Shown one piece after another: positions 1 to 64,000 of a stretch of DNA of 64,000 bases. Positions within the stretch are counted from its first letter, which is position 1, and every line of letters begins with the position of its first letter. Source of the DNA: a bacterium. Lineage in GTDB: Bacteria > UBA8248 > JACPRG01 > G963555815. The DNA is taken from contig OZ244653.1 in NCBI GenBank assembly GCA_965218795.1, positions 2,688,001 to 2,752,000 of the forward strand, written 5' to 3'. Position numbers and translations under genes: made by a program. The notes under the pieces are model-generated. The model worked only from the letters and a program-made list of their open reading frames with translations, was not told where the DNA came from and did not search any database.

Positions 1-5
1 ACGAG

Positions 6-1316
6 ATGATTGAGCGTCTAGGGGCCAATAGCGTTCCAAAGGACTTGCAAGTGAAGGTGGCCCAGGCATTGTTCAACGAGGCAGCTACGCGAAACCAACT
101 CGGCGATACTGAGACGGCAATTGTGACCTACGACGAGGTGATCGGGCGTTTTGGCGCCAGCGAAGTGCAAGAGCTTGAGGTGCTGGTCGCCAGGGCATTG
201 GTCGACAAGGGAATTACCCGCGAACAGCTTGGCGAATCCGGGGCAGCGATTGAGGGCTATGACGAGGTACTGGAACGCTTTGGCACCGACCGTGCGCCGG
301 AACTTCAGGTGGAAGTCGCGCGGGCCTTGTTCAATAAGGGAGTTGCGCAAGGGCAGCTTGGCAATCCCGAGACGGCGATTGCGATCTACGACGAGGTGAT
401 CGAGCGCTTTGGCACCGACCGTGCGCCGGAACTCCAGGTGGAAGTCGCGCGGGCCTTGTTCAATAAGGGAGTTGCGCAAAGGCAGCTTGGCAATCCCGAG
501 ACGGCGATAGTGGCCTTCGATGAGGTGGTTGGGCGCTTTGGAGCCAGCGAAGAGCTAGCGCTCCAGATGCCAGTCGCCAGAGCGCTGTGCAACAAGGGAA
601 CTACGCTAGAACAGCTCGGCAACTCCGAGGCGGCGATAGTGGCCTACGACGAGGCGGTCGGACGCTTTGGCAGCAGCGAAGCGCCAGAGCTCTGGGTGGA
701 GGTTGCCCGTGTGCTGTTCAACAAGGGATATGCACAAGCGCAGCGCGGCGATTCCGAGGCGGCGATTACGGCCTATGACGCGGCGATCGAGCGTTTTGGA
801 TCCAACGACACGCCAGACCTCCAGCTACCGGTTGCTATGGCGCTGTTCGGCAAGGGTGTGACACAAACCGAACTCGGTCTTGAGAAAGAAGCGTTGCGCA
901 CATGCGAAGAACTTGAACGAAGGCTCGGCGCCATGACCGGCAATGCCAAGGTGGAGTTTGCGTGGCGAGCAATGTACGTGCGCGCAGTGGCACTGATGGC
1001 CCAGAAACAACATCGGGCCGCCATGGACGCGCTCCGCGCCGCGTATTCGGCGTTCCTACCCGGCAACGAGGTGACCATGCACGAGATGCTACGGCTTGTG
1101 CCGGAATTGATCGCAACCTGCGCACCGGAGCAGAAGATTATCGAGATCCTGTCGAGCGACAGCAAGAAATCCGACATGCTGGCACCGCTGATCGTCGCTC
1201 TGCGCCAGCGCGGTGGCGAGACGGTTCGGGCTCCTGCGGAAGTGCTTGAGGTGGCTGCGGATATCCGGAAACGTATCGAGGAAAAAGCGGCGAAGGGTGT
1301 TTCCACGGCTTCTTGA
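6..1316 (+). CDS. Tetratricopeptide-repeat protein (5' end probably outside window)
   Basis: About 7 tandem 43-aa helical repeats (VARALFNKG..Q..LG..E.AI..YDEVI.RFG). Two units are near-identical at DNA level with a 129-bp period (281 vs 410). Confidence 0.85.
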   Translation: MIERLGANSVPKDLQVKVAQALFNEAATRNQLGDTETAIVTYDEVIGRFGASEVQELEVLVARALVDKGITREQLGESGAAIEGYDEVLERFGTDRAPELQVEVARALFNKGVAQGQLGNPETAIAIYDEVIERFGTDRAPELQVEVARALFNKGVAQRQLGNPETAIVAFDEVVGRFGASEELALQMPVARALCNKGTTLEQLGNSEAAIVAYDEAVGRFGSSEAPELWVEVARVLFNKGYAQAQRGDSEAAITAYDAAIERFGSNDTPDLQLPVAMALFGKGVTQTELGLEKEALRTCEELERRLGAMTGNAKVEFAWRAMYVRAVALMAQKQHRAAMDALRAAYSAFLPGNEVTMHEMLRLVPELIATCAPEQKIIEILSSDSKKSDMLAPLIVALRQRGGETVRAPAEVLEVAADIRKRIEEKAAKGVSTAS

Positions 1317-2169
1317 TCGCCACGGAAGACCTTGAGTTGACCCGCTTTGGGTGGACACTTAGATTCATCGAGCCGTTTTCATCGGCCGTGGAATCCTACT
1401 ATCATATTGATATTATTGGGAAATATACATTATTCCCAATCTCATTCGGAACCTGTCTTCTAGGGATTTTCTTTTCCAGCACAAAACCCTGTTTATGTCC
1501 AGGTACCGTATAGGCACCGTTTTATTTCCGAGCCGTGCGCATCCCTGCGCACGCCGGAACGAGCCTTCGTCGCGAGTGACGGTTTGGTCGGCGATCGGAA
1601 ATCGCGTGAGCAAGGCCCGCATCCAGCACAACTGTCAAGCGACACCTACCGCCGGTTCCTGTTCTGATTGCGGTTCATGCCTCGGCAGGCGGAATCGCCT
1701 CGACTTGACCCATGAATCGAATTTGCCGATCAAGCCACTCACCCTGGCCGCTTCTCGCGATCTCGGATAGCCGCAAGCACCTCGTCGACGTCAATGCCCC
1801 GCAAAAGACTACGTCCTTCCTCGAACGCAGGGTCAATCGCCCGCCGCATCAAAATCCTCCCATCGACCTCTCTGCCCTCCACCAAGAGACCTCCCAAACA
1901 GAGCCATCACCGTCGCCTGACGCACTCAAGTGTCTTTCCACTTCAGGCGGCGGCACACGGAGATCCTCGTTTCCTGCCCTTACCGCTCGCCGCGCTGCCT
2001 TCCGAAAAGACCCCACCTCCACGACATGCTCCCTGACCCTCCAGGTCTCCACATCCTGCTTCGTGACGACCTTTGCGATGTCCTCCATAGTTGCCGACTT
2101 GTAAGGTACTCGTGAGACGCAGAGCTGTAGCAGGGGTACCACTTCCGCTGGTACAAAAAAGCCGTGCAG

Positions 2170-2412
2170 GCCAATCGGCGAACACCTCGCGGTAAATAGT
2201 TCCGATTCGCGCTGCCTCGTCATCGGTCAGCGCGGCGAATTCCTTTTCCCGGCCTCGGCAGGTTAGTTTACCGCCATTGCGGTGCAGGAACCGGAACAGA
2301 AGGTCGGACAACCTCTCCGGCATGTCGACCACCAGGTTCAGCTCCCTGCGAAACGCATCGTAGCGCTTCAGGAAGGAGACTTCTCCCGGCAGGTCGTGCT
2401 CGACGGTCCGTT
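2170..2412 (-). pseudogene. C-terminal remnant of a Fic-family protein
   Basis: RTVEHDLPGEVSFLKRYDAFRRELNLVVDMPERLSDLLFRFLHRNGGKL..REKEFAALTDDE resembles the conserved C-terminus of long Fic proteins. No N-terminal part or HPFxDGNGR motif is present. Confidence 0.65.
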
Positions 2413-2539
2413 CTCATTATCATGAGCGCCTCGTGCATACCGGGACAAACTCCTCGGAATCCCTTGTTGGACCTCAGAGTGACCAGCGCCCGATCCAGAA
2501 CGTCCCGCGTAAAAATATGTCAGTTCTTAAGTTTATGTA

Positions 2540-2575
2540 TTGACAATGTCAGCATATAGAGATATTATACTGACA
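2540..2575 (+). promoter_or_regulatory. Sigma70 promoter with overlapping palindromic operator
   Basis: TTGACA (2540-2545), 17 bp, TATTAT (2563-2568). Inverted repeat TGTCAGCATA..TATACTGACA (2547-2575). RBS AGGAGG precedes ATG 2588. Confidence 0.8.
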
Positions 2576-2587
2576 CAGGAGGTTGCG

Positions 2588-3163
2588 ATGACGGATGGAC
2601 CGTTCAGAAACGCTACGCTGAGCAGCCGATGGAAGCAGTACGGCAAAGATCTCGTGAGCGACGCTGCAAGCTCGGAAGAGCGCGCCGCCCAGGCGTGCCA
2701 CAGCATGCTCGGCGACGTAGACATGAAAGCGTTTGGTTCGCTCTTGAACGTACTCAAAGCGCATGCTCAGAGGCCCCAGATGGATATGGACCCGATTTCC
2801 TCAGTCGAGGCCATTTTCGACGGCCACGCGAGACCGATTCTAACTGAAACCCTCCAGAAGCACCTAATCGCCAACCTCCGAGATCGGGTTCCTGGCGAGA
2901 AAGCACTGGATCAGGCGCTATCGAGAACTGTTACGGACTGGATCGACATCACCAAGAACCGACTCGATGAGCAGTGCATCCGCGCTCGTGACCTCGGCGA
3001 AATGAGCGATGAGAACTGTCGCAAAGGAATCGAGCGCAACCACGAAGCCTTTGACGCCATAAGACCAAATGAACTCTGCGACACCCTGGTCTCCGGCAAC
3101 GGGCGCGCCTTCAAGCAAGTCACTAGAATGAAAGTGGGCGTGGATGAGGGCCCCGACGAATGA
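2588..3163 (+). CDS. Hypothetical helical protein, first gene of QueC-like operon (QatB-like position)
   Basis: Strong RBS then ATG 2588 (MTDGPFRN...). Stop overlaps next start (ATGA at 3160). Confidence 0.75.
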   Translation: MTDGPFRNATLSSRWKQYGKDLVSDAASSEERAAQACHSMLGDVDMKAFGSLLNVLKAHAQRPQMDMDPISSVEAIFDGHARPILTETLQKHLIANLRDRVPGEKALDQALSRTVTDWIDITKNRLDEQCIRARDLGEMSDENCRKGIERNHEAFDAIRPNELCDTLVSGNGRAFKQVTRMKVGVDEGPDE

Positions 3164-4548
3164 GCACCGAGCTGAATGGTTCACAAACGAAAGCCAAGCG
3201 TCTGCACGTCATTGAGAAAGGCCAAATGCCCGACTGTACCTGCCCGAAAGATGCGGTGACGGCTATGGTTAGCCGAGAAATCACCTTCAACGCGACTGTT
3301 CTTGATACCTTCGATGTAAAGGGTTTTCAGCCCGTGCACTACGACCTGTTGGTGTTGTGCGCGGCCATGGAGTTTGCCGACCGCCGCTGGAAGCGCCCAC
3401 GGGGCTGGAATCGCAACCTGCACGTTACGGTTCCGGTCATTGACCTTGAGACCTGGCAAAATCGCGAAGTGCTGGAGAGCTTCCATAACGTGCAACGTCA
3501 CCTTACGTGTGATGATTGGAAATGGACTTTCGTGCAGGCGAAAAACCCATCTCCGATTGGCGAGCGCCAAGGCGCTCTAAACTTCCCGAACACTAAGACC
3601 TTCGCTATCGCCTATAGTGATGGATTGGACTCGCGTGCAGTCGCTGCTTTGAGTGGGGATAGGGATGAAGCCCTTTGCATCCGGCTCACAAAATTTCGCC
3701 AACGTCGGAAGACCGGCGACAGTTACTTTTCTCAGATCCCATTCAAAGTTCATGGACACCCGAGCAACGAGAGTAGTTTCCGGTCTCGTGGGTTTCAGTT
3801 TGCGGCAGTGACGGCGATTGCCGCTCACTTGTCGAATGTAACCCGGATCACGGTTCCGGAGAGCGGTCAGAGCGCTCTAGGCCCAGTGCTGCTGCCTCTT
3901 CACAATATCTACCCTGATTACCGCAACTACCCGACGTTCTTCCGGAAGATGGAGCGGTTCATCAAGGCGCTGTTGCGCCATCAGGTCCACTACGAACAAC
4001 CACGCCTATGGTACACGAAAGGCCAGACGATACAGGCATTTCTGGACCTTCCCGGTAAGCGCGAACACGACCTCACCAGCACGCGATCCTGCTGGCAAAA
4101 CCGCCGAATCGTGAACAGCGGGGGCAGCAAGAAGCATTGCGGCCTATGTGCAGCCTGCCTGCTCAGACGCCAGAGTCTGCACGCAGCCGCCGTCACTGAG
4201 ATGCCAGCCACCTACGTGGTTTCAGATCTGAGTACTTCGGATGTGACCAAGGCCTTATCCATCATCCCGCAGACTGCCGACCGGGACATTATGGTCGAGT
4301 ATGGCAGCGTCGGTGCGCGGCATTTGCAACATCTCGCCGATATGGCAATTCTACCAGATGACGATCTCCGTGGGCATGTATGGGAAATCGCGGCAGCAAC
4401 CGGTGCGACCTTTCAAGAAACCCTGAAGAACCTGAGAACTCTACTGGCGAAGCATGCGGAAGAATGGCGGGCATTTTTATCTGCCCAAGGAGAACAAAGC
4501 TTCTTGAAGAGCTGGATGGATGGAGGACGTTATGGCCGATCTGAATGA
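3160..4548 (+). CDS. QatC-like / 7-cyano-7-deazaguanine synthase (QueC)-family PP-loop protein
   Basis: PP-loop variant YSDGLDS, ESSFRSRGFQF, YTKGQ, Zn site SCW...HCGLCAACLLRR, and N-terminal DLL..AA.E.ADR...W.R.L.V.VPV extension typical of defence-type QueC proteins. 462 aa, about twice housekeeping QueC. Confidence 0.85.
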   Translation: MSTELNGSQTKAKRLHVIEKGQMPDCTCPKDAVTAMVSREITFNATVLDTFDVKGFQPVHYDLLVLCAAMEFADRRWKRPRGWNRNLHVTVPVIDLETWQNREVLESFHNVQRHLTCDDWKWTFVQAKNPSPIGERQGALNFPNTKTFAIAYSDGLDSRAVAALSGDRDEALCIRLTKFRQRRKTGDSYFSQIPFKVHGHPSNESSFRSRGFQFAAVTAIAAHLSNVTRITVPESGQSALGPVLLPLHNIYPDYRNYPTFFRKMERFIKALLRHQVHYEQPRLWYTKGQTIQAFLDLPGKREHDLTSTRSCWQNRRIVNSGGSKKHCGLCAACLLRRQSLHAAAVTEMPATYVVSDLSTSDVTKALSIIPQTADRDIMVEYGSVGARHLQHLADMAILPDDDLRGHVWEIAAATGATFQETLKNLRTLLAKHAEEWRAFLSAQGEQSFLKSWMDGGRYGRSE

Positions 4549-5722
4549 GTTGAGTGCACAGGAAATCGGCCGACGCCTTCGGCTGGCGCGCGAGAACGCG
4601 GGCATACGACAGGATGATGCAGCCCAGTTCATTGACATGTCACGCCCGACCCTGGTCTCGATTGAGAAAGGGGCGCGCAGTGTACGTATTCAGGAGCTCC
4701 AAGTGCTGGCCCGCCACTACGGCGTATCGGTGAACGCCCTCCTCCGCCGCGAGGCCGTTCATACGGATCTCGTGCCCCGCTTCCGGAGACTGCGGGAAAC
4801 GGAGGACAAGCATAAGGCTGAAGCCATTCAGCTTTTCAATGACCTGATCAAGGCGGACGTCGAGTTGGAAAATATGCTCGGCATCGAGCGGCGCCGGAAC
4901 TATCCGCCGGACCGCGGCATCAATGAGGGCAACGTTCTGACTTTGGCCGAGAATCATGCCCAAGAGTTGCGCGACTGGCTGGGTCTCGGTCCAGGACCGA
5001 TTGCCGACATATTCTCGATCATAGAGCTGGGTCTCGGCATTCGTCTTTATCAGCGCCGCCTATCATCCAAATCCAGAGTGGCGGGTTTGTTCACTTACGA
5101 TGATACCGTTGGCACCTGCATTCTTCTTAACGCCAACCATCCGCTGCCTCGGCGTATCCAGTCGGCCGCGCACGAACTCGGCCACTTCTACGGGACCCGC
5201 AACACTCCGGAGATACTTGAAGAGGACGAGAGATTTTTGTCTCGCGACGAGCGCTACGCCAACGCCTTTGGTCGCGCATTGTTGACACCCGCCGAGAGCT
5301 TCAAAGAAAGCTTCCGGCAATTGAAAGAGATCACTGGCAAGACCACCCGACGGCTGATCATTTTACTTTCCCAGCAATACAATATCTCCCGCCAGGCATG
5401 CGGACTACGTCTGGAGGAGCTTGGCATTACGAAAAAGGGGACGTGGGATTGGTTTGAGAAGAACGGCAGCATTACGGAGGATCACGTGCGGGAGGTGCTT
5501 GGCGAGATGGCCAATCGACCTGACCCTGCCAAGACCGACGCCGACCGTCCGATTTCCCACCGGATGAGCCTGATGGTCCATGCCGCCTGGAAACGTGACC
5601 TCATGTCGGAAGGCCAACTGACGGAACTGCTCAAGGTTGGTCGCGTCGAACTTCGGAATATCATCGACCAGATCGAGCTTGAGGATAGCGAGACGGATGA
5701 CCTACTCAAGCTCCCTGGCTGA
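4532..5722 (+). CDS. XRE-family HTH fused to ImmA/IrrE (M78) metallopeptidase
   Basis: N-terminal IGRRLRLARENAGIRQDDAA..SRPTLVSIEKG HTH, HExxH motif AAHELGH, then ERYANAFG. RBS GGAGG before ATG 4532, which overlaps the QueC stop. Confidence 0.9.
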   Translation: MADLNELSAQEIGRRLRLARENAGIRQDDAAQFIDMSRPTLVSIEKGARSVRIQELQVLARHYGVSVNALLRREAVHTDLVPRFRRLRETEDKHKAEAIQLFNDLIKADVELENMLGIERRRNYPPDRGINEGNVLTLAENHAQELRDWLGLGPGPIADIFSIIELGLGIRLYQRRLSSKSRVAGLFTYDDTVGTCILLNANHPLPRRIQSAAHELGHFYGTRNTPEILEEDERFLSRDERYANAFGRALLTPAESFKESFRQLKEITGKTTRRLIILLSQQYNISRQACGLRLEELGITKKGTWDWFEKNGSITEDHVREVLGEMANRPDPAKTDADRPISHRMSLMVHAAWKRDLMSEGQLTELLKVGRVELRNIIDQIELEDSETDDLLKLPG

Positions 5723-6401
5723 TGACCTTAGACCGCTGGTTCTCGATACGAGTGTTCTGATCAACCTCTACGCCTGCAGCTACGGCGAGCGCATTCTAAC
5801 GGCCATTCCCAACGACATCATCGTTCCGCAGGTCGTAGCCGCGGAGCTCGAACACGAAACGAGTCGCAAGAAGGGCGAACACGGTTTTTTGCATGGCCTA
5901 ATAGCCGGAGGAAAGGTGACGCTCGGCGAAATGTCCGACGAGGAGAATGCACTCTTCGCCAATCTCACTTCCGGCCCCCAATCCCTCGACGATGGCGAAG
6001 CCGCGACGATTGCGATTGGGGCCAAACGACAGCTCCTTCCGCTCATAGACGATCGAAAGGGGCGAGCACAGGCCATTCAAGTCCTGCGTGGGCGAGAACC
6101 GGGCTGGTCCATCGACCTGTTTCGCCATGCCCCTGTAACTTCTGCCTTGGGGAACACTGCTGCTATCGAAGCTCTGTATCAGGCGCTTCTCAATGGGAGA
6201 ATGCGCGTCCCCGTCGAAAGCACCGAGTACATTATTGATCTCCTCGGCAGCGAGCGGGCAAGAGACTGTACCTGCCTCCCGGATTATCGGAAACTCTTCG
6301 GGCAATCCATGAACCGACATTCGGTAGAGAAACAAGAAGAACACCAGATAATTTATGGATCTAAATCAGGCACAGGCCGGGGGGAAGGTCGGTCTGTTTA
6401 G
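5697..6401 (+). CDS. PIN-domain nuclease (DUF3368-like)
   Basis: VLDTSVLINL, V.AELE, LDDGEAATIA, LIDDRKGR acidic PIN motifs. Start overlaps the upstream gene. Confidence 0.85.
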   Translation: MTYSSSLADDLRPLVLDTSVLINLYACSYGERILTAIPNDIIVPQVVAAELEHETSRKKGEHGFLHGLIAGGKVTLGEMSDEENALFANLTSGPQSLDDGEAATIAIGAKRQLLPLIDDRKGRAQAIQVLRGREPGWSIDLFRHAPVTSALGNTAAIEALYQALLNGRMRVPVESTEYIIDLLGSERARDCTCLPDYRKLFGQSMNRHSVEKQEEHQIIYGSKSGTGRGEGRSV

Positions 6402-6639
6402 TCTAAGCAGCTATTCTTGGGTTGTCACACAGATGGCGATTGGCTTGCATTTGGTTGAGTTCATGGCCAGTGGTGTGATTATTTGCCCGTGTGTAAGGAG
6501 TCCAGCTAAGCTGCGGGAGAATACTCTACGCCGATACGAGCATAGAGTGAACCCGCTAAAGGGAGCCATACGACTGATGAACCCGACCCAGGAAATCAAC
6601 ATCGTTAAAGTCTTGCAACGGACACTTGACGAGGTGCTC

Positions 6640-6965
6640 CGGCTTGCGGCGTGCAACAAAGCGGAAATCTTTGAAACCCTGATTGAGGCCGGAGCGAATG
6701 TGAAGGGCGTCCTATTCTCGCGACGAATCCGGCGGCCATTGAAGCCCTGAGCAACGCAGGGGACAAGGTGGACGCGACGGACCACGGCGGAAACACCCCC
6801 CTGCACTATGCGGCGAAGAATGGACGAACCTCCGCCACCATCGAAGCCCTGCTCAAGGCCGGGGCGGATGTGGACGCGAGACAAAACGGCGGAAAGACCC
6901 CGCTTCACTTCGCGCGAGATTCCAAAGTCAAAGAGATTCTGAAAGCGCACAGGGCGCGCGAATGA
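6640..6965 (+). pseudogene. Ankyrin-repeat protein, 5'-truncated and frameshifted
   Basis: LIEAGANVKG in one frame. GNTPLHYAA and GKTPLHFA in another frame ending EILKAHRARE. Confidence 0.75.
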
Positions 6966-7726
6966 CCGGAGGGCGGACCATGACCCGATGCTTAATGCTC
7001 ACGGCGGTGCTGCTCTTGAGTGCATGGCCCCTGCTGGCAGGGGCGGGCGAATTACACGAAGCGGCGAAAGCCGGCAACGTGGAACGCATCGAAGTCTTGC
7101 TCAAAGCCGGGGCGGACGTGAACGAGAGAGAGGATAGGTTCGGATATACCCCACTTCATTGGGCGGCGGCCAAGGGGCATATGGAAGCGGTCGAGATCTT
7201 GCTCAAGGCCGGGGCGAAGGTGAACGCAAGAAAGCGCAGGCAATGGAAAGCATCGACCACCAGACTTAAGATGAGGGCCATACTATTCGATGCGGTAAAC
7301 GACTATTCCACCCCCCTGCACCTTGCGGCGGGAGCCGGACACGCGGCCGCCATCAAGGTCCTGCTCCAAACCGGCGGACACCCCAACGTGAAGGACAGGA
7401 ACGGGGACACCCCACTTCACGACGCGGCGCGCATGGGACGCACGGCGGCCGTCAAAGTCCTGCTCCGGGGCGGTGCGAACATAGACGGGAGGGCCAAGAA
7501 CGGAGAAACCCCACTTCACAATGCAGTATTCAAATTCAATGTTAAGCCCGAAGACATCGAAGTCATCAAGACCCTGCTCAAAGGCGGAGCCGACCCTAAC
7601 GCGAAAGCAAAGAATGGGGACACTCCACTTCACAAAGTACGGGTAAGGACGAACTCAACCGAGGGAAGCATCAAGCCGTTCCTGGAAGTGATCGAGATAT
7701 TGAAGGCGCACGGAGCCCGCGAGTGA
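6962..7726 (+). CDS. Secreted ankyrin-repeat protein
   Basis: Signal-peptide-like N-terminus, about 6 ankyrin repeats (GYTPLHWAA, STPLHLAA, GDTPLHDAA, GETPLHNAV). Confidence 0.93.
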   Translation: MTGGRTMTRCLMLTAVLLLSAWPLLAGAGELHEAAKAGNVERIEVLLKAGADVNEREDRFGYTPLHWAAAKGHMEAVEILLKAGAKVNARKRRQWKASTTRLKMRAILFDAVNDYSTPLHLAAGAGHAAAIKVLLQTGGHPNVKDRNGDTPLHDAARMGRTAAVKVLLRGGANIDGRAKNGETPLHNAVFKFNVKPEDIEVIKTLLKGGADPNAKAKNGDTPLHKVRVRTNSTEGSIKPFLEVIEILKAHGARE

Positions 7727-7865
7727 TGAGAGAACCGTGCCGCCCCTTCGATGAATGGATTGCGGCCCTCCCCGACCTTCGGCCAAAGGGACGGGAGCGC
7801 GTCAATCCCTGCCCGTTGTGCGGCGGCAATGATATAACTTTAATGTTATCAATAAGTTGCTGGCC

Positions 7866-8717
7866 ATGAACCGACCCTTCTTGATGTATTGCGCGGGAAT
7901 CGTCTTTTTTCTGGCATTTTCGCTCGGCCTTGGTTCATATCGGCGGGGTTTCAGCGCTGAGACCAAGCCTTCCAAAACGGTTTCGGACCGTCCCCGGTTC
8001 GGCGCCGGATATGCCATGCAACTCATCCGGGAACAACTCAGGTTCGGCAGCAGAGCACTCGGTCGCCCCGGGCACGAAGCGGCCAAGGCGTTTCTTGAAG
8101 AAAAGCTGCGGGAGTTTGGCGATGGCGTCGTCCGCCAGCCATTCCGCTGGCAGGGTTACGACCTGACCAACTTCATTGCCTGGATTTGCAGGCAGCCCCC
8201 CTCTTCCTCCGAAAAAAATGCGCGGCTCGCAAAAGGCGGATCGCCCTGTTCCGGTGAAAGGGCGCCCGTGCTTCTCAGCACCCATTGGGATACGCATCCC
8301 TACGCCACCCGGGATCAGGACCGATCGCGGCGGCGGCTGCCCGTGCCGGGGGCCAACGACGGCGGTTCAGGCACAGCGATTCTCCTCGCGCTGGGCCGCG
8401 GGATGATGAAGGCGCGACCGTCGAGAGACATTATCATCGTATTGTTTGACGGAGAGGATTACGGAATCGGCGACGAATGGATTATCGGCTCCAGACATTT
8501 TGCGCGCAACCTGCCGGAGCCCCATCCGGCCTTTGGCATCAACCTTGACATGGTCGGGGACCGGAATCTCAACATTCACGTAGAAGGGGACTCGAAAAGA
8601 AGAGCGCCTCTCATAGCGGGCGCGGCCGAAAGCGGCCCGAAAAGGCCATCCTGGGGGAAAGAAAAATCTCCGGGGGATACCTTGCCAGCCGGCTTCAACT
8701 GCTCAAGGACGGCCTGA
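7866..8717 (+). pseudogene. M28 family peptidase / glutaminyl cyclase-like, C-terminally truncated near 8615
   Basis: STHWDT, PGANDGGSG, FDGEDYG, NLDMVGD motifs present. Sequence becomes unrelated after KRRAPLI and the C-terminal DDH metal ligand is missing. Confidence 0.75.
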
Positions 8718-8736
8718 TTTTGAAGGGGGTAGTGTC

Positions 8737-9357
8737 TCAGTTTGGGGGGATGTCCGCCATCACACGGTCGATGAGTTCCGTGAAGGCCGAGATGTCGTCG
8801 AGATAGTAACGCCATTTTTTCTCCTCAACATCTTCCCACGCATAACGTTTCTTCCATAAACGGGCCTTGTTGTCGAAGTCCTGGAAGAAGTTTATTAGAC
8901 TTGAACTGTCTGTTCGCTTAGGACGATCCTTCATGGATGCAAACGGATCATCTGGCTTGGGCGCAGTTTTTTCTTCGGTGATGACCGCCACCCATTTCAT
9001 GGGTTTCGCTTTAAAGATTTCATCAAATTCCGAATTAAGCTTTTTCCAGTCCTTTTCAGGGATGTCATCGTATAACATGGTCAGGTGGTGACGTTGCTTC
9101 GGAGGGATCTCGTTGCGCAAAAGAATCATCTTGAGCATTAACTCGAGGGCCGTCCCAAGATTGAAGTGCGAGACCTCCTTCATCGACGCCCACACATCGC
9201 GATGCATGCGCCATTCCATCCCAGGGACAGGGTCCTTGCTGTCTCTGCATAGATCATAGCGCCTGATTTCCGATTCGACATGCACAGCGGTGGTCTTGAA
9301 ATCATGGATCATGTTGTAGAGGTGGCGAAGTTCGGCGGCTTTCATGTTCGTTGGCAT
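8737..9357 (-). CDS. Hypothetical protein, HEPN-like
   Basis: RBS AAGGAGG before ATG 9357. ALELMLKMIL...HHLTMLY...RYAWE pattern resembles HEPN domains. Lower GC than flanks. Confidence 0.55.
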   Translation of the reverse strand: MPTNMKAAELRHLYNMIHDFKTTAVHVESEIRRYDLCRDSKDPVPGMEWRMHRDVWASMKEVSHFNLGTALELMLKMILLRNEIPPKQRHHLTMLYDDIPEKDWKKLNSEFDEIFKAKPMKWVAVITEEKTAPKPDDPFASMKDRPKRTDSSSLINFFQDFDNKARLWKKRYAWEDVEEKKWRYYLDDISAFTELIDRVMADIPPN

Positions 9358-9550
9358 CGCTCGCCTCCTTTCTGTCATCCTCAGTTTGGGGAGAAGATGG
9401 TGTAAAACTTATGGGCAAATCCCTTTGTTTCAAGTTGGCCGCCGGACCCGCTAACTCGATCCGCGGAGGCAGCGGGCTTGCCCATATGGCGCACGATTTC
9501 TGACGCGACATGTTGGATCATGCCAGTTCCGCGATCTGAAGACCGGCATC

Positions 9551-9862
9551 TTAGCCATTACCTGCCGGTGATTCACCCGGCAATTCCGGCACGACTTCGG
9601 AAATATCTCGGCTGATTTCCTCGACCTCGTCCCCTCGTCCGGCCCTCTCCATATCCCGCACCATGGCCTGGGCCGCGAACATCGCCGACCGAAGGAGCTG
9701 GATCTCGTGCTCCGTGTGGGGCCACTCCCTGTGGTCGAGGGCCTCCATCGCGAGCTCGACCACGAGTTGGTTGGCTGAGATCCCCCGCTCCTCCGCCTCC
9801 TTTTCGATCCTTTTCCATTGCTTGGGCGTGACCCGAATGTTCTTTTGCAGTGTCTGAACCAT
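9551..9862 (-). CDS. Ribbon-helix-helix-like DNA-binding protein
   Basis: KNIRVTPKQWKRIEKEAEERGISANQLVVELA beta-alpha-alpha pattern. Confidence 0.6.
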   Translation of the reverse strand: MVQTLQKNIRVTPKQWKRIEKEAEERGISANQLVVELAMEALDHREWPHTEHEIQLLRSAMFAAQAMVRDMERAGRGDEVEEISRDISEVVPELPGESPAGNG

Positions 9863-10544
9863 CAACTTTGCCGATCCTTTTGTGAAGACTCGAGTCCAGT
9901 TTGGTCCAGGAAACACCGAAATCGTCCTTGCTCATGGACACGGCACGCCCTCGTCCCGGACCGGAGAAAACCTCCGAATGATGCCAGAGGCCGAACCACC
10001 AAATTGGTAGCCATCATAGCGCAGCGCGGATCCGCGCGCGACCAGTCTGGTAGCGGGCGTATGCCGCTTGAGATCTCGCTCGAACTCCGGGCGCGATACG
10101 CGCTTGAATAAATGTAACGATATCAGAGAGATAGCGCCGCATAGCCTTGAGCTACCATATTGGTAGGACTTTTTCCGGCATCACAGAGACGCCCTAAGTC
10201 GTTGATTGCGCGCAAAAATGCAGGACAAGCGCGCGCATGGTGCAGCCAGCATCAGCGATGCGTGGGGTGTGAGAGTAAAAGCGCCGACCGGCGTCCGACA
10301 GACCAAAATGCGAGGAACGAGCGAAGAGGGGATCTCCGCGGGCGCGGGACGCGCGGGGGAGCCGCCGCGGCGATTGAGCGGGCGGCCGTGCGGAGGATGG
10401 TGCATGGAGCAGTGCGGGACGGAGTGAGCAGTGGGGTCCGCACCGGTGCGGTGCGAAGTGCGGCGGGCGGTGCTGCAGCGGGCAACGCGGAAGAAGAACG
10501 GACCGCGCCGCCGGGTGGCGACGCGACCCGCGAGGTCGTTCGAC

Positions 10545-11468
10545 TCAGGCGGCGACACACTGGACCGGGATCCCGAGCTTGCGCGCCTTGTCCACCAGAT
10601 TGTCCGTGATGCCCGAACCCGGGAACGCGATGACGCCCTTGGGGAGGAGATCGAGCAGCTCGTCATTGCGCCGGAAGGGAGCGGCGCGTCCGTGTGCGTC
10701 CCAGTCGGGCTTGCAGACGATCTGGTGGACGCCGTTGCGATCCGCCCACTTGGCCGCGATCTTCTCGACGCCGGGGCCGCCTCCGTGGACCAGGACCACG
10801 TCGTCGTACTTGGCCTTGAGCCTCTCGAGGGTGCGGATGATGGCGCCTGCGTCGCCGGCCTGCTTGCCGCCTGCCACCGCCACGAGGGTTCCCTGGGGCA
10901 GGAGCGCCTTGTTCTCGCGGTCCCTGCGGGCACGCTGGAAGTCTCGGGCGTCGATCATGGCCGAAGTGAGCTTGCCGGTCTGGGAGGTGTGGGACCCGCG
11001 CCGGGGCCGCCAGAGGTCTCCGGTCTCGACCCGGTAGGCCTCGGCCGCTGTATCGCGGAGTTGCTCGAAGGCGTCCCGCCGGTCCGTGAGGTTCTTGGTT
11101 CGGTCGGTGATGAGTTCGAGCTCTCGGGACTTGAACTCGGAGCCGTCCTGCTCGCGCTGGAGGTCGCGCATCTCGGGTACGAGCCTGTCGGCCGCGCGGT
11201 CGAGGCGCTGGGTCTGGGCGTCGAGCATGTTGACGAAGCCCCAGAGCAGGCTCTCGCGCTCGTCGGCGAGTTGCGTTCCGTCGGGCGCGACGCCGTGTGC
11301 CATGATGCGGAAGGCTTCCGTGACGGCGGAGATCGCGTTCTCCGGGTCCCAGAGCTCCCGGTTGTCGAATTCGTCTTGCTCCGGGGTAGCGCCGAAGAGA
11401 GCCGCCTGGTCGCAGACGGTGGCGGTGACGGACTGCGCTTGCGCTTGGATGTTGTCGATATCGTTCAT
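10545..11468 (-). CDS. DUF2493 (SLOG/YspA-like) plasmid protein
   Basis: C-terminal VAVAGG..VLVHGGGPGVEKIAAKWA...AAPFRRND..FPGSGIT SLOG motifs. RBS AAGGAG. Confidence 0.85.
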   Translation of the reverse strand: MNDIDNIQAQAQSVTATVCDQAALFGATPEQDEFDNRELWDPENAISAVTEAFRIMAHGVAPDGTQLADERESLLWGFVNMLDAQTQRLDRAADRLVPEMRDLQREQDGSEFKSRELELITDRTKNLTDRRDAFEQLRDTAAEAYRVETGDLWRPRRGSHTSQTGKLTSAMIDARDFQRARRDRENKALLPQGTLVAVAGGKQAGDAGAIIRTLERLKAKYDDVVLVHGGGPGVEKIAAKWADRNGVHQIVCKPDWDAHGRAAPFRRNDELLDLLPKGVIAFPGSGITDNLVDKARKLGIPVQCVAA

Positions 11469-12093
11469 GATGCTCTCCTTATGGATTGAGTGTAGAGAAC
11501 CGTTATGGTTCGTTGTGCGGAGAGAGTCTCCGAACGTGATGGTTGAGTGGCCCACGCGCGCGCAGCAAAGTCACCGCGGCCGCAAGGCCTGGCGCGGCGA
11601 GGGGCGCGAGTGGTGCGGGCGCACAAGCGACCGCAGGGAGCGCGGAGCCTCGGTCGCGTTTCTTGGCGCGCCTAGGCGCTTTTGCGCCGTAGCCTTGCGA
11701 GCCAAGGCCGGAACGGAGCGTAGCGGAGAGTAGGACCCCTTGGGGGTTGGCGCCGCGAGCACGTGTGGGACAATGGGCCATCACGTCGAGAGGGATATTG
11801 TTAGCGATTGGCGCGGACCCCCTGGGCGGTTCCGGAATTGAGACCCGGGTCTCGGGCGCCGGCCCGGCAAGCGGAGATTGCAGCGGAGAGCCCGGCCCGA
11901 AGGCATGGCCCGTCACCGCAACGGACGCGTATCCGCAACCTCGCCGACGCGATTGCCATGGTGGTGGACCCTCGACTCGTACGGGGCGATGCACTTGAAA
12001 GTGACGGATTGCATGGTGCGGTTCTCCTTCCGTGTTGCCGATGCCCGGGGGGCTCTCTCTCCCTCCTCGCGGCGTTCGCTCCCCTCTCCAGCT

Positions 12094-12282
12094 TCACTCT
12101 CTCCTCCGTTCCGCCAGAACGGAGGCCGCCCATGCCGCGGCGCGGGCGAGGACCTGCCCATGGCAGGGCAGCGGCGCGCACCAGCAGGCCAGCGGCTTGC
12201 CGTGAAGGGCGGCGAGTTCGTCGAGCCCGACCTCGGCGGCGCGAATGCGGCGCCAGAGATCGGCGCGATAGCGCGCGATCAC
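12094..12282 (-). pseudogene. DUF4326-like C-terminal fragment
   Basis: LAALHGKPLACWCAPLPCHGQVL signature. N-terminus absent. Confidence 0.65.
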
Positions 12283-12283
12283 T

Positions 12284-13160
12284 TCATCGCGCGATCCGTC
12301 CGGACCGATGCGGCGTACGGAACAGGGCGGTGAGCCGAAGGGCCAGAGCCCGGGGTCCGAGAGTGACCAGGTCGTCGTTGAAGTCGCCGTATTCGGAGAC
12401 GATGACGTGGGCGGCGACGCCCGCCCGCGCGCAGCGCCGGGCGAGGCGTTGGGCGGCCCGTTCGCCCTCGGAATCGTTGTCCCGGGCGATGACGAGGCGC
12501 GCGACGCCGCCAGGCGGAGCGAAGGCGGCGGGCCTGCCGAAGCGCACGGCGCGTCCGTGGATGCGGCCGAGCGCCTTGCGCGGGGCCGCGACGTCCGCCT
12601 TGGCGGGCAAGCGCGGATCGAGCCAGGTGCGCTGCACGCCGTGGATGGCGCCGTCGTCGCCGGTCACGGCGGCGACCAGCGCCGGAAAACGGCGCAGGGA
12701 AGAGCCTTCGCGATAGCGAAGCTCGGGATGGAAGCGCAATGCCGGGAACCGGCAGCGCGCGAGTCCGCGGGCGCGGAGATAGGCCTCGGCATGGGTGCCG
12801 CCGATGGCGCGGCAACGCCGCCAGAGGCGGCGGGCCGCTTTTGTTGCGTCGTAGCTCTCGCCCGACGCCGGCGGAGCCGGCAGGGCGAGGAAGGCGCGGG
12901 CCTCGGCGCGCCCGAGCGATGCCGGACGAGATCGAGCAGGTCCCCGTGCTCTCCGGTGGCCGCGTCGGTCCACTTCCCGGGGACCCCGGGACCGTGCAGG
13001 CGGACGAAGAGCGAGCGCCTTCGAGATCGCCGGCGACCCAGTACCGGCCCTGCTTTTTGCCCTGGGGCAGGTAACGCCGGCAGACGGCCTCGGCGCGCGC
13101 GCCGAGCGCGGCGGCGATGTCGGCGGCGGGAGATGCGGAACGGGACGATGGGGGCGGCAT
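12284..13160 (-). pseudogene. Plasmid toprim/primase-like protein (DUF7146-type), frameshifted with internal deletions
   Basis: AEAVCRRYLPQG..GRYW..GD, GKWTDAATGEHGDLLDL, AEAYLRARG, PALVAAVT..G.QRTWLD, LVIARDND and GDFNDDL lie in different frames. Confidence 0.8.
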
Positions 13161-13354
13161 GACGGGCCTCCTCTGGATGGACGGGGAACGCCCGATACCG
13201 GCCGGCCTTTGCCTCCGGCCGGCGCCGGAGGGCGAAGCGTCGCGCGTAGCGCCGACGCGATGCCCGAACGGGTACGGACTCGGAACGGGCAGCAAAAAGA
13301 TGGGCCGACGCGCGAAGCGCCGGCCCGGGTAGAGGGAAGAAACGGAATGCGCGC

Positions 13355-13780
13355 TCAGAACGGGATGTCGTCCATGGGCGCTTCGTCGGACGGCGTCTCC
13401 GCCTCCGCGACCGGCGCGCCGTTGCCGTTGGGCTTGTCGAGGAACTGCACGCGCCCGCCCGGAACCAGCAGGATCTCGGTGGAGAACCGGTCGGAGTCCT
13501 CGTCGTCCTTCTTCCAGCGACGGGTCTGCAGCTTGCCCGCCACATAGACCAGCCGGCCCTTCGTCGCGTGCTTCTCGAACATGTCCACCAGCCCGGGCTG
13601 GAAGGTCACGACCCGGTGCCACTCGGTCTTGTCGACCCGGTCTCCGGTCTGCTTGTCGATGTAGCCCTCGTCGGTGGCGATGGACAGGTTGGCCACGCGT
13701 CCGCCGCTGGTGAGGTGGTTGACGGTGACGTCGGCGCCGAGGCGGCCGATCAGTTCAGCGCGATTGAGTCCGAAGGCCAT
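13355..13780 (-). CDS. ssb: Single-stranded DNA-binding protein (mobile-element type)
   Basis: LNRAELIGRLGAD, TEWHRVV, KGRLVYVAGKLQTRRW, C-terminal DDIPF. Confidence 0.95.
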   Translation of the reverse strand: MAFGLNRAELIGRLGADVTVNHLTSGGRVANLSIATDEGYIDKQTGDRVDKTEWHRVVTFQPGLVDMFEKHATKGRLVYVAGKLQTRRWKKDDEDSDRFSTEILLVPGGRVQFLDKPNGNGAPVAEAETPSDEAPMDDIPF

Positions 13781-13861
13781 GATGAATCTCCTTATGGTTA
13801 AGGGTGTGGATGACGATGGGTGACGGAAGGAGGGAGAGCCTCTCTCTCCGGCCCCTTCGGT

Positions 13862-14008
13862 TCACCCTAGAAGAGCCTCTCCTTCTTCTCCGGCGTCGGC
13901 GCAGGCGGCTTCGGTCCTGATCCTGCGGATGGTGTGGGAATCGAGGCCGATCTCGGCGAGCAGTTCGTCATCGGTCGAGATATCGAGGTCGAAGTCACGG
14001 TCGATCAT
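13862..14008 (-). CDS. Small acidic hypothetical protein (48 aa)
   Basis: RBS AGGAGG before ATG 14008. MIDRDFDLDISTDDELLAEIGL... Confidence 0.5.
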   Translation of the reverse strand: MIDRDFDLDISTDDELLAEIGLDSHTIRRIRTEAACADAGEEGEALLG

Positions 14009-14272
14009 GGGCTGGCCTCCTGTTCCGGGTTGCCGTTCCCGGCATCGGGACCGGGAGACCGTCTCCCTTTCCCCTGCCGGGCATTCGCCCGGCTCTTGCC
14101 CGACTCGTCCTCTCCAAGGGCGGTTCGCGAGCTTGCATCGCGGCTCGTCATGCGGTCCGGTGCGGCATGGACGGACGGGGGTTCTCAGGCGGCGCCGACT
14201 CTGTCTGCCGGCAGGGGTCATAGCGCAGGCGGCGTTCCGCTTCATACCCGGAGAGCGTGGGCAGGCATCGGC

Positions 14273-14503
14273 ATGTGGCTGCCGATGATGCTGATGGCGG
14301 GGTCGTCGCTGATCGTCGTGGCGCCGTGTGCCGCCGGCCGCCGGCTGTGGCGGCTCGGCTACCGCCGCGCCGCCTGGGCAGCGGGGATCGGTCTGGGGGC
14401 CGTCACGGTGGCGGCGTCTGTCCTCGCGGGACTGCTCGGCCCGCTGGCGACCGCGGTCTGTGCAGCGGTGCCCGGCCTGTCGGTCTGGATCGCGGCGCTG
14501 TGA
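14273..14503 (+). CDS. Small hydrophobic membrane protein
   Basis: MWLPMMLMAGSSLIVV... with 2-3 hydrophobic segments. Confidence 0.35.
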   Translation: MWLPMMLMAGSSLIVVAPCAAGRRLWRLGYRRAAWAAGIGLGAVTVAASVLAGLLGPLATAVCAAVPGLSVWIAAL

Positions 14504-14618
14504 CTCGCCCGGCGGGGTTGAAAGCAGACGGCGGCAGACCGGCCATACGTATGGTCGCCGCCCGCCCGGCGATACGGATACGCGGATTCCGGCGGCGAGC
14601 GGCCCCGCCGAACGCGGA

Positions 14619-15440
14619 TCACCACGAGGTAGAGGTCAAGGTCGCCATGGGCGAAACATCGGAGATGATCTCGACCTCGTCGCGGGAAAGCCGGGCGAAG
14701 GCCAAGCACATCGCGACCTCCTCCCAGCTGTCCCAGGTTCCGTGATCCTCGCCCGTCGCGATCTCGATGACCGTGTAACGCGGCGGCCAGATCGGAATGC
14801 CGCGATGTTCGCCCGAATGCACATAAGAGCGGCGGGCGCAGGCGGGGCACCGCGACGCGCCCTGGGATAGCTCGCCGCAGTCAGTGCAAAGCCTCCGTGC
14901 GCGCCGGCGGGCGTAGCGACGACGGCTCTGGGCGTTCTTCGCGTTCTTTCTCGAGCGTTTGGCCTCGCACCTGGCGCACCGTTCGCAGCGCGAGCCGCCA
15001 TCGGGGACCGGCACGCCGCATCTGCCGCACTCACCGGCGGCGCGCCGCTCGGCATATTGTTCCCGCTCGCTTTCACGCCTCGCCTCGCGACAGGGCTCGC
15101 AGACCGTGCCGCCTTCAACGGGCGGATGCCGACCGCAGCGCGTGCACAGGCCGGCGTCCCTCCGAGCCTGATCGCGCCGCCTGCTCCTGCCGCATGCGAT
15201 CCTGCGGCATCGTTCGGCGTCGCAGCCGCCGTAAAGCTTGCCGGCGGTCTTGCCGGCCGCATAGCGGGCGCGATCGGCCTTGCGCCGCTTCTCGCCGCAG
15301 CGTTGGCACAAGTTGTGATCCGGTGCGGGCGGGGCCGATCCGCATTTCGGGCAAAGCCCGCGCGCGATGCGCTCTTCGGTGAGGCGCCGGTAGCGTTGCC
15401 GGTCGCTGGCGCGCGTCTTGGCCGGATCCTTGTAGGGCAC
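14619..15440 (-). CDS. Arg-rich multi-CxxC (Zn-ribbon array) protein
   Basis: GTG start after GGAGG. Eight CxxC pairs separated by basic helices. Confidence 0.7.
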   Translation of the reverse strand: MPYKDPAKTRASDRQRYRRLTEERIARGLCPKCGSAPPAPDHNLCQRCGEKRRKADRARYAAGKTAGKLYGGCDAERCRRIACGRSRRRDQARRDAGLCTRCGRHPPVEGGTVCEPCREARRESEREQYAERRAAGECGRCGVPVPDGGSRCERCARCEAKRSRKNAKNAQSRRRYARRRARRLCTDCGELSQGASRCPACARRSYVHSGEHRGIPIWPPRYTVIEIATGEDHGTWDSWEEVAMCLAFARLSRDEVEIISDVSPMATLTSTSW

Positions 15441-16334
15441 GCGGTGTCCTCCCTTACCGTGGTTGTGGTCAGGGCGAACGGCGCCCGGCCGGAGCGGCCC
15501 GGCGGAGGCGCCGTCGAACGCCGTTCAGCGATGCTTGCCGTTCACGAACAGGCCGGTCGCCAGATCGCCCCAGTACTGCACGCCGGCCGTGGCGCAATTG
15601 ACGCCCGTGCAGATGATGATCTCGTCGCGCGCGGGCCGCATCCGCTGGACGGTGCGCAGGGAGACGACCTCGCGGGACGCCTTGCCCCGGCCCTTCTTCG
15701 ACGGCGCGTCGGCGCGCGCGGGGTGGATCTCGCCGCCGGCCATAGACTGGAACCGTTCGACGCGGTACCGGTCGTCATCGAGGCCCCGGCCGAACAAGTG
15801 GGTGAGGAAAGTGTGCGCGTTGCCGCGCGGTAGTGGAGTTACCCCGTTTTTGTGGACAGTTTAGGTCTGTCGTCCCCAGCCCTGCGATGGGCGACAGCCG
15901 GTGGACGTACAGTCTTACCCAAGAGCGGTGGATAGGGTATGCCCGGAGGGTATGTCTTTCTCTCCGGCTCTTTGCTCCAGCAAGCACCGGAGCCCCCGCC
16001 AGCCGGACGATGAGCGTTGCGCACTGCACCCGGCGTTGCCTTCGCCGCGTCGCGTTCGTAGTCGTTGGGGCTGAGGTAACCCAGGGCGGAGTGCCGGCGG
16101 CGTGGGTTGTACCAGCCTTCGATGAATTGGAAGATCGCCATGCGCGCCTGGGCCTGGGTACGGAACGAACGCCGGTCGATGAGCTCGCACTCCAGCGTGG
16201 CGAAAAAGCTCTCGGCCATGGCGTTGTCAAAGCAGTCCCCGGCCGACCCGGTCGAGGGAAGCACCCCCATCTCCCCGCACCGTTTGCCAAAGGCGAGCGA
16301 AGTGTACTGCGAGCCCTGGACGCTCTCATATTTG

Positions 16335-17390
16335 TCAAGTATTAGTTGAGGCGGTAAGGACCCGGTAGATTTCGCGGGCCACGTAGCGCTTCAGACAACG
16401 CATCACCTCTCGTTTGGACAGTCCTTCCTGGGTACGCCGCGCAACGTAGGCTCGGGTTTGCTGGTCGGTCCGCATCCGGCAGATGACGACCATGTGCAGG
16501 GCTGAGTTGGCTTGGCGGTTCCCGCCGCGGTTGAGGCGGTGGCGTTGCGTCTTCCCGCTTGAGGCTGGGATTGGGCAGGCGCCACACATCATCGCGAAGC
16601 TCGCCTCGGAGCGCAGCCGGTCCGAATTCTCCCCCGCGGCGACCATCAGTTCGCCAGCGTTCTCGATTCCCACGCCTTCGAGCTGGAGCAGATTGGGCGC
16701 GAGCTCCTCGACCAGCGGACCGATGAATCGATCGAGGTCGGCGATCTCGTCGTTCAGGTCCAGGATCCTGCGGGCGAGGGACTTCAGCGAGAGCCTGGTC
16801 GCGACCACCGGGTCTCGGTATCCCACGGTGTCCGGCCTCCAAGCCGCACAAGTGCGCAGGCGCTGCATCCGGGTGAGATGGCGGACTTGGTCGCGCACCT
16901 CCTCGGGTGCAGCGACGATCGTGTTGTGAAGCTGCTGCAGTGCCGCACGACGGCACTTCATCGCCGTCTTTCGAGTCGTGCGCAGCACCCGCAAGGCTTC
17001 CACCGCACCGCAACGGTCTTTGGCCACCTGCACGCGACGTCTGGTTCGAGCCGCCTCAGCCACCGCGACCGCATCGAGCACATCGTCTTTGCCTTTGGCT
17101 CTTCGACCCGCTCGGTCGGGACCGGTCACCTCGAGCACGGGCACGCCCGACAGCGCCAGGTGGCGGGTAATGCCGGCCCCGTAAGTCCCCGTGGATTCGA
17201 CCCCTACGCGAAGCAACTCCCCGTGAGACCGGAACCAGCGAAGCATCGCCCGGTAGCCGGCCCGGGTGGTGGAGAACAATTCGGTGCCGAGTACTGCTCC
17301 ATCAAGGTCCACAATGGCAGCGGTGTGCAGGTCCTGGTGGGTATCGACGCCTCCGATGATCTCATTGCGCTCCGGTATCCTGTTCGTCAT
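16335..17390 (-). CDS. IS110 DEDD recombinase/transposase (intact)
   Basis: IGGVDTH, VGVESTGTYG, GKDDVLDA, PIPASSG (catalytic Ser), GGNRQAN. Confidence 0.95.
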   Translation of the reverse strand: MTNRIPERNEIIGGVDTHQDLHTAAIVDLDGAVLGTELFSTTRAGYRAMLRWFRSHGELLRVGVESTGTYGAGITRHLALSGVPVLEVTGPDRAGRRAKGKDDVLDAVAVAEAARTRRRVQVAKDRCGAVEALRVLRTTRKTAMKCRRAALQQLHNTIVAAPEEVRDQVRHLTRMQRLRTCAAWRPDTVGYRDPVVATRLSLKSLARRILDLNDEIADLDRFIGPLVEELAPNLLQLEGVGIENAGELMVAAGENSDRLRSEASFAMMCGACPIPASSGKTQRHRLNRGGNRQANSALHMVVICRMRTDQQTRAYVARRTQEGLSKREVMRCLKRYVAREIYRVLTASTNT

Positions 17391-17439
17391 GTCCGCTCTC
17401 CGATCTATGATGGGTGAAGGGATCGGAACCGAACTCAGC

Positions 17440-17600
17440 CGATGTCGGACACGACAGGGAAGGGACGCCTTGGGCCAGGCTCTCATCAGGTCACGATGTC
17501 GGTCGAGGTCGGAACCTCAACCGGTTGCCCCTGGGTGGCCGACAAGTCAAGGGAACGACACCACGGTCAACCAGAGTGTGGGTCAAGCCACCCTGGGGCG
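17440..17600 (-). ncRNA. Putative bridge RNA of IS110 #1
   Basis: Loop segments ATGAGAGC and TCCCTG match the element's own two ends. A second stem-enclosed loop partly matches the insertion site. Boundaries approximate. Confidence 0.6.
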
Positions 17601-18302
17601 GCCGGCCCTACAAGCCTAAATGCATTACTCGCGGTACGGGTCAGACCACCTCAGGTAACCGGCCCTCACATACTCCCTGTCCGAATGATGCACGACCCCA
17701 TAGGGCCGGCGCTGTCCCAGCGCCATGTTGAGCGCCCCGAGCACCAGCTCGGTGCGAAGATGATGGGCCATGCACCACCCTACGATCCGGCGACTGAACA
17801 CGTCGAGCACGATGGCCAGGTACACGAACCCCGTCCAGGTCGGCACGTAGGTGATGTCGGCCACCCAAATCCGGTCCGGCGCATCGGCCTGGAACTGGCG
17901 TTCGACCCGGTCCGGGACCGCACGATGACTCGGGTCCAGACGCGTGGTGCGCGTGCCCCGGCGCCGGCTCACCCCGGCCAAGCCCGCCTCGCGCATCAGA
18001 CGAGCCACCCGTTTGCGGCCCACCCGGCAGCAGCCGCCGGCCATCAGCCCGGCATGCACCCGAGGCGCCCCGTACGTGCCGCCAGATGCCTCGTGGATGG
18101 CCCGGATCGTGCCCCCCAACGCCTCGTCGTGCTTCGCACGATTGGAACGCCCACGGCTTCGCCACGTGTAGTACCCGCTGGAGGAGACACCCAGCACCCG
18201 GCACATCGTGGCCACCCGATGACAGGCCTGGTTCGCCTTCACGAGCCCGAAGACCTCCCCGGCACCGAGCCGGTCTCCCGTGCGAACCAGACCGCGGCTT
18301 TC

Positions 18303-19668
18303 CTAAGAAACTGCCTCCGCACCCTCCTGCAGAACATACCCCAGAGAAGCGGCCCGTCGGCGAAGATTCTTCACCACACGCTGACGATAACGCTCTTCAT
18401 AGTATGAAGCGCCGGGATCCACATACTTCTGCCCATATCGCAGCGTGTTGTATAGCAGGACCGCAATCTTTCGGGCGGTGGCAGTCACCGCCTTGGCCTT
18501 GCCGATCCGCGCCGACAATCGACGATAGAACGCTCCGAGCGCGGTCTCGGTCCTGCCCACCGCCACCGCCGCCAGACGCAGCACCGCAGCGGCCCGATTC
18601 GACGTACGGCGCGTTCTCGAGGCCAGAACGCGTCCACCGGAGATCTTGTTCGCCGGCGCCAATGCAAGCCACGACGTGAAGTGCTTCGCGCTCGGCCATC
18701 GAGACATATCCGTCCCACATTCGGCGATGATCTTCAGCGCAAGGTAGGGGCCGACTCCGTGAATCTGGGTCAGGTCTACGCCGAGCAACGCATACAGGGC
18801 GCCTCGTACGTCGAAGTTCAATCCGTTGGGCTGACGCGCCTTGTGCCGAGGCGCGGGCAGCGCCGCCGACGGCTCATCGACGCCATCACTGAGGCGACCC
18901 AGGACCGCCTCGATTTCCTGGTCGCAGCGAGCCACTTGTGCTTGATACACATCGTACAGCTCCAGGGCCTGTCTCAGCGCAAAGACGTGCTCGCGTTGGT
19001 AATGCCCGACAAGCGCTTCACGGATCGTCTCGCGTGAGGATTTACAACGGCTGTCGCGCCATGCCGCGAGTAAGTCGGGGTCGACGACCCCCGACGCGAT
19101 CGCCCGAATCATCCGCAGCCCCGTCACCCCCGTGATGTCGGACACAACATGGTGAAGCTGAACATTCATCTGGGTCAGCGCCTTTTGCATGTGTTGAATG
19201 TGCGCCGCTGCATAGTCGCAGGAGGCGCTCGCGCTGTCTCAGGTAAGACCGCAACTCTGCGATCCCGCGAGTGGGGCGAAAACTGGCTCGCAACAAACCG
19301 TACTGGTGCAGCTGCTGCAGCCACTGCGCATCGTTCACGTCACTCTTGCGTCCCGGAACCGTCTTCACCTCCCGAGCGTTCACCACGATCACTTCCAATC
19401 CATGCTCTTGAAGGATCTCGAACAACGGGATCCAGTAAACGCCCGTGGACTCCATCGCGACCGTCTCGACCCCAGCCTCTTCGAACCAGTCGGCAAGACG
19501 CTGCAGGTCGTTGGTAAAGGTCTTGAAGGTGCGTACGGGCTCGTCAGTACCCTTCGATCCCACCGCGGCCACATGGATTCGCGACCCAATGTCCACCCCC
19601 GCCGCATTGGGATGGACCACCGTCATGCCTCGGGAAGAACGTTTCGTCCTGCGCTTTGTACTCGCCAT
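18303..19668 (-). pseudogene. IS110 transposase, single frameshift near 19220
   Basis: AGVDIGS, MESTGVYW, KSDVNDA in 19042-19668. MQKALTQMN..., KISGG in 18303-19190. Confidence 0.9.
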
Positions 19669-19915
19669 GGGTCCCTCTCCTTAATCATGTTGGGAGATGT
19701 CCGAGAGGCGGGACGGCGGTTCCCATCATTTTCCTAATCGGGCTCGTCGATCGACGGCGCCACAGTCAAGTCCGCAGCAGTCCCTGAACCACGTTTTTTG
19801 CGGGGTCATGATCCTCCAAAAAGCTGACGGTTGCTCCCCCCGGACATCGCACATTCTACGCTGCCCACCAAGTTTCCATTCGTCCAGGAAGACGCCGTCT
19901 TGTCCCGTTTTTTAG
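18306..19915 (-). mobile_element. IS110-family element #2 (CT core at both junctions)
   Basis: Removing it restores IS3 orfA GAG ATC CTT AGG AAA GCC GCG (EILRKAA). CT dinucleotide duplicated at 18306-7 and 19914-5. Confidence 0.88.
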
Positions 19916-20427
19916 GATCTCCCGCTCTTCGCGAAGCTGACGGACCTCTCGACGAAGCCGCCGCAGCTCCTCGAGCTCCGTACTTGTCAGACCGTCCTCA
20001 CGACGGCCCTCGTCGCGGTCGGCCTGGCGCACCCAGTTGCGAATCACCGAAGCAGAACACTCGAACTCCCGGGCCAGCTCCCCGGGCGTACGGCCCGAGC
20101 GAACCAACTCGACCATCTGGCGCCGCTACTCCGGCGCGTAGGGCGAATGAGTCTTTCGCATCTGAACACCTCCTGCGCACACTCTGAAGGTGTCCACGAA
20201 AACGGGGCAAATCCAACACAAAGATGGATAGCTTTAAGAGAAGTCGTGAACATTAAAACAGACTTGGCGCGGGCGAGTGTGGTTCACGCCTGCACCCGGC
20301 TTTCCTGCCACCGGGTTTCCCCTACAGGGTCCATCCGCCACCTCGCGCGCGCCTTGTGACTATTCGATATTAGTCCTATACTTTCTGTACAATTGCGAGG
20401 AGGTCAACGCCGCATCGGGGCACGGCC

Positions 20428-20727
20428 ATGAAGATGTCGACGCGAAAATTGTGGATGCGCCTGCTGTGTGCGGGTTTTCTGGCATGCTTCTTCGCCGTCG
20501 GGCCGGTCGTCCACGCTTACCTGCATCCCCACGAAGTCCATCAGAACTCGACCTGTCCCTCGACGGGTTTCACGCTTTCCATCGATTCCAACGCCCGTCA
20601 CATGCCCCTTCCAGGCTCTCTGGGGAAAGGGCGGCCTCATTCCATCCCGCGCCGGGCCGCCTGGCGCCTCATCCGTGAATTCGCCCTCAACGTCACACGG
20701 GGACCTCCCGCCACGCCGCCGACTTGA
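20428..20727 (+). CDS. DUF2946-like leader peptide with RGPP arrest-type motif
   Basis: Signal-like hydrophobic N-terminus, His cluster HAYLHPHEVH plus Cys, RGPP near the stop, directly upstream of a metal porin. Confidence 0.6.
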   Translation: MKMSTRKLWMRLLCAGFLACFFAVGPVVHAYLHPHEVHQNSTCPSTGFTLSIDSNARHMPLPGSLGKGRPHSIPRRAAWRLIREFALNVTRGPPATPPT

Positions 20728-20793
20728 CGCCTGATTCCGGTCCGACTCTGAGCAGCGGACCCATGTTTGGCAGCTTGAAGGGGAGTGGTCCCA

Positions 20794-22203
20794 ATGAAGA
20801 ACCGAAAAGCGCTTGCGGCGCTTGTTGCGGCTGCATTTCTATTCTTGTCCGGCCCGCCGGCCCAGGCCGTGACAGAGGCCGACATCCAACAAATGAAACA
20901 GGAGATGAAGGCCCTCCAACTGCGCCTGGAGCAGATGCAGAAACTCATCGAGAAGCAGGAGAAGGCCCTTCAGGCGGTCGAGGAAAAGCAGGAGGCGAAG
21001 GAAAGGGCCAAGGCCGAAGCCAGTCCAGGCGCGACCACGGAGACCGGGGTCAGCCGGGCGCTGAACCCGGCCATCAGCGTGAACGGCCTGCTCCTGGGCG
21101 CGGCCGTGAAAAACGGCCGGGAGGACAGTCAGGAGCCCGGCCTATCCGTCCAGGAGGTAGAGATTCAGGCCACGGCGTTTGTCGACCCCAACGTGAAAGG
21201 GCATCTGACGGCCGCCTTCCATGGGGGACACCACGAAGACGCAGGCGGCCACCTGGCCGGACTCCAGTTTGAATTGGAAGAGTTCTACTTCGACATCTTC
21301 GGTCTTCCCGCGGCGCTCCAGTCCGAAGGCTTTGCAGGTCAGATCGAGGGGGTCTCGGCCCGAATCGGCAAGAGCTTCGTGCCTTTTGGAAAGAGCAACC
21401 CCCTGCATACGCATCAGCTTCCGTTCATCGACCGGCCCATTGTAACGGAGAAGATATTCGGCGATGAGAAACTGAACGAGGTCCTCGCCATGGCGAACGT
21501 CTCCCTCCCGCTGCCTTTCTTCCTGGAGCTCCAGGGGGCGGTCATGGACGGAGCGAACGAAGACCTGTTCAACAGCCCGCGCTCGAAGGACCTGGCCGGT
21601 TTTCTGCGCGCGCATACCGTTCTGGACGTGACGTCGGATACCACGGTCGAGTTGGGCGGCTCCTACACCTGGGGCGAAGACGAGGAGCTTCGCCTGAACC
21701 AGGTGTTCGGCGCGGATCTGACCCTCAAGGCGGTCCGAGGGCTGGCCAAGTGGCCGCACCAAGCCATCTGGACCACCGAGTACGTGCAAAACGTCCGGGA
21801 TGAGGGAATGGGCATGGAAGACCGCAGGCGGGGCGGCCTCTACACCGGCCTGCAAGTCCAGGTTCACCGGAACTGGTGGCTCCAGGCACGGTACGATTAC
21901 TTCGGCATTCCGAAGCTCGAAAGCGCCCTTGAGGAAGATGAAGGTGAGGAACATGAGGAGGAGGGGAACGGGGACGAGGATGAAGAGATTGGGCACATGG
22001 ATGAAGGGCATGGGAATGAGGGTGAGGAATATGAGGGATGGCGGGCCACGTTCCTGGCCGCCCTCGTTCCCAACGAGTTTTCGGCCATCCGTTTCCAGTA
22101 CAGCTACACGCACGACGACAACCCGGCCGTGGAGGACGGCGAGCACGAATTCCTGATCCAGTTCAACTACACCTTCGGCTCCCATCCCGCGCACCTCTAT
22201 TGA
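20794..22203 (+). CDS. Outer-membrane beta-barrel protein associated with Zn/metal uptake
   Basis: Signal peptide, coiled coil, LNPAISV, E.E....VDP, FGKSNPLHTH, acidic His loop, C-terminal FGSHPAHLY. Confidence 0.8.
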   Translation: MKNRKALAALVAAAFLFLSGPPAQAVTEADIQQMKQEMKALQLRLEQMQKLIEKQEKALQAVEEKQEAKERAKAEASPGATTETGVSRALNPAISVNGLLLGAAVKNGREDSQEPGLSVQEVEIQATAFVDPNVKGHLTAAFHGGHHEDAGGHLAGLQFELEEFYFDIFGLPAALQSEGFAGQIEGVSARIGKSFVPFGKSNPLHTHQLPFIDRPIVTEKIFGDEKLNEVLAMANVSLPLPFFLELQGAVMDGANEDLFNSPRSKDLAGFLRAHTVLDVTSDTTVELGGSYTWGEDEELRLNQVFGADLTLKAVRGLAKWPHQAIWTTEYVQNVRDEGMGMEDRRRGGLYTGLQVQVHRNWWLQARYDYFGIPKLESALEEDEGEEHEEEGNGDEDEEIGHMDEGHGNEGEEYEGWRATFLAALVPNEFSAIRFQYSYTHDDNPAVEDGEHEFLIQFNYTFGSHPAHLY

Positions 22204-22218
22204 TGGGAGGATCGGAAA

Positions 22219-23142
22219 TTGCAAAAACGACTTGGATGGATTTGGACCTGGGCGGCGGTCCTGTGGTTCGTGTCTCCCGCAGGGGCTCAGATCAAGGCCG
22301 TCGCCACCCTCCCGGACTTGGGCATGATCCTGAAAACGGTCGGCGGCGACCGGGTGCGCGTCCATACCGTGGCCCGGGGAGACCAGGACCCGCACTACGT
22401 TCCGGCCAAACCCTCCCTTCTGCGAAAATTCCGAGGGGCCCGCTTCTTGGTGTACAACGGCATGGAGCTGGAGATCGGCTGGCTTCCCCTGCTGCTCCAA
22501 GGGGCCCGGAATCCCCGCCTCCGGTCGGGAAGTCCGGGGGTCTTCAACGCGTCGTCGTCGATCGGCAGGGTGCTTGAGGTGCCCGCGGGGCAGCTGTCCC
22601 GGGCCCAGGGAGACATTCATCCCGAGGGCAACCCGCATTACACCCTGGACCCGCGGAACGGCGTCCGGGTGGCCAAGGCGTTGGCCGAGCGGCTCGGCCG
22701 GTTGGACGCGGGAGGGGCCGGCGTCTACCGCGCCAACGCCAAAGCCTTCGTTGACCGGCTCTCCGGGAAAATCAAGGGCTGGGAGGAGCGCCTCGCTCCT
22801 TATCAAGGGCGCGAGGTGGTGACCTACCACCGTGTCTGGTCCTATTTCTTCGATTGGGCCGGCCTGCAATACGCGGGCGTGATCGAGGACAAGCCCGGCA
22901 TTCCGGCCTCCCCGATTCACGTCACCCAGCTGGTCAAAACGATGCGGGCCCGAGATGTGAGAACCGTCTTCGTTGCGAATTACACGCCGCCCAGGATCGC
23001 ACGCCGCCTCGCGAAACGCGCCGGCGCACGGGTCGTCATCCTCCCGGCGCAGGCTGGGGCCGAAGGAGGCGCTGAAACCTATAAAGCCTGGATGGACTCC
23101 CTCGTGGCGAAGGTCACCGAAGGGCTGAAACAAGGGAAATGA
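22219..23142 (+). CDS. Zn/Mn ABC substrate-binding protein (ZnuA-like)
   Basis: DPHY, GDIHPEGNPHYTLDP, VTYH. Confidence 0.9.
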   Translation: MQKRLGWIWTWAAVLWFVSPAGAQIKAVATLPDLGMILKTVGGDRVRVHTVARGDQDPHYVPAKPSLLRKFRGARFLVYNGMELEIGWLPLLLQGARNPRLRSGSPGVFNASSSIGRVLEVPAGQLSRAQGDIHPEGNPHYTLDPRNGVRVAKALAERLGRLDAGGAGVYRANAKAFVDRLSGKIKGWEERLAPYQGREVVTYHRVWSYFFDWAGLQYAGVIEDKPGIPASPIHVTQLVKTMRARDVRTVFVANYTPPRIARRLAKRAGARVVILPAQAGAEGGAETYKAWMDSLVAKVTEGLKQGK

Positions 23143-24002
23143 GCGACTTCATCGGCCTCATGGCCGCGCCTTTCAGCGCCTGCCTGATCCTGGTCGGGAT
23201 CCATACCTATCTGGGCCTGCACGTTCTGGAACGGGAGGTCATCTTCGTGGACCTGGCGCTCGCGCAGGTGGCCGCGCTTGGGGCGGTGGCCGGAACGCTC
23301 CTAGGGCTCGAGATCCACGGGGCCGGCGCGTACGCCTTCTCCCTGGCCGCCACGTTCATCGGGGCGGTCCTTTTCACACTGACAAGGCCGCGGGAAGGCC
23401 CGGGCAAAAGCCGCGTTCCGCACGAAGCCATGATTGGAATCGTCTACGCGGTGTCGGCCTCGGCCATGATCCTCGTTCTCGCGCGGGCCCCCCGGGGGGC
23501 GGAGCACGTTCAAGAGCTTCTGGTGGGAGCGATCCTCTGGGTGACCTGGGAGGAGGTGGCGAAGACGGCGGGCATCTATATCCTGGTCGGCGCCTTCCAC
23601 TGGATCTTTCGGACAAGGTTCCTCCTGGTCAGCCGAAACCCGGAGGCCGCACGCACCCAAGGGGTCTCCGTGATACTCTGGGATTTTCTCTTTTACGCTT
23701 CCTTCGGATTCGTCGTCACCAGCTCCGTGGGATTGGCGGGGGTGCTGCTCGTCTTCTGCATCCTGATCATCCCGGCCGCGGCGGCGGCCTACGTGGCCGA
23801 GTCCACCTCCCTTCGCCTGGCCATCGGCTGGGCGTTCGGCACGGTGGGAAGCATGGGAGGCGTGGCCCTCTCTTACACGCTCGATCTGCCAACGGGCGCG
23901 GCCGTGGTCTGCACCCTGGGCGTGCTGCTGCCCATCTTCAAAATTCTATCCAAACTCAAGACCGCCGGTTTTCATTCCAACGAAGCAAGAATCGGCCGTT
24001 AA
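23139..24002 (+). CDS. Metal ABC permease (ZnuB-like)
   Basis: Polytopic, GLHVLEREVIFVDLALAQ, GVLLVF..LIIPA. Confidence 0.9.
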   Translation: MSDFIGLMAAPFSACLILVGIHTYLGLHVLEREVIFVDLALAQVAALGAVAGTLLGLEIHGAGAYAFSLAATFIGAVLFTLTRPREGPGKSRVPHEAMIGIVYAVSASAMILVLARAPRGAEHVQELLVGAILWVTWEEVAKTAGIYILVGAFHWIFRTRFLLVSRNPEAARTQGVSVILWDFLFYASFGFVVTSSVGLAGVLLVFCILIIPAAAAAYVAESTSLRLAIGWAFGTVGSMGGVALSYTLDLPTGAAVVCTLGVLLPIFKILSKLKTAGFHSNEARIGR

Positions 24003-24181
24003 CAAAAAGAGGCGGACCCCAACCGCGCGGCCCGCTTCCTCGACGCGGGCATCAAGGACGGCTGGGCCGCGTGCCGGGTCGCGCTGCGAGGCGGCCTTTC
24101 CGCATATCGACGCGTCCCGGAGAGCGAACCCCGGAGGGTTTCCTGTTTCCGAAGTACGCCGAAGGACGATGCCAGAACTCT

Positions 24182-24680
24182 ATGGCCGGTTCCGAAGGGC
24201 CGCGGGTGGGTGTACTCTTCAAGTCTTACGAAACGCTGGAGCAGATTGCAGCCTACGCCAGGATGACCGAAGAGGTGAACCTGACGGGCGGCTTCTGGAT
24301 CGCTGAAGCCTACCACTGGTTCCGCAACTACGGACACGAGTGCCGCGAGCCGTGGTCACCCTTGCGACGGCCGCTCAAGGACGGAGCGCATTCCCATAGG
24401 TGCGGGCATTGTCTCTCCCTATATCCGGCATCCGACGGTACAAGCCGCCGAGGCTGCAGCCTTGGACGAGCTTTCAGAGGGCCGGTTCATCATGGGGATG
24501 GGTGCCGGCAAGGTGGAGATCAACTACCTGGAAACGGATCTGCAAAAGGCGACGCCTGTTCGGGTCCACCAGGAATCCATTGAAATCTTTCGGGGGATCA
24601 TCCGGGATGAGGCCTTCTCCTGTGAGGTAGAGATTTTCCGCGCGTCGGTCCCTTCCGTCGATCCGTCTAAGACAAGGCAC
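24182..24680 (+). pseudogene. LLM-class flavin-dependent oxidoreductase, frameshifted and cut by IS
   Basis: FWIAEAYH and LDELSEGRFIMGMGAG lie in different frames. Ends at the IS3 IR. Confidence 0.75.
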
Positions 24681-25932
24681 TGACCAGACCGAGTTTTTGT
24701 ACCGCTTTTTGGGAGAGAGTTTACATGACAGCCTGAGGCTGTGAAACCGGTTTGGGGGGAAGGAATGGAGTGCAGACCTCCGGCGCCGGGGGCCTGTAAT
24801 TCAGCGCCGAGTGCGGTCTCCGGGTGTTATCTTCCTCCCGCCAAGGCTCAATCACAATCTGGGCCTCCTTCAACGAATAGAAGATCTCACCATTCAGGCA
24901 TTCGTCTCTCAGCTTCCCATGGAAACGCTCACAATACCCATTCTCCCAGGGACTGCCGGGTTCGATGGATAACGTTCCGGTCCCAAGCTTCTCCAGCCAC
25001 TGGCGCAAGTCCCGGGCCAGAAACTCTGGGCCGTTGTCGGATCGAATATGCTCCGGGACCCCTTGCCACACCATCACGTCCGACAACGTCTCGATCACCT
25101 CCGGGCTGCCTATCCTCCGCTCGACTCGGATGGCCAGGCATTCCCTCGTAACCTCGTCCAGCAGCGTCAGAAGCCGCAGCGTTCTTCCATCGTGCGTTCT
25201 GGCGCTGACAACAATCATAGCTCCAGACGTGGTTCCGATGCTCCGGCCGCAGTCGCACACAGGAACCGCCGTTCAGCCAGAGCCGTCTTCGGGGCCTTTG
25301 TTGCTGCGGCACTTTCAAACCTTCCCGCCGCCAGATTCGCTGCACCCGATCCTTCCCCACCGGCCAGCCCGAGCTCTGCAGCAACGCCGTGATTCGTCGA
25401 TAGCCGTACCGCCCGTACTGCGCCGCCAGAGCCATCACCGCTCGTGTCAGCTCATCCTCGTCCAACCGATCCATCGGCCGGTATCGTTGCGTTCCCCTCC
25501 ATTGCCCCAGCAGCCGGCAGGCGCGCCGTTCCGACAGGCCATACTTCCCCCGCGCACACTCCACCGCGCAACGTCGCCGCTCAGGGCTCAGAAGTTTCCC
25601 TGGGCTACGTCCCGTAGCACTTGCTTCTCCAGCGACAACTCGGCCACCAGTCGCTTCAACCGCGTATTTTCCTTCTCCAGCTCCTTCAGCCGTTTCGCCT
25701 GATCCAGCTTCAGCCCTCCATATTCCTTCCGCCAGCGGTAATAAGTCTGGGTGTGGATGCCGGCTTCCTTGCAGGCTTCGGGAGCCGTCTTCCCGTTTGC
25801 CATCTGCACTTCGATCTGCCGCAGCAAGGTCACAATCTTCTCTGCTTTGTACTTTCGGACCGGCATGTCCAGCTTCCTCCTTCGTGAGATCCTCTCTCAC
25901 TTCTGCTGGTACAAAAAACGCCGGTCAGGTCA
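24681..25932 (-). mobile_element. IS3-family (IS407-like) element, orfB frameshifted
   Basis: IRs TGACCAGACCGAGTTTTTGTACC / GGTACAAAAAACGCCGGTCAGGTCA. orfA 25588-25866. orfB has YGYRRI, WSYD, RSDNGPEF, PWENG. Confidence 0.9.
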
Positions 25933-26908
25933 TGTGTGGCTCGCATACTTGATTTCATCTCGTAAGATGAGGAATGGATGCGGATCAGAAGAAGCGCCTG
26001 GGCTTGATCGAGTTGTATGAGGCAACCGGCGACGCGGGCCTCGTTTGCCGGCGCTGCGGTATTTCCCGACCGACCCTGCGTAAATGGCAACGGAGATACG
26101 ACGAGCTCGGCGTTGATGGCCTGAAGAGCCGGAGCAGGCGTCCTCACCGGTCTCCGGCTCGAGCGGCGGCTTGGGATAAAGCAGCTCAGAAGCGAGCCAT
26201 TCGTCGTCACGACCTTCGCCTCTCGCTTGAGACGATCCACAAGGTCCTGGAGCAGCATGGGGTCAACGTTCTCGAACGCAAACGGTCTTGGCGGAAGAGG
26301 AACAAACGCTATGTCCGGCCCGTCCCGGGGGACCGCGTCCAGATGGATGTCTGTTAGATCGCCCCGGCCCTGTATCCATATACGGCGATAGACGATTGCA
26401 GCCGCTACAAGGTGTTGGGGATTTATCCGCGCCGCACGGCCTCGAACACCCTTGACTTCCTTGAGCAGGTGCTTGAGGAGATGCCTTTCCCCATACAGCG
26501 GTTCCAGACGGACCGTGGCCGCGAGTTCTTCGCCTGCAAGGTCCAGCAACGCCTCATGGAATGGGCGATCAAGTTCGGTCCGATCAAGCCTCGGTCACCC
26601 CATCTGAACGGCAAGGTCGAGCGCAGCCAGAAGACCGATCTGCATGAGTTCTGGTCAACCGTCGATCGGAAGGCAGCCGATCTTCAACAGCAACTGGCTG
26701 AATGGCAGCACTTCTCCAACTGGCATCGACCCCATACGACCCTTAATGGCCGTTCACCCATTGATCGTGTTTGCGACCTGCTGTCGAAAACGCCCCTGTC
26801 CGAAGACGTCTACGCCGCGTTCGATCCGACAAAGGAGCGGATCCGACACCAGAACTACGTCATCGATCAGAAGCTACGTGAATTGAAATGATCTGTGCGA
26901 ACACCACA
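25933..26908 (+). mobile_element. IS481-family element, transposase with internal stop at 26355
   Basis: TGT...ACA ends. HTH (CGISRPTLRKW), QMDVC*, QTDRGREF, NGKVERSQ. Confidence 0.85.
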
Positions 26909-27112
26909 TGTCAGGGCATGAGACGTGCATCGCCTAGATGCATGTCTCGAGCCTTCGCCCAGAATGTCCGCCGCTATGTGGGGGGGGCGGCGCGGCCGCG
27001 CAACGCCTCTACACAGATATTCGGACATACCCAAGCCCACGGGCGGGGATTGCCCCCATCTATCTTTCTCCGCCTGTCGCCTGCTCCGAAAAAACGCCCG
27101 TTTTTCGAGCGG

Positions 27113-28111
27113 TCAGCCGCCGCCCCCGGGAAGTGGACGAGACACCCCGGTCTCCCTGAAGGGCCCGCTCAGGCCCAGGAACGACCCGACGAACTCACCC
27201 TCGCTGCCGTCGTTCTCCTGGAAGTAGACACCATTGAAGCCCGCGACCAGTCGGGGGTTTCCGTCCGCGTCTTGGCGGCTGGACATGGCCCCGCCCCAAT
27301 CCCCCTCGGAATGCGTGATGGTCCGCTCCGGGTGTCTCACCGTCACCCTGTCGCGCTCGAACATGCCGTCCACTCTGATAATCGCCGTGGCGAGTTGGAG
27401 CTCGTAGTCCGCGGCTACGGCCTGCACGTCCCTCAACTCCTCGCCGAGAAAAACGCCGAAATGCGCGCGCTGCGTGACGAGATCGCCCACGCACCCGATG
27501 CAGCCTCTCAGGGTGCCGTCCGCGAAGTCCGCGGTGAGGGTGACCGTCCCCTGGTACTCGTCGATCACGAAGGCGCCCTCGTTCTCTCCCCAGTCGCTTC
27601 CGGCCACGTAGGTGTAGAGCCCCCCGGCCGGTCCCGCGTATGTGGCCGTCCCCTCGATTGGCAACTGCGGCACGATGCCATGGTCGAGTTCCGGGCCGTC
27701 GATGATCGCGTACCGTATCGATTCCTTGAACGATAGATCCGGCGGATGCTGGTCCGGGAACTGCGCCCACCAGCCGAACATGAGGTAGTCCGCCGGGTTG
27801 CCCGGGTCCCAGCTTACCAGGGCGTGGGCCACCGACGTGTCGTCCTCCGTTACCTTCAGGAACGTCCAGGCCCGCGCCTGGTGGCCGGGCATGGGCGTTG
27901 CCCCGGGCAGCGTCTCGATGACATCGTCGGTCGTGTTGACGGAAGCCACGGTTCCGTCGTCCAGCGTCACGAAAAACCGCAGGTTCGTGCCGTCGAACTC
28001 GGTATTCCTCTCGAGCTGAATAAAGCCTTCGGCTTCGGGTGGCGGGCCGTTGCGGCTCCCGCAGGCGGTCAGTACCAGCACCATAACGAGCAGCATAGGA
28101 ATGGATTTCAC
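27113..28111 (-). CDS. Lipoprotein with transferrin-binding-protein-like beta-barrel
   Basis: GTG start, lipobox VLTAC, GTATYAGPAGG, VTLTADF, GEFVGSF. Confidence 0.7.
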   Translation of the reverse strand: MKSIPMLLVMVLVLTACGSRNGPPPEAEGFIQLERNTEFDGTNLRFFVTLDDGTVASVNTTDDVIETLPGATPMPGHQARAWTFLKVTEDDTSVAHALVSWDPGNPADYLMFGWWAQFPDQHPPDLSFKESIRYAIIDGPELDHGIVPQLPIEGTATYAGPAGGLYTYVAGSDWGENEGAFVIDEYQGTVTLTADFADGTLRGCIGCVGDLVTQRAHFGVFLGEELRDVQAVAADYELQLATAIIRVDGMFERDRVTVRHPERTITHSEGDWGGAMSSRQDADGNPRLVAGFNGVYFQENDGSEGEFVGSFLGLSGPFRETGVSRPLPGGGG

Positions 28112-28464
28112 GTCAGTCCCCCAGCATCTGAGCCATACGGTCCTTCGTGGCGTTCGAGGTCCGAATCGTTGCGCCCGCCGCCGCGCTCGTCCCGGCCCCG
28201 CATCCCAACCTCCTGCACCATCACCGCAAGACCAGAGAACGCGACATCTAATAGTACACCAGAGACTTTTCAGCACCCTGCTAGCCCCACACATATCGCC
28301 TTGAATCTACGCCGCGCGTGTAAGAGGCCCTCTTACATCGTTGCTCTTTGGTATGCCAGTAGTTGTAGTGAAGGGTCTCGCCCATTTTCAGGAAAACGGT
28401 TTTCCAAGTCTTGCTGCGGCAATCAAGATAAGTGTGTCTGCTGGTGAGCTCCCCACTAAGCATC

Positions 28465-30325
28465 TCAGAAGGCAATGCGCAGAACGAGAGACAGCTGGTG
28501 GTCCTGACGCGACCCGTCGCCGAAGCGTCCGGCGTAGCCCGCGAGGACGCTCGCGCGCTCGGTCAGTTTCGCGCTCAGGCCAAGGTCGGCGCTCACCGAC
28601 TGGCGCGGCGGCGCGAAGCCCGGGAGGGTGAAGCGCCCGGGCAGGGTGTTGGAACCCGCGGTGACCAGGATGGGGTCGTCCTTGAGTTCCCTCTCATAGG
28701 TGACGCGGGCGTAGGGGCGGACCCCGCCGCCGAGGCGCCAGGTGAGCTGGTAGCCGCCGCGCGCGATGAGGGAATCGCGCTCGAAGTCGGAGAAGTTCAT
28801 CGAGGTGGAGGAGCGCCCGCTCTCCCGGTAGCCCTTGACCTTCTGATCGATCCAGACGAAACCGAGGAAGGGACCGTGCCGAAGAGCCGCGGGTTCACCG
28901 AAGAGCCAGCCCAGGTCGAGTTCGGTCCCGAACTGAACGGCGCTGGTGGAGCCGCGCTCGGGGCGCCGCGCCGGTCCAAGGCGGATCGAGCGCTCGATGT
29001 CCACCGATGTCCTGCCCCCGCTCAGGGCGCCGCTCAGGTGGAGGCCACCGGTACGCCACGTTCCGTGCAGCGAGCCGAGCACCACGGTGCTGTCGAGGCT
29101 CGCGCCCGTGACGTCGTTGTCGTGGCGAGCGAGGCTCAATGCGGCGCCCCAGTGCAAGTCGGCCCCCGCCCGGCGGTTGGCCCCCAGCGTGAGCACCTGC
29201 GTGTTGGCCCGCGTTTCGCCCAGGCGCGGCAGAACGTCAAGCTCATGCTTGCCGATGCCTCCCGTTACGTAGCCGCGCCAGCTCCCGACGGGTCGGTCAA
29301 GGGCGAAATCCGCCATCCGCTCCGTGGACACGGCGCCGCGGTGAACCCCCGCCACATCGACGCCCGCCTCGCCGACCAGTGAAACCTGGACCGGAGCGGC
29401 GAGGGTGGAGGTGACCACGCGGGCGATGATCGCGTGAGCCGCGCCGCTCGGATGTTTGTCGTCCGCGAACAGGTAGCGCTGATTGGCGCCGGGGGCGTAG
29501 GTCTTGGGATAACCCGAGCCCTCCGGACCGCATACGAGCGAGACCGGGCTGCGGTCCGTCAGGGGATTCGCGTTCAGGGGGCAGGCCGTTTCCCGGACGT
29601 TGGTGAAGCCGTACGTCTGGGGACTTTCGAGTAACTCCTCGGTCAGGGCCAGGATATTAATGGGGATGATGCCATCCTCGCGCGCGCGCAGAGCCGGTAT
29701 AGACCACCTCGTTATAGGCGGCGCTCAGTGCGGTCAGCGCTCCCCGGAGAGCCGGAGGCAGGTTGGCGGCGAATGGGATCACGCTGAGATCGGGCAGGTT
29801 GGGCACCACGATATAGCGGGCCCCGGCTTCCTGGAGACGCCGGACCTGCCCGGCATGAGCGGCGGCGGCGGCCAATGCGTGGGTCTGCGCATTGGCTGGA
29901 TCCACGAACAACGCGTCATTGATATCGTTGAGGCCGGCCCACAGGAAGTAGAGCGCGTCCGGGTCGGCTCGCCCGCCCGCCCGTGAGGAGAGGTGCTGGT
30001 CGACCTGCTCCGTGATTGTCGGCACTGGATTGCGGCACGGGCCCTCCGGGCGCACACAGGCGCCGCTCCAGGCGTAGTTCGGTCCGCCGGCGAGGGAGTG
30101 CCTGCCCGATGCGCCGAAGGTCTGCGCGATGATCTCGGCGGCGAGCGGGTCGGGGTTGGTGGTGAAGCTGCTGCCCGCTGGCAGCCCTTCCCGCTGGGCT
30201 ATATTGCCGGTGTCGCTCAGGCTGGCGCCGAACACGAAGAAGTTGCTGAAGCTCTGGGCCCAGGCGCTACCGGCGAGGACGGGAACGAGAAGAAGAACGC
30301 CGAGCAGGCGAAAATGACGAAGCAT
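28465..30325 (-). pseudogene. GDSL/SGNH esterase autotransporter (EstA-like), frameshift near 29690
   Basis: Signal peptide, FGASLSDTGN, GLND block, then YLFADDKHP and a C-terminal barrel ending LRIAF in another frame. Confidence 0.85.
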
Positions 30326-30559
30326 GTGAAAGACCCCCTCTCTCATTTGGGAAATGATGATGAATTGATGACGCGGATCCGGCGAAATCAGCCGTTCTCA
30401 TGAGGGGCAACATACCACAACCCACGCCCCGGGCGGCATGGGGTCGGTGATCCTGCCACATTACCGATGAGGCGGCGCTTATTGCGCTGGATTGCCACGA
30501 GGACCTTGTCGAGGTCGCGCTCGGTGGCTTGGAGCATGGAAGTTCAATGGAAGTTCAGT

Positions 30560-31014
30560 AGAGGGAATGAACCGCGTCGAACTCTTCGCTTATCTCAGGG
30601 ACACCTTTGAGGCCACTTTGGACGGACGACCCAGCCCGCCTCAAATATCGTCCAACTTCTACTCTGGGCCTTTACTCTAGCATCAAGCTCAAGGTGACCA
30701 TGAATTAATGCTGGTGATCGGCTTCCTAGTCGTCACCGTCCTCGTCTACCATTGAAGCGAAGACAAGATAGGGCTCCCCGCCCAAGTCTCCGGCGATCTC
30801 CTTACCGTCCATTGCGACGCTGGTTTTGCCGACGACGAGACTGTACAGAAAAAGACATTTTCGACCACGCCGCCTCCTTGATCGAAACCGCAAAAATGAA
30901 CCGCGTCGAGTCTTCGCCTATCTAAAGGCCACACTCGAAGCCATCGCCGACGGACGGCCCTCCTTACAAACCGACCAAATCATGTCCTGGGCTTTCACAC
31001 CAACGTCACGATGA
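30560..31014 (+). pseudogene. Two IS66 transposase C-terminal remnants
   Basis: NRVELFAYLRDT.. (about 30570) and LIETAKMNRVE..AYLKATLEAIADG...WAF (about 30880-31014). Confidence 0.65.
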
Positions 31015-31262
31015 AATCCCCGCGGGGCAGGCGCAACGCTTACAATGTAGTGGGTGTAGGTGACAACCGGATAGGCAGGAACAATCAAGCGACCGGCGAG
31101 TGGTTGTCGATTCCTCCATTCTCCGCCGCATGGTGCGAGGCCGCATCCGTTTCGCCACCCTCGGCAACGCCGAGACCATGACCCTGCTCCGTGCGATCCT
31201 CAGCGATATGGACAGAATAAACAGGAACTGTCAGCGGACGTTTCGGTTGCCTGTCGCGGGTC

Positions 31263-32561
31263 TCACTTTTCCGGAATAAGTCCGCGCGGAAAGAATCTTA
31301 GGACAAGAAGAAGAATAACGCCCATCGTCAACAGCCGCATGTAAGCGGCCGAGCGCAGCAAATGGGCGCGCAGGCCGCTGCCTTCCGGCAGGCCGGCGGT
31401 AACTACGTCCATCAGCCATAGCCCTACCGGTTCGACCTCTACCCAAAGAAACCAGACAATCATGCCCCCGAGAACGGCGCCCCAGTTATTTCCGGAGCCG
31501 CCGAGGATCACCATGACCCAGACCAGGAACGTGAAACGCAGAGGCTGGTAGGAACCGGGGGTGAGCTGGCCGTCCAGCGTGGTGATCATCGCGCCCGCGA
31601 TGCCGCAGACGGCCGAGCCCAGAATGAATGTCTGCAAGTGTCGAGCGGCCACGTTCTTTCCCATGGCTTCCGCCGCGGTCTCGTTGTCGCGGATCGCGCG
31701 CATCATCCGCCCCCAGGGCGAATTGAGCGCTTTCTGGGACAGCCACAGCAGAACCAGCAGCACGGCGGCGAACAGGGCGGCATAGGACAGCTTCACATAT
31801 GCCGATGACAGATCGACCGGATCCACGCCGAGACGCGACGCCCATCCGAGGAAGGCTTCCGATTTCTGAAGATCCACCTCGTAGGCGACCGGACGGGGAA
31901 GACCGGTGACGTTCTTGACGCCGCGGACAAGCCAGTCTTCGTTCTTGATGACAATAATGATGATTTCGGCGATTCCGAACGTCGTGATGGCCAGGTAATC
32001 CGTACGAAGCCCCAGCGCCATCTTGCCGACGATCCAGGCGGCGCCGGCCGCCAGCAGCCCGCCGACGGGCCAGGAAATAAGGATGGGAAGGCCGAGCCCG
32101 CCGAGATAACCGGTGGCGGCGGGATTCACCCTTTCAATGGCGGCGACCGCCGGATCCAAGACGAGTCGGAACAGGAAACCGCCGGCGACCAGGATTGCAA
32201 TGAGCGCGAACCAGCGCCGGCGGCCGGGACTCATCCGTCTCCAGAGGAATATCGCGACGGTGACGGTTCCGGCGCCAAGCAGCAGCGCGGCGATGACCTG
32301 CAATCCTCCCGCGGCCCAGGCCGCTCCGACCGGCGGCATGCCGACGATGACGGCGGCCACGCCGCCCAGCGCAACGAAGCCCATGGTTCCGAAGTTGAAC
32401 AGGCCCGCATACCCCCATTGCGCATTGAGCCCGAGGCTCATGATCGCCGAGATCAGGCACAGGTTGAGAATCGTCAGCGCAACGGACCAGCTCTGCGCCA
32501 GACCGACGAGAACGAGCAGCGCAAAGACGGCCGCAAACAGAGCGGTGTTTTTCCGGTTCAC
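31263..32561 (-). CDS. Branched-chain amino acid ABC permease (LivM-like)
   Basis: LGLNAQWGYAGLFNFG, LRTDYLAI, SPWGRMMRAIRDNE. Confidence 0.92.
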   Translation of the reverse strand: MNRKNTALFAAVFALLVLVGLAQSWSVALTILNLCLISAIMSLGLNAQWGYAGLFNFGTMGFVALGGVAAVIVGMPPVGAAWAAGGLQVIAALLLGAGTVTVAIFLWRRMSPGRRRWFALIAILVAGGFLFRLVLDPAVAAIERVNPAATGYLGGLGLPILISWPVGGLLAAGAAWIVGKMALGLRTDYLAITTFGIAEIIIIVIKNEDWLVRGVKNVTGLPRPVAYEVDLQKSEAFLGWASRLGVDPVDLSSAYVKLSYAALFAAVLLVLLWLSQKALNSPWGRMMRAIRDNETAAEAMGKNVAARHLQTFILGSAVCGIAGAMITTLDGQLTPGSYQPLRFTFLVWVMVILGGSGNNWGAVLGGMIVWFLWVEVEPVGLWLMDVVTAGLPEGSGLRAHLLRSAAYMRLLTMGVILLLVLRFFPRGLIPEK

Positions 32562-33568
32562 TTCGATCCGCGCGTGAAAAGGCCAGTCGGCTTGAACATG
32601 AGGACGAGAATCAGGATGCCGAAAGAAACCGCCAGCTTGTAATCGGTCGAAAGAATCTGGACGAGGTTTTCGGGCCTCATGCTCTCCGGCAGGATATAGC
32701 CGAGAAATTTCTTGAAAGCGTACGTAATCGATATCTCGGAGAAAGCGACCACGAACCCTCCCGCGATGGCGCCGACCGGATTGCCGAGTCCGCCGACAAT
32801 CGCCGCGGCGAATATCGGCAGCAGGAGTTGGAAGTAGGTGAAAGGCTTGAAGCCCTTGTCCAGGCCGTACAGCACGCCGGCCGTGGTGGCGAGCGCCGCG
32901 GTGAGTATCCAGGTGACCGCGATCACGCGCTCGGCATTGATACCGCACAGAGCTGCGAGATCCTCGTTATCGGCCATCGCCCGCATGGATTTTCCGGTGC
33001 GGGTCCGTCCGATGAACCAGAACAGGGCCGTGACGGCGATGACGGCGGCGACGACGGTGATGGACTGCGGCACATTGATCGTCAGACCTTCGGAAAGCCC
33101 GGTCGCCTTCTTGAACTCACGCGCCTTGACGATAAACCGGGCGCCGTCGGCAAAGCGCTGATGCTCCGGGCCGATGACCAGGCGGACGATACTGTTGAAA
33201 ACGAACATGACGCCGACGGAGGCGATCATGAATATCATCGCGTCGCTCTTGCGGCGCCGGTAGAACCGGTAGACGATCCGATCCGTGGCCAGCAACAAGG
33301 CGGCGGCCGCGGCGATTCCGACCGGAAGGGCGAGCAGCGCCGTCGGCAGAACGCCAAGAGACACGCCGGACGCCTGCAGCCACCAGGTCACGAGGATCGT
33401 AATCATCGTGCCGAAGGCCATGATGTCGCCGTGGGCAAAGTTGGAAAATCGCAGAACCCCGTATACCAGCGTGACCCCGAGCGCGCCGAGGGTCAGCTGG
33501 CAGCCATAGGCGGTCGCCGGAATAATCACGAAGTTGCAGAGGAGGATGACCGCGTTCAGGAAATCCAT
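32558..33568 (-). CDS. Branched-chain amino acid ABC permease (LivH-like)
   Basis: LGVTLVYGVLRFSNFAHG, TGKSMRAMADN, KPTGLF. Confidence 0.93.
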   Translation of the reverse strand: MDFLNAVILLCNFVIIPATAYGCQLTLGALGVTLVYGVLRFSNFAHGDIMAFGTMITILVTWWLQASGVSLGVLPTALLALPVGIAAAAALLLATDRIVYRFYRRRKSDAMIFMIASVGVMFVFNSIVRLVIGPEHQRFADGARFIVKAREFKKATGLSEGLTINVPQSITVVAAVIAVTALFWFIGRTRTGKSMRAMADNEDLAALCGINAERVIAVTWILTAALATTAGVLYGLDKGFKPFTYFQLLLPIFAAAIVGGLGNPVGAIAGGFVVAFSEISITYAFKKFLGYILPESMRPENLVQILSTDYKLAVSFGILILVLMFKPTGLFTRGSK

Positions 33569-33571
33569 CGT

Positions 33572-34276
33572 TCACTGTCCGAGGAACGACTTCCGGACAT
33601 CGGGGTCGATGAGCAGCTTGACGCCGTCATCCGTATAATGGTTTCGGCCCTGGACGAGGACATAGCCAGCATCGGCGATGGCCAGGGCCTGCCTCGCATT
33701 CTGCTCGACCATCAGGATCGAGACCCCGGTGTGGACAATTTCCATGATCCGGAACATGATCTCGTCTCGAACGATCGGAGACACCCCCGCGGTCGGCTCG
33801 TCGAGCATCAGAACCTTCGGCAGCGTCATGAGGCCGCGGCCGATGGCGACCTGCTGGCGCTGGCCTCCGGACAGCTCGCCGGCAAGTTGCCGCCGCTTGT
33901 CCTTGAGGACCGGGAACAGTTCGTAGATCTGTTCCATCGTTTCCATGATGTTGTCCCGACGAAGGAAGGCCCCCATTTCGAGGTTTTCCTCCACCGTCAT
34001 TGACGGGAACACGTTGTCGGTCTGGGGAACGAAAGCCATCCCTTTCGATACCCGGTTCCGGGGCGAAAGCCGGGTGATGTCTTCCCCATGCAACCACACC
34101 GATCCCTGGCGAAGGTCGATCATCCCGAAGATCGCCTTCATCGCGGTCGATTTTCCGGCTCCATTGGGACCGACGATCACCGATATCTGTCCTGTTTCGG
34201 CGGCGATCGTGCAGCCGTCGAGGATATCGTCGCCGCCGTATCCTCCGGTCATGTTCTTTCCGACAAGCAGGCTCAT
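33572..34276 (-). CDS. ABC ATPase (LivF-like)
   Basis: GPNGAGKS, LSGGQ, LDEP, EQN. Confidence 0.95.
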   Translation of the reverse strand: MSLLVGKNMTGGYGGDDILDGCTIAAETGQISVIVGPNGAGKSTAMKAIFGMIDLRQGSVWLHGEDITRLSPRNRVSKGMAFVPQTDNVFPSMTVEENLEMGAFLRRDNIMETMEQIYELFPVLKDKRRQLAGELSGGQRQQVAIGRGLMTLPKVLMLDEPTAGVSPIVRDEIMFRIMEIVHTGVSILMVEQNARQALAIADAGYVLVQGRNHYTDDGVKLLIDPDVRKSFLGQ

Positions 34277-35049
34277 GCCGGACCGTCTCCGGAAAACCCA
34301 CTGCCGAGATATTTCATGATGACCTCTTCGTTCGCCATCACCTGTTCCGCCGAACCCTCCATCAGCACCTTGCCCTCCGCCATCACGATAACCGGATCGC
34401 AGAGACTCGAGATCGTATCCATGTTGTGCTCGATCATGCAGAAGGTATAGTCGCGCTCCCGGTTGAGTCTGACGATCGACTCTCCGATGGTTTTCATCAG
34501 CGTCGGATTCACGCCCGCGCCGACCTCGTCGAGGAAGACGATCCGGGCCTCCGCCATCATCGTCCGGCCCAGCTCGAGAAGCTTCTTTTGCCCGCCCGAC
34601 AGGTTTCCGGCGCGCTCGTCGGCGAGATGACCGACGGTAAGGAATTCCATGACTTCCCCGGCTCTCGCGGCCAGGGTCCGTTCCTCTTCGGCTACCCGCG
34701 CGGGGCGCAACCAGACCGAGACGAGGCTTTCTCCCGACTGGCCGGCGGGAACCATCATCAGGTTTTCGCGTACGGTCATGGACGAGAATTCGTGGGCGAT
34801 CTGGAAGGTGCGGAGAAGCCCCTTGTTGAAAAGTTCGTGAGGCGGCAGCCCCGTGACATCCTCGTCGGCCATACGGATACTGCCCGAATCCGGCCGGTAC
34901 ATCCCGGCGATGACATTGAACAGCGTCGTCTTGCCGGCTCCGTTGGGGCCGATGAGCCCGGTGATCGTGTTTTGAGCGATCACGAGAGACACCCCGTCGA
35001 CCGCGTGTACGCCCCCGAAATGCTTGTAAACGTTCTCGACGGTAATCAT
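34273..35049 (-). CDS. ABC ATPase (LivG-like)
   Basis: GPNGAGKT, LSGGQ, LDE, EHNM. Confidence 0.95.
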   Translation of the reverse strand: MITVENVYKHFGGVHAVDGVSLVIAQNTITGLIGPNGAGKTTLFNVIAGMYRPDSGSIRMADEDVTGLPPHELFNKGLLRTFQIAHEFSSMTVRENLMMVPAGQSGESLVSVWLRPARVAEEERTLAARAGEVMEFLTVGHLADERAGNLSGGQKKLLELGRTMMAEARIVFLDEVGAGVNPTLMKTIGESIVRLNRERDYTFCMIEHNMDTISSLCDPVIVMAEGKVLMEGSAEQVMANEEVIMKYLGSGFSGDGPA

Positions 35050-35126
35050 CTGCCGACGCTCCGCGCGAACCGGCGGACAAAAGGACCGGTCCGGTCCGCC
35101 GCCTCGAGGCGACGGCATCGCCGGCC

Positions 35127-36326
35127 TCAGTAATAGCGTACCGTGACGATCTTGCCGTTCTTTATTTCGATTTCACGGTAGTTGCCCTTGGATTCTCCGG
35201 CGCCGACCAACTCGACCGCCGACCCGCCGACATAGTCGACATCGCCGCCGTCCTTGAGTATCCGCAGCGCCTTTCCGAGTTCGCCGGGGAGAATTTTTTC
35301 CCCCGGAGCATTGGCGACGCTCATCACCTTGCTCTTGTAGGCCGCAGGGTCCGAGGAGCCGGCCGCCTGCATGGCCAGAATGATGAGCGCGGCCGCATCA
35401 TAGGATTCCGGAGCAAACGGGGTGTCGCCCTTGAAACCGTTCTCCTTGCCCAACTTGACGATCAACGCCGCGCCGGGGCTGTCGGTTCCGGGATGCTGGC
35501 CGAAAGAGCCGTTGAGATCGGAACCGACGGCCTTGACCAGCGATTCGCCGACCATGCCGTCGGGCAGGACGAAAGTTCTGAAGGCATCCGTGTCGAGCGC
35601 CATTCGGATGATTCCGAGGCCGCCTTGGTCAAGATAGCCAGCCACGACGAGCGCCTCTCCGCCCGCCGAAGCCAGCGCGCCGACTTCCGCGGAATAATCG
35701 GCCTTGCCATCCTCATGCGCGGCATTGATCGTGATTTTGCCGCCCGCGGTTTCGAATGCCGACTTGAAGGATTCGGCAAGCCCCTTGCCGTAATCGTTGT
35801 TGGTGTAGGTGACGGCAACGGTCTTGATCCCGCGATCCGTGATGATTTTCGTCATGACCTGGCCCTGGCGGGTGTCGGACGGCGCGGTGCGGAAGAAAAG
35901 ACCGTCATCTTTCGCGGTCGAAAGCGCGGGGCTGGTCGCCGATGGCGAAATCATGACGATGCCGTTCGGACGTGCCACCTTTTGAAGGATCGCGCTGGTA
36001 ACGCCGGAGCAGTCGCCGCCCACGATGCCCCTTACCTTGTCCGCGGTCACAAGACGTTCCGCCGCAGTCGTCGCGGCCGCGGCATCGATGCAAGTCGAAT
36101 CGGCCTTGACGGCCGTAATCGTCGAGCCGCCGAGGAAAAGGCCGGATGCGCTTGCTTCCTTCATTGCCAACTCCGCGCCCGCGCTCATGTCCGGCGTCAG
36201 CGATTCGATCGGGCCGGTAAATCCGACAATGATGCCAAGCTTTACATTTTCAGCGTTGGCGCCTGCCACGGTTACCGTCATCGCCGCAACGGCAATGGCA
36301 ATGGCTATGAGAACTTTTTTGTTCAC
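35127..36326 (-). CDS. Branched-chain amino acid ABC substrate-binding protein
   Basis: Signal peptide, ISPSATSPAL, FFRTAPSD, NNDYGKGL. Confidence 0.93.
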   Translation of the reverse strand: MNKKVLIAIAIAVAAMTVTVAGANAENVKLGIIVGFTGPIESLTPDMSAGAELAMKEASASGLFLGGSTITAVKADSTCIDAAAATTAAERLVTADKVRGIVGGDCSGVTSAILQKVARPNGIVMISPSATSPALSTAKDDGLFFRTAPSDTRQGQVMTKIITDRGIKTVAVTYTNNDYGKGLAESFKSAFETAGGKITINAAHEDGKADYSAEVGALASAGGEALVVAGYLDQGGLGIIRMALDTDAFRTFVLPDGMVGESLVKAVGSDLNGSFGQHPGTDSPGAALIVKLGKENGFKGDTPFAPESYDAAALIILAMQAAGSSDPAAYKSKVMSVANAPGEKILPGELGKALRILKDGGDVDYVGGSAVELVGAGESKGNYREIEIKNGKIVTVRYY

Positions 36327-36569
36327 TGGAATCTTCCTTTGTAAAGCAATCGATAGCCCTCTGTGCCTCCGTCGTCATCCTCAAGTTACCGTCGGCACTG
36401 TCACAGCGGAACAAAAGTCTACCATGAGCCGGCGCAAAAGATGAAAGAGGCATTTGCGCGGGTGCACGTCAAGAAATTGATGTGTTGAGGAAAGGTGGAA
36501 AGAGGCTTGCGCTCTGACATATGGTGAATATGTCAGAGAGCAGCGGAGCGTGCCATGCCTTTTTCTTCC

Positions 36570-36810
36570 GATCACGAAGACCTTCTCCGGCATCGGAGAG
36601 CTTCGACCGGGCTCCCTGAAGCCCCGATACCGCAAATGCCGAAAACCCAATTTGTTCTGAGACGGTATTCGCCTGACAGTTTGGATAAACCCCTTCACCG
36701 TGTCGACGGGCCGCCTCCCCATGTTGCGATAGCCCTGTGAGGGCCGCTCGGTGTTGTAGAACTTGACGAGGCGTCTTCAGGTACGCGTCCAGGTCCTCGG
36801 AATCTGGTGG
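36570..36810. pseudogene. IS debris: IS481-type C-terminus (minus) and DUF6788-like fragment (plus)
   Basis: DLDAYL..FYNTERPSQGYRNMGRRPVDT (minus), GELRPGSLKPRYRKCRKPN (plus). Confidence 0.55.
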
Positions 36811-37039
36811 ACCCCATACCGAATCGATGCTGATGCCCTTTTTTTCGTCCTGGTTTCCGCCTTTGCAGGATACGGCCCAATGCCCCTTCAACCCTTCCAA
36901 AAGTCAATCATTACCTAGGGTGTCCCGACTGGTCGGAGAAAGCTGCTCGGCCGCCGCCGGCACCGAGCGCACAGTTGCTCAGGGTCGATAGCGTCCAGCC
37001 GCGATAGATCGCGTAGTCCCGCGCGGGATTCAAAACGTC

Positions 37040-37257
37040 TTTCTCTGTCATTTCCGGCCCCCGGCAACGCCCCGGCTGAATCGCCGGAGCGTTTTCATAT
37101 CTGAAATCGACCATGCAACCCTGTTGCACGGAATTTCTCTGTCATTTCCGGCCCCCGGCAACGCCCCGGCTGAATCGCCGGAGCGTTTTCATATCTGAAA
37201 TCGACCATGCAACCCTGTTGCACGGCCCAGGAAACGGCCGTGCAACAGGGTTGCATG
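37040..37257. repeat. 92-bp direct repeat (period 94) followed by a perfect 22-bp inverted repeat
   Basis: 37040-37131 = 37134-37225. CATGCAACCCTGTTGCACGGCC (37206-27) / GGCCGTGCAACAGGGTTGCATG (37236-57). Confidence 0.92.
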
Positions 37258-37552
37258 ACGGTTGCCGCCTCCCCCTCGCAGTCCATACCCTTATCCAAAT
37301 GAAGTCAGAATATATTTTTGCTCCCCCCTCAAGCTCCTTGCTCACATCCGTCAACCCACTTCCTTGAAATCATGCGCCACCGCTCCTTTCACTTTCACCA
37401 GTTCATTCTCGCAAAGACGTTCCCCGAAGTGCACGCGCAACGGGACGACTCCCCTTCCGGTTGGGGTCGTTTGACCGGTGTCAGGAAGGAGCGACGGGCG
37501 GGAGAAGGAGGGCACAGCGTACTGAGAATCACGACCCGCAAATCGACGAAGC

Positions 37553-38602
37553 TCAGTTCTTGAACGGTGTTGCGGCTTCCAGCGCAGGGGCATCCGGGCG
37601 CGCATCCGTTTCGCCCGTCTCATCCACTTCGAGGCCTCGGCCGGGGTACCCCATCTCGCGGATCATCCGGTGGGCCTCCTCGGCGGTCTGTCCCGGCGTT
37701 GTCAGGTAACCGGAAACGAAGATCGAGTTGGCCGGATAGAGCGCCAGCCCCTGGAGCGGGCCGAGCTGCACCTCACGACCGCCCGCCACGCGAATCTCCG
37801 ACTTCGGATTGAAGAACCGCATCAGGCTCAGGAGCCGCAGGCACCGCCTCGCGCCGAGCCGCGGCGTGTCCTGCAGGGGCGTTCCCGGAATGGCGTGCAG
37901 AAAATTCACCGGGATGGATTCCGGCTGAATCGCGCGCAGCGCCCTGCATACATCAATCACGTCACCGTTCGTCTCGCCCTGGCCGAAGATCACCCCCGAG
38001 CAGAGCTCCATGCCCGCGCCGCGAGCGGCCCGTAGGGTCTCCATTCGATCCCCATAGGTATGGGTTGTGCAGATCTCCGGATAAAACCGTTCGCTCGTAT
38101 TCAGGTTGTGATTCAAGCGGTCGACGCCGATTTGTCGAAGCCGCCGGGCCTCCTTGTCGCCGAAGATCCCCAGCGAGCAGCAGATCGACAGGTCGAACTC
38201 CGACTTGATGCGCCGGATCGCCGAGCCGATGCGCCCGATCTCCCCGTCGGTCGGACCCCGCCCGCTGATCACGATGCAATACCGACGCGAGCTCGCTTCC
38301 GCCGCGCGCCTGGCGCCTTCGTACAAAGCCTCTTCGGTGACGAGGCCGTATTTGTCGATGTCGGCCTTGGAGACGGCGGATTGCGAGCAGTAGGCGCAGT
38401 CCTCGGGGCACAGGCCGCTCTTCGCGTTGGCCAGGAGGTGGATCTGGACTTTCCGGCCGAAATGCGCCCGCCTCACCCGGAACGCCCCATCAAGGATGGG
38501 GAGAAGATCGTCCTCCGGGGCGCCGATGATCGCCTCGGCCTCTTCGCGGGAGGGCTCGCCGCCCTCCAGAACCCGGCCGGCCAGGCCGTTGTAATCGGTC
38601 AT
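37553..38602 (-). CDS. bioB: Biotin synthase
   Basis: Radical-SAM motif CPEDCAYC in NAKSGLC..., NHNLNTS, TTHTY, IPVNFL, RVAGGRE. Confidence 0.95.
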   Translation of the reverse strand: MTDYNGLAGRVLEGGEPSREEAEAIIGAPEDDLLPILDGAFRVRRAHFGRKVQIHLLANAKSGLCPEDCAYCSQSAVSKADIDKYGLVTEEALYEGARRAAEASSRRYCIVISGRGPTDGEIGRIGSAIRRIKSEFDLSICCSLGIFGDKEARRLRQIGVDRLNHNLNTSERFYPEICTTHTYGDRMETLRAARGAGMELCSGVIFGQGETNGDVIDVCRALRAIQPESIPVNFLHAIPGTPLQDTPRLGARRCLRLLSLMRFFNPKSEIRVAGGREVQLGPLQGLALYPANSIFVSGYLTTPGQTAEEAHRMIREMGYPGRGLEVDETGETDARPDAPALEAATPFKN

Positions 38603-38685
38603 CTTCAAATCGTTCCCTTCCGAAACTTGCGCGCCTTCTTTCTGCGTTTCCTCGCACGGATGCGGACGGCCTGGAGCCTTGCATT

Positions 38686-39987
38686 TCAGGACGGGGAGGG
38701 GCTCGTCGGCGCGCCGTAGAGAATATTGGCGAGGGAGTCCCGAACGGCGGCCGGGTCCATGCCGTTGGCGCGGATGTAATGTTCGTTCCGGTCCAGGACC
38801 TGCTGGATGTCTCCCATCAGTCGGAAGCGCTGGAAGTAGGCATCGTGATGAACGTCCATGGCCTCTCCGATCAGGGAGATGAAATTGCACACGGTAAAGG
38901 GGTGGTTCGCCTCCTCCCCGCAGAGCTCCCGATAGCAACTGTGGTACGTGGCCGCGAGCGTATCGATGCCCGCCTTGCGCGCCTCGCGAAAGAGGACGTC
39001 CTTCATATCCTTCTTGGCTTCTTCGAGGATCAGCGTCGGGCACTGGTAGCCGTTCTGGACGAGCTGGGGGATCTCCACCAGCTCCAGTCCGGGCACGGAT
39101 CCCAGGATCTTTCGGACGTTCTCGTTGACGCCCGGCACGCCCGTGTGCTCGTGGAGTCCCACCCGCTTGTGGACCGGCCGGACATACCGCGCCGCAAGAG
39201 CCTCCAGCCGATCGGCGAGAAATTGCGTGATGTGATCGAAGGGCATCGGCGTCGGCTCGCCCATGGGCGGACGCTCGGTATATTGCATCTGGCAGGTCGG
39301 GCAGAAGGTCACCACCGTGTCCGGCTCGAAGGCGGTAAAGTGGTCGAGGGAGTTCGCCTTCATCCTGCCGCCGCCTTCCTCGTCTCCCTGCCGCAGGTGG
39401 TTCACGCCGCAGCAGTTGGCCACCCCCCCTTGAACGACGAAATCGATATCGAGCTGATCGAAGATGTCCATGACGGTGAAGATGATGTGAGGGGTTTGGA
39501 GGAGGTTGCAGCCGAAGTAGAAGACGATGTCCGCGCTCGATTCCTTCCCCTGCGAGACGGTGATGAGGTGCTGGAACCGCTCCGGCTCCATCTGCGTGCC
39601 CGCGACGAGCTTGAGCGTCTGGGCGAACCGCCGGAAGAATCCCGCTGACTCTTCCTGAATTTTCGGGAGGCCGCCTTTCTTCGTGAACAGCCGGGTGCGC
39701 GCGTACGCCAGCATGGTCCTCGGGTTGACGGGCTCCGGGCAGGCGTCGACGCATAGACCGCTCTGCTGGCAGGCCTCGGCCCACTCACCTCCTTCGCCGG
39801 TGAAATCCCGGTCCATCAGGAGATCGATGACGTCGCGCGTGACCCGCTCGGGATCGGCTTCTGCAAGGCCTGCGTATGGAACCATCGGGCACGCCTTGAA
39901 GCACTTGCCGCAGTAGGTGCAGGCGGCGGCCATCCGGGCGATGTCCTCGTTCATGTAATCGATGTAGGGTGTCGCCGAGGTCGTCAT
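38686..39987 (-). CDS. (Fe-S)-binding CCG-domain oxidoreductase subunit (GlcF/HdrD-like)
   Basis: CTYCGKCFKACP, degenerate second ferredoxin motif, YFGC, CCG, CPTC. Confidence 0.85.
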   Translation of the reverse strand: MTTSATPYIDYMNEDIARMAAACTYCGKCFKACPMVPYAGLAEADPERVTRDVIDLLMDRDFTGEGGEWAEACQQSGLCVDACPEPVNPRTMLAYARTRLFTKKGGLPKIQEESAGFFRRFAQTLKLVAGTQMEPERFQHLITVSQGKESSADIVFYFGCNLLQTPHIIFTVMDIFDQLDIDFVVQGGVANCCGVNHLRQGDEEGGGRMKANSLDHFTAFEPDTVVTFCPTCQMQYTERPPMGEPTPMPFDHITQFLADRLEALAARYVRPVHKRVGLHEHTGVPGVNENVRKILGSVPGLELVEIPQLVQNGYQCPTLILEEAKKDMKDVLFREARKAGIDTLAATYHSCYRELCGEEANHPFTVCNFISLIGEAMDVHHDAYFQRFRLMGDIQQVLDRNEHYIRANGMDPAAVRDSLANILYGAPTSPSPS

Positions 39988-40119
39988 GCGATCCGCCTCA
40001 TTGCAGGACTCCGAAGCGCGCCGTCCAGGGAGGTTATTGTAGTCGCGGAGTCTCGCTTCTACAAACCGACAGGGAACGCCGCCGGTTGGGGCGGCGCCCC
40101 GGACTCGGGGTCAAGGCGG

Positions 40120-41361
40120 TCACATGGCCGGGGCGCGGCCTTCGGCGACGCTCCGGGGGAGCAGGAGATAGTATTCCCCGGGATGCTTCATTCGTCCCGC
40201 GTTTTCCCCGGCCGCCTTCCCCGTCCCCCAAAAAATGTCCGCCCGCACGGGCCCGCGGATAGCCCCGCCCGTGTCCTGGGCGATGAATAGGCGGCGAAGG
40301 GGTTTCGTGTCTCTCCAGGAGCTTCCGGCGGGCGCCTTCGTGTCCACCCACAACGGCGCTCCCAACGGAATGAACCTTCTGTCCACGGCCAGGGACCGGA
40401 GGGGCGTCAGCGCAACGCCCTGCGCGCCGATGGGGCCCTCCCCATCCACTTCGCGGAAGAAAATATACGAGGGATTTTTCTCCATGAGCCTGCGGCCCTT
40501 GTCCGGGTTGTCCCTTATCCAGTTTCGGATGGACTGCATGGAGACCCCCTCGCGCGCGAGCTCTCCGTTGCGGATCAGCTCCCGTCCGATGGAGCGGTAG
40601 GGGTGGCCGTTTTGGGCGGAGTAACCGATGCGGATACGCCGGCCGTCCTCGAGCGCCACCTGACCTGACCCCTGGATGTGGAGAAAGAAGACGGCGACGG
40701 GATCGTCCACCCAGACGATTTCCAGTCCCTGGCCGTCCAGGGACCCGGAGTTGATGGACGCCCGGTTGTGGTACGGACGGAGCCGACCGTCCTGCACCTT
40801 CCCGATGATGCGCCGCCCGCGGAGGTCGCGGTGGAAGGCGCCGAGGTCGACCGTGACGAGGTCTCTTGGGCGGCTGTGGATGGGTACGGTGTAGCGGCCT
40901 GCGCGCTGCCGGGAGCCGCTGAGCACGGGCTCGTAGTAGGCGGTGAACAGCCCTTCGGATTTCTCATGGTTCATCGCCCGGTAGGGGATGAACACCTTCT
41001 CGATGAAATCCCGGACACGGCCGTTGTCTTGCGGAAGGCGGGCGGCTTCCGCGCAGATGGTCCGCCAGTCGGCGACTTGGCCCGCATACCGCTTCCGGTC
41101 AAGTGGACGGTCGTTGGGCTGCCAGCGGAGCCGGCCGCAGGATTTACGGAACGCCGGGAGGATGGCGGCCTGTTGGTCGCTCGTCCATCCGGGCAGGTCC
41201 GAGAAACCGACGCGCTCCAGGATGAGCCGCGAACCGTCGCGTGCGGGCCCGATCATTCGGTCCCTCGCCGGGGGCTCGAAGACGCCCGCGCATCCGGCGA
41301 GGGAAAAAAGCACGAGCAGGGCGGCAAGCCGTCCGGGGTTGGAATTCTGTCGCTGGATCAT
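40120..41361 (-). CDS. mltA: Membrane-bound lytic murein transglycosylase A
   Basis: Lipobox LAGC, FTAYYEP, IQGSG, NPSYIFF, 3D motifs AVD..QDTGGAI.G..RADIFWG. Confidence 0.93.
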   Translation of the reverse strand: MIQRQNSNPGRLAALLVLFSLAGCAGVFEPPARDRMIGPARDGSRLILERVGFSDLPGWTSDQQAAILPAFRKSCGRLRWQPNDRPLDRKRYAGQVADWRTICAEAARLPQDNGRVRDFIEKVFIPYRAMNHEKSEGLFTAYYEPVLSGSRQRAGRYTVPIHSRPRDLVTVDLGAFHRDLRGRRIIGKVQDGRLRPYHNRASINSGSLDGQGLEIVWVDDPVAVFFLHIQGSGQVALEDGRRIRIGYSAQNGHPYRSIGRELIRNGELAREGVSMQSIRNWIRDNPDKGRRLMEKNPSYIFFREVDGEGPIGAQGVALTPLRSLAVDRRFIPLGAPLWVDTKAPAGSSWRDTKPLRRLFIAQDTGGAIRGPVRADIFWGTGKAAGENAGRMKHPGEYYLLLPRSVAEGRAPAM

Positions 41362-41538
41362 CCGGTCTCCTGAAACTTGCCTGAAGCCGGGGGGTGAGCC
41401 AAGCTCCAGGCATGAACCGAAGGTAGCGACCGGGGGAGGAAACGTCAACAAAAAAGGGATGCGCGGGGCATCCCTTTTTTCAGGAAATGGGTACAGTAAC
41501 CGGTCGGCGGAATCAGGCGACGCTCCGGACGACCTCCT

Positions 41539-41780
41539 CTACCCGTCAGGCGCCAGTTGGAACTCCTTCGAGACCTTCTCGACTACGCGGTCCCGCAAGT
41601 CGGAGGGGACGGCGGGGGCGGCCCGTGTGACCGGCTCATACGGCTGGGGCGGGGTCGTCAGGCTGACCAGGTCCCAGCGCGCATAGCGCCCCAGGGAATC
41701 AAAAACGGATTTTACGACCTTGACGTATTTGGCCTGGAGATCGGCGTAGAAGACAGGCGTCGCCCCGCCCGGATCCATAT
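41539..41780 (-). CDS. Small hypothetical protein or fragment
   Basis: Open frame MDPGGATPVFYADL... with protein-like composition. No motif recognised. Confidence 0.35.
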
Positions 41781-41877
41781 GCAATACGGTTTTCTTCCAC
41801 CGGCAGGACCCTGTTGGAAGACCATCCAAAAATGAAAAGGGATTGGCGCTTGGTTCACGCCAACCCGCTGATATAAG

Positions 41878-41953
41878 TGGTGCCGGGGGACGGAATTGAA
41901 CCGCCGACACATGGATTTTCAGTCCACTGCTCTACCGACTGAGCTACCCCGGC
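41878..41953 (-). tRNA. tRNA-Phe (GAA)
   Basis: GCCGGGGTAGCTCAGTCGGTAGAGCAGTGGACTGAAAATCCATGTGTCGGCGGTTCAATTCCGTCCCCCGGCACCA: cloverleaf, anticodon GAA, encoded CCA. Confidence 0.98.
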
Positions 41954-42129
41954 ACCTGTCTTCGTATTCAATTTCCCGGGACGAATGAGCCTCAGGAGGC
42001 ACTCCGTCATCCCGCGCGTTCAACGCTGAGGCTCAGAATTCTATCACATCCTGTTTAGGCGGGACAGGAGCGGGGCGCAAGCCGAACACCTCAAATTCGA
42101 AGCTCAAACGCGCTCGCAGACCCTCCCGT

Positions 42130-42420
42130 TTCCAGGCCTCTTCCACGTACAGCACCTCGAATAACCGATAGGTCAGCGGCGCCTTCAGGATATGGCCGAC
42201 CGCATCTTCAACGCGGGCCTTCAAGACCTCGCCGGCGGCATCGGCGTCTTCCTTCGATTCCCAAAGGCTGAAAGCCCCTACTCGCCGGCGTCGTCATCGG
42301 TCATGAAGGTTGCGGATTTGAGTCCCTTCAACGGCTTGTAAACGGCAACGCTCCCTTCGATCTTCGTCTCCACCGTTGATTGCATCCCCGGGCCAAGACA
42401 GAAGCAGAGCGTCCATACAT
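42130..42420 (-). pseudogene. ABM-like dimeric alpha/beta barrel protein, frameshifted
   Basis: MYGRS.. / LKGLKSATF..DDAGE / AFSLWESKEDADA..FEV in three frames. Confidence 0.55.
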
Positions 42421-42590
42421 CGCACGTCTCTCCATTTTCCGGTCTTGCGACCCGAGTGCGCCCCGGTTCACATCCTCGTCCTGCATGATTCAGCGATTCG
42501 AAGCAGAGGTCCTCCGCTTGAACGGCTGCCCGCATGGAATAAGGGAGGATGGGCTGTGAGTAGTGCACGAATTCGCCGCTTCGCGGGCGC

Positions 42591-43181
42591 TCACATATCG
42601 AAAAAGGCGGTTTCCTCGTCGCCCTGCATATGGATGTCAAACTGGTAGACGATCCCGCCCGGTGTTTCCTCGCGCTGCGCAATGAGCGTGCCGCGCCGGT
42701 CTTCGGGAATGGATTGAAGAACCGGGTCCTTCCCGTTCGCCTCGCCCTCATCCGAGAAGTAGATGCGCGTAAAAGCGTGCGTCAGCATCCCCCGCATGAA
42801 TACGATCACGTTGACGTGCGGGGCCTGTTCGGCATCGACGGGGCCGGGCTTGATGGTGTCGAAAATAAACCGGTTCTCCGGGTCCGTACCGGTGCCCATG
42901 CGGCCGAAACCCATGACGCCTGCGTCCCGGTGGCGGGGGTCGCCCGGGTGGGCGTATATGCCCCGCGCATCGGCCTGCCAGATCTCAATCACGGCATCGG
43001 GGATCAATTGTCTCTCGCCGTCGAAAACCTGTCCCTGGATGCGAATGCGTTCGCCCTCGGTTTCCGGATCGACCAGGACGGATTCGACGGTGGCCTTGAA
43101 CGGGTAGCCGTATTGTTCCGGCGTCAATCCATACGCGAAGAAAGGGCCGACGGTTTGCGATGGGGTTTGTTTGAGGACCAT
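42591..43181 (-). CDS. pcaG: Protocatechuate 3,4-dioxygenase alpha subunit
   Basis: QTPSQTVGPF, EIWQAD, QAPH.NV..F.RG, TRIYF.DE. Confidence 0.95.
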   Translation of the reverse strand: MVLKQTPSQTVGPFFAYGLTPEQYGYPFKATVESVLVDPETEGERIRIQGQVFDGERQLIPDAVIEIWQADARGIYAHPGDPRHRDAGVMGFGRMGTGTDPENRFIFDTIKPGPVDAEQAPHVNVIVFMRGMLTHAFTRIYFSDEGEANGKDPVLQSIPEDRRGTLIAQREETPGGIVYQFDIHMQGDEETAFFDM

Positions 43182-43184
43182 GGC

Positions 43185-43880
43185 TCACTTCTCCATCGGT
43201 GTGGCGCTTCGACCGCGGAGGATGAAATCAAACTCATAACCGAGCGCGAATTCCGGCTCGGTCGTGTCGATGGAAAACCCGGCGATGAGCAGTTCGCGGG
43301 CTTCACTGGGCGCGCTTTGAAAAATCGGATCGATGTCAAGCAGGGGGTCGCCGGGGAAGTACATCTGGGTGACGAGCCTCGTGACAAAGCTGTGGCCGAA
43401 GAGTGAAAAATGAATGTGTTGCGGCCGCCAGGCGTTGTGGTGGTTCCGCCAGGGGTAGGCCCCGGGCTTGATCGAGTAAAACTTGTAGCGGCCCTCGCTG
43501 TCGGTCATGCACCGCCCGGCGCCCAGGAAGTTGGGGTCGAGCGGGGCGGGGTGTTGATCGATGGTATGGACGTATCGGCCCGCCGCGTTCGCCTGCCAGA
43601 TTTCGATCAGCGTGTCGGGCACGGGTTTGCCGTCCTCCTCCAGAACTCGCCCCGTCACGATGATGCGCTCGCCCATGGGCTCGCCGTTCTTTGCGGCATT
43701 CCTGGTCAGATCGTTGTCGAGCGGCCTAACCGAATCATGGCCGTAAACAGGGCCCGTCATTTCCGACAGGGTCTGTTGGTTGGGGATGAGCGGCTTCTGG
43801 GGGCCGCGCAACGCCGTAGACTTGTAGTCGGGATAGATATAGGGGGGTTGGGTGCCCCAATCTCTTGGATTGACGCTCAT
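43185..43880 (-). CDS. pcaH: Protocatechuate 3,4-dioxygenase beta subunit
   Basis: YKSTALRGP, EIWQANAAGRY, PGAYPWRN..NAWRPQHIHFS. Confidence 0.96.
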   Translation of the reverse strand: MSVNPRDWGTQPPYIYPDYKSTALRGPQKPLIPNQQTLSEMTGPVYGHDSVRPLDNDLTRNAAKNGEPMGERIIVTGRVLEEDGKPVPDTLIEIWQANAAGRYVHTIDQHPAPLDPNFLGAGRCMTDSEGRYKFYSIKPGAYPWRNHHNAWRPQHIHFSLFGHSFVTRLVTQMYFPGDPLLDIDPIFQSAPSEARELLIAGFSIDTTEPEFALGYEFDFILRGRSATPMEK

Positions 43881-44264
43881 CGGTTTGAATCCTCCTGCGC
43901 CTTCATCGATGCATCGGTTTCTACCAACGGTTTGACGCCTCTTGCGGGCCGCCGGAACGATTGCGGCAAGCGCAACCTGCCAAACTGCTTTTCGAGTGTT
44001 TTCTTTCAGGCGTCCCAACGGATGGCGGGATGCGTTTTTCATAAGGTTTGGTTCAGGGATCCGCCAAGGTCCTTGCCTCCCCTTCTGCATCCTTAGTGTA
44101 TCATCATCAGGGAGTCTGGCAGGCGAATCCCCGACATGAGCCCGTCATCCATTTCCTTCATTCGAAGCCTCCCTGGTCCGGGAGCCATGCCAACGGGGAA
44201 CGATCATGAAACTCGATATCTACACGCACATCTTCCATTTGCGAACATCGGGCGGCGCGATCTG

Positions 44265-46703
44265 ATGCGCCTGTCGTGGAACGAGATTCGCGTCCGCGCC
44301 GCCGCTTTCGCCGGGGAGTGGCGGGAGGCGTCCTACGAGAAGGGCGAGACGCAGAGCTTCTACAACGACTTTTTCGAGATATTCGGGGTCCGGCGCCGAA
44401 CCGTCGCGCGCTACGAAGAGCACGTCAAGCGGCTCGACAACACGCACGGCTACATCGACCTGTTCTGGCCGGGCGTCCTGCTCGTCGAGCAGAAGAGCGC
44501 CGGGCGCGATCTAGACCGCGCCTACGACCAGGCCGGGGCGTATTTCGACGCGCTTCCCGAGCACGACCGCCCGCGATACGTCCTGGTCAGCGACTTCCAA
44601 ACCTTCGAGCTTCACGATCTCGATGAATGGGAGGCCGTAACCTTCCCGCTCACGGACCTGCCCGGCCACGTGGAAGCGTTCGGCTTCATCCTGGGCGTGC
44701 AGCGCCGGACCTTCCGCGACCAGGACCCGGCCAACATCAAGGCCGCCGAGCTGGTCGGGCGGCTGCACGACGCGCTCGACGCGGCGGGCTACCGGGGCCA
44801 CGACCTGGAGCGCTTCCTGGTTCGGATCGTCTTCTGCCTGTTCGCCGACGACACCGGCGTCTTCGAGCCGCGCGACATATTCCTCGACTTCATCGAGACG
44901 CGCACGGGCGAGGACGGGGCCGATCTCGGGCCGTGGCTGGCGCAACTGTTCCAGGTTCTGAATACCCCGGAATCCGACCGCGCCGCGACACTCGATGAAG
45001 ACCTTGTCCGGTTTCCCTATGTCAACGGCGATCTGTTCGACGGGCCGTTGCGCATTCCCTCCTTCGACGCGGCCATGCGCGGGGCGCTGCTGGATGTTTG
45101 CCGGTTCGACTGGTCGAACGTCTCGCCCGCGATATTCGGCGCGCTGTTCCAGTCGGTGATGGAGCCTGCGGAGCGCCGCGCCCAGGGCGCCCACTACACC
45201 ACCGAGCAGAACATCCTCAAGGTCATCGAGCCGCTGTTCATGGACGATCTGCGGGCAGAGTTCGAACGGGTCAGGGCGCGCAAGGACAGCCGCCGCCGGG
45301 CGGAACTGACGGCCTTCCACAAGCGGCTCGGCCGGATGACGTGCTTCGATCCCGCGTGCGGGTGCGGCAACTTCCTCATCATCGCCTACCGTGAACTGCG
45401 CGCGCTGGAAATCGAGGTGCTGAAGGAACTGCATCCCGGCAGGCAGATGGACGCCCTGGCGGACACCCTGTCGCTGCTCGACGTAGACCAGTTCTACGGC
45501 ATCGAGCTTGGGGAATTCCCGGCCCGTATCGCCGAGACCGCGATGTGGATGATGGACCACATCATGAACAACCGGCTCAGCCTGGAGTTCGGGCAGACCT
45601 ATGCGCGCATCCCGCTGCGGACATCCCCGCGCATCCTGAACGGCGACGCGCTGGAGACCGACTGGGCGGACCTTCTGCCGCCGGAGTCGTGCTCCTTCGT
45701 GTTCGGCAATCCGCCCTTCGTGGGCGCGAAGTTCCAGACGACCGAGCAGCGCGCCCAAGTCCGCCGGGTCGCGGCGCTCGGCAAGACGGGCGGCACGCTG
45801 GACTACGTGGCCGCCTGGTTCATCAAGGCGGGAGAGTATGCGAAGGGCAGCCGCGCCCGGATCGGCTTCGTGGCCACCAACTCGATTACCCAGGGTGAGC
45901 AGGCGGCGCAGCTCTGGCCGATCCTGTTCGAGCGCTGCAGGCTGGAGATCGCGTTCGCGCACCGCACCTTCGCCTGGGGTTCGGACGCGCGCGGCAAGGC
46001 CCACGTGCACGTCGTGATCCTCGGTCTGGATCGGAGGGAAAACACGCGGTCGGACAAACGCCTGTTCAGCTATCCCGACGTCAACGGCGATCCGGAGGAA
46101 AGCCGGCACTCCGCGCTCTCGCCCTACCTGTTCGACGCGGGCGGGCTGGCAAACCCGCATATCGTGGTGCGGGAAACCGCCAGCCCGATGAACGGCCTGC
46201 CGAAACTGATTATCGGTTCCAAGCCCATCGACGGGGGCCACTACATTTTCGATGCGGAAGAACGTGCTTCATTTCTGGAAGCGGAGCCGGACGCCGCGTC
46301 CCTCCTGCGCCCCTTCGTCGGCGCGCGCGAATACCTGCAAGGCGGTGAGCGCTGGATTCTTGCCCTTCATGACGCAGCGCCGGACGCGCTGGCGAAGTTG
46401 CCAAGAGTTCGGGAGCGTATCGCTGCTGTCCGCTCATACCGGGAAGCCAGCAAGAGCCGCCCAACGCAAAAGCTCGCCGATACGCCGACGCTCTATCACG
46501 TGAACGTGCTTCCCACCGCGCCGTTCCTGGTCGTACCCAAGGTGAGTTCGGAACGGCGCGAGTACGTGCCGGTAGGCTGGCTGGAGCCGCCGGTCATCCC
46601 CAGCGATCTCGTCTTCGTCCTGAAAGGCGCGAACAGGCCGGTCTTCGCCCTGCTCACCTCCGCCATGCACATGGCCTGGATGCGCTATGTCGGCGGACGG
46701 CTA
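44265..46703 (+). pseudogene. MmeI-like Type IIL restriction-modification enzyme, truncated by IS630
   Basis: N-terminal IDLFWPG.LLVEQKS nuclease, GAHYT, FDPACGCGNF, GNPPF, VSSERREY. Ends at GGRL at the IS630 TA. Confidence 0.9.
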
Positions 46704-47872
46704 GTGTACTGTCGCAGAAATTTTTTCACAAAGGCGTTTGATCTTTGCAAGGATGGAATCGGCCGTGGCCGTCCACACAAACGGCTGGGCGTTTTCGTTC
46801 CAGTGGTCGGTGAATCGGTCAATCCGGCGGATCAGTTCTTTCACTTTGTTGAAGGAGCCCCGTCGAATCGCACGTTGCGTGATGATGTGAAACCAGATTT
46901 CCACTTGGTTGAGCCAGGAAGCATACGTCGGCGTGAAGTGGAGTTGAAACCGTGGGTGTCTTGCCAACCATTGCTTGATTTTGGCGTGCTTGTGGGTGGC
47001 GTAGTTGTCGATCACCAAATGAATGTCCAAATCCGGCGGCACCTGCTCCTCGATGTGGCGTAGAAACTGAAGAAATTCCTGATGACGATGGCGGGGCTTA
47101 CACTGCGCCATGACTTCTCCGGTCTGGATGTCCAGCGCGGCAAACAGAGTCGTTGTGCCATGGCGCCTGTAGTCGTGGGTGACCCCTTCCACATAGCCCA
47201 AGCCCAAGGGCAGCAACGGCTGCGTGCGTTCCAGAGCCTGGACCTGGCTCTTCTCGTCCACGCACAGCACCATGGCATGCTCGGGCGGATTCAGGTATAA
47301 CCCCACGATGTCGCGTACTTTCTCCACGAAGAAGGGATCCGTGGAGAGTTTGAAGTGCGCTTGTCGATGGGGCTGCAACCCGAAGGCACGCCAGATGCGA
47401 TGCACCGTATCTTTGGATACACCCGTCGCCTGCGCCATGGAACGCACCGTCCACTGGGTCGCCTCGTTGGGACGCTCTTTGAGTGTCTTGTATACGACCT
47501 CGGCCACTTGCTCATCCTCAATCGATCGCGGCGCTCCAGGCCGCAATTCGTCATACAGGCCGATCAGGCCGCGGTCGAGATACCGCTGGCGCCATTTTCC
47601 CACGGTGGCACGATTCACGCCAAGCGCCTCGCCAACCGCACGATTGGGCTTGCCATCGGCGGCCAACAAGACAATCTGGGCACGGCGCACCAGCCCATGG
47701 GGTAGGCTGCGGGAATGGGCCATAGACTCCAATTGCTGTCGAGCATCATCGCTCAACTCCAAAGCTTTCAGCGGGCGTCCCCGTGGCATAGGTTCCTCCT
47801 TGAAAAAGGGGTGATCAGGAAACCTATGCACAAACATGACTTTTGCCTACTTATTCTTGAGACGAAACACTA
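46702..47872 (-). mobile_element. IS630-family element with TA target duplication, transposase 46701-47789
   Basis: CTAGTGT...ACACTAG ends. CVDEKS, DNYATH, SWLNQVE catalytic motifs. Intact ORF whose stop uses the TA site. Confidence 0.95.
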
Positions 47873-48202
47873 GCCGCTCCAGGTCCATTGGGATTTGGAA
47901 ATCCTAGAATTTGCGTTCAAGTCAAATCTTCTGACGGTCCCGTCGATTCGCCTACTCTGAATCAACTCATTGGAGCAATGCATAATGTCCAAGCAGACCA
48001 AGGGTTGTTGGTTTCATGGGGAGGTTTCAAAAGTTCAATCGATAAGGATATGGCGCAACACTTTTTTAAGGTTCGCCTTTGGGATCGGGATGCGATTATC
48101 AACGAACTTTTCGACCACTATGACAAACTCGATGAGGACTTACGAGCGGAGATTCCACTAAAACGGCTTTGGGCTGTCGCAATGCAAGAAGAGAGTTCAT
48201 AG
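47871..48202 (+). pseudogene. Mrr-family restriction endonuclease C-terminal fragment
   Basis: LAAPGPLGF..PRICVQVKS...QGLLVSWGGF...RLWD. N-terminus lost at the IS end. AT-rich. Confidence 0.8.
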
Positions 48203-48293
48203 TGCGCCTCACATGCCATTGGCTTGCCTAAGATGTCTTCTTAACCTTCTTGGCTAACGAATGGATTGATGGTTTCGATATCCCACATAGGGT

Positions 48294-48360
48294 CGTTCGG
48301 TGTCGCGCAGGATGGCAGGGTCGCGCGGACCCTGTATCTCTTCTGACATCGGCCGGGCCG
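48294..48360. repeat. Dispersed 65-bp repeat, copy 1 (copy 2 at 49978-50042)
   Basis: First 32 bp match 31/32 between copies, the remainder aligns with scattered mismatches. Contains a GGGTC..GACCC hairpin. Confidence 0.8.
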
Positions 48361-48474
48361 TTGCCGTTCACGTGGGCATTGGAATGGCTCCCCTGCGGAA
48401 CGGTCGGGTGGAGAAAGCCCTGGGCCTTCCGGAGCAAATACTACCCTGCCCCCAAGGCGGCGCATCGGGGGCAG

Positions 48475-48603
48475 GGTCTCGTACTTCATGGCCTTTCGGT
48501 CGTAGTCGTTGATGATGTTGACCTGAGGGCATGATGTTGCGGCGACCAGGATGTCCATCTCCGCCAGGAACTCTACGAATTCGCCCGGGCGACCTCCACT
48601 CCA
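48475..48603 (-). pseudogene. DUF1989 / urea-carboxylase-associated protein C-terminal fragment
   Basis: GRPGEFVEFLAEMDILVAATSCPQ..IND. Confidence 0.6.
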
Positions 48604-48604
48604 G

Positions 48605-49639
48605 TTAGGGACAAAGCTTGCAATCGATCGGCTTGGTCCTGGGGAATAGTTTGGGAAGGTACGCGTTCGTGTAAAGCTCCGATACCTTCGGAGCCCGCGG
48701 CGTCTTGAAAAAGTTGACGACCACGTCCCGGGTCTGTTTCATCTTGTCCGCCGAGATATGTCCCAGGCCGTGTTTCTTCCCGTAAGGCGTCAGAATGTGG
48801 TCGATAAAAACCTTGAACTGTGCCAAAGCGACATTGTAAGACGCTTCAGGGTGGGTTTTTACAAAGTCCCGGACGGCCTTTTCCGGATTCTCAATCCCCC
48901 AGGCCAAAGCCTGATAGGATGCCCCGATAAAGCGTCGAACATAATCCGGTCGACTCTTGATCAGCTTGTCTGTGGCGGCGAAGGCGCCCGAGTAGATGTC
49001 AAAGCCATAGTCGCTGTAAAGCATGACCTTGACCTTCTTGCCCAATTTATCGGCACCGGTCTTCACAGCTGAATAAATGGTATGGAACGTGGTCATCGCG
49101 CTGATCTTTCCGCTCAAGAGAGATGGAACCAGAGAGGCGTGGTCCATCGTGGCCCAGGAAACCTTGTTGTTGTCGATTCCAACTTTCCGGGCGAAAACGG
49201 GGAATATGACCCGGTCCATCGAATAGCTCGTGCCTCCGATGGTTTTCCCTTCGAGATCCTTGGGCGCGTTGACGCCGGATCCCTCCAGGGAATAGGCAAC
49301 GAATAGCGACTTGTCGTGGAACATCCCAAGGGCCTTGGCCATAAGCCCCTTCGCGCGCCGGACAATGAGCTGGTCGGTTTCGGCGATGATAAAATCGGCC
49401 TTGTCGCCGCCCAGGAACTTCAGCGTATCCGCCCCAAATCCGCGCTGAATCTTCACGTCGAGGCCGGCTTTCGCGTAAATTCCCTGGGAGAGCCCGGCGA
49501 ACAGGCCCGAATGTTTCCCATAGGGCACCCAATCAAGGGCGAATCGGACTGAATCGGCTGCGCCGGACGGGAAAGAACTGCACAAGAAAAATCCTGCGGC
49601 AAGGGAAAGCACAGAAGCAATTCGGGTCAGTGTTTTCAT
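48605..49639 (-). CDS. NMT1/THI5-like ABC substrate-binding protein
   Basis: Signal peptide, LDWVPYGKH, GIY.KAGLDV.I..G, PKDLEGKTIG. Confidence 0.9.
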   Translation of the reverse strand: MKTLTRIASVLSLAAGFFLCSSFPSGAADSVRFALDWVPYGKHSGLFAGLSQGIYAKAGLDVKIQRGFGADTLKFLGGDKADFIIAETDQLIVRRAKGLMAKALGMFHDKSLFVAYSLEGSGVNAPKDLEGKTIGGTSYSMDRVIFPVFARKVGIDNNKVSWATMDHASLVPSLLSGKISAMTTFHTIYSAVKTGADKLGKKVKVMLYSDYGFDIYSGAFAATDKLIKSRPDYVRRFIGASYQALAWGIENPEKAVRDFVKTHPEASYNVALAQFKVFIDHILTPYGKKHGLGHISADKMKQTRDVVVNFFKTPRAPKVSELYTNAYLPKLFPRTKPIDCKLCP

Positions 49640-50203
49640 CTTCTTGCAAGACCTCCCTTCTGGTCTGGTCGATGCGTTCGATCGGTCCGCCCATTTCAAA
49701 AGAATCTCCTGCTCACCGGGCGCACATAAGCCCCTGACGACTCAGGGAAAAACAAGTGCAATGTTTGGAGCGATCAGAGTTTTCAGAAAGTCCAGAGATA
49801 GCAGATAATGTCTTTAATGTCTACAGACGGTATCGGAATTATTATAGGGACACCATACTTAATGAATCATGGGAGCCCGATACAGTGTTGACAAGTCCCC
49901 CCCAAAATGGCTCAGATGGGCTAACGGCACCCAACGATCAGGTGCAGGCCCGTGCGGATTTGGAACGGAGAATCCCCCGTTCGGTGCCGCGCAGGATGGC
50001 AGGGTCGCGGACCCGGTAGCTGTTATGACATCAGCCGGCCCGCGAGGCTGCCAGAAACGCTCGGGTCAAGGGATCAGGGATCGACAACCCACTACGATGA
50101 ATCGAGGGAACAGGGAAATGGAATTGTCGGACAGATTTTTCCGTTCACGCATCGGCACGGGGAAATCCGATCCGTTGGTCCTCATGGTTCCCGGGAATCA
50201 ACG

Positions 50204-52483
50204 ATGATGACGGATTTCGACGTGATCGGACGGCCCACGCCGGCCTACGGCTCGGCCGACAAGGTTTGCGGAATGGCCGCCTACCTCGGCGACCTCCGCC
50301 TTCCCCGGATGCTTCACGCCAAGGTTCTCCGAAGCTCGGTCCCGCACGCCCGGATCGAGGGGATCGACACCTCGCGGGCGGCCGCCCTTCCCGGGGTCCG
50401 GGCGGTCCTCACGGGGCGGGACCTGCCCGACATCAAATGGGGCGATATCGTCCATGACCAGCCAACCCTGCCCGTCGACAAGATCCGGTTCGCGGGGGAG
50501 GACCTGGCGGCCGTCGCGGCCGTGGACGAGGCGACGGCCCTGGACGCCCTGGAGCTCATACGGGTCGATTACGAGGAGCTGCCCGCGGTGCTCACCGTGG
50601 AGGAGGCCATGGAGGAGGGCGCGCCCCTGGTGAATGAGGGTGTCCCCGGGAACGTCGTGAAGAATTTCACCATTGTGCGCGGCGACGTGGAGGCCGGATT
50701 CCGGGAGGCGGATGTCGTCCTCGAGGAGACCTACCGCACCCAGCGTCACCACCAGAGCTACATGGAGCCCTTCGGCGCGATGGCCGAAGTGGACCGGGCC
50801 GGCCGCGTCACCCTTCATGCTCCCGTTCAGGGGATCTTCCACACCCGGGAGCACGTGGCGCACGCCCTGGGGATCCCCCAGAGCCAGGTCCGGGTGCACC
50901 AGTCCTGGGTCGGGGGCGCTTTCGGCGGCAAGCAGACCCATCGCCCGCTCCCCATCCTGGCCGCCGCCCTGGCCGAGAAGACCGGGTGCCCCGTCCGTCT
51001 GGTCAACACCCGGCAGGACGAGTTCCAGGGGGGGAGCCCCCGCCTGCCGGTGACGATCCGGCTGAAGGCCGGAGTCCGCAAGGACGGGCGCCTGACGGCC
51101 AAGGAGGGCCGGGTCATCGGGGACGCCGGCGCGTTCGCCTCCATCTCGCCGGCCATCCTGCATACGGCGACCATGCGGATGGACAATCTGTACCGCCTGG
51201 AGAACGTACGGAACGAGGCATCTCTGGTCCACACCAACCACGTGCCCTGCGGTCCCTTCCGGGGATTCGGGACGGTCCAGGGGGCGTTTGGCCTCGAGAG
51301 CATGATGGACGCCCTGGCGGAAGCCATCGGAATGGATCCGGCCGAGATCCGCCGCCGGAATTTCGTCCACACCGGCGATACGACGGTCCACGGGTGGCGG
51401 CTGGGAAGCTGCGGGATCCAGGAATGCCTGGACGCGGTCGTGAAGGCGAGCGGTTGGGAGGCGAGAGAGCGTCAGGCCGGGCCGGGCCGGTTCCGAAGGG
51501 GGTTCGGTCTGGCCGCGGCTACCCACGTCAGCGGAAACCGGCATTACGGGGATCTGGATGCCTCGACCTGTCTGCTGAAGCTCAACCAGGACGGAAAATT
51601 CAATCTCATCTCCGGCGAGGGCGAGCTCGGCCAGGGGGCGATGACGACGTTGTCCCTGTGCGCGGCCGAGGAGCTGGGGATCCCCCTGGAGGACGTGGTC
51701 GTCGGCCCGCCCGACACGGACACGACGCCCTTCGCCATCGGGGGGTACGCGAGCCGGGTGACGATCATCGGCGGAAGCGCCGCCCGCCTGGCCGCGGCCG
51801 ACGCAAAGCGGCAATTGCTCGAGACCGCAGCGGAGATGATGGAGACGCCCCCCGATATGCTGGCGGTGAAGGACGGCTTCGTGTTCGCGGAAGGCGCGCC
51901 GTCCCGCCGGGTCTCTTTCGCCGAGGTGGCCCAAAACGCCCAGTTCCGCCGCAACGGACGGACGATCATCGGCGTCGGAGAGTACGACGCCCCCACCGAG
52001 ATGTACGACCCTGAGACCCGGTACGGCAACATCGCCCCCGGGTACGAATACGCCGTCCAGGTCGCCGAAGTGGAGGTCGACACCGAGACGGGCGCGGTGA
52101 GGGTCTTGCGGATGGTCGTGGCCGATGACGCGGGTCGGGTGATCAACCCGCTGACGGCGGAGGGGCAGGTGGAGGGCGGCGTGGTGATGGGGATCGGGAT
52201 GGCCCTGACGGAAACCATGAAGTACGAGGGCGGGGCGCTCGTCAACGGAAACTTCGGCGATTACAACCTGCCGACAGCCGAATCCGTGCCGCCGGTCGAG
52301 TCCTTTCTGATCGAGGCGGCGGAGCCGAACGGCCCCTATGGGGCCAAGGGCGTGAGCGAGTCGTGCATCGATCCGGTCCCGGCGGCCATCACGAATGCCA
52401 TCCGCGACGCGGTCGGGGTCCGCATCTTCGAGCTTCCCGTGTCATCCGAAAAGATCCTGTCGGCCCTGGGGCGGGCAGGGTAG
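50204..52483 (+). CDS. Xanthine dehydrogenase family molybdopterin-binding subunit
   Basis: HARI, YMEP, GGAFGGK, FRGFG, ELGQG, ASR, EGQVEGG, GAKGVSE. Confidence 0.93.
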   Translation: MMTDFDVIGRPTPAYGSADKVCGMAAYLGDLRLPRMLHAKVLRSSVPHARIEGIDTSRAAALPGVRAVLTGRDLPDIKWGDIVHDQPTLPVDKIRFAGEDLAAVAAVDEATALDALELIRVDYEELPAVLTVEEAMEEGAPLVNEGVPGNVVKNFTIVRGDVEAGFREADVVLEETYRTQRHHQSYMEPFGAMAEVDRAGRVTLHAPVQGIFHTREHVAHALGIPQSQVRVHQSWVGGAFGGKQTHRPLPILAAALAEKTGCPVRLVNTRQDEFQGGSPRLPVTIRLKAGVRKDGRLTAKEGRVIGDAGAFASISPAILHTATMRMDNLYRLENVRNEASLVHTNHVPCGPFRGFGTVQGAFGLESMMDALAEAIGMDPAEIRRRNFVHTGDTTVHGWRLGSCGIQECLDAVVKASGWEARERQAGPGRFRRGFGLAAATHVSGNRHYGDLDASTCLLKLNQDGKFNLISGEGELGQGAMTTLSLCAAEELGIPLEDVVVGPPDTDTTPFAIGGYASRVTIIGGSAARLAAADAKRQLLETAAEMMETPPDMLAVKDGFVFAEGAPSRRVSFAEVAQNAQFRRNGRTIIGVGEYDAPTEMYDPETRYGNIAPGYEYAVQVAEVEVDTETGAVRVLRMVVADDAGRVINPLTAEGQVEGGVVMGIGMALTETMKYEGGALVNGNFGDYNLPTAESVPPVESFLIEAAEPNGPYGAKGVSESCIDPVPAAITNAIRDAVGVRIFELPVSSEKILSALGRAG

Positions 52484-52680
52484 GCCCTCTCCCGGCCTCG
52501 CTCGGTGTCGGCCCGCCCCCCATCATCTTCCAGTGCGCCGAGGTTGCCGTGTCCGGGGAAGCGTTCACCCTCATCTTGGAGCGGATTGACCGATTACGGC
52601 CGGCGCCTGTCCGGCCATCCTGACCGGAGTCCGCGCGAGGGCGAAATGGCGGCTCCGGTGATCCAGCGGGTCAATGTCGT

Positions 52681-52865
52681 TGACCTTTCCCCGAGTTTAG
52701 GGCCAGGTTGTTTGAGAGTTTTCGGTTTCGATCATAGTGCTCAAGGGCAGCTGAGCGGAGCCCTTGCGTAGCTCAGGCGAAGCTGCCCGTTTTGCCAGCC
52801 AGGATGCCGGCGTTTAGTAGCCGAGGGCCGCATGCGGCCTGGTGGTGTTGTAATGGATCCGTCGG
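52681..52865 (-). mobile_element. IS3-family right-end remnant
   Basis: RIHYNTTRPHAALGY*TP on the minus strand, hairpin GGGCAGCT..AGCTGCCC, IR-like TGACCTTTCCCCGAGTTTAGGGCCA. Confidence 0.6.
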
Positions 52866-52969
52866 GCTTCGATGACGGCCCGGGCATGGGCTAGGTTGAC
52901 CCGCCGGGGGGCATGGTTTTCCCACGGCGGAGTCCACTCAGGTCAGGCTTTCCGGCGCCCGAAACTGTC

Positions 52970-52998
52970 TTGACATGTCCCGTAGAGAGGGCTCTAAT
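52970..52998 (+). promoter_or_regulatory. Sigma70-like promoter for the SBP gene
   Basis: TTGACA, 17 bp, TCTAAT. Confidence 0.55.
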
Positions 52999-53085
52999 CG
53001 GGTCAACTGGCAACAAGCGGTTGGTCGCGGGCTGTGCCGGATTTGAAATGGGAATTTCCGGCCAATTTCAAATGGAGGGAGAACG

Positions 53086-54102
53086 ATGATTCACCGAACA
53101 GCGTTTCCTTGGTTGTCGGCCGCCTTCATGGTGGTTGTATTGGCCGCTTCGGGCGTTCCTGAAGCGTTCGCCGCGAAAACCGTCAAGCTCGGCTTGTTCC
53201 CCTTCGGTCCCAGCCGAATGGCCGATCAATACGTGGTGGACGCGGGTCTTCACAAGAAATGGGGGTCGAAGGTTGGCGTTGATTTCAAAGTGTCGCACCC
53301 TCGGGATGACTTTGCCGCCTTCATGGGAAAGTCTGTGGACGTCGTCGCCATCAGCACGCTGGAGGTGGCCCGGCTGGTGGGCGACGAGGGCCACGACATC
53401 GTCATGTGGGGGAGGCAGGTGGACGCCTACATCGATATGTACGTCCGGAGCGACTCCGCGTACAAGACTCCGGGGGACTTGAAGGGCAAGAAGCTCGTTC
53501 ATCCCGGCTGGTCCACCGGCACCGCCCAGATGGGAATCGTTTTGCTCAAGAAGTGGTTTGGGCTGGACATGAAGAAGGACTTCAAAGTGGTCACCGCCCC
53601 CTGGCCCGTGGGACCCCAACTCCTGGCCAAGGGAGACGTGGAGATGTCCTTGAACCTCATGCCCTTGAGTCTTGAGCTCTGGCGGACCAATAAAATCCGG
53701 CCCGTCCTGGCGACCTATGCCACGGAGTGGGCCAAGCAGCGGGGGACAACCCACCACCTCTCCATCTCAAACTACACCTCCTGGGGGAAGTGGCTGGATG
53801 GGAATGATAAAGCCGCAAGAGCCTGGCTCGGGGCGTTTACCGATGCAATGAAGTACGCTCACGCCAACACGAAGGAGTGGTGCAATCGGTACCGAGATTA
53901 CATCGCGAAAAACGCGAGCGAAGCCCAGGTGGATTTCTACGTGAAGTGGTTCCAGGAATACGGTGTGCTGTACAAGGACTCCTACATCGACCAGACATTC
54001 ATCGATGAGGAATTGGCTTTCGTGAAACTGGCGGTCGAGGCCGGGTTCGCGAAGCCCCAGGCGGTGACCCCGAAGATATTCAGAATTGTCAAGCCCCTGT
54101 AG
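53086..54102 (+). CDS. ABC substrate-binding protein (SsuA/NMT1-like)
   Basis: Signal peptide (AFA), VRSDS.YKTPGDLKGKK. Confidence 0.85.
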   Translation: MIHRTAFPWLSAAFMVVVLAASGVPEAFAAKTVKLGLFPFGPSRMADQYVVDAGLHKKWGSKVGVDFKVSHPRDDFAAFMGKSVDVVAISTLEVARLVGDEGHDIVMWGRQVDAYIDMYVRSDSAYKTPGDLKGKKLVHPGWSTGTAQMGIVLLKKWFGLDMKKDFKVVTAPWPVGPQLLAKGDVEMSLNLMPLSLELWRTNKIRPVLATYATEWAKQRGTTHHLSISNYTSWGKWLDGNDKAARAWLGAFTDAMKYAHANTKEWCNRYRDYIAKNASEAQVDFYVKWFQEYGVLYKDSYIDQTFIDEELAFVKLAVEAGFAKPQAVTPKIFRIVKPL

Positions 54103-54391
54103 CGGTTGAGCGGGGAAGCAGCCTCTGCGCGCAATAGAACGGATGGGTCAAGTCTTTTCCCGGATTTTTTCGGGAAGGGTTCAAGACACGAACGTAAAGG
54201 TCATGAAGTTCCGAATCCATCCAGAAAAGACTTGACCCCCCCTTTGACCAAAGGCGTGGAGGATCGTCACGCCGCAACCGGAAGAAAGATTTGAACGCCC
54301 GCACCCCCGCTGAGAGGGTCGGCGGGATCGATATCGTTCGCCAGGGAAACGTCTGGGTTCGTCCCCGCGCAATTGGCTGAGAGGTGGAGGG

Positions 54392-56674
54392 ATGGCTGAC
54401 TATTCGATCATCGGCAAATCGCTTCCTCAGATAAACAGCCGGGAGAAGGCGACCGGCGCGGCTGAATACGTCCTGGATATCGGGCGGCCCCGGACCCTTG
54501 CCGCCAAGGTTCTCCGGAGCAAGCATCCCCACGCCTGGATCAAGGAGATCGATCTGTCGAAGGCCCGCGCCCTCAGGGGCGTAAAAGCCGCGGTGGCCTT
54601 CGAGGATACGCCCAAACTTCCGTGGGGTCCGATCTACAAGGAGCACTACATCTTCGCCAAGGACAAAGTCCGTTACGTCGGCGAGGAGGTGGCGGCCGTA
54701 GCGGCGGCGGACGAAGAAACCGCGGCCGAAGCCCTTTCACTCATCGAGGTGGAATACGAGCCGCTCCCCGCGGTGTTTGACGCGGAGGAGGCCCTGGCCG
54801 AGGGCGCTCCGTCGATCCGCGATGATCGACCGGGAAATCTGGCGCGGCACGTTTTCATCGAGCGGGGGGACGTGGAGAAAGGCTTTGAACAGTCGTCCGT
54901 CGTCCATGAGGAGGTTTACGAAACCTCCCACCAGTTCCAGTCTTACATCGAGCCCATCGGCACCCTGGTCGAAGTGGACAGCGGCGGTCGGCTCATCGTC
55001 CACGCCCCCACCCAGAGCATTTATTTCACCCGCGAGCTCCTGTCCGAGGGCCTGGGGATCCCCCCTTCCAGGATTCAGGTGATCCAGCCCTTTATCGGGG
55101 GGGCCTTCGGCGGCAAGCTGAATGAGGATCACAACACCCACATCACAGCCTTTCTGGCTCTCCTGACGGGACAGCCCGTCTGTCTGATGAACACGCGGCT
55201 GGAGGAATTTCAGGCCTCCCGGCCCCGTATGCCCGCCCGGGTCTACCTGAAGATGGGCCTTCGAAAGGACGGCGCCATCGCCGCCAAGGAAACGCGGATT
55301 TACGCGAATAACGGCGCCTACAGCTGCCTCAGCCTGGAAGTCCTCCTGGTGACCGCCAACCGGATGGATTCGCTCTATCGGCAGGAAAATCTGCGGACCA
55401 ACGCCTATCTCGCCTACACCAACCTCATTCCCTCGGGCGCGTTTCGGGGATTCGGAAATCCCCAGATGGCCTTTCCCCTGGAGAGCCACATGGACGTACT
55501 GGGGGAGAAGCTGGGACTGGATCCGATGGAGATCCGGATGCGCAATACCATCCGGCATGGCGAGACAAGCGTTCACGGCTGGTTCATGGGGAGTTGCGGC
55601 GTCCAGGAGTGCATCGAGAAGGCGGCCGCCCGGATCGGATGGACGGAGAAAGCCGCCCCGCGACTCGAAGAGGGAAGCCTTCGTCGGGGGGTGGGGGTGG
55701 CGTGCGGCATCCACGTCAGCGCAAACCGTCAACTGGCCGATTGGGACGGCTCCGCCATTGCTCTCAAAATCAATGAGGACGGGCAGGCTACCCTGATCTC
55801 CGGGGAAGGCGACATGGGGCAGGGCGCGCATACCATGATGACCCAGATTGTGGCGGAAGAACTGGGCATGACGCCGGATGACGTGACAATTTCCACTCCG
55901 GATACAGACTCCACTCCCTTCTGTTTCGGGGGGTTCGCCAGCCGGTTGACGATGTTGGCGGGCAATGCGGTCCGCATGGCGGCCCAGGAGGCCCGCGGGC
56001 AGCTTGTCGAAGTCGCAGCCCGGCAATTGGAAGTGGACGAGGGAGACCTCACCGTGGGGGGCGGTCACATCGCCGTCAAGGGCGCCCCCGACCGGAAGGT
56101 CACGCTTGCCGAGGCCGCCAAGGGCGCCATCTTCCGCCGGGACGGTCAAGGCGTCTTCGCGCAGACCGCCTGGGATCCCCCGACGGAAATGGCCGACAAG
56201 CAGACATTCTACGGGAACGTCGCGCCGGCCTATTCATTTGTCTGCTTTGCCGCCGAGGTCGAGGTCGATAGGGAAACGGGCCAGGTGGGGCTTTTGAGAC
56301 TCGTCGCCGCGGACGATGTCGGAAAGGCCCTCAACCCGCTCACGGTCGAAGGGCAAATCCACGGCGAGGTGATCCAAGGCGTGGGCTTGGCCCTATTCGA
56401 GCACGTCGTCCTGGACGACGGGGTCGTGGCCAACGGGAATTTCGCGGACTATGGCGTTCCCACCGCCGAATCCGTGCCGATGGTCGAAAGCCTTCTGATC
56501 GAGCCCGGCGACCCCAACGGCCCGTTCGGGGCCAAGGGGTGCTCCGAGACGGCGCTGGTTCCTGTGGGCGCTGCGGTGGCCAACGCCGTTTACAACGCGG
56601 TTGGCGTGCGGGTGACCCGACTTCCCATACGTCCGGCCGAACTGCTTGCGGCCATTCAGAAAACGAAAGGATGA
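54392..56674 (+). CDS. Xanthine dehydrogenase family molybdopterin-binding subunit
   Basis: GGAFGGK, AFRGFG, DMGQG, ASR, EGQIHG, GAKGCSE. Confidence 0.93.
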   Translation: MADYSIIGKSLPQINSREKATGAAEYVLDIGRPRTLAAKVLRSKHPHAWIKEIDLSKARALRGVKAAVAFEDTPKLPWGPIYKEHYIFAKDKVRYVGEEVAAVAAADEETAAEALSLIEVEYEPLPAVFDAEEALAEGAPSIRDDRPGNLARHVFIERGDVEKGFEQSSVVHEEVYETSHQFQSYIEPIGTLVEVDSGGRLIVHAPTQSIYFTRELLSEGLGIPPSRIQVIQPFIGGAFGGKLNEDHNTHITAFLALLTGQPVCLMNTRLEEFQASRPRMPARVYLKMGLRKDGAIAAKETRIYANNGAYSCLSLEVLLVTANRMDSLYRQENLRTNAYLAYTNLIPSGAFRGFGNPQMAFPLESHMDVLGEKLGLDPMEIRMRNTIRHGETSVHGWFMGSCGVQECIEKAAARIGWTEKAAPRLEEGSLRRGVGVACGIHVSANRQLADWDGSAIALKINEDGQATLISGEGDMGQGAHTMMTQIVAEELGMTPDDVTISTPDTDSTPFCFGGFASRLTMLAGNAVRMAAQEARGQLVEVAARQLEVDEGDLTVGGGHIAVKGAPDRKVTLAEAAKGAIFRRDGQGVFAQTAWDPPTEMADKQTFYGNVAPAYSFVCFAAEVEVDRETGQVGLLRLVAADDVGKALNPLTVEGQIHGEVIQGVGLALFEHVVLDDGVVANGNFADYGVPTAESVPMVESLLIEPGDPNGPFGAKGCSETALVPVGAAVANAVYNAVGVRVTRLPIRPAELLAAIQKTKG

Positions 56675-56679
56675 CCTGT

Positions 56680-56700
56680 GAGCCCCCCTCTGGGGGGTTC
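56680..56700 (+). terminator. Hairpin after XDH gene
   Basis: GAGCCCCCC-TCT-GGGGGGTTC followed by GTTT. Confidence 0.45.
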
Positions 56701-56885
56701 GTTTGGAGTCTGGGGGACGGAATTCCCTCTTCGCATTTCGAGCGTTATCAGGGTTCCAGGAATCGGGGCGCTCCGACGGCCGCGGCGACCTGGGTGAAGA
56801 TTGACCGCCTGGACACTCGGAAGGCGGTCACATCCGGCTGCGAAATCGAATCATTTTGAAAACAAGAGGCGTCGGCGCGGTTGCT

Positions 56886-59234
56886 ATGACAGACCATCAA
56901 TGGGTCGGAAAAAATCTCCCCCGGGAGGACGGTCCGGAAAAGGCGACGGGGACCGGCGCCTATGTTACGGATATGGCGCTCCCGAACATGCTGCACGGAA
57001 AGTTCCTCCGCAGCCGGCTTCCGCACGCCCGGATCCTGCACGTGGACGTGACGGAGGCGATGAAGGTCAAGGGCGTCAAAGCGGTCCTGACCGCTGAGGG
57101 CTGTCCGAAAGGTAAAGACGGCCATCTACTCGGCTTCGGCCCCTACATCCTGGACTATCCCATCCTGGCCCAGCACAAGGTCCGGTTCGTCGGCGAAGCC
57201 ATTGCCGTTGCGGCCGCGTCCGATGAGGACGCGGCGGAAGAAGCCGTCGGGCTGATTCGGGTGGACTATGAGGAATTGCCCGCGGTCTTCGATCCCATCG
57301 AGGCGATCCGGCCCGGCGCGCCGCTGATTCATGAGGACCCGGAGCGCTATGCGCACACCCCGGCCTTCAAACCCATCCGGTACGGCAACGTCGCCTTCGA
57401 GGTCAAGGTGGTCAAGGGGAGCCCGGAGGAAGGGTTTGCGGAGGCGGATCACATTCTGGAACAGCGATTCGAGACCTCGACCCATCACCAATGCTACATG
57501 GAGCCTCACGCCGTCGTGGCACAGGCGGACGTCAAGGGGAAGGTGACGGTCTGGTCGAGCACACAGACGGTGGCCGAAGTCCGAAAGGGACTCGTGGAAA
57601 CCTTGGGACTCGACCCGAGCGGCATCCGGGTGATTGCGCCTTTTATTGGAGGCGGATTCGGAGGAAAGCTGAGCGTTCGGCTCGAGCCGCACGCCGTCCT
57701 TCTCTCCCGCCAGACGGGGTACCCGGTCAAGATGGTGCTCACCGGCGAGGAGGAGTTCATCTCCGGCCATCCCAGACACCCCTTCCAACTGGAGTTCAAG
57801 ACCGGCGTCAAGAAGAACGGGCGTATCACGGCAAGGCAGGTCGAGGTGATCGCGGATTCCGGCGCTTATATTCATCAGGGAGCCGGTGTGGTGGGGACGG
57901 CCGCCTCCCACGCCCCCGGTCCGTACGAGGTCCCTCATGTCTCCGTCCACGGGCGACTCGTCTATACCAATAAGGTTCCCTTCGGAGGTTACCGGGGATA
58001 CGGCGGCCCTCAAATTCATTTTGCCGGTGAATCCCAACTGGACGATCTGGCGGGAGAAATCGGGATCGATCCGATCGAGCTCCGGATGAAGAACGGTCTT
58101 TCATCCGGTACGCGTCTCGTGTCAGGCCAACCCGCGCCCCACGCGGCCTACAAGGAGACGCTCCGCGGCGCCGCGGAGAGCGCGGGCTGGGATTGGGAGA
58201 ACCGGACGAAGCCTGCCGGAAGGAGCCGGGATCCCAACAAGCGGTACGGGATCGGCGTGGCCTCGATGCAGCACGGAAGCGCAATCTTTTCCTCGAGCGC
58301 CATCCTCAAGATGGAGGACGGGGGCTCCCTCACCGTCCTGGCCGGAGGGACCGAGATCGGCGCGGGACAGAGAACCACGCTGAGCCAGATTGCCGCCGAG
58401 GCGCTGAGCGTCCCCATGGAAAAGATCAACATTGCCCTGTCGGACACCCTGACTTCGCCCTACGACTGGTCGACCGACGCAAGCCGGACCACCTACAATA
58501 CCGGCAACGCCATCCTGCGGGCGGCCGCCGAGGTCAGAGAGAAGCTTCTCGGAATCGCGGGCGAGATGCTGGAGGTTGGGCCGGAAGACCTGGAGATGAC
58601 CAACGGTGAGGTCTGCGTGCGCGGCGCGCCCGATCGGCGCTTATCCTACGCCGACGTCGTGACCTACGGGCTGTACGTGAACGGAGGCGTCATCCTGGGA
58701 AAGGGATCTTCCTTCGATCCGCCCCCATATGATCCGCCCGGCGATTTACAGGTCGAGGGATGGCATTTCATATCGAGGCCCGCGCTCATCTTCGGCACCC
58801 AAATCGCCGAAGTAGAGGTGGATGCCGAGACCGGACAGGTCGAGATCATCGCCATCCATTCGGCTCACGAGGTCGGGAAGGCCATCAATCCCGCTGGCTG
58901 TGAAGGGCAGATCGAAGGCGCGGCGTCCATGGCCGTGGGGTGGCTGTTGACCGAAGAAATGGCTTTTGAGAATGGCGTCGTGACCAACCCGACATTACTC
59001 GACTACAAAATCCCGGTCGCCCAGGATATGCCGGAGGTTCATTCGGTTCTTGTGGAAGACCCCGACCCGACGGGACCGTTCGGCGCCAAGGGGATCGGCG
59101 AGCCGGCGCTCGTGGCCACCGCCGCGGCCGTGGCCAACGCCATCCGCGACGCCATCGGGGTCCGGATGCACGATATGCCCTTCACGCCCGAGCGCGTTCT
59201 GGCGGCGCTGGGCCGATCTCCTCACTCGAGTTGA
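56886..59234 (+). CDS. Xanthine dehydrogenase family molybdopterin-binding subunit
   Basis: GGGFGGK, YRGYG, EIGAG, ASR, GAKGIGE. Confidence 0.93.
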   Translation: MTDHQWVGKNLPREDGPEKATGTGAYVTDMALPNMLHGKFLRSRLPHARILHVDVTEAMKVKGVKAVLTAEGCPKGKDGHLLGFGPYILDYPILAQHKVRFVGEAIAVAAASDEDAAEEAVGLIRVDYEELPAVFDPIEAIRPGAPLIHEDPERYAHTPAFKPIRYGNVAFEVKVVKGSPEEGFAEADHILEQRFETSTHHQCYMEPHAVVAQADVKGKVTVWSSTQTVAEVRKGLVETLGLDPSGIRVIAPFIGGGFGGKLSVRLEPHAVLLSRQTGYPVKMVLTGEEEFISGHPRHPFQLEFKTGVKKNGRITARQVEVIADSGAYIHQGAGVVGTAASHAPGPYEVPHVSVHGRLVYTNKVPFGGYRGYGGPQIHFAGESQLDDLAGEIGIDPIELRMKNGLSSGTRLVSGQPAPHAAYKETLRGAAESAGWDWENRTKPAGRSRDPNKRYGIGVASMQHGSAIFSSSAILKMEDGGSLTVLAGGTEIGAGQRTTLSQIAAEALSVPMEKINIALSDTLTSPYDWSTDASRTTYNTGNAILRAAAEVREKLLGIAGEMLEVGPEDLEMTNGEVCVRGAPDRRLSYADVVTYGLYVNGGVILGKGSSFDPPPYDPPGDLQVEGWHFISRPALIFGTQIAEVEVDAETGQVEIIAIHSAHEVGKAINPAGCEGQIEGAASMAVGWLLTEEMAFENGVVTNPTLLDYKIPVAQDMPEVHSVLVEDPDPTGPFGAKGIGEPALVATAAAVANAIRDAIGVRMHDMPFTPERVLAALGRSPHSS

Positions 59235-60427
59235 CCGGTAAACCTGTACCATGCGTGCAGGAGCAGGTCCTTGTAGGTCTTCCTCCAGCATTTCAGCCCG
59301 TGAATGCCGGCGTGGTCACTGCAGATGTTGCAGGAGACGCATTCCACCGCGCCTCGCTTCCCCTGCTCGATTTTGCGGACGAGATCCGGTTCCCGAATGA
59401 ACGGCCGGCTCAGGGAAACGAAATCGGCAGTTCCCTGCCGGATGACGGACTCCATCGTCTCCACGGTCCGCAAGCCGCCGACGGCGAGCACCGGACACCG
59501 CACGCGTTCCCGCACCCGGCGGGTTTCCTCCAGAAAATGGCCTTCCGGGACCGGCTTTGCGAAGACCCGGTGGAACACCATGTCCTCCAGCGCCCGCTTC
59601 CGGCTCAGGCCGGCGTATGGCCAGGCCCCGGCCCAGCCTTTCTCGTTGACGCCGGAGGAGACCTCGATGGCGTCGATCCCCATCTCCTCCAGCCGCTCCG
59701 CAGTCGCCACTCCCTCGTCCAGCGTGAGCCCGCCGGTCAGGAAATCCCGGATCCCCAGCTTGATCGTCACGGGGTAGCCGTCACCTACGGCCCCTCGAAC
59801 CGCCCGGTAGACCTCAAGCGGGAAGCGCTGACGATTCTCCAGGGCCCCTCCCCATTGGTCTTCCCTGCGGTTGGTGCAGGGTGAGAGGAACTGGGAGAGC
59901 AGGTAGCCGTGGGCGCCGTGGATGTGGATGCCGTCGAAGCCCGCCTCCTTGGCCCGCCGGGCCGCGTTGTGAAAACAGTCGATGACCTCCCGGATCTCCT
60001 CCTCGGTCGCGGCCTTGGCCACCTTTTTCGTCCGAGGGTTTTGCGAGGCGGAGGGCGCGAGCGGCTCCACGCCCGCCATCATGTTCTTCTCTCCGGTATG
60101 GCTGAGCTCTGCGAAGATTCGCGCGCCTTCAGCGTGGATGGCCTCGGTCATACGCTTGAGGGGGCCGACGTGATCGTCTCGGTCCAGGCCCGTCATGCCC
60201 GTGGTGTACATCCCCCTCCGGTGGACGTAGATGTGCCCTGTAATGAGCAGTCCCACGCCGAATCGGGCCAGCGTGACGTGGAGGTCACGAAATCCTTCGA
60301 GGATGAACCCGTTCTCGTCCGCGAGGCTTTCCCCGGTCGCGGATCGCACAAAGCGGTTTCTGATCTCCAGGTTTCCGATTCTTCCGGGCTGAAACAAGGC
60401 CAATGGAGCGGCCTCAGTCATCGCCAT
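59222..60427 (-). CDS. NADH:flavin oxidoreductase (Old Yellow Enzyme family)
   Basis: NRFVRSAT, AGFDGIHIHGAHGYLLSQFLSP, NRRED.WGG, C-terminal CVSCNIC. Confidence 0.93.
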   Translation of the reverse strand: MAMTEAAPLALFQPGRIGNLEIRNRFVRSATGESLADENGFILEGFRDLHVTLARFGVGLLITGHIYVHRRGMYTTGMTGLDRDDHVGPLKRMTEAIHAEGARIFAELSHTGEKNMMAGVEPLAPSASQNPRTKKVAKAATEEEIREVIDCFHNAARRAKEAGFDGIHIHGAHGYLLSQFLSPCTNRREDQWGGALENRQRFPLEVYRAVRGAVGDGYPVTIKLGIRDFLTGGLTLDEGVATAERLEEMGIDAIEVSSGVNEKGWAGAWPYAGLSRKRALEDMVFHRVFAKPVPEGHFLEETRRVRERVRCPVLAVGGLRTVETMESVIRQGTADFVSLSRPFIREPDLVRKIEQGKRGAVECVSCNICSDHAGIHGLKCWRKTYKDLLLHAWYRFTGQLE

Positions 60428-60661
60428 GGAATGATCTCCTGCTCTGAAAGGGTGCATGGGCGGAGGCCGTACATGCAAGAGAAGATGAACGATCGGCCGT
60501 GGGGGTCCAATACATTGCGCCGCCCCGCCGTTGCGTTGATATCGATGAGGGCGCCATGAACGAATGTGGCGTGTCGGGACGCCGGAAACAGGACGAGGCC
60601 TCCCACCTCATCGGAAGTCCCCGACCGGCTGATGGGCCGCTGGGCGGTCTTCGCCGGTGGA

Positions 60662-60700
60662 CCAAGGGAGCCGGAACCCGCCGGGTTCCGGCTCCCTTGG
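60662..60700 (-). terminator. Perfect 18-bp stem-loop downstream of the BMP gene
   Basis: CCAAGGGAGCCGGAACCC-GCC-GGGTTCCGGCTCCCTTGG. No U-tract, so it may be an mRNA stabiliser or REP. Confidence 0.55.
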
Positions 60701-60743
60701 GAATCGGTTCGCGCGCCGGCGCGTTGCCTCGCGCTTCCCGGCC

Positions 60744-61757
60744 TCAATCGAGCAGCTTTTGCCCCATGAAGGGCGTCTTGATCTTGCCGGCGAGAATGTC
60801 CTTCCTGAAGGCTTCGACCTTTCGGACGACATCGGCGGGGACCTTGGGGTGTAAAGGCGTCAGTCTCGCCCCTCCGGAACCCACGCCGATCATGGTGACT
60901 TGCTTGGGCTTCCCCGTCTTCGCGAGGGCCATGATGATCTTCTTCATCGGGGTATGCCAGACGTAATCCACACTGGTGAGAACGGTGTTCGGCGCTATCT
61001 GCTTGATGTCAAAGTAGGTCCCGATGGCGTGGACGCCCGCTTCATCCGCCGCCAGGATGCCCCCCATCAAGCCTGGGCTGTGGGTCCCCCAGATCACGTC
61101 CACCCCCTGGTTGATCATGGCGATGGCGGCCTCCTTGGTTTTGTTGGCATCCGACCAGCTGTCGACGAACACGTACGGCATCTTGATGTCCGGAACGGCC
61201 GCCCGCGCGCCCAGCTTGAAGAGGTTGTGGGCGGAAATGGTATTGGGAACGGGGAACCCGCTCATGTAGCCGATTTTCTTGCTCTTGCTCATCAGCGCGG
61301 CGAGCGTGCCGGCCAGGAAGGTCGCTCCCTCGGCCTGGACCCCGTAGGTGATGAGGTTGGGACGTCCCTCGAGTTTGAAGAAGTAAGGGACGGCGAAGAT
61401 GGTTTTCGGGAATTGAGCAGCCAGTTTTCGGGCGGGCTCGCCGAATTCGAAGCTGTGGCCGAAAATGATGTCGTATCCGGCAATCGCCCAGCGCCGCAAT
61501 GCCCTTTCAATGTCGGGGATCTCGATGTTTTCCTGGAATGCGACCTCCTTGACGCCGGGGTCGTCTTTCAGCTTGTGGGCGCCCAGATTTCCGCTTGCAT
61601 ACCAACCCATGTCCCTGATGGCCCCGTTGTGGCCGATGGCCACGCGGATCTCGCTGACCGGCTTGGCCGCTTCGGCGGGTCCGGCTATCAGGCCCGGGAT
61701 CAGCACGCACGCCGGCACACACCCGAATAATCCACGCCAGAAAGCTTTCTTGTTCAT
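60744..61757 (-). CDS. BMP family (nucleoside-type) ABC substrate-binding protein
   Basis: D.GW, GYDIIFGHSFEF, LAALMSKSKKIG, SW.D..K.KEAA..MI.QGVDV. Confidence 0.9.
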   Translation of the reverse strand: MNKKAFWRGLFGCVPACVLIPGLIAGPAEAAKPVSEIRVAIGHNGAIRDMGWYASGNLGAHKLKDDPGVKEVAFQENIEIPDIERALRRWAIAGYDIIFGHSFEFGEPARKLAAQFPKTIFAVPYFFKLEGRPNLITYGVQAEGATFLAGTLAALMSKSKKIGYMSGFPVPNTISAHNLFKLGARAAVPDIKMPYVFVDSWSDANKTKEAAIAMINQGVDVIWGTHSPGLMGGILAADEAGVHAIGTYFDIKQIAPNTVLTSVDYVWHTPMKKIIMALAKTGKPKQVTMIGVGSGGARLTPLHPKVPADVVRKVEAFRKDILAGKIKTPFMGQKLLD

Positions 61758-61824
61758 GGTGTCCTCCTTTCTCAGAGAATCAGGGCTCTCGTCTTACGCT
61801 CAGGAAGCCGGATGGTCCGGGTTC

Positions 61825-64000
61825 TCATGAGCCTTGTCCGGCCCCCAGGGCCTCCAAAATCCGATCCGCGGTGAATGGCATTGATTCGATTCGAACTCCG
61901 ATGGCGTCGTAGATCGCGTTGGCCACGGCCGCGGCGGTCGGGACCAGCGCCGGCTCTCCGATCCCCTTGGCTCCGAAGGGACCCGAGGGGTCTTCCTCTT
62001 CCACGAGGAGGGACCGGACCTCCGCGAAATCGAGAGTGGACGGGATCTTGTAGTCCACCAGCGTCGGGTTGGTCACCGCGCCGTCTTCAAACACCATCTC
62101 TTCGGAGAGGAGCCAGCCGATCCCCGTGGCCGCCGCGCCTTCGATCTGCCCTTCGCACCCCTCCGGGCTGATGGCCCGGCCGACGTCGTGGGCGGAATGA
62201 AGGGCGATCACCTCCACTTGGCCCGTCTCGGTGTCCACCTCCACCTCTGCGATCTGCGTCGCGTAAATAAAGGCCGAGAACATCGCGGCGTCATGCCATC
62301 CCTCGATGGTCAGGTCCGTGGGGGAGTCGTACGTCGGTTTTTGAAAGAATGAACCCGTCCCCATGATCGCTCCCCCGTCTGCGTAAAGACCGAACATGAC
62401 CACATCGTTGTACGTGGCTCTCCGGTCGGGGGCGCTTCGAACCCAGACCTCGCCGTCCTGCATGTCCAGGTCCTCGGGGGCGGCCTCCAGCATCGTCCCC
62501 GCGATGTCCAGGAATCGTTCCTTGACCTCGGAGGCGGCGCGCAGGATGGCATTGCCCGTGTTGTAGGTCGTCCGGCTGGCGTCCGTCGCCCAGTCGTACG
62601 CCGTGGTCAGGGTGTCGGACATGACGATGGAGACGTTCTCCAGCGGAACGCCCAGGGCCTCGGCCGCAATCTGTGACAGCACGGTCCTCTGACCGCCGCC
62701 CACCTCCGTCCCGCCCGTCAGAATCGTGACGGACCCGCCGATGTCCATCTTGAGAATGGCTCCGGAAGTGAGGATGGCGCTGACGTGCTGCATCGAGGCC
62801 GCGCCGACCCCTCTTTTTTTCCGGGAGCCGCTCGGCTCGAGGGCCGGCTTCTCGGCGTTCTCCCAATCCCAGCCGACGCTCTCGGCCGCCCGGCGAAGCG
62901 TCTCCTCGAAGGCCGCATGAGGGACCGGCTGGCCGGTCAGAACGGTGTCCCGGTCCGTGATCGCGTTCTTCATCCGGAGCTCGACGGGATCCATGCCGAG
63001 GCGTTCGGCGAGCACGTCCAGCTGGGACTCCCCTGCGAAGTGGATCTGGGGCCCGCCGTACCCGCGGTACGCCCCGAACGGGAGCTTGTTGGTGTAAACC
63101 AACCGGGCCTCCACGCGAACGTTCGGGATTGCATACGGACCCTGCCCATGGAAGAGAGCGAACTCCGTCACGCCCGGCCCATGGGTGGCGTACGCCCCGG
63201 AGTCGACCGTGAAACTGAAATGTCGGGCGGTCATTCGGCCGTCCTTCTTGGCGCCGGTCTTGTACGTCACGATGAACGGGTGCCGGGGGTTGCCCGAGAT
63301 GAACTCCTCCTCCCGCGTCAGCACGATCTTCACCGGACAACCGGTCCGCTGGGCCAGGAGGATCGCGTGGGGCTCAACGCGCAGGTCTATCTTTCCGCCG
63401 AACCCGCCGCCGATGAACGGCGCCACGACCCGGATGTTCCCGGGAAGGAGGAGCAGTGTGTGCAGCAGCTGCATCCGGATCGTGGCGACCGACTGGGTGC
63501 TGGTCCAGACCGTGACCTTTCCGCCGGGTTCCGCTTCGGCGACCGCGGCGTGGGGCTCCATGTAGCACTGGTGGTGGCTGGACGTCCGGAACGTCTGCTC
63601 GACGACCTGATCCGCCTCTTGAAACGCCCTGTCCGGATCCCCTCGAAGGATGTGTATCCGGGAGAGGACGTTCCCGGACCGGATCGGATTGAGGCCGGGA
63701 TTGGTCGCGTACCGCTCCAGATCTTCGTGGATGATCGGGGCGTCGGGCTTCATCGCCTCCAGGGGGTCGAAGACGGCGGGGAGATCTTCGTACTCCACCA
63801 CGATCAGCTCACTGGCCTCCTCCGCGGCGTCCTCGTTCGACGCCGCAATCGCCGCGATCGGCTCCCCGATGTAGCGGGCCTTTTTGTGGGCGAAGATGAC
63901 GCCGTCCTGCATGTACGGCCCGAATCGCAGGAGATTTCCGGCCTCGTCCTTCGGACAGTCTTCCCCTGTCACAATGGCTTTCACGCCCCGGACCTTGAGG
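61825..64000 (-). CDS. Xanthine dehydrogenase family molybdopterin-binding subunit (5' end outside window)
   Basis: Same motifs, close paralogue of 56886-59234 (YDW.TDASRTTYNTGNA). Confidence 0.93.
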   Translation of the reverse strand, partial: LKVRGVKAIVTGEDCPKDEAGNLLRFGPYMQDGVIFAHKKARYIGEPIAAIAASNEDAAEEASELIVVEYEDLPAVFDPLEAMKPDAPIIHEDLERYATNPGLNPIRSGNVLSRIHILRGDPDRAFQEADQVVEQTFRTSSHHQCYMEPHAAVAEAEPGGKVTVWTSTQSVATIRMQLLHTLLLLPGNIRVVAPFIGGGFGGKIDLRVEPHAILLAQRTGCPVKIVLTREEEFISGNPRHPFIVTYKTGAKKDGRMTARHFSFTVDSGAYATHGPGVTEFALFHGQGPYAIPNVRVEARLVYTNKLPFGAYRGYGGPQIHFAGESQLDVLAERLGMDPVELRMKNAITDRDTVLTGQPVPHAAFEETLRRAAESVGWDWENAEKPALEPSGSRKKRGVGAASMQHVSAILTSGAILKMDIGGSVTILTGGTEVGGGQRTVLSQIAAEALGVPLENVSIVMSDTLTTAYDWATDASRTTYNTGNAILRAASEVKERFLDIAGTMLEAAPEDLDMQDGEVWVRSAPDRRATYNDVVMFGLYADGGAIMGTGSFFQKPTYDSPTDLTIEGWHDAAMFSAFIYATQIAEVEVDTETGQVEVIALHSAHDVGRAISPEGCEGQIEGAAATGIGWLLSEEMVFEDGAVTNPTLVDYKIPSTLDFAEVRSLLVEEEDPSGPFGAKGIGEPALVPTAAAVANAIYDAIGVRIESMPFTADRILEALGAGQGS

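Follow-up and report, generated by a model that had tools for sequence, protein, structure and literature searches.

Do QueC-family protein ligases depend on a glycine at the N-terminus of their partner protein, and what serves as the acceptor where that glycine is missing? The question is raised by a locus in the 64,000-nt window (the whole stretch of DNA analyzed), where an earlier note pointed to an enzyme with a YSDGLDS PP-loop and to an upstream protein that begins with M-T-D-G-P; both features are indeed encoded there. Its premise, that in Qat and type IV CBASS the acceptor is an N-terminal Gly bared by Met removal, is backed by the literature; there, the acceptor Gly is invariant in QatB and CdnD, and a G2D substitution destroys function. 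The explanation that we favor as a whole, with a probability of about 0.45, is that the locus encodes an enzyme and its substrate of the QatBC type, differing in the acceptor tip, and that a Rosmer-like toxin-antitoxin module is coupled to this pair.

The pair is encoded by the first two genes of a four-gene cassette (Table 1), in which one promoter serves all genes and the frames overlap or are closely spaced. As read from the sequence, the start of gene 1 at ATG 2588 is secure, because an AGGAGG and a TTGACA-17-TATTAT promoter lie upstream of it in a conserved layout: promoter, ribosome-binding site and ATG are arranged alike in all 24 related loci listed, GGAGG is kept in 24/24, and the codons across M-T/S-D-G-P vary synonymously among them. 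The TGTCAG sites are a putative operator; the exact pattern TGTCAG..TTGACWWTGTCAG..GACA is present in 45/124 loci, always directly 5' of gene 1. All four genes are found in 30 of 31 genome loci, the last being truncated where its contig stops. Where metagenome loci leave room downstream, gene 2 is present in 88/89 cases, gene 3 in 79/79 and gene 4 in 70/70, and the 25 plasmid records with a gene 3 homolog (E ≤ 1e-30) are the same 25 that give the best gene 2 matches, with the genes adjacent. Nucleotide homology is limited to about 2534-6300, and the GC content of the cassette is 0.56, compared to 0.62 for the window. Conjugative and mobilizable plasmids carry the cassette next to Lit, AbiEii and N6-methylase genes, and it is also found at variable chromosomal sites in several phyla. 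Rhizobiales and Burkholderiales are among the groups in which it is widespread. By these comparisons, the four-gene cassette is horizontally mobile.

Table 1. Features of the four-gene cassette and its upstream region (positions are those of the window).
Feature	Position (nt)	Strand	Remarks
Promoter and putative operator	2518..2575	+	promoter scan, 24-locus layout, pattern search
TGTCAG half-sites	2518-2523 and 2547-2552	+	
Inverted half-site CTGACA	2570-2575		
-35 TTGACA	2540-2545	+	promoter scan; spacer 17; 11/12 matches with -10
-10 TATTAT	2563-2568	+	promoter scan
RBS AGGAGG	2577-2582	+	5 nt before ATG 2588; read from sequence
Gene 1	2588..3163	+	191 aa; all-helical partner protein, putative substrate, QatB analog
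M1-T2-D3-G4-P5 tip (gene 1)	2588..2602	+	invariant except residue 2 in alignment A3
D186-E187-G188-P189 (gene 1)	3143..3154	+	second [D/E]-G-P, three residues before the C-terminal end
Gene 2	3160..4548	+	462 aa; QatC-like PP-loop ATP pyrophosphatase; start overlaps gene 1 stop (ATGA)
PP-loop S153-D154-G155-L156-D157-S158 (gene 2)	3616..3633	+	Y152-S158 encoded by 3613-3633
Substrate loop Y251-P-D253-Y254-R255-N256-Y257-P258 (gene 2)	3910..3933	+	in place of QatC T-R-T-T-H-P
Cys4 zinc knuckle C311, C327, C330, C333, then R336-R337 (gene 2)	4090..4158	+	invariant in alignment A2
Gene 3	4520..5722	+	400 aa; fused XRE-HTH (aa 15-72) and M78/ImmA-IrrE peptidase, RmrA-like; alternative start ATG 4532
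HELGH, aa 218-222 (gene 3)	5171-5185		
Gene 4	5697..6401	+	234 aa; PIN-like, putative nuclease/toxin; 26-nt overlap with gene 3 end

The QatC-like identity of the enzyme, proposed in the earlier note, was borne out by PADLOC, PDB, Foldseek and hhalign comparisons. The gene 2 product matches QatC of PADLOC (E 3.6e-28) and the QatC structure 9vlk (E 2.1e-11, aa 59-358); Foldseek aligns it with 9y01_B (E 4e-12, TM 0.59/0.62 over 482 columns) and with QueC (E 2e-2) and weakly with Cap9 (9nto_B, E 0.35); and hhalign pairs it with a QatC of the same phylum (probability 98.9, E 1.9e-17, aa 54-355). By Foldseek and hhalign, the Rossmann core is that of QueC, extended at both termini in the manner of QatC. 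The NCBIfam QatC model NF041925 is matched in two stretches at 107.2 bits, below its equivalog cut-off of 280. The signature motifs of QatC (SSN cluster 2 of PF06508), D63, D(x)4R..WxR, DxWxxxF, RxRxxxF, ExG, P(x)4TK and C..CGxCxxRR (PMC13329287), were located in gene 2 by inspection as D62, D74-x4-R79..W83-x-R85, D118-x-W120-x3-F124, R208-x-R210-x3-F214, E234-x-G236, P281-x4-T286-K287 and C311..C327-G-x-C330-x2-C333-x2-RR, the zinc knuckle fitting the published pattern (PMC13329287). All of them are invariant in an alignment of 52 gene 2 sequences (A2), with a spacer before WxR that is four residues shorter. Gene 2 shares with canonical QueC the PP-loop Rossmann core, the Cys4 zinc site and a possible Tyr-x-Asp element, but it is twice as long, the YxQxHxxE, VPxRN and YPDC signatures are not recognizable, and the score against TIGR00364 is 24.8 bits, below the cut-off of 150 (150.3). 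The RefSeq label "7-cyano-7-deazaguanine synthase" on its homologs is very probably a misnomer. Gene 2 is frameshifted in three of the 31 genome loci (L014, L029 and L030). We regard the four-gene architecture of the cassette and the QatC-like identity of gene 2 as highly probable.

Gene 1, by its position and predicted structure, appears to play the role of QatB yet to belong to a separate family. As in QatB-QatC of QatABCD (PDB 9y01/9y02, 9vlk/9vll and 9zee/9zef), the partner gene lies directly upstream, with overlapping stop and start codons, of a ~460-aa QueC-core enzyme having both terminal extensions and nearly all signature motifs, and the partner, an all-helical protein, leaves its N-terminal tail free: modelled by AF2 (pLDDT 85.6), gene 1 shows 8 helices, a free tail at residues 1-12 and a disordered C-terminal tail at residues 176-191. 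In contrast to QatB, which has about 265 aa, gene 1 encodes 191 aa, and no profile or fold match between the two was found. Searches of Pfam, PADLOC and NCBIfam (E ≤ 0.1 for the last two) returned no match for gene 1, and two QatB-type proteins compared with it by hhalign scored E 0.012 (probability 3.5%) and E 0.34. The 109 representatives collected in a gene 1 profile search are of ~190 aa or fragments, save one apparent 418-aa chimera (P0307), and none has the ~265 aa of a QatB. In fold searches (Foldseek and two VIA-align runs), QatB chains were absent among the matches listed, and the best match (Z 8.2) was to generic helical proteins.

The gene 1 and gene 2 proteins were modelled together with ESMFold2, giving an ipSAE of 0.88 (runs 0.86, 0.88 and 0.89) compared to 0.01 for the best of three controls; of 157 solved complexes, 116 attain this mark, as do 2 of 215 mismatched pairs, although part of the score may reflect likeness rather than binding, since a similar complex, QatBC, has already been solved. 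The runs share at least 84% of contacts, with a partner pLDDT of at least 82. On the gene 1 side, the modelled interface is made up of residues 3-9 and 12 and helices 78-99 and 120-152, and on the gene 2 side, of residues 81-84, 110-117, 246-252, 312, 330-331, 362-409 and 451-459. Confident contacts begin at residue 3 of gene 1, residues 1-2 and the C-terminal tail lying outside. The predicted arrangement resembles that published for QatBC, where the cleft holds the tail, the long loop preceding the HP motif rests on the partner helices, and the C-terminal extension takes part. Based on this model, gene 1 is likely to bind gene 2.

The pair departs from the glycine rule at the tip of gene 1, which reads M-T-D-G-P-F-R-N from ATG 2588. 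M1, D3, G4 and P5 are the sole invariant columns in an alignment of 56 gene 1 sequences of 18-47% identity (A3), and an M-x?-DGP start is found in 117/120 close homologs and in 91/109 representatives (50% clustering), the other 18 being 17 fragments and one MTDGL. The N-terminus is thus conserved and not a private feature of this locus. The M[ST]DGP motif put forward in the earlier note held for DGP, while its residue 2 proved variable and not limited to S or T: among 208 N-termini it is T in 135, S in 41, absent in 9, V in 6, A in 5, P in 4, I in 3, M in 3, N in 1 and D in 1, and Gly in none. The conserved unit, as judged from these alignments, is D-G-P. After Met processing as predicted by the rule given in PMC13279940, exactly one residue precedes Asp in 200/208, a figure that takes in the MDGP forms, where Met is expected to stay; two residues would precede it in the other eight, whose position 2 is I, M, N or D. 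The resulting X-D-G-P differs from the G-T-S tip of QatB (M-G-T-S, with an essential Gly2), and in two QatBC pairs of canonical type found in the same phylum, the partners start with MGS and MGHV, the loops read SGGFDS and SGGIDS, and TRTTHP is kept. Because the gene 1 family breaks the N-terminal Gly rule, the acceptor chemistry must differ in some way.

In the scheme that we favor, gene 1 and gene 2 would form a complex with the free N-terminal tail of gene 1 in the enzyme cleft, and normal Met removal would leave a mature tip X-Asp-Gly-Pro, X being mostly Thr or Ser. The small carboxylate adenylated by gene 2 would most likely be 7-carboxy-7-deazaguanine or a base akin to it, and gene 2 would keep a QueC/Cap9-like Tyr-x-Asp element at the site of QatC's Thr-x-Thr, while Asp, Glu or Asn at position 2 of the PP-loop would preserve its geometry without a new catalytic group. 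The α-amine of residue X would attack the adenylate, with Asp3-Gly4-Pro5 as a recognition and positioning element. The HTH-M78 protein would repress the operon via the TGTCAG sites and restrain the PIN-like nuclease in a Rosmer-like module, and during infection the state of the gene 1-gene 2 complex would be relayed to genes 3 and 4. The scheme builds on observed sequence features, conservation, co-occurrence and fold similarity, from which we infer every chemical and signalling step. Our choice of the residue 2 α-amine as the acceptor is tentative. The candidates may include this amine, Gly4 once trimmed, and the Asp3 carboxylate; because residue 2 is variable while Asp3 and Gly4 are invariant, either of the latter could equally be the reactive residue.

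Exposure of Gly4 by the operon's own peptidase had been suggested in the earlier note. In the fuller form of this alternative, either the M78 peptidase of the cassette or a host exopeptidase halted by Gly-Pro takes off (M)-X-D, and Gly4 becomes the acceptor. The invariance of G4 and P5 and the onset of confident modelled contacts at residue 3 would agree with trimming, as would a peptidase gene that is strictly and exclusively tied to genes 1 and 2 (25/25 plasmid records, 79/79 metagenome loci) and is the most conserved of the cassette (69-97% identity). A Pro after the new N-terminus would stop further aminopeptidase trimming, and the characterized QueC-family protein ligases all use an N-terminal Gly. 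Non-specific trimming, on the other hand, needs neither an invariant Asp3 nor a single preceding residue in 200/208 sequences, and the M78 peptidases IrrE and ImmA, in the literature consulted, cut their cognate repressors rather than N-terminal tripeptides: IrrE removes DdrO's C-terminal dimerization domain, and ImmA cuts the HTH repressor ImmR. Moreover, the RmrA architecture of gene 3, with its own HTH and an adjoining PIN-like gene, already accounts for its presence. Gene 3 matches Peptidase_M78 (4.1e-15), HTH_31 (2e-11) and also HTH_3 of Pfam, and RmrA (1.4e-17, aa 14-314) and capP (3.4e-13) of PADLOC; its HTH and peptidase are fused, as in RmrA, whereas CapH and CapP are separate genes. 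Gene 4 matches PDC-S70 of PADLOC (3.5e-10), with scores below the Pfam cut-offs for PIN (17.3 bits versus 23.6) and PIN_4 (16.2 versus 21.9), and an acidic pattern (LDTS.., ..AAELE.., ..DDGEA.., ..IDDR..) discerned by eye only; plasmid records annotate the same 26-nt overlap with gene 3, and some name gene 4 a "PIN domain-containing protein". The arrangement resembles that of RosmerTA (RmrA with a variable RmrT), in which RmrA-type antitoxins pair with many toxins, PIN-like among them, and the partnering of ImmA-type antitoxins with PIN-like toxins is supported by NetFlax (PMC10440598). By analogy, a regulator or antitoxin role of gene 3, together with the conserved putative operator, offers an explanation for its coupling to genes 1 and 2. 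We therefore consider trimming to expose Gly4 unlikely.

Genes 3 and 4 could also be an ordinary Rosmer-type toxin-antitoxin pair that hitch-hikes with the QatBC-like pair and has no functional link to it. QatB and QatC alone are enough for defense against some phages, and the broad range of toxins accepted by RmrA-type antitoxins would suit such a passenger. Against this stand the single promoter with overlapping or closely spaced frames for all four genes, and the finding that the genes are never apart where there is room (79/79, 70/70, 30/31 and 25/25), down to 35% gene 2 identity. RosmerTA is a self-standing two-gene unit, whereas genes 3 and 4 are always the last two of a four-gene operon. 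The cassette lacks QatA (KAP NTPase) and QatD (TatD), having the HTH-M78 and PIN-like genes in every locus with room; qatA and qatD are present in only about 34% of cluster-2 neighborhoods (PMC13329287). We infer that genes 1 and 2 are functionally linked to genes 3 and 4, independent modules being rather improbable.

The proposed base substrate bears on a third alternative. In gene 2, the invariant Thr-x-Thr before HP of QatC (T-R-T-T-H-P) is replaced by Y-x-D-Y-R-N-[H/Y/F]-P. A2 shows no variation at Y251, D253, Y254, R255, N256 and P258 of this loop, and 73 loci, out of an uncounted number examined, contain DYRN[HYF]P. In one hhalign alignment (probability 88), Y251-P-D253 coincides with F-P-D of a QueC-family protein, and two other alignments shift the register, the three disagreeing on its exact placement. 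The loop looks closer to the Y-x-D motif of QueC and Cap9 than to T-x-T. Cap9-CdnD of type IV CBASS (PDB 9nto), whose chemistry is N-terminal deazaguanylation, is similar in that the proposed target of a QueC-family enzyme is its partner's N-terminal tail, and gene 2 may keep the shared Tyr-x-Asp base-binding element; however, Cap9 is minimal (about 185 aa, compared to 462 aa for gene 2), its CD-NTase partner has a G-G-S tip, and no CD-NTase, Cap10 or Cap11 was found in the cassette. A deazaguanine as the first substrate of gene 2 is put forward with some reserve. As the earlier note had observed, the window contains no queD, queE or folE; QueD-like and FolE2 matches lie elsewhere in the genome. 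No QueE was detected by four models in the whole genome (98.9% complete, single-contig), and the host QueC-like and QueD-like proteins score under the NCBIfam cut-offs, so that a supply of 7-carboxy-7-deazaguanine by this host is doubtful. Use of another nucleobase substrate, raised in the earlier note, is no more than a possible reading of this loop in such a host. A QueE-like gene is present in three other cassette-bearing genomes of the phylum.

If a small-molecule deazaguanine substrate is absent, as it may be in a host with no detectable QueE, gene 2 could instead adenylate the side-chain carboxylate of Asp3, and perhaps the C-terminal [D/E]-G-P too. Gene 1 would then be the first substrate rather than the nucleophile; the reaction could yield an amide, a cross-link or, with Gly4, a succinimide, and this product would switch on the HTH-M78/PIN module. 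Asp3 is invariant while the N-terminal residue is variable, and a second [D/E]-G-P is found inside the last 12 residues of gene 1 in 116/120 close homologs and in 53/72 full-length representatives, G188 being almost invariant in A3. The oxygen that PP-loop enzymes adenylate is typically that of a carboxyl or keto group (PMC13376578). However, no QueC-family example of the reaction appears in the literature searched, the C-terminal tail of gene 1 is outside the confident interface, and the invariant Tyr-x-Asp/Tyr-Arg-Asn loop at the QueC/Cap9 base site argues for a small aromatic substrate. Reaction at the Asp3 carboxylate is accordingly a distinctly improbable alternative to our preferred attack by the residue 2 α-amine.

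Finally, the gene 2 family departs from the SGGxDS sequence that is strictly conserved in QatC (PMC13329287) at position 2 of the PP-loop, which the earlier note had taken as a hint of unusual chemistry. The 120 closest homologs contain SDG (98), SNG (11), SEG (7), SKG (2) and SGG (2), and 88 loci contain SDGLDS (55), SEGLDS (19), SNGLDS (10), SGGLDS (2), SDGIDS (1) and SKGLDS (1), with S-[D/E/N]-G-L-D-S reported for 118/120 and 85/88, respectively. SDG is therefore not private to this protein, and because position 2 varies (D, E or N; rarely G or K), catalytic novelty there is unlikely. Left-handed backbone angles are accommodated best by Asp, Asn and Gly. The substitution is probably geometry-preserving, bringing neither new chemistry nor inactivation. 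That gene 2 is a pseudo-enzyme, unable to use ATP after the G-to-D change and acting for gene 1 solely as scaffold or sensor, might be read from the strict SGGxDS of QatC (PMC13329287), from the Pfam QueC match, which covers only aa 250-342 and leaves a divergent N-terminal Rossmann half including the PP-loop, and from the low AF2 confidence at residues 151-182 (as at the loop 235-252), but is very improbable given that S153, G155, D157, S158 and all four Cys never vary in A2, that the zinc site and QatC motifs are kept, that position 2 is D, E or N in 85/88 loci and still G in two, and that mutating the two Ser kills QatC function (PMC13279940). These sequence features suggest that gene 2 is probably a divergent but catalytically competent enzyme of the QatC type.

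The cassette represents a natural experiment on the open question of what QatC-type enzymes do, as the QatC reaction was not reconstituted in one study and reached only a trace level in another, and how QatB modification halts phage is a further open question. On the same enzyme scaffold, the acceptor tip, the substrate loop and position 2 of the PP-loop have changed together, and the pair would be wired to a readable output, a repressor-peptidase and a putative PIN-like nuclease, rather than to QatA and QatD. Being compact (four genes, about 3.9 kb, with its own promoter) and widespread, on plasmids too, the cassette should be easy to clone and test. Reaction at Asp3, if true, would mean a type of protein modification new to QueC-family enzymes and would explain both the broken acceptor-Gly rule and the presence of the system in a host without QueE. 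More generally, the family could tell whether QueC-family protein ligases require the N-terminal Gly or whether it is one solution among others.

The interval considered in the earlier note (2588-3640) covers all of gene 1, which encodes a small partner protein, and the first third of gene 2, which encodes a QatC-like PP-loop enzyme. Genes 3 and 4 are co-directional with this pair and their ends overlap, and we consider the resulting four-gene cassette architecture very likely. The gene 3 product carries the peptidase motif HELGH at residues 218-222 and matched the PADLOC RmrA models at 1.4e-17. The gene 4 product matched PADLOC PDC-S70 at 3.5e-10 and scored below the cut-off of the Pfam PIN model. 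The arrangement of TGTCAG half-sites around the promoter is kept among loci of different phyla, and these sites are probably the operator of the HTH-M78 protein encoded by gene 3.

Features of the cassette and its downstream surroundings (window coordinates)
Feature	Position	Strand	Remarks
TGTCAG half-sites, two direct and one inverted	2518-2575		bracket -35 and -10
Promoter TTGACA-17-TATTAT	2540-2568	+	11/12 matches (promoter scan)
RBS AGGAGG	2577-2582	+	5' of gene 1 ATG 2588
Gene 1	2588-3163	+	191 aa; begins M-T-D-G-P-F-R-N at ATG 2588
Second [D/E]-G-P of gene 1	3143-3154	+	aa 186-189; disordered tail; mirrors N-terminal D-G-P
Gene 2	3160-4548	+	462 aa; start codon on the ATGA ending gene 1
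PP-loop Y152-S-D-G-L-D-S158 of gene 2	3613-3633	+	
Gene 3	4520-5722	+	400 aa; XRE helix-turn-helix fused to M78/ImmA-IrrE peptidase
Gene 4	5697-6401	+	234 aa; PIN-like
YspA/SLOG-domain protein	10545-11555	-	downstream of cassette
IS110-family transposase genes, one complete and one truncated	16335-17486, 19042-19668	-	downstream of cassette

Gene 2 is QatC-like and not a QueC. It scored 24.8 bits against the canonical QueC model (cut-off 150) and 107 bits against NCBIfam QatC (cut-off 280), and it matched PADLOC QatC at 3.6e-28 and the sequences of the solved QatC proteins from E. coli and P. aeruginosa at 2.1e-11 and 6.2e-9, respectively. The AF2 model of gene 2 (pLDDT 74.6, with weak stretches at residues 151-182 and 235-252) matched the QatC chain of 9y01 with an E-value of 4e-12 and TM 0.59/0.62, the match to QueC and Cap9 structures being much poorer, and an hhalign comparison with a same-phylum QatC-type gene gave a probability of 98.9. 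Nearly all QatC signature motifs described in the accessible portion of PMC13329287 occur in gene 2 and do not vary among 52 aligned sequences, the exceptions being PP-loop position 2, which is not Gly, and the substrate loop, which is replaced. In RefSeq plasmid records, gene 2 homologues carry the name '7-cyano-7-deazaguanine synthase', in all likelihood an error. The name given there to gene 3 homologues, 'XRE family transcriptional regulator', hides the peptidase domain.

The gene 1 product gave no match to Pfam, PADLOC or NCBIfam at E<=0.1, and only chance-level helical matches to PDB sequences (E>=0.11). Its AF2 model (pLDDT 85.6) comprises eight helices, a free 12-residue tail and a disordered C-terminal tail. 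The best fold match was BopN (Z 8.2), which is generic for helical proteins; QatB chains were absent among the listed matches of Foldseek pdb, VIA wide and the VIA second look, a result that does not make the two folds different. Matches in the ESM Atlas (unnamed clusters and GBP/Sey1-type helical bundles, 0.90-0.92) were set aside as uninformative, recognition being low. Similarity between the gene 1 family profile and two QatB-type proteins was not significant. The tails of gene 1 and a QatB-type protein share R-x-W-K-Q in register at residues 13-17, which may serve as a lead only. In the same-phylum locus L113, the QatC-type gene (1348-3216 of that locus, 622 aa) has a C-terminal extension of ~250 aa that is not in solved QatC, and its QatB-type partner reads R-G-W-K-Q at 13-17, in register with S-R-W-K-Q of gene 1.

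Complex prediction for the gene 1 and gene 2 products gave a score of 0.88 (runs 0.86, 0.88 and 0.89), and the best of three controls scored 0.01. Of 157 solved complexes, 116 attain this mark, as do 2 of 215 mismatched pairs. Contacts agreed between runs to at least 84%, with partner pLDDT of at least 82. On the gene 1 side the predicted interface involves residues 3-9 and 12 of the tail as well as helices 78-99 and 120-152; on the gene 2 side, the W-x-R motif (residues 81-84), the last part of the long loop (246-252) and the C-terminal extension take part. This layout is of the same kind as that described for QatBC crystals in the accessible text, and part of the score may reflect likeness, since QatBC structures exist. 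The prediction supports, without demonstrating, that gene 1 binds gene 2, which we consider probable. Gene 1 plays the role of QatB, yet it is not demonstrably a QatB.

According to the accessible parts of four reports (PMC13279940, PMC13376578, PMC13639016, bioRxiv 10.1101/2025.04.06.647259), Gly2 of QatB and of the type IV CBASS CD-NTase is exposed after Met removal, the partner's tail enters the active site of the QueC-family enzyme, G2D abolishes defence, and Cap9 joins 7-amido-7-deazaguanine to Gly2, the same adduct on QatB being seen only at the peptide level; the Y-x-D of QueC and Cap9 is replaced by T-x-T in QatC. Two QatC-type loci of the same phylum follow the canonical pattern, with partners beginning MGS.. 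or MGHV.., PP-loops SGGFDS or SGGIDS, and a TRTTHP substrate loop. Compared with canonical QatBC, the present family shows three joint changes, which affect the partner's tip, PP-loop position 2 and the substrate loop.

It had been noted earlier that the upstream protein starts M-T-D-G-P, and this start is upheld by the position of the gene 1 ATG behind its AGGAGG and promoter. Of 120 close homologues, 117 showed the pattern M-x?-D-G-P, as did 91 of the 109 representatives obtained when 1.84 billion cluster representatives were searched with a profile; the other 18 were 17 fragments and one MTDGL. M1, D3, G4 and P5 were the only invariant columns in an alignment of 56 sequences (18-47% identity), in which G188 was nearly invariant, and on this alignment the N-terminus is the most conserved part of the family. 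Because the codons vary synonymously, the constraint acts on the protein. Conservation of M[ST]DGP, posed as a check, thus held for D-G-P and failed for residue 2, which is not confined to Ser and Thr (n=208: T 135, S 41, none 9, V 6, A 5, P 4, I 3, M 3, N 1, D 1). A second [D/E]-G-P, set 3-5 residues before the C-terminal end, was seen in 116 of the 120 close homologues and, among 72 full-length representatives, in 53.

We propose that genes 1 and 2 form an enzyme-substrate pair of the QatBC type, in which gene 2 would ligate an adenylated small carboxylate, probably a 7-deazaguanine, onto the α-amine of gene 1. D-G-P would be a docking element, and the output would run via the Rosmer-like HTH-M78/PIN module of genes 3 and 4. 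The acceptor would be the α-amine of the single residue before Asp3, to which we assign a probability of roughly 40%. Under the usual Met-removal rule, which the QatBC papers give and by which Met should be kept in M-D-G-P forms, exactly one residue is predicted to precede Asp in the mature protein in 200 of 208 sequences, those forms included. The alternative that Gly4, exposed by trimming, is the acceptor would retain a Gly as in canonical QatB, and the cassette does encode a peptidase; set beside the uniform predicted mature end, we consider it unlikely.

The four genes are one unit. They were found in order in 30 of 31 genome loci, the 31st being truncated by the contig end, and in metagenome loci with sufficient space 3' of gene 1 the counts were 88 of 89 for gene 2, 79 of 79 for gene 3 and 70 of 70 for gene 4. 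The metagenome scan was seeded with M[TS]DGPF[KR]N, so its 76 loci were taken for gene 2/3/4 content only and left out of the N-terminal conservation counts. Of 72,556 plasmids, 25 had a gene 3 homologue at E<=1e-30; these coincide with the 25 that match gene 2 best, and the two genes are neighbours in them. That genes 1-2 and genes 3-4 are two unlinked modules appears slightly less likely again than the trimming of gene 1 to Gly4, the four genes keeping constant company. Gene 2 is frameshifted in 3 of the 31 genome loci, namely two Bradyrhizobium loci and one uncultured Alphaproteobacteria MAG (L014, L029 and L030); gene 1 is also frameshifted in L030. Genes 3 and 4 are intact in all three, indicating that decay begins in the gene 1-gene 2 pair.

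Nucleotide homology between loci starts at the promoter (~2534) and stops within gene 4, with unlike flanks, and the GC content is 0.56 for the cassette and 0.62 for the window. Identity between loci is highest for gene 3 (69-97%) and lowest for gene 1 (23-83%). Lit, AbiEii and DNA-methylase genes neighbour the plasmid copies; the phage collection searched yielded no gene 2 relative and no record with the cassette. One Allorhizobium chromosome carries the cassette twice (L003 and L004), 2.2 Mb apart with identical tblastn results, consistent with recent duplication or mobility. The surroundings in the window are a variable region rich in mobile elements. Positions 6-1316 encode a TPR protein with near-identical tandem repeats (motif ..RFG..APELQVEVARALFNKGV..) that extends past the window start. 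Between 1400 and 2450 a clean long ORF is absent and short frames overlap on both strands, possibly a decayed gene beside the insertion point; homology to the nearest relative, L001, begins at 2174. Ankyrin-repeat ORFs and many unassigned ORFs also belong to this region.

The substrate loop of gene 2 reads Y251-x-D253-Y254-R255-N256-[H/Y/F]-P258 in place of T-R-T-T-H-P, and hhalign paired Y251-P-D253 with F-P-D in a protein of the QueC family. Three different pairings resulted from HMMER with QatC and from hhalign with QatC and with the QueC-like protein; as they disagree on register, we claim only Tyr and Asp/Asn at the Thr positions of QatC. Activation of the Asp3 carboxylate of gene 1 itself would be in keeping with the invariance of that residue; we regard it as more doubtful than either preceding alternative.

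The YSDGLDS PP-loop reported for gene 2 proved correct. Position 2 of the loop was SDG in 98, SNG in 11, SEG in 7, SKG in 2 and SGG in 2 of the 120 closest homologues, and 88 genome and metagenome loci gave SDGLDS 55, SEGLDS 19, SNGLDS 10, SGGLDS 2, SDGIDS 1 and SKGLDS 1. Plasmid homologues at only 35% identity keep SDG[L/M]DS. Across these homologues a residue other than Gly is a family-wide property, not a private one. Since D, E, N, K and G are all tolerated, we read the position as structurally permissive, and the unusual chemistry hinted at from the SDG loop is not borne out. Left-handed backbone angles are tolerated by Asp, Asn and Gly alike. No covariation with gene 1 residue 2 was seen in a sample limited to Thr and Ser by the search pattern. 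On our reading, Asp154 would be neither a new catalytic group nor an inactivating lesion, and gene 2 is likely to be an active enzyme. A pseudo-enzyme, which the altered loop might suggest, is highly improbable: the loop-defining S, G, D and S are unchanging in the 52 sequences, and mutation of these two Ser abolishes QatC function in the accessible text of PMC13279940.

PADLOC 2.0 recognises the cassette parts QatC, RmrA and PDC-S70 and is without a model for gene 1. The cassette was not described in the literature searched on QatC/QueC, deazaguanylation, QueC-peptidase-PIN defence or RosmerTA-linked QatC (ImmA/IrrE terms being noisy), nor in the QueC-family survey PMC13329287, as far as its partly visible supplementary tables extend; PF06114 or Peptidase_M78 occurred nowhere in one supplementary PDF of that survey, of which Table S2 may hold more. 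The cassette is a variant of a known QatBC-type system, new relative to this literature.

A search of the window agreed with the earlier note that queD, queE and folE are absent from it. The host genome, a single contig that is 98.9% complete, encodes FolE2 and TGT, together with a QueC-family protein that scored 79 bits (cut-off 150) and a QueD-like one that scored 75 (cut-off 89). QueE was not found in it by four models, each positive in 9-12 of 14 control genomes, and a QueE-like gene is present in three further genomes of the phylum that have the cassette; synthesis of 7-carboxy-7-deazaguanine by the host is therefore doubtful here, though not in general. The host may salvage rather than make 7-deazaguanines, yet it carries a QueC-family enzyme of the defence type.
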